From contig JBKBOT010000001.1 in NCBI GenBank assembly GCA_046293555.1, positions 71,270-87,652 of the forward strand: DNA of 16,383 nt. The letters run 5' to 3'. Position 1 is the stretch's first letter, and each line of letters opens with the position of its first letter. The position numbers were made by a program, and so were the translations under genes. Below the pieces are notes generated by a model. The model searched no databases. It saw only the letters and a list, made by a program, of their open reading frames with translations, and was not told where the DNA came from. The stretch is from Pyrobaculum sp. GTDB lineage: Archaea; Thermoproteota; Thermoprotei; Thermoproteales; Thermoproteaceae. Positions 1-16,383 of the stretch are shown here, piece by piece.

Positions 1-1
1 G

Positions 2-1060
2 TCTGTCTACGCCAGGTTGGGAAGGCCCACCCCCCTGATTAGGGCGGAGGGTCTGGAGAAGAGGTTGGGCAGGGGGGTGAGAATTTACTACAAGTATGAG
101 GGCGTGTTGCCCGTGGGGTCACATAAGCTAAACACCGCAGTGGCCCAAGCCTATTACGCCAAGGCCGACGGCGCTGTGGAGATAGCCACAGAAACCGGGG
201 CGGGGCAGTGGGGCATGGCGGCATCTCTTGCCGCAGCTCTTTTTGGCCTCAGGGCTGTGGTCTTCATGACGCGGTCTTCCTACAGCTCGAAAAGACAGAG
301 GGTGGCCTTCATGAAGACATATGGCGCCGTGGTGTATCCAAGCCCGAGCGAGATTACAGAAGCTGGCAGAAGGCACTACCGGCCTGACCACTCCGGCTCT
401 TTGGGCATAGCCATATCTGAGGCTGTGGAGTACGTCCTCTCTGGAGAGAAGAGGCGGTATCTCCCCGGCAGCGTGATGGAATTCGTCTTGTTACACCAGA
501 CGGTAATAGGGCTGGAGGCCATACGGCAGCTGCCCGAGGAGCCAGATGTGGCTGTGGCGTGTGTGGGCGGGGGGTCTAACTTCGGCGGCTTTGTGTACCC
601 CATGTTGGGCATGAAGCTAAGAGGCGAGGGGTTTGAGAAAACGCGTTTTATCGCCGTGGAGTCAACCGCAGCCCCAAAGCTCACCAGAGGGACGTTGAGA
701 TATGACTTCCCAGACGCCGTGGGGGTCCTGCCGATGATCAGAATGTATACCCTAGGTCACAACTACATCCCGCCGGCCGTACATGCGGCAGGTTTGAGAT
801 ACCACGGCGCGGCGCCTAGTTTGTCGTTATTGAGAAAACTCGGCTATGTGGAGGCGTTGGCTTATAGCCAGGAGGAAGTTATGAAGGCAGCCCTCCTTTT
901 TGCCAAAAGCGAGGGGGTTATCCCAGCCCCCGAGTCGGCACATGCGATAAGAGCGGTTTTAGATCTGGCTGAAAAACTGCCGGCAGGCTCTGTGGTGGCT
1001 TTTAACCTCTCTGGACATGGCCTATTAGATGTAGATGCCTACGAGAAGGCATCCGTCTAA
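2..1060 (+). CDS. trpB: Tryptophan synthase beta chain, TrpB2 type (5'-truncated by window edge)
   Basis: Motifs RPTPLIRA, GSHKLNTA (PLP Lys), TETGAGQWG, ACVGGGSNFGG, HAAGLRYHG, APESAHA, FNLSGHG. QWG and GLRYHG are TrpB2-type. The frame is open from position 2 (SVYARLGRPTP), so the real start is upstream of the window. Confidence 0.95.
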   Translation, partial: SVYARLGRPTPLIRAEGLEKRLGRGVRIYYKYEGVLPVGSHKLNTAVAQAYYAKADGAVEIATETGAGQWGMAASLAAALFGLRAVVFMTRSSYSSKRQRVAFMKTYGAVVYPSPSEITEAGRRHYRPDHSGSLGIAISEAVEYVLSGEKRRYLPGSVMEFVLLHQTVIGLEAIRQLPEEPDVAVACVGGGSNFGGFVYPMLGMKLRGEGFEKTRFIAVESTAAPKLTRGTLRYDFPDAVGVLPMIRMYTLGHNYIPPAVHAAGLRYHGAAPSLSLLRKLGYVEALAYSQEEVMKAALLFAKSEGVIPAPESAHAIRAVLDLAEKLPAGSVVAFNLSGHGLLDVDAYEKASV

Positions 1061-1061
1061 C

Positions 1062-1075
1062 AAAGCTTATATATA
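1062..1075 (+). promoter_or_regulatory. BRE/TATA promoter upstream of trpD (AAAGCTTATATATA)
   Basis: A-rich BRE plus TTATATATA in the short trpB-trpD spacer. Same layout as the metB promoter; ATG at 1093 lies 26 nt after the first T. Confidence 0.65.
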
Positions 1076-1103
1076 TCTGTTTTCCTAGCTTTATGGCTTC
1101 GGG

Positions 1104-2093
1104 GTGGTAATACTAAAGAAACTTGGCGAGGGGGGCAGGCTGACGGCCGACGAGGCTTATCTCCTCGGGAGGTCTATTCTCTCCGGCGAGTTGGGTGAAA
1201 TCGAGATGGCGGCAGCTCTTTCAGCAATGAGGGCCAGGGGGGAGACGGCAGAAGAGATAATAGGCTTTGTGAAAATGGCCAGGGAGTTCGCCGTAAAGGT
1301 CCCGTTGAGAGTTGAGGCTATAGACACGGCGGGCACTGGGGGAGATGGCGGGAGGACAATTAACCTATCCACGGCGGCGGCTATAGTGGCCTCTGCGGCT
1401 GGCGCAGCTGTGTTAAAACACGGAAATCGCTCAGCCTCGGGGTTTTTCGGAAGTGCGGACTTCATGGAGGCGGTGGGGTACAACCTCGAGGTGGGGCCCG
1501 AGAAGGCGGCAGCCATGGTGGAATCTCTAGGGTTCGCTTTTGTCTTCGCGCCTAGGTACCACCCGGCGTTTGCCAAGGCGGCGCCTGTAAGAAGGAGGCT
1601 GCCCTTTAGGACTATTTTCAACATTGTGGGGCCTCTGGCGAACCCCGGTTGTGTCAAACGTCAGCTAATCGGCGTGGCGGAGCCCCAGCTGGTAGACATA
1701 GTGGCAGAGGCAGCGGCTGGGCTGGGGTTCCAAAGGGCGGTTGTGGTACATGGAGGTGGGGTAGACGAGGTGACCACCGAGGGCCCAACCATTGTGGCTG
1801 AGGTAAATGGGTTTAAGATCGAGCGTTATACCGTCACCCCAGCGGACTTGGGGGCCCCTGTGGTTAAACTCCCAAGGGCCGAGACTAGAGAGGAGGCCGT
1901 AGAGAAGACGTTGAGGGGGCTGAGGGGCGTGGATAGAGAGGTGGCTACGGCTATTGCCATAAACGCGGCGTTTGCCCTATATGTGGCCGGCGTGGTTAAA
2001 GACGCCAGAGATGGCTATGAGCTGGCCATGAGGATAATTGAGGGGGGGCTGGCTTACTCCAAGTTGTTAAGGGTGGTGGAGGCGTCTAGATGA
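1104..2093 (+). CDS. trpD: Anthranilate phosphoribosyltransferase
   Basis: DTAGTGGDG, INLSTAAA, KHGNRSAS, GSAD, FAPRYHPAF, RTIFNIVGPLANP, DE motif. GTG start; exact start uncertain (see finding). Confidence 0.96.
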   Translation: MVILKKLGEGGRLTADEAYLLGRSILSGELGEIEMAAALSAMRARGETAEEIIGFVKMAREFAVKVPLRVEAIDTAGTGGDGGRTINLSTAAAIVASAAGAAVLKHGNRSASGFFGSADFMEAVGYNLEVGPEKAAAMVESLGFAFVFAPRYHPAFAKAAPVRRRLPFRTIFNIVGPLANPGCVKRQLIGVAEPQLVDIVAEAAAGLGFQRAVVVHGGGVDEVTTEGPTIVAEVNGFKIERYTVTPADLGAPVVKLPRAETREEAVEKTLRGLRGVDREVATAIAINAAFALYVAGVVKDARDGYELAMRIIEGGLAYSKLLRVVEASR

Positions 2094-3337
2094 AGATACC
2101 TCTTTCAAAACTGCCACAGCCCAGAGAGTTGGCGCATATGTTGTACACAGCTGGGGAGGATTTCGTGGCGTTGCTAGAGTCCGGGCAGGGGTATATAGAG
2201 AGGTCTAGATACACCCTGGTGGCGTGGGGCGTGGAGAGGGAGTTTGTATCCTACGGCGTGGATCTCTACAAGACGCTTGACGCAGCCTACCGGGAGGCCC
2301 TACAGTCTTCCGACATGACTATCGGCGTGGTTGCCTACGACGCCGTGGCGTATATCGAGCCAGTCTTGTTGAGATACGGCAAGATGGACAGAGAGGTGCC
2401 TATAGCTTTTTTCGTAAAGCCGCGGGGGTACCTCCTATACGACAGGCTGTTGGGGAGGGCCTATCTACGCGGCGAGTTGCCCAAACTCTCCCCGAAAGGG
2501 GGGGAGGTCTACATACAGGGGCCGGCGGGGGAGACCGACCACGCGTCATTTCTCAAATGGGTTGGAGAGGCCAGGAGGAGAATTCAAGAGGGGGAGGTCT
2601 TCCAGGTGGTGTTATCTCGCTATGAGGAGTATAGGGTGGGCGGCGACTTGTTTAGACTATATACAGGCATGGCGGAGCTAAACCCCTCGCCGTATATGTA
2701 CTTCCTGAAGTGGCGCGACATATATCTGCTGGGCACCTCGCCGGAGCTTTTAGTAAAAGTGGTGGGAGACAGGTCCGAGACTCACCCAATTGCCGGCACT
2801 AGGCCGCGGGGCGTCTCTGAGGAGGAGGACATAGCCCTAGAGGAGGAGTTACTTAAAGACGAGAAAGAGCTGGCGGAACACATCATGTTGGTAGACCTGG
2901 CCCGTAACGACCTTGGGAAGGTCTGTAGGCCGGGGACCGTGAGGGTAGACGAGCTGTATGCCGTGGAGAAATACAGCCGTGTCCAACATCTCGTCTCGCG
3001 GGTATCTTGCGTCATGGACCGTAAGCTTACTCCAGTAGACGCCCTCTGGGCCACACATCCAGCCGGCACGGTGTCCGGCGCGCCTAAGGTGAGGGCCATG
3101 GAGATAATTGCGGAGCTGGAGACAAGACCACGCGGCCTATATGCAGGCGCTTTGGGGTTCTTCTCGCCAAGCCTCTCCGAGTTCGCCATAGTGATCAGGA
3201 CGGCGGTGGTTAAAGACGAGACCTTGAGGATACAGGCAGGCGCCGGGGTGGTGTACGACTCTACCCCAGAGAGGGAACTCGGGGAGACGCAGGCAAAACT
3301 TAAGGCCTTGAGAGAGGCGTTGGGGGCATGGACCTGA
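2090..3337 (+). CDS. trpE: Anthranilate synthase component I
   Basis: LLES and NPSPYMY (Trp feedback motifs), GEVFQVVLSR, SPELL, PIAGTRPRG, KELAEHIMLVDLARND, PAGTVSGAPKVRAM, QAGAGVVYDS. ATGA overlap with the trpD stop. Confidence 0.95.
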   Translation: MKIPLSKLPQPRELAHMLYTAGEDFVALLESGQGYIERSRYTLVAWGVEREFVSYGVDLYKTLDAAYREALQSSDMTIGVVAYDAVAYIEPVLLRYGKMDREVPIAFFVKPRGYLLYDRLLGRAYLRGELPKLSPKGGEVYIQGPAGETDHASFLKWVGEARRRIQEGEVFQVVLSRYEEYRVGGDLFRLYTGMAELNPSPYMYFLKWRDIYLLGTSPELLVKVVGDRSETHPIAGTRPRGVSEEEDIALEEELLKDEKELAEHIMLVDLARNDLGKVCRPGTVRVDELYAVEKYSRVQHLVSRVSCVMDRKLTPVDALWATHPAGTVSGAPKVRAMEIIAELETRPRGLYAGALGFFSPSLSEFAIVIRTAVVKDETLRIQAGAGVVYDSTPERELGETQAKLKALREALGAWT

Positions 3338-3906
3338 CTTTGATTATTGACAATTATGACAGCTTTGTTTTCAACATAGCCCACTATGTGGCTGAGCTGG
3401 GCAGCCGCCCCATAGTGTTGAGAAACGACGAGGTGACTACAAAAATTGTGGAGAGGATTAGGCCGGACAGGATAATACTCTCGCCGGGTCCCGGCAGCCC
3501 CGCCAACCCACGTGATGTGGGTAACTCTATGGACATCGTAAGGGAGTTCCACGAGAGAATTCCAATACTGGGGGTATGTCTGGGGCATCAGATAGTTGGT
3601 TACGTCTTTGGCGCCTCCATTAGGAGGGCTAGGGCTATTAAACACGGCAAGACGAGCCAGGTTAGGCACTACGGGGGCCCTCTCTACACCTCTGTGCCAG
3701 AAGTCTTTACCGCCATGCGGTATCACAGCCTTGTGGTTGACAACCCCCCAGAAGAGTTGGCTGTAGAGGCGGTGTCGCTAGACGACGGCGAGATTATGGG
3801 GATTCGCCATAGGGAATACCGCGTCTATGGTGTGCAGTTCCACCCGGAGTCTGTGGGTACGCCACATGGAAAGAGGATAATTAAGAACTTTCTTGACTTG
3901 ATATGA
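3328..3906 (+). CDS. trpG: Anthranilate synthase component II (class I glutamine amidotransferase)
   Basis: IDNYDSF, ILSPGPGSP, LGVCLGHQ (catalytic Cys), RYHSL, GVQFHPES (His-Glu). Confidence 0.96.
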   Translation: MDLTLIIDNYDSFVFNIAHYVAELGSRPIVLRNDEVTTKIVERIRPDRIILSPGPGSPANPRDVGNSMDIVREFHERIPILGVCLGHQIVGYVFGASIRRARAIKHGKTSQVRHYGGPLYTSVPEVFTAMRYHSLVVDNPPEELAVEAVSLDDGEIMGIRHREYRVYGVQFHPESVGTPHGKRIIKNFLDLI

Positions 3907-4616
3907 CTCTCCCCAAGCCGGCTCTAGGGGTGTATCTAGTGGCCGGCTGGCCAGATGTGGCTACCTACAGGGCGGCAGTGGGCGTGCTTAAAGAGTCGGC
4001 GGACTTCTTTGAGTTAGGTGTACCTACGGCAAGCCCGAAGTACGACGGGCCGTTTATACGGAGGGCACATAGAGAGGTGGCCGTTGTCGACTGGAGTAGG
4101 CCAGATGTCGCCACATATCTCATGGCGTATTGGGAGGACCACGTCCACGACCCCTCGAGGCTTTTCAGACTTGCCGTAGATATAGGCGCCAGGGCGGTGT
4201 TGGCGCCTGACTTGTTGATAGATTTTCCAGAGGAGTTAGAGAGATATCTAGACATGAGTAGGGGCCATGGCCTCTCCACCGCCTTTTTTCTTCCCAGCAA
4301 GTTTCCCCACGTCTTGGCGAAAAATATTGCAGAGCTAAAGCCAGATTTCATATATCTAGGCCTCTATGCGGCCACTGGGATCGAGCTGCCTATATATGTG
4401 GAGCGAAATATCGAGCTCTTGAAAAAAATTACGGCTGGCACATATATAGTGGCCGGCTTTGCTATAGATACGCCAGAAAAAGCGGCGAGACTGATAAAGG
4501 CGGGGGCAGATGCAGTAGTGGTAGGCACCGCCTTTATGAAAAAACTAAGGTCTAGCCTAGAGGAGGCGGCCTCTTTTCTAGAGTCGATAAGAACTGCCAT
4601 AAGTAACGCTTTGTGA
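3903..4616 (+). CDS. trpA: Tryptophan synthase alpha chain
   Basis: YLVAGWP, ADFFELGVP...PKYDGPFI (catalytic Glu/Asp), YLMAY, VAGFAI, GADAVVVGTAF. ATGA overlap with trpG; located in the trp cluster. Confidence 0.9.
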   Translation: MTLPKPALGVYLVAGWPDVATYRAAVGVLKESADFFELGVPTASPKYDGPFIRRAHREVAVVDWSRPDVATYLMAYWEDHVHDPSRLFRLAVDIGARAVLAPDLLIDFPEELERYLDMSRGHGLSTAFFLPSKFPHVLAKNIAELKPDFIYLGLYAATGIELPIYVERNIELLKKITAGTYIVAGFAIDTPEKAARLIKAGADAVVVGTAFMKKLRSSLEEAASFLESIRTAISNAL

Positions 4617-4742
4617 CGTAAGTCGACCATCTTTACGTCTGTTAATTAAATAGGACGTCAATACTGTAAACTTAAAAATGTAGAGATATATCTATATTAG
4701 CTCTATAATATATATTAATTGACTTTAATAATATAGGGTTAT

Positions 4743-4756
4743 AAAAGATTTATATA
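4743..4756 (+). promoter_or_regulatory. BRE/TATA promoter for the metB-like gene (AAAAGATTTATATA), probably giving a leaderless mRNA
   Basis: TTTATATA at 4749-4756, 27 nt before the in-frame ATG at 4776, with an A-rich BRE upstream. Confidence 0.7.
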
Positions 4757-4775
4757 GATGGTTTGTGATATCTCT

Positions 4776-5930
4776 ATGCGGCGGGGCACCATCCCGGTGC
4801 GTGGCTACAAGAACCCGGATCATTACGGCTCGTTACAGCCGCCTATCTACCAGACTGCCGTATTTAGAATGGAGGGCGAGGCTCTTAAGTCCGACAGGGG
4901 GTTTGACCTAAAGTACAGCCGGGAGGAAAACCCAACCCTCCGCCCTCTTGAGGAGGTACTTGCAAGACTGGAAGAGGGAGTTGACGCCCTGGCTTTTAAC
5001 AGCGGGATGGCGGCCTTGTCTACCGTCTTTCTCGCCTTGCTCGAGGCCGGCAGCTCTATATTAGCCCCCATGGAGTCCTACGGCGCCACGTTGAGACTTC
5101 TGGCATCTCTAGAGAAGTACGGCATAAGGCTTAGAAAGGCCTATCCAGACACAGAGATTTATATCGAAGAGCTAAAGGCCTCCCGGCCCACCGTGGCGTT
5201 TTTTGAAACTATCACAAACCCCAACCTTAAGGTTTTTGACGTCCCAGAGGTAATCAAGGCGGCTAGAGACCTCGGGGCCTGGGTGGTGGTAGACAACACT
5301 TTTGCCACGCCGGTGTTAATCACGCCGATAGCCCACGGGGCAGATCTAGTGGCTCACTCCGCCTCGAAGTATTTAGCTGGACATAACGACGTGATAGGCG
5401 GCGCGGTGGTAGCCGCCAGCCGTGAGCTCGTAGAGGAGCTCTGGCTCTGGAGAGCCATGTTGGGCACCATAATGCAGCCTTTTGAGGCCTATCTCACCTT
5501 GAGGGGAGTCAAGACGTTGGGAGTTAGGTTTGAACAACAGTGTAAAAACGCCATGGCTGTGGCAGAGTTTCTCGTAGAACATAGCAAGGTGGCTGAAGTG
5601 ATGTATCCAGGTCTCTCCACACATCCACATCACCACATAGCTAGAAAACTCTTCGGCGGTAGGTACGGCGCCGTGGTGTCCTTTAAGATCAGGGGGGGTC
5701 AGGAGGCCGCCATAAGGTTTTTCAAGTTTCTAAAGGTAATAACGCCGAGTCCGAGCCTAGGCGGCGTGGAGAGTATAGCCACATACCCCATCACCAGCGC
5801 CGCATCTCCTATAGCAGACGAGGAAAAAAGGCTTTTAGGCATCACAGAGGAGTTAATACGGCTGTCGGTAGGTATAGAAGACCCTCAAGATCTCATCGAG
5901 GATCTAGACCAGGCGTTGAAAAACGCCTAA
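4776..5930 (+). CDS. metB: Cystathionine gamma-synthase / Cys-Met metabolism PLP-dependent enzyme
   Basis: PPIYQT, YSREENPT, FNSGMAA, ETITNP, VVDNTFATP, HSASKYLAGHND (PLP Lys), SLGGVES, LIRLSVGIED. Start placed at ATG 4776 because ATG 4758 abuts the TATA box. Exact specificity (synthase vs lyase) cannot be read from the sequence. Confidence 0.85.
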   Translation: MRRGTIPVRGYKNPDHYGSLQPPIYQTAVFRMEGEALKSDRGFDLKYSREENPTLRPLEEVLARLEEGVDALAFNSGMAALSTVFLALLEAGSSILAPMESYGATLRLLASLEKYGIRLRKAYPDTEIYIEELKASRPTVAFFETITNPNLKVFDVPEVIKAARDLGAWVVVDNTFATPVLITPIAHGADLVAHSASKYLAGHNDVIGGAVVAASRELVEELWLWRAMLGTIMQPFEAYLTLRGVKTLGVRFEQQCKNAMAVAEFLVEHSKVAEVMYPGLSTHPHHHIARKLFGGRYGAVVSFKIRGGQEAAIRFFKFLKVITPSPSLGGVESIATYPITSAASPIADEEKRLLGITEELIRLSVGIEDPQDLIEDLDQALKNA

Positions 5931-6226
5931 CGTATATACAGCAAGCCGTCGGCAGTAGTTCCAATAGTTAAAACTCCGGCAGTCCTCTCTATGGCTAACA
6001 CACGCCACCTTTCTATCTTTACGCCACAGGAGAGGTAGAGATATCCGCCGTCTTTCACCACGTGGAATCTTCCATATACTACAAGCTCGGAGCCGGGGAC
6101 CTCTAGCGCCATCTTGACGGCTTGACATGGGGCAGGCGTGGAGAGATGGACGAAGGTAGCTACATAGCTAGAAAAAGTCGCCACCGCCAGGAGGAGAAGA
6201 GCGGCTAGAGTAAGCTCCTCAGTCAC
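5927..6226 (-). CDS. Small membrane-anchored pilin-like protein (99 aa)
   Basis: N-terminal MTEE followed by a hydrophobic helix, then a beta-rich tail with 2 Cys. GTGA overlap with the upstream gene; last gene of the pilus cluster. Confidence 0.65.
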   Translation of the reverse strand: MTEELTLAALLLLAVATFSSYVATFVHLSTPAPCQAVKMALEVPGSELVVYGRFHVVKDGGYLYLSCGVKIERWRVLAIERTAGVLTIGTTADGLLYIR

Positions 6227-6474
6227 GGCTTAAATCGACAGCTCATATTTAACACCCTGTAGGCCACCCCAGGGGGGGCCTCTAGAACCCCCCTATCTCT
6301 ACACACCACGTGGCTCAACGTGAGGTTTTTCTCCTCAACCCACCTATAGGCCTCGGGCCAGTAGAGAAAAACCGCCGTGAGGTCAGTCTTAGCCACCTCC
6401 ACCGGCTTGAAAAAAGACATGGTGGCCACAGCTAGGCCAAAGAGTATGGGGATAAACACCAGCTCTACCCTCAT
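6223..6474 (-). CDS. Small membrane-anchored pilin-like protein (83 aa)
   Basis: Start re-placed at ATG 6474 (MRVELVFIPILFGLAVATMSFF). 2 Cys; NLT and NMS sequons. Confidence 0.6.
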   Translation of the reverse strand: MRVELVFIPILFGLAVATMSFFKPVEVAKTDLTAVFLYWPEAYRWVEEKNLTLSHVVCRDRGVLEAPPGVAYRVLNMSCRFKP

Positions 6475-6493
6475 GGGGTTACAGCGGGGTGGG

Positions 6494-6506
6494 GGGAAAA
6501 ATGTTA
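6494..6506 (-). promoter_or_regulatory. Cluster motif TAA-CA-TTTTTCCC
   Basis: Exact copy, 32 nt before ATG 6474. Confidence 0.5.
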
Positions 6507-6980
6507 ACATCTCACCAGCACAAGTCTTATCGTAAACTGGTACCCGGCCTCCGCAGCCTCTGGGTCAAACTCTGTAGCTGTGTCACATGTGGCGTAGTAG
6601 TGGGTAATCTTCCCCCCATCTACTGCAGGTAGTATGTAGGAACAGTCTGTGAGATGTATGGTGTTGTTCTCCATGGTATAAGTAACTCCCATCAACATGT
6701 GGGGTGGGGGACAGCGCCCCAAAGCCAATACTGAGAGAGGTGGGGTCGTGTGGCTAGTGGGGGCGGGGACCAAAAGCCACGACCTCGTGTCGTAATACGC
6801 CAGATAGTTCCTCACGCCAATTGGCACGTGGGATTTTACCCACCTTTCCGCCTTTATAGATTCAGCCACATGTCTAACCGTCCAGTAGTCTTTCTGAAAG
6901 ACTGTAGACATCGAGGCCGTTATGACTACAGTAAAGGCTAAAGCCGCAGTGATGGTCAACAGGGCTTTGGCTGATAACAT
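6504..6980 (-). CDS. Membrane-anchored/secreted protein, putative minor pilin (158 aa)
   Basis: N-terminal hydrophobic helix (KALLTITAALAFTVVITASMS), 4 Cys including the C-terminal residue, NNT sequon. Confidence 0.65.
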   Translation of the reverse strand: MLSAKALLTITAALAFTVVITASMSTVFQKDYWTVRHVAESIKAERWVKSHVPIGVRNYLAYYDTRSWLLVPAPTSHTTPPLSVLALGRCPPPHMLMGVTYTMENNTIHLTDCSYILPAVDGGKITHYYATCDTATEFDPEAAEAGYQFTIRLVLVRC

Positions 6981-9856
6981 ATCCTCAACTCAGACCGCAA
7001 GCCTCTGGGGTACCCCACCCCATCTGCCCAAGTTTTAAACAAAAGCCGCGCCTTAGGCCGCCACAACGTCACAACGTCGCCAGGCTTGGCCCAAACCTCT
7101 TGCCTAACTAGCGGTATGACCAAGACGGGGTCCCAGGGGAAGACATAGGTGGCGTTGATGTAGACAACCCCGCCCGTGGTTTCTGCGACTTTTGTCCACA
7201 CGCCGCCTTGCATCTGGTAGAAGCCAAAACCCGCCACGGGCCCTCCTGCCGCCACTTTCACCACGCCGCCGCCTATAACCTCAAATATCGGCTCGGAGAC
7301 ATGTTCCACAATCTCCACCCGCCCCAAGATCTCAAAATATTTCTGAAAGTCGCCGACATATACGGCCTGCGGGCTTGCCCCGCTTTCGGCACATCTATAC
7401 ATAAACTGCCTCCCGCCGGCGCTAAACGCGTTTATGCCGTGGAAATAGGGGGCGCCGTCTAGGTATAAATATAGCGAAACGTTCAGCTGGGGGGTCGCCA
7501 ATACGGGCGGCATATAGGCGACGCTCTTGACTAGATACGAGACGTGGCTAGATACAAAAAAGGCGAAGTGGTGCCTCCGGCCGGAGTCAACCTCCTCCAC
7601 CACGACTTGGAGCGGGCCTGTGTAGTTACTCGGCGTGACGTATAGCGGCTTGGCGCCCACGACGACAGGACGGCAGCCTGTAGCCAGCCCGCCATCTACA
7701 TGCCAGCCGGGGCCGACATATAACGTATCGAAGGTATCCCACACCCTCGATATATTTGCTAACAACAGCCAGCGGCCCCACCTGCCGTTACCTGTGGACA
7801 CCACGTGGCCCATCTCTACCCAAAGCCTTACCGTAAGCCACTTTCTCTCCCCGATGTATGTCAACATGAAGGAATAGCCGGCGCCAGGCAGGGCCAGAGC
7901 CGCGGCGACGCCAGGCGGCCACAGTGTGGTATTTAGCTCTATACACATCATGTCTAGACATGCGGTAGTTGGAGCTAATGCCAACAGCCAGCTTGAAGAG
8001 ACGTTAGAAGGCATGGTGGGGGCGCCTAGAGGCAACGCGTCTGTCCACCCCGCCGGGATCTCCGCGTCTGAAACGCCTTCCCACATGTAGTCATAAAAAC
8101 GGCCGTAGGTGGGGTCCGCGGCCTGGTGTAAAAGCCTCTCTCCAGCTCTGGTGGTGTTTCTATATTCGGCAGCTGGATAGACCACACTCAGCATAGAGGC
8201 CTGGTGGGGTGGAGGCAAGATGCATTCAGACGATATGTCGAAATCGCCTGTTTCTGGGCTAAAGCGGTAGGTCTTAAGCCTATAGGTGTGCCAATAGTCG
8301 AGATGGGGGTCGCCCCACAGTAGGGTTAAAAGATCTCTAAACCCAGCCAGTCCACATATTGGCGACATGGAGGCCGCCAGCCAGTCCACTAGCTTCAGTC
8401 TGGAGATTGGCCACTGGACGCCGCCCCGTGGCCCCACTTTTGCATATCCCACCCAACTGCCGTTAGCTTTAGTGTATACATGTTGGCTATAGACGCAGTG
8501 GACGGCCTCTCTAGGCCACTGGCGGCAGGGATCCGGCGGCGAGTACCACGCCACGTCGAGTCTCTTATTGTCATTATCTATAGCCACGTGGAGGTAGGCC
8601 CAAGCCCGCCTGCCGGGGGGAGGTGCCTGGTAGTACAGCTTACCGTTGGCGGCAGCCCTCTCGTAGTCTAAAAGCTTCCCTCTGTCGTCTACCGCCCGTA
8701 GATATGTGCCGTGTGAATCTACCCACACGTCGCCGAGTTTCCACAACACCATGGCGCCTAGCCGCGTGGCGGACCCTAGCGGCATTTTTACCACCAAACG
8801 CCGGCCTAAAAGCGTCTTGTCGCCAGCCCTCACGGCGACATGGGGTAATAACGTCAAGTTTGTCCTAATGGCTACTGCGGCCAGGGCGCCACGCCAGACC
8901 CAACTCGCCCCAATCCAGGTGGAGTTACCCACCGCGTTTATTACAAAACAGTCAGGCGGCTTACATATATCCACCCCCATGGCCACTCTTGAGACATATA
9001 GAGGCACCTCACGCGGGGGGCTAACCTCCAACTCGCCCCATTGGGACGGCACTGCGACCACCGAGATTGACGCCTTGGCGGCAAACGGCTTTTTCCACAC
9101 GTCGCCTATATACACCCCAGCGGGCGAGAGGTCTGTATATACAACCGCGGTGTCTCTCCCCAAATCGTTGTAAAACCGGCGGTCTGTATAGAGCCAGATC
9201 TGCGGGATTTTAGCCGAGACAACACCAGTGTTCACAACGTCGCCCGGCCTTCTGCCGTCTAGCTCCAAGGCGTGCCACCACTGGGGGCTTCTGCCAGCTA
9301 ATACGAGGTTTGTGCCCACATATGGCGTCTTGCAGAACGGCCAGCTTTTATCGTCAGGAAGCTCCACACAAAGGTCGACACGCCACCAGTGTTTTATGGG
9401 GATAGACGCCTTGATGTACTCCACGGCCTTTTTCCTCACCTCAGATACCACAAACCTCACGGTCTTTCTCTCTCTCTCGGGCTCTTTTGCCACCCTGTAG
9501 TATATCCCCCACCACCCGCCGTCTTTCCAACATTCGTAGCGCTCTATCCGCCACGGCGAGTCTGGCTGGAAGTACTCCAGCTCGATGCTATACTCCAGAG
9601 CTTTATCCCACCTGCCAGTAGAAGGCGTGGAGTATATCAACGCCGTGGTGGCGTTATAAAACGTGGCTCCCCACACCACTGTCTTCTCAAAGCCGGAGGT
9701 TAAAACCAGCGGCTTCCCCCAAGCCGGCGCCCAGGTCTCAAAGCTAAACTCCACTGAGATAACCCCAGTGGTGTCGACGTCGTAAGTCCCCGTCTTCACA
9801 CAAGTCACCGCGGCTATCGCCAGTTGTGCCAATAGTATTAGGCCCAGTAGCCGCAT
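6956..9856 (-). CDS. Large secreted beta-rich protein, putative pilus-associated adhesin/tip or surface protein (966 aa)
   Basis: Sec-type signal MRLLGLILLAQLAIAA; rich in Trp/Tyr/Val; 16 Cys; about 11 N-x-S/T sequons; no obvious C-terminal anchor. Function inferred from context only. Confidence 0.7.
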   Translation of the reverse strand: MRLLGLILLAQLAIAAVTCVKTGTYDVDTTGVISVEFSFETWAPAWGKPLVLTSGFEKTVVWGATFYNATTALIYSTPSTGRWDKALEYSIELEYFQPDSPWRIERYECWKDGGWWGIYYRVAKEPERERKTVRFVVSEVRKKAVEYIKASIPIKHWWRVDLCVELPDDKSWPFCKTPYVGTNLVLAGRSPQWWHALELDGRRPGDVVNTGVVSAKIPQIWLYTDRRFYNDLGRDTAVVYTDLSPAGVYIGDVWKKPFAAKASISVVAVPSQWGELEVSPPREVPLYVSRVAMGVDICKPPDCFVINAVGNSTWIGASWVWRGALAAVAIRTNLTLLPHVAVRAGDKTLLGRRLVVKMPLGSATRLGAMVLWKLGDVWVDSHGTYLRAVDDRGKLLDYERAAANGKLYYQAPPPGRRAWAYLHVAIDNDNKRLDVAWYSPPDPCRQWPREAVHCVYSQHVYTKANGSWVGYAKVGPRGGVQWPISRLKLVDWLAASMSPICGLAGFRDLLTLLWGDPHLDYWHTYRLKTYRFSPETGDFDISSECILPPPHQASMLSVVYPAAEYRNTTRAGERLLHQAADPTYGRFYDYMWEGVSDAEIPAGWTDALPLGAPTMPSNVSSSWLLALAPTTACLDMMCIELNTTLWPPGVAAALALPGAGYSFMLTYIGERKWLTVRLWVEMGHVVSTGNGRWGRWLLLANISRVWDTFDTLYVGPGWHVDGGLATGCRPVVVGAKPLYVTPSNYTGPLQVVVEEVDSGRRHHFAFFVSSHVSYLVKSVAYMPPVLATPQLNVSLYLYLDGAPYFHGINAFSAGGRQFMYRCAESGASPQAVYVGDFQKYFEILGRVEIVEHVSEPIFEVIGGGVVKVAAGGPVAGFGFYQMQGGVWTKVAETTGGVVYINATYVFPWDPVLVIPLVRQEVWAKPGDVVTLWRPKARLLFKTWADGVGYPRGLRSELRICYQPKPC

Positions 9857-9875
9857 ATGCCTTTTGGCTCTCTAG

Positions 9876-9888
9876 GGGAAAAACCTTA
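9876..9888 (-). promoter_or_regulatory. Cluster motif TAA-GG-TTTTTCCC
   Basis: Exact copy, 32 nt before ATG 9856. Confidence 0.5.
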
Positions 9889-10455
9889 GGGACACCCCAC
9901 TGGGAGATATATGGGGTAGTCCACTATATATATAAACGCGGCGTCTCGAGGCGCCAGGACATATAGCGTAGATGTGCCGTTGTGATACACCAAGGCGTGT
10001 TCCGTCCTGACGAGCTCCCCACCTGCCTGACCTCCAACATACGCCAGAGTTTCTAGCCAGGGCAAGAAGTCGACAGAGTGGACTAGAGAGATCTCATACA
10101 ACACCGCCGGCTCTCCAGACGGCTTTAACGCCTCTATACACCTCACTACCTCTAGGTGTAGCTGATATGTCACATATCTGCCCTCGCCCCGTAGCCTGTA
10201 GCCCACGGGCACATTGCCCCCGGCCTGCGGGCTGCCGGCAGAGAGAGGTTTTACAAGCGTTATGTTAAAACCACTGCGGAAGACATTTATGTCGTCAGTT
10301 TTGTTAAGGAGATGTAGGTCTCTAAACTTGGCCTTGGCTAGGTAGAGCTCCTCGGCGGTATTTATAAAGGCAACCTGGGGGCTGTGGACCACGGCTAAAA
10401 TAGCCACAAGAGACGTGAGCGCCAGAGCTATAACTCCATACGCCACAGCCCACAT
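9886..10455 (-). CDS. Membrane-anchored protein, putative minor pilin (about 189 aa)
   Basis: N-terminal TM helix (MWAVAYGVIALALTSLVAILAVV); sequons NKT, NIT, NGT; 2 Cys. The start is ATG 10455 (1 nt after the upstream stop) or GTG 10464. Confidence 0.65.
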   Translation of the reverse strand: MWAVAYGVIALALTSLVAILAVVHSPQVAFINTAEELYLAKAKFRDLHLLNKTDDINVFRSGFNITLVKPLSAGSPQAGGNVPVGYRLRGEGRYVTYQLHLEVVRCIEALKPSGEPAVLYEISLVHSVDFLPWLETLAYVGGQAGGELVRTEHALVYHNGTSTLYVLAPRDAAFIYIVDYPIYLPVGCP

Positions 10456-10456
10456 A

Positions 10457-10768
10457 TTACCCACAGGAGATGTATATTAAGCCGCCCCTAGCCTGTATAT
10501 ACATGACGCCACAAGCCACCACCTCTCCCACCGCCAGCGGCCTCTCCCCTAGATACGCCCAGCCGAATCTAGCCGCCGGCCTCCCGGCCACATAAAGCAC
10601 GGCGGAGTGTTCCAGCTGTTGTACATACCCCTGCGTCACCTTAAAGACGCAGTCTGAACACTGCACCACCTGGCTCACGCCCTCATATATGGGAAAGAGG
10701 GCAGCAATAAACGCCGCGACAAAAGCCAACACCCCAGAGGCCACCAGAAGCTCCTCGACTTCCCTCAT
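10457..10768 (-). CDS. Putative minor pilin (103 aa)
   Basis: Start re-placed at ATG 10768 (ATGA overlap with the upstream stop). MREVEELLVASGVLAFVAAFIAALFP has Glu at +5 and a hydrophobic helix; 4 Cys. Confidence 0.65.
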   Translation of the reverse strand: MREVEELLVASGVLAFVAAFIAALFPIYEGVSQVVQCSDCVFKVTQGYVQQLEHSAVLYVAGRPAARFGWAYLGERPLAVGEVVACGVMYIQARGGLIYISCG

Positions 10769-11193
10769 GGACACCTGTACTGCGCCACCAGCCACCTCCC
10801 CCGCGAGGCGAGACCCACCGGGGTACAAGACGACGTGTTAACAGAGTGGCCATACGGCGGCGGACACCACAAGCCTGTATACGGATCGCCCACCCTAACC
10901 GGGCGTCTAGCCTCGCAACGATAGCCGCCGGGATAGAGCTCAAAAACTGCCACCAGCTCGCCGGGGGGGCCCACATATTTTCTAAACCTCTCCACATCTC
11001 CCCCATATTCCACGAGGTAGAGGCCGTCCGAGCTGTTGTAGACATAGACCACCCTCGTGGGCATATTTCCGCCGGGAGAGATGGGCATCTCTACAAGCCT
11101 CCAGTACATATACTGTTGAGCCACCATAGCCACATATATCAACAACGCCGTCAGTGCGGCCATAAAGACCGCTACTGCGACAAAATGGTCCAT
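10765..11193 (-). CDS. Putative minor pilin (142 aa)
   Basis: MDHFVAVAVFMAALTALLIYVAMVA helix, beta-rich domain, 4 Cys, NSS and NTS sequons; directly downstream of the major pilin. Confidence 0.65.
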   Translation of the reverse strand: MDHFVAVAVFMAALTALLIYVAMVAQQYMYWRLVEMPISPGGNMPTRVVYVYNSSDGLYLVEYGGDVERFRKYVGPPGELVAVFELYPGGYRCEARRPVRVGDPYTGLWCPPPYGHSVNTSSCTPVGLASRGRWLVAQYRCP

Positions 11194-11254
11194 AGCCTCG
11201 GCGAAATATACCTTCCTACAAACACCGCCTTGTGACGCCAGGTCGAAGCCATGG

Positions 11255-11260
11255 AAAAAA
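11255..11260 (-). terminator. Possible oligo-T terminator after the major pilin gene
   Basis: T6 run 22 nt after the pilin stop. Oligo-T termination is established in archaea; this site is untested. Confidence 0.3.
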
Positions 11261-11271
11261 TGGGTGGGGTT

Positions 11272-11284
11272 GGGAAAAACGTTA
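11272..11284 (-). promoter_or_regulatory. Cluster motif TAA-CG-TTTTTCCC
   Basis: Exact copy, 32 nt before an ATG at 11252. Confidence 0.45.
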
Positions 11285-11725
11285 AGAAATTCCCACCGTA
11301 ACTACCCCCTTTGCCACTTGTACAGTCTTTCCGCTAGACGCATCTATTGCATATATGACGTATGTATATTGTGTCCCTGGTGTAAGGGTGGCGGGGAATC
11401 TACATGTCGCAGACTGACCAGCCGTCAGGTTTAGGCTATTGCTCATCGCGTTGATTTGCCGTGCCGTAACGCACCTCCCAGTAATTGGGTTGCCTAAATT
11501 CTGTCCGCTTTGGGCATAGGCTAGCAACAAGCCGGATAGTCTGCCGTTTAGGATTTCTACCGTTACGTCAAATCCAGCCCTGTCTGTAGTCACTATGGCG
11601 TTTGCCCTCAGGGCCTCTGCTGCAGATTTTCCCATTCCCTGAAATGTGAGCACAGCTATAACTCCGATGATCACAAACGCCGCGGCTACTAACAGCGCCT
11701 CGACGCTTATCATACCTCTCGCCAT
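11282..11725 (-). CDS. Archaeal type IV pilin, probable major pilin (class III signal peptide)
   Basis: MARG|MISVEALLVAAAFVIIGVIAVLTF: basic residue-Gly cleavage site, Glu at +5, hydrophobic alpha-1. C-terminal LTPGTQYTYVIYA strand pattern typical of archaeal pilins; one Cys pair; NLT sequon. Confidence 0.85.
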   Translation of the reverse strand: MARGMISVEALLVAAAFVIIGVIAVLTFQGMGKSAAEALRANAIVTTDRAGFDVTVEILNGRLSGLLLAYAQSGQNLGNPITGRCVTARQINAMSNSLNLTAGQSATCRFPATLTPGTQYTYVIYAIDASSGKTVQVAKGVVTVGIS

Positions 11726-11745
11726 GAGTGGAGCTGGAGGTGGGT

Positions 11746-11758
11746 GGGAAAAATGTTA
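11746..11758 (-). promoter_or_regulatory. Cluster motif TAA-CA-TTTTTCCC
   Basis: Exact copy, 33 nt before the pilin ATG 11725; no Shine-Dalgarno in between. Confidence 0.5.
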
Positions 11759-12958
11759 GAAGAGGTACCCCAAGGCCAGGTTTGCCAAGAGGCCCGCGGC
11801 GCCTCCTAACGTCAGAGAGTTGTGTAGCCCCAGGGGGGCTAGAAACACCGTGGCGTAAAGCGCGATGATTGTAGCCATCGTTATAGACAACATCTGTCTT
11901 ACCTCCTCTAGAGGCGGCGGGGAGAGAAATGGGATGTAGCCCCCCACATCTATCCCGCCTAGAGTCTTCACCGCGGTGGAGATAGAGTAGGCGAGGACGA
12001 GCACGGCAAATGTAAACAAGGCGAAATAGGCCCCGGCCAGTTTTAACATCTTTTTTACTGTCTGTGTCTCTAGGTCTATTAACGTCTGGATGTGTTCCAC
12101 AGCCCTTATGGCCGTAGATCCTCCGGCCTCTGTGATGGCGCGATACATGCCGCGCGCCAGTATGAAGTATTTCGACGGGACAAAATAGCCATATGCAATC
12201 TTCTGCGCGATTTTAAACCTATCTGACAACCGTCCGGTGATGACATCTGGAGGCGCGCCTTCTTTCAACAGGGCTGCGGCAGATCTCAACATGGGGGCTA
12301 TCTCCCCCCTTATCTTAAACCACCACAGGCGGCTGGTTGCCACAAGCCATCCATATAGCAAGAAGCCCGCAGCTAGAAAGAAAAGTGGTGGCGTGGCGAT
12401 GTAGGCCGCCAAAAGGCCTGTCGAGATGGCGGCGGGAAAAGCCCAGCTGTAGGCCTTAGCCAGAGAGACGTCTTTTGGGGTGACATAAATCGCGTAGAGC
12501 CCCATAGCCGCCGCGATGGATAGAACTACTGCAGCCAGCGAGATGCCGTCTATAGCCACAACGCCAAGCGCCCAGAGGAACAGAAAGAAGAGAGGCAGTA
12601 TAAACAACGCCCCCAGCGACGAGGATATAGACTCGTAAACCCGCGCCCGCGCCTCTGTTTTCGCCAACGCCAGAGACCTTACAGACTCTAGGAAGGAGTG
12701 CACCACAACCTGTCTATCTACTCCAGACTCCTCTTGCGCCAAGGCGAAGCCAAAAAGCCTGGCGGCTTCCGACTTGTCTTCTAGAAAGTGGCTAGAGGGA
12801 GCCGGCGTGAGCGACGCCACAAATAGCCTCCTGGCCTCTCTCTCGTCAAGCTCGGCCACATTTAGGGCGCAGAGCCTCAAGGCGTCATTTCCAGAAATTG
12901 CCCCCAGATAGATCGCAAAGATGGGGGCCGTATATAGGTAGAAATCCTCTCTGCCCAC
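11756..12958 (-). CDS. Type IV pilus membrane platform protein (T2SS-F / TadB-TadC / ArlJ-like)
   Basis: Two cytoplasmic helical regions, each followed by TM bundles (about 7 hydrophobic segments). EIAPMLRSAAALLKEGAPP resembles the T2SS-F repeat start. Located between the ATPase and the pilin. Confidence 0.75.
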   Translation of the reverse strand: MGREDFYLYTAPIFAIYLGAISGNDALRLCALNVAELDEREARRLFVASLTPAPSSHFLEDKSEAARLFGFALAQEESGVDRQVVVHSFLESVRSLALAKTEARARVYESISSSLGALFILPLFFLFLWALGVVAIDGISLAAVVLSIAAAMGLYAIYVTPKDVSLAKAYSWAFPAAISTGLLAAYIATPPLFFLAAGFLLYGWLVATSRLWWFKIRGEIAPMLRSAAALLKEGAPPDVITGRLSDRFKIAQKIAYGYFVPSKYFILARGMYRAITEAGGSTAIRAVEHIQTLIDLETQTVKKMLKLAGAYFALFTFAVLVLAYSISTAVKTLGGIDVGGYIPFLSPPPLEEVRQMLSITMATIIALYATVFLAPLGLHNSLTLGGAAGLLANLALGYLF

Positions 12959-12980
12959 AAGGGGGAAAGCCCACCGTGGG

Positions 12981-12993
12981 GGGAAAAAGGTTA
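12981..12993 (-). promoter_or_regulatory. Cluster motif TAA-CC-TTTTTCCC
   Basis: Exact copy, 35 nt before GTG 12958. Confidence 0.45.
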
Positions 12994-13332
12994 GAAGAGA
13001 TTAGACAAGACCTCCCTAATGTGCGCCAGCTTTCCCGCCCTCTCCACGGCTTTTGGCAGCTCTCTCACGGCATCTACAGGTGGGAGACCTGTGGAGACAC
13101 GTCGCAGTATGTAGTCAACAGCTAGCTCTAGGTGTCTACTTAAGTCAACCGATTTGGCTAACTCACGCCAGTCCTCTTCCTCAAGCCAGACCCCCGCCCC
13201 CGCGAGGCGGCGCATGGCCTTAAAAAGCCTCTTCTCTCTCACGCCGAGTTCTTTAGCCAGCTCACATATCCACCTAGCCGTCGAGAGGGTAAAACCCTTT
13301 TTGACGGCTAGCTTCTCTATGGGGCACATCAC
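12991..13332 (-). CDS. Small cytoplasmic helical protein with a winged-HTH-like segment (113 aa)
   Basis: ICELAKELGVREKRLFKAMRRLAGAGVW matches the ELAxxLGV...hxxLxxxGh HTH pattern. 4-nt overlap with the upstream gene. Confidence 0.55.
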   Translation of the reverse strand: MMCPIEKLAVKKGFTLSTARWICELAKELGVREKRLFKAMRRLAGAGVWLEEEDWRELAKSVDLSRHLELAVDYILRRVSTGLPPVDAVRELPKAVERAGKLAHIREVLSNLF

Positions 13333-13556
13333 CTCCAGTTAAGCAGCAAGAGGGCTAGCCTTGTATATGGGTCGTTTTTACTTTCCAGCGCCTTTATGAG
13401 GACCTCCTTGGGGACTGCGCGGAGTATTTCTTGAGCCAGCTGAGGCGGCATTTCTACCAACGCCTTGACTAGGCAGTCCTGCCAAGACTCGCCAGCAGGC
13501 GTTTTGTCTCCCTCTATCCCGCCCGCCAGCGTCTCTTCAAGCCTTTTTCTCAACAT
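13329..13556 (-). CDS. Small helical hypothetical protein (75 aa)
   Basis: Strong SD GGAGGTGG (13569-13562) 5 nt before ATG 13556. The stop overlaps the next start. Confidence 0.65.
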   Translation of the reverse strand: MLRKRLEETLAGGIEGDKTPAGESWQDCLVKALVEMPPQLAQEILRAVPKEVLIKALESKNDPYTRLALLLLNWR

Positions 13557-13574
13557 GTGTCCCACCTCCCACAG

Positions 13575-15113
13575 TTAGGAAAAATTTTGGTAACTAAATC
13601 TCGACGCCTCTTGAAAGAGGGGCGTCCTGAAATCCAGCCTACTGGTCCACACCGTCTCTACAATAGACCTCCTTACGGCTAGGGGGTCCTCCATGTCGCT
13701 CGCCTCTACCAACGCCTCTGTTCTCAATGTCAGCTCTTCCTTCAGCTTAACTCCATACATCTCTTCTACATATTGCGCCACCCGCGGGGTGACCTCCGAG
13801 GCGTCGGCCACCACCACGTCTCTACCTCTTGCTAAAACTGTTTTAACCTCTTTTACATATCTCGTGCCGCCGGCGGTAGACAGCTGTATTACAAGTATCC
13901 CCTCGAGCCCCTCTATAGCTGCCTCTGACTCCACGACTCTAGCCACGGCGTCTTTTACGGTGTCCGCATGTATGGTGGTAAGCGCGCCGTGGCCTGTAAG
14001 CTTGTAGTTAACTAACGTCTTTAGCTCCGCCGGAGTTCTCGCCTCTGCCAAAGCCACGACGGTGTGTGCAGTGCCGTATCTCAAGGCTTGGTCTAAAGCC
14101 TGCCACAACCTCTCCTCGCCTGGGATAGACAAGTGGAGTAGCTGGCCCTCGAGAGGCGCCCAGATCTCTCTGGCGCCTCTCTCTATCACAACCACCTGGA
14201 CCCACGGCGGCGTTAAGTAAAGCAGCTGGTTTAACTGCGTGGTTTTTCCGGACCCCATACCGCCAGAGAAAAAGACCCCACCTCTCATTTCTAACACCAG
14301 AGAGGCGAGGGCCAACACCTCTAGCCCCTCTAAGCTTTGTCTCTCGGCGTGATCCCTCTGTCCCGTCTGAGGTCTGTGGAGATATGGCGTCAATAGCGGC
14401 CTGGAGGGCTTAGGCACGTCTGAAAACTTGCGGATATTGACGTTAAACTCTATGAGATCTGCAGCAATCCGCGCCTTGTATATCGGGTCCTCTCTTGTGG
14501 CCATCGGCTTGTCCATCGTGAGGACTGGGATAAGCTGTTTCACTACTACATACATCAGCGGCTCTGGGATCACTATGTTTGTAGGCAGTCGGAACTCGTT
14601 ACGTACAGCCACAACCCTCCTGTATCTCCCCAATTCAACCATTTGAAAGGTTATGTAGTCTAGCTGCTCTCTTAACGTCTTAGGCACATATGTGTACTTA
14701 GCCGCGGGGGCGGCGGGGTGGGGGATCACCACCTCTGTGAGGAAGCTATCTCGCATCAACGCCTCCAACGCCCCGTAGCCCGCGTAGTCTCTGGCGCCAC
14801 TCCACCGGTCTAACAGGTAGTGTACCACCTCCCTGTAGTCTCTATAAAGCCGCCAGATGGCTCTATCCCCAAGGCCCTCCGATATGGACCTCACGACTTT
14901 GGGGTACTCCCTCTCGTCTGGCGGCACAGACCCTCTAAACATTACTAACAACAACGCTGCCTGTAGGTCTTCTGGCAGCGGCGGGTCTATGACTACATAC
15001 ATCAAGTCGTCAGTAATACATATGTCTGTCCTCACCCCCCTATCCACAATAACCCCATCTTTTCTTAGCCTACATCTAGACGTCAGGAAGTTGTCTACAT
15101 GTGCATATATCAT
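13575..15113 (-). CDS. Secretion/pilus assembly ATPase, VirB11/TadA(CpaF)/ArlI family, divergent
   Basis: GYGALEALMRD..LTEV, NIRKF, Walker A GGMGSGKTT, Asp-box-like VIERGARE, Walker B-like ALRY...VALAEAR, His box TGHGALTTIHA. Confidence 0.88.
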   Translation of the reverse strand: MIYAHVDNFLTSRCRLRKDGVIVDRGVRTDICITDDLMYVVIDPPLPEDLQAALLLVMFRGSVPPDEREYPKVVRSISEGLGDRAIWRLYRDYREVVHYLLDRWSGARDYAGYGALEALMRDSFLTEVVIPHPAAPAAKYTYVPKTLREQLDYITFQMVELGRYRRVVAVRNEFRLPTNIVIPEPLMYVVVKQLIPVLTMDKPMATREDPIYKARIAADLIEFNVNIRKFSDVPKPSRPLLTPYLHRPQTGQRDHAERQSLEGLEVLALASLVLEMRGGVFFSGGMGSGKTTQLNQLLYLTPPWVQVVVIERGAREIWAPLEGQLLHLSIPGEERLWQALDQALRYGTAHTVVALAEARTPAELKTLVNYKLTGHGALTTIHADTVKDAVARVVESEAAIEGLEGILVIQLSTAGGTRYVKEVKTVLARGRDVVVADASEVTPRVAQYVEEMYGVKLKEELTLRTEALVEASDMEDPLAVRRSIVETVWTSRLDFRTPLFQEASRFSYQNFS

Positions 15114-15811
15114 ATCTTAATCCGCATGACCAGCTGCTCTATAGACCTCCTGTTTTCCCGATCTCCCAACACGGAGTTAGCCACAGCCTCGCCATAGTAC
15201 TCAGAGATCTTCACCCGCTTCAACACCACCGGCGCGATTTTTTTAGCCATCTTGACCTCATCTCTATCCACCATATTTATCGCCACGAGGGTGGAATAGG
15301 CCATATACTTCCGATACTGTTCGTTCTTTATGTCAGAAATACGGGAGATAAGCCGCCTGTCTGACATAAAGATGGTAAAGACCCCCATGTGTTGAAGTCG
15401 AGCCAACACCTCTAGCCTCAGGGCGGCTGTGGTGTCTATCACCACTGTGTCTACCGGGATACGTAAAGACTGGACAAATTTAGGCATGTAGCTAGCCCAC
15501 TCCAGTAGGGCCTCCTGAAAGTCCCCCGTGGCCTCTTCCCCCAACTTTTGATATACTTCAAAGGCCTCGTAGCCCGGGATTAGATACAACATGGGGTTTA
15601 CCCTATGTACGTAAGGCCTCTCCCCCTTTAAAAACGGCGCCAGCCATCCCACCCTCCTGGGGGCTCTAAACAGTTGAGACAGATCTGCCTTCTCCCAGTC
15701 CATATCTACCAGCAGGGTGTAGCCCTTAGCTATAGCCAAAACAGTGGCGAGAGTAGTCTTGCCGACACCCCCATCTAGAGAGGAGATAGCCACCACTCTT
15801 ACCGGCCTCAT
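15110..15811 (-). CDS. MinD/ParA (TadZ/CpaE-like) P-loop ATPase
   Basis: VVAISSLDGGVGKTTLA, LLVDMD (switch I), LYLIPG, VVIDT (Walker B), INMV. ATGA-coupled to the assembly ATPase. Confidence 0.82.
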   Translation of the reverse strand: MRPVRVVAISSLDGGVGKTTLATVLAIAKGYTLLVDMDWEKADLSQLFRAPRRVGWLAPFLKGERPYVHRVNPMLYLIPGYEAFEVYQKLGEEATGDFQEALLEWASYMPKFVQSLRIPVDTVVIDTTAALRLEVLARLQHMGVFTIFMSDRRLISRISDIKNEQYRKYMAYSTLVAINMVDRDEVKMAKKIAPVVLKRVKISEYYGEAVANSVLGDRENRRSIEQLVMRIKI

Positions 15812-16107
15812 ATCAACGCCAGAAGTCTCTCATAGATGTAAGCCACTGCGGCGTTTTTTACGGCGACCCAATCTGCCACCGGCCCCACCTCCCGCCTTAT
15901 CTTCCTCAAGAGATGTGACGCAGTTTTTATGTCAGATAGCTCTCTCAGCCCCAGGAGGGAGGGTCTAAGCAAGATGGCTCCCCCCCTGAGGTTCGACAGC
16001 GCCAGCCTTACGGCGATACATACGTCTTTATACCTCTCGAAGAACATACGCCGGCCGCAACTCCTCCTAAGTGCCTCCAATAGGTCTAAAGTGCGTGGGT
16101 CAAACAT
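15808..16107 (-). CDS. Basic helical hypothetical protein (99 aa)
   Basis: Co-oriented ORF whose stop overlaps the MinD-like start (ATGA). GAGG upstream of the ATG; no TM segment. Confidence 0.65.
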   Translation of the reverse strand: MFDPRTLDLLEALRRSCGRRMFFERYKDVCIAVRLALSNLRGGAILLRPSLLGLRELSDIKTASHLLRKIRREVGPVADWVAVKNAAVAYIYERLLALI

Positions 16108-16367
16108 GTCCTCAGCCTCTCCAGATCTACCCGTGTTAGTAACTCCACCAGCTGTGGATCACGGCGGGCTAACTCCCGCAAGACGTCCAGCCCCCCCGCC
16201 GTCTGGACACCCGCCTCTCTTGTCGCCGGCCGTTCTTCCAGCTTTTTGACCACCGCCGTGGGGTCCTCACAGACGTGTAGATACTCCCGGCAGAGATCTG
16301 CAAAACGTAAAACCTCTGGATTTATCTGAAATAGGGGCAGCCTCTCCACTTTTAACACAAACTCCAC
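16086..16367 (-). CDS. Hypothetical protein (at least 93 aa; frame open to the window edge)
   Basis: Co-oriented ORF overlapping the next gene by 22 nt. GTG preceded by GAGG, but there is no in-frame stop up to 16382. Confidence 0.55.
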   Translation of the reverse strand: MEFVLKVERLPLFQINPEVLRFADLCREYLHVCEDPTAVVKKLEERPATREAGVQTAGGLDVLRELARRDPQLVELLTRVDLERLRTCLTHAL

Positions 16368-16383
16368 TAAAGTCCTCGCCGCG

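Follow-up and report, generated by a model that had tools for sequence, protein, structure and literature searches.

Transcripts without a 5'-UTR are reportedly known from Pyrobaculum aerophilum since the original account of Slupska et al. in 2001. Ten such transcripts of this species are reported in the accessible part of PMC2151090. Pyrobaculum and Thermoproteus possess a type IV pilus system of subclade 4G (Makarova, Koonin and Albers 2016, PMC4858521); the accessible text of that paper calls the function of its two small helical proteins unclear. In Sulfolobales, the ups, ced and tfb3 promoters carry a DNA-damage element, 5'-ANTTTC-3', which according to the accessible part of Sun et al. 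2018 (PMC6061795) is bound by Orc1-2. Finally, the Ted DNA-exchange system is the subject of a 2023 paper, consulted here in its main text (PMC9905601; structure PDB 8dft). The word "promoter" has no occurrence in the accessible text of the Ted paper, supplements aside. The same holds for the accessible text of the 4G paper, so that, again with the supplements set aside, the element presented below is not described there. A literature search on the TTTTTCC motif, and on transcription starts, RNA-seq or promoter motifs in Pyrobaculum, found nothing relevant among the papers listed.

The DNA analysed here (“the window”) is a stretch of 16,383 nucleotides from a Pyrobaculum genome of 1,752,777 bases, hereafter G000. 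Judged against the published description, one same-strand cluster of the window has a gene content in keeping with a subclade 4G system. Its genes and predicted units, with the presence of the repeated element discussed below, are the following:

16107-15808, minus strand: 99-aa ORF, in the upstream overlapping unit 13575..16107, without an element in front
15811-15110, minus strand: MinD/ParA-like ATPase (CbiA/ParA-like at E 1.7e-5, narrowly below the cut-off), without an element in front
15113-13575, minus strand: T2SSE-type secretion ATPase (T2SSE, E 2.2e-9), without an element in front
13556-13329, minus strand: 75-aa protein, small and all-helical, of no known family; its gene overlaps that of the 113-aa protein
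13332-12991, minus strand: 113-aa protein, small and all-helical, of no known family
11756..12958, minus strand: TadC-like polytopic membrane platform protein of 400 aa, without Pfam match, with orthologues in 22 of 28 family genomes
11282..11725, minus strand: pilin-like protein of 147 aa with a hydrophobic N-terminal helix, without Pfam match, with a conserved orthologue
9886..11193, minus strand: three overlapping genes (142, about 103 and 189 aa), each product with an N-terminal hydrophobic segment; one predicted unit
6504..9856, minus strand: 966-aa signal-peptide protein (9856-6956) and overlapping 158-aa gene (6980-6504); one predicted unit
5927..6474, minus strand: membrane proteins of 83 aa (6474-6223) and 99 aa (6226-5927); predicted last unit

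As in the 4G systems, to the extent that these are described in the accessible text of PMC4858521, the cluster comprises a diverged secretion ATPase, a diverged TadC, a PilA-type pilin and a FleN/MinD-like ATPase, together with two small helical cytoplasmic proteins, a large signal-peptide protein and many small cysteine-containing pilin-like proteins. A solved relative of the pilin was sought and none was found, the best match having an E-value of 0.047. G000 and its nearest relative are devoid of a coiled-coil, C-terminally anchored protein of ~325 aa. The gene of this protein follows the pilin gene in genome G001 (locus L026), and a homologue is present in G006 (L038); in most related loci, an ORF of 304-340 aa lies behind the pilin gene.

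A short T-rich element recurs within this cluster. The first-pass annotation had claimed five exact copies and a sixth, variant one on the minus strand, and all are present at the positions it gave:

13577..13589, minus strand: variant element CAAAATTTTTCCT, that is CAA-AA-TTTTTCCT; first T 13584, which precedes ATG 13556 (75-aa gene) by 28 nt
12981..12993, minus strand: element TAA-CC-TTTTTCCC, TAA being the stop of the 113-aa gene; first T 12988, which precedes GTG 12958 (TadC-like gene) by 30 nt
11746..11758, minus strand: element TAA-CA-TTTTTCCC, TAA being the stop of the TadC-like gene; first T 11753, which precedes ATG 11725 (pilin-like gene) by 28 nt
11272..11284, minus strand: element TAA-CG-TTTTTCCC, TAA being the stop of the pilin gene; first T 11279, 27 nt before ATG 11252
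9876..9888, minus strand: element TAA-GG-TTTTTCCC, TAA being the stop of the 189/192-aa gene; first T 9883, which precedes ATG 9856 (966-aa secreted protein) by 27 nt
6494..6506, minus strand: element TAA-CA-TTTTTCCC, TAA being the stop of the 158-aa gene; first T 6501, 27 nt before ATG 6474 of the 83-aa membrane protein

The pattern TAANNTTTTTCCC has five matches in the window, all on the minus strand, against 0.01 expected by chance, and none of 200 shuffled windows attains five. Counted from the first base of the motif, the next start codon lies 32, 32, 32, 33 and 35 nt downstream of the exact copies and 33 nt downstream of the variant, in agreement with the distances first claimed; counted from the first T, the same six sites give 27, 27, 27, 28, 30 and 28 nt. 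The doubling of TAA as the upstream stop codon also holds, since the preceding ORFs end at 6504, 9886, 11282, 11756 and 12991 in the five exact copies. The run of five T's thus begins 2 nt past a stop codon at five of the six sites; the sixth (13589-13577) falls inside the final codons of the ATPase ORF, which has its stop at 13577-13575. The spacers between element and start are C-rich and without SD at five of the six sites, and the one ahead of the 75-aa gene contains the SD-like GGGAGGTGGGA. The ATG at 11252 opens an ORF of 26 codons only; the next real gene, for 142 aa, begins at 11193, 86 nt past the first T.

Genome-wide, TAANNTTTTTCCC has eight exact copies in G000, of which five are inside the pilus locus, and the same figures (eight and five) are obtained for AANNTTTTTCY followed by a start codon 25-31 nt on. 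One match, at contig position C9:21408, is taken as chance, as only a 19-codon frame lies downstream. A generic post-stop sequence, the outcome that would have spoken against the promoter proposal of the first-pass annotation, was considered and rejected: the 130 copies of TTTTTCCC in the genome show no favoured distance to starts outside the locus.

The ordinary promoters of the genome provide the reference frame for these distances. Canonical TTTAWAWA boxes most often have their first T 27 nt upstream of a start, with AAANNTTTAWA beginning at 32 nt; over 493 confident starts, the maxima lie at -31/-30 for A and at -27..-24 for T. A canonical comparator is available in the window itself, at the place where the first-pass annotation had put the promoter of its metB:

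4744..4756, plus strand: comparator AAAGATTTATATA, that is AAA-GA-TTTATATA; begins 32 nt before ATG 4776, the second ATG of an ORF listed from 4758

At all six sites of the pilus locus, the first T stands 27-30 nt before the start, against the canonical peak of 27, and AA is found at -4/-3 from this T, the position of the purine-rich BRE of the genome. The box, however, is not an A/T-rich 8-bp TATA box of the TTTAWATA type, as it reads TTTTTCCC/T. Scored with a matrix of the canonical promoter, the six sites fall at the 14th-42nd percentile of the 493 confident starts and at the 40th-86th percentile of random positions; they are non-canonical, as had been proposed, and the ordinary model would not predict promoter activity from such low scores. 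TTTTTC in the same register is found at only three of the 493 confident starts of G000. The elements thus resemble the leaderless BRE/TATA promoters of Pyrobaculum in their distance to the start, in the position of the BRE A's and in the T-rich beginning of the box, as well as in the use of the previous gene's stop codon, which in tightly packed genes is often part of the BRE. They differ from them in the box, TTTTTCC or TTTATCC instead of TTTAWATA, in the 18-20 nt spacer between box and start, where each position is a C in 22-44 of 73 sites, compared with a C content of 10-21% at ordinary promoters, and in the confinement of the element class to two kinds of loci.

The element is conserved in the orthologous spacers, a comparison that the first-pass annotation had put forward: 16 related loci of the same genus carry it ahead of the same gene families, in the form YAA-RS-TTTTTCC or sometimes TTTATCC, with the proviso that related genomes are kin and that counts across them overstate the independent support. 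It precedes the pilin gene in 15 of the 16 loci, the TadC-like gene in 13, the 966-aa family in nine of the ten loci with a homologue, the 83-aa family in five of seven and the 75-aa gene family in 10 of 15. The 99-aa ORF, the MinD/ParA-like ATPase and the secretion ATPase have it in front in 0-1 of the 14-15 related loci. Where a gene overlaps the one upstream of it, the motif is missing: the count is 0/15 for the ATPase and again 0/15 for each of two minor pilin-like genes. The window and the 16 loci together contain 82 sense-strand copies of TTTTTCC, 68 of them at 26-30 nt before a start and three at the control offset of 36-40 nt.

Over 90 genus sites, the distance between box and start is 27 nt in 40 cases, 28 in 36, 29 in eight, 30 in five and 26 in one, so that 76 of the 90 lie at 27-28 nt. 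The upstream stop is found at -5 from the first T in only 37 of these sites and ranges overall from -114 to +29. As the start distance is fixed while the stop wanders, the spacing tracks the downstream start, which bears out what had been deduced from the window. Of 73 genus sites, 67 and 68 retain the first and the second A, respectively, and 67 have a T run of exactly five, whereas the spacer has no conserved sequence but is C-rich. The variant TTTATCC/TTTATCT occupies the same register at 17 of the 90 sites, which shows that the T's need not be uninterrupted, and in most species the element reads GG-W5-CC. A pattern scan of 18 genomes of the genus gives 128 matches, against 55 for the reversed control. 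Sorted by hand on their coordinates, 73 of the 128 fall inside 4G loci or no more than 1 kb away from one; Ted-like clusters account for 32, and the remaining 23 are found at other places.

Judging from these sequence comparisons, the best reading of the six elements, at a probability of about 70%, is that of non-canonical core promoters from which the 4G type IV pilus locus is transcribed in leaderless units. Their placement at the usual promoter position of the organism suggests that they most likely act as special promoters, by which the pilus genes would be turned on together. The two A's would stand at the BRE position of the genome (-31/-30) and TTTTT(C)C in the TATA slot from -27, and transcription would begin at or next to the start codon, yielding leaderless mRNAs. 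The internal leaderless promoters proposed in the first-pass annotation are hence favoured by the shared BRE/TATA register, the conservation in the genus and the start-linked spacing. The elements would divide the 4G-type locus into units that are initiated separately and controlled in common, predicted as 75+113 aa, TadC-like, pilin, 142+103+189 aa, 966+158 aa, and 83+99 aa. The unit behind the third site (11272..11284) would not be leaderless, given the distance to its real gene, and the SD-like sequence before the 75-aa gene counts against the promoter reading in that it would permit translation from a read-through transcript. The box deviates from the A/T-rich TATA consensus by its conserved C/CC and is followed by a C-rich spacer; such a box would probably be used poorly by TBP/TFB on their own and need an extra factor. 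This requirement would allow the locus to be switched as one block and, in other species of the genus, the Ted DNA-exchange genes likewise. As a secondary effect, the T5 run may additionally halt read-through from the preceding gene.

What reads the box is the sole point on which the next explanation departs from the core-promoter reading, with which it otherwise overlaps. TTTTTCC (GG-W5-CC in most cases) could be mainly the binding site of a dedicated regulator, activator or repressor, located at the TATA position: an operator or factor-specific promoter rather than a TBP site, with the 75-aa/113-aa pair or a TFB paralogue as candidate readers. We regard this as possible, somewhat short of an even chance. 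A TBP box would have neither the 3' C/CC nor the low canonical score, and genomes of the family possess several TFIIB-domain ORFs each. The small pair co-occurs with the motif: extra 75-aa/113-aa gene pairs in G004, G011, G007, G013 and G009 are all located in motif-carrying clusters, and the 75-aa family is present in 15 of 17 genomes of the motif genus but in 0/9 and 0/2 genomes of two motif-less genera, an absence that is weak because the search used a single short query. The presence of the motif ahead of the pair's own unit in 10 of 15 loci would moreover provide for autoregulation. The co-occurrence may, on the other hand, reflect mere common ancestry of the modules; the 113-aa family also occurs in seven of nine genomes of a motif-less genus, and the TFIIB-domain ORFs are found in all three genera, motif-bearing and motif-less alike.

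Nor does either small protein display a DNA-binding family or fold. Pfam and NCBIfam assign no family to the 75-aa and 113-aa proteins. The structure model of the 113-aa protein (pLDDT 89.4) comprises six helices, for which Foldseek finds no match in the PDB at E <= 0.001; in a wider fold comparison the best hit is a designed cage (Z 6.2) and no family stands out, an Atlas search gives no usable match, and an alignment against viral contigs reveals no relative. The helix-turn-helix that the first-pass annotation had seen in this protein is therefore not confirmed, there being neither a family nor a clear fold match. The model of the 75-aa protein is poor (pLDDT 63.3). Candidates for a dedicated factor are a TFB paralogue or the co-occurring 75-aa/113-aa proteins, the latter as putative cognate regulators. 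The alternative TBP suggested at the outset is not supported, since 28 of 29 family genomes have one TBP gene (with two adjacent repeats).

Oligo-T tracts are a known termination signal in archaea. A run of five T's right after a stop codon, as seen at five of the six sites, also resembles such a terminator, and this counts against the promoter reading. If the elements were mainly intrinsic terminators or insulators, their distance to the next start would be a by-product of tight gene packing. At least five T's on the coding strand just after a gene end are indeed found at those five window sites, and 37 of the 90 genus sites have the run at the same place behind the stop. The position is not tied to the upstream gene end, however: the stop roams from -114 to +29 while the start remains at 27-28 nt, and one site lies inside the ATPase ORF, ahead of its stop. 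Neither is the T run itself conserved, being broken (TTTATCY) in 17 of 90 sites; where it is intact it is held at exactly five T's (67/73) between conserved AA and CC, flanks that a terminator does not need. A scan for bacterial-type hairpins finds a weak stem before only one of the six sites. All this makes a mainly terminating role unlikely. An even smaller chance is given to an action within a polycistronic RNA, where the element would be a processing site or a landing site for a protein or the ribosome at the next, SD-less cistron. The C-rich, mostly SD-less spacers, the constant distance to the start codon and the sister genus, in which the same genes overlap and look co-transcribed, agree with such a role. 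It would nevertheless make the match with the genome-wide BRE/TATA register a coincidence, no Rfam family is found in the window, and the spacer has no conserved sequence. We know of no mechanism that would involve an RNA signal at -27. Least credible, and hardly to be expected at all, is an antisense promoter read from the reverse complement, GGGAAAAA-NN-TTA, and directed against the 3' end of the upstream gene. Only the near-symmetry of TATA-like boxes, visible in the GG-W5-CC of most species, speaks for it. The orientation of the elements is always that of the genes; against the 82 sense copies, the antisense strand of the window and the 16 loci has 17, with none in register with a start, and the conserved AA is on the side expected for the BRE of a sense promoter.

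The element also occurs in a second kind of locus. In six other genomes of the genus, the TedC-like pilin genes of Ted-like clusters carry it about 28 nt before their ATG, and the ParA-like and RadA/KaiC-like genes of these clusters possess the same element in the same register. One of the TedC-like pilins matches the solved TedC chain 8dft_A with an E-value of 7.5e-64. Within G000, a single TedC query returned no match and a VirB4-like query only weak P-loop matches; the sharing between type IV pilus and DNA-exchange promoters thus holds for the genus, and in G000 only the pilus locus was found. The analogy with ups and ced that the first-pass annotation had drawn loosely is strengthened by these Ted-like clusters. 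As far as the accessible part of PMC6061795 allows the comparison, both elements are short T-rich-then-C motifs common to promoters of type IV pili and of conjugation-like DNA exchange, both lie within about 55 nt of the start codon, and in both cases the sharing suggests one switch for the two machineries. By the same source, the ANTTTC hexamer is absent at all six sites of the window, where five T's precede the C, and the position is fixed at the TATA slot here but variable, from -23 to -55, in Sulfolobales. The organism belongs moreover to a different archaeal order, and its pilus to clade 4G, not to Ups.

Archaeal promoters are usually distinguished by strength only, regulon-specific variants of the core promoter being rare, and the selection of promoters by TFB paralogues or small factors is an open question. 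In this respect, the 12-nt element stands out because, across the genus, it marks almost exclusively the gene sets of two surface machines, exactly on the TATA slot. With only one TBP available, selectivity would, if the regulon reading given below is true, be set downstream of the TATA start and not by the choice of TBP. The natural variants T5CC, T3ATCC and T5CA provide clean templates on which in vitro transcription and footprinting could be carried out. The element also yields a predicted transcription-unit structure for the 4G pilus and a possible function for the two small proteins of 75 and 113 aa, both conserved, as well as the idea that the 4G pilus may cooperate with Ted-mediated DNA exchange. 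Tentatively, and with the odds rather against it, a promoter class common to the genus and dependent on a specific factor (AAGG-TTTWTCC in the TATA slot) might join the 4G pilus and the Ted machinery in one regulon, read by the 75-aa/113-aa pair or a TFB paralogue, and would then represent an independently arisen counterpart, in Thermoproteales, of the Ups/Ced damage response of Sulfolobales.

The minus strand of the window carries a single same-strand gene cluster, from ~16.1 kb down to 5.9 kb, that fits the "subclade 4G" type IV pilus system described for the Pyrobaculum-Thermoproteus group (Makarova et al. 2016, PMC4858521).

Genes of the cluster in transcription order
Gene 1, minus strand: 99-aa ORF
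Gene 2, minus strand: MinD/ParA-like ATPase, 233 aa
Gene 3, minus strand: T2SSE-type secretion ATPase, 512 aa (Pfam T2SSE, E 2.2e-9)
Genes 4-5, minus strand: two small proteins, 75 aa and 113 aa
Gene 6, minus strand: polytopic membrane protein (TadC-like), 400 aa, GTG start
Gene 7, minus strand: pilin-like protein, 147 aa
Genes 8-10, minus strand: three small proteins with hydrophobic N-termini
Gene 11, minus strand: signal-peptide protein, 966 aa
Genes 12-14, minus strand: another three small membrane proteins

No promoter for the first operon (99-aa, MinD-like, and ATPase genes) was found just past the high end of the window (contig C1 of the same genome, ~87653-88830). About 100 N directly follow the window there, and ~1.1 kb beyond them lies a sequence with the appearance of a tRNA gene, then a TTTATCC. 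No other stem in a hairpin scan of the window comes near the length of an inverted repeat at 13274-13311, which has 16 pairs (8 G-C) and a 6-nt loop and lies within the 113-aa gene, in its 5' portion.

The five exact copies of TAANNTTTTTCCC placed on the minus strand by the first-pass annotation (6506-6494, 9888-9876, 11284-11272, 11758-11746, and 12993-12981) are all present, for a chance expectation of 0.01; the whole 1.75-Mb genome holds eight. The TAA of all five is the stop codon of the preceding gene. The variant CAAAATTTTTCCT at 13589-13577 is found, as described, within the end of the ATPase ORF. From first T to start codon, the six sites measure 27, 27, 27, 28, 30, and 28 nt. The spacer between the variant and ATG 13556 (13570-13560, minus) contains GGGAGGTGGGA, a Shine-Dalgarno-like run, and the remaining five are C-rich. 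At the third site, the ATG in register (11252) opens merely 26 codons (11252-11172, minus), in a frame differing from that of the 142-aa gene, which begins at ATG 11193, 86 nt past the first T. In the related genome G001 (locus L026), the gene after the pilin gene encodes a coiled-coil protein of ~325 aa with a C-terminal anchor; G006 (L038) holds a homologue, and neither the window locus nor its counterpart in G017, the nearest relative, has one. The third-site promoter may have been left before the next gene following a deletion.

Ordinary promoters of the genome provide the register. The first T of TTTAWAWA peaks 27 nt before starts (75 cases against a background of ~5-15, for ORFs of at least 100 aa), and AAANNTTTAWA begins 32 nt before starts in 26 cases. 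Around 493 starts made unambiguous by a closely preceding stop, A is maximal at -31/-30 (0.39, 0.45) and peaks again at -23/-22, with the T maximum in between (-27 to -24); C is scarce (0.10-0.21) from -26 to -5. The AA of the element falls at -4/-3 counted from its first T, and the element therefore aligns base for base with this register. The metB promoter, cited earlier as the canonical example, is correct given ATG 4776 as the start. Scored with a canonical matrix trained on the 493 regions, the six sites fall only between the 14th and 42nd percentiles of real starts and between the 40th and 86th of random positions. They stand where promoters stand without being ordinary ones. Set beside an archaeal BRE/TATA leaderless promoter, the element matches in placement and differs in lacking an A/T-rich box.

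A genome-wide scan, as the first-pass annotation had proposed, rules out a generic post-stop sequence. The 130 copies of TTTTTCCC show no favoured distance to starts outside the locus, and of eight AANNTTTTTCY with a start 25-31 nt on (ORFs of 40 aa or more), five lie in the locus and three precede implausible ORFs.

TadC-like orthologues are found in 22 of 28 other family genomes: 15/17 in the genus of the window (g1), 7/9 and 0/2 in two other genera (g2 and g3). Sixteen complete g1 loci were compared with the window (213 kb in all). In this combined set, the gene strand bears 82 TTTTTCC, 68 of them 26-30 nt before a start versus 3 at a control offset; the opposite strand bears 17, none in register. 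Seventy-three sites chosen solely by TTTTTCY and a start yield the consensus Y-A-A-R-S-TTTTT-C-C, with A at the two BRE positions in 67 and 68, T before the run in only 6, and an unconserved, C-rich spacer. Relaxing the core to TTT[TA]TC[CT] gives 90 sites, with starts at 27 (40), 28 (36), 29 (8), 30 (5), and 26 nt (1); the stop codon closest on the upstream side falls at -5 in 37 sites and in the rest anywhere from -114 to +29. With a near-constant start distance and scattered stops, the element therefore tracks the downstream start, as had been claimed.

The element precedes the pilin gene in 15/16 loci, the TadC-like gene in 13/16, and the genes of the 966-aa (9/10), 75-aa (10/15), 83-aa (5/7), and 142-aa (7/15) proteins. 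Genes overlapping their upstream neighbour bear it in 0/15 (ATPase), 1/16 (113-aa), and 0/15 each (two pilin-like genes). The element is missing from g2, where the corresponding genes overlap by a few bases (loci L017-L022) and several starts show (A/T)TTTCC-ATG, a similar word placed directly before the start codon. In G017, the TadC-like and 113-aa genes share an ATGA overlap, and no element precedes the former (L025, ~position 4550 of the oriented locus); this one putative promoter was either lost or acquired during the evolution of the genus. One contig end of G020, a genome labelled g2 (L023; C4:1-1104), carries AAGGTTTATCC in register together with TadC-like and 113-aa genes much closer to g1 (67% and 57% identity, versus ~38% and 31-37% in other g2 genomes), for which transfer and mis-binning of the contig are possible explanations.

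Scanning the family for AANNTTTWTCC-N20-22-ATG returned 128 matches in 18 g1 genomes (reversed-pattern control, 55), 8 in 9 g2 genomes (3), and 0 in 2 g3 genomes (1). Sorted by hand against the loci compared, 73 of the g1 matches fall inside 4G loci or no more than 1 kb from them, 32 belong to other clusters, and 23 are elsewhere or unknown, the last no more than the control. One genome, G007, holds two full 4G copies ~125 kb apart (L032, L033). The other clusters encode a MinD-like ATPase, homologues of the 75-aa and 113-aa proteins, a ParA-like ATPase, a large membrane ATPase-like protein, a RadA/KaiC-like protein, and a signal-peptide protein (153-184 aa) resembling TedC, the pilin of the Ted DNA-exchange system. 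The G003 protein matches the solved pilin chain 8dft_A (E 7.5e-64, residues 38-149), in agreement with the TedC model, which begins at residue 38 (Beltran et al. 2023, PMC9905601). A TedC query found no homologue in the genome of the window. TedC-like genes of six genomes have AAGG-TTT(T/A)TCC or a near variant ~28 nt before the ATG, and the element also precedes more genes of the G003, G007, G014, and G015 Ted loci. In G004 and G011 (L041-L047), the Ted-like cluster recurs in several near-identical copies, some at contig ends, which suggests integrated mobile elements.

The T run invites a reading as terminator. The TTTATCC box (AAGGTTTATCC) recurs in the same register in several species and clusters, and TTTTTCA and TTTTTCT precede TadC orthologues; the invariant part is TTT-W-T-C at a fixed distance to the start, not an unbroken T run. 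These variants argue against a pure terminator, as do the site inside an ORF and the lack of a hairpin at 5/6 sites. Termination is improbable as the main role, and the T5 run may still have a secondary one in stopping read-through. An RNA-level signal is very unlikely, and an antisense promoter more remote still.

As to what might read the box, 28/29 genomes have one TBP gene, each as two adjacent repeats, which disposes of the alternative TBP suggested earlier. TFIIB-domain ORFs number several per genome in all three genera; a TFB paralogue is possible, though no particular one stands out. Element and 75-aa/113-aa pair occur together: every extra copy of the pair lies in a motif-bearing cluster, and the pair's own unit is usually preceded by the element. 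With one short query and kin genomes, the 75-aa family was detected only in g1 (15/17, versus 0/9 in g2 and 0/2 in g3), and on this co-occurrence the pair might be the reader. Neither protein has a DNA-binding family (Pfam, NCBIfam) or fold (models of both, structure searches with that of the 113-aa protein), leaving the "HTH" label of the 113-aa protein unconfirmed. A dedicated factor, a proposal overlapping the promoter reading, is tentative and somewhat short of an even chance.

No published description of the element was found in the literature searched on Pyrobaculum, the pilus, and Ted. The Sulfolobales ANTTTC damage element is likewise common to type IV pilus and DNA-exchange promoters; in contrast, the present element lacks the hexamer, has a fixed place at the TATA slot, and serves other systems in another order of archaea. 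We favour, with a probability of roughly 0.7, specialised and probably factor-dependent core promoters that split the 4G pilus locus into co-regulated leaderless units, with activity, start point, and inducibility as we infer them. Their presence before some gene families and absence before genes that overlap an upstream neighbour would then mark out conserved transcription units.
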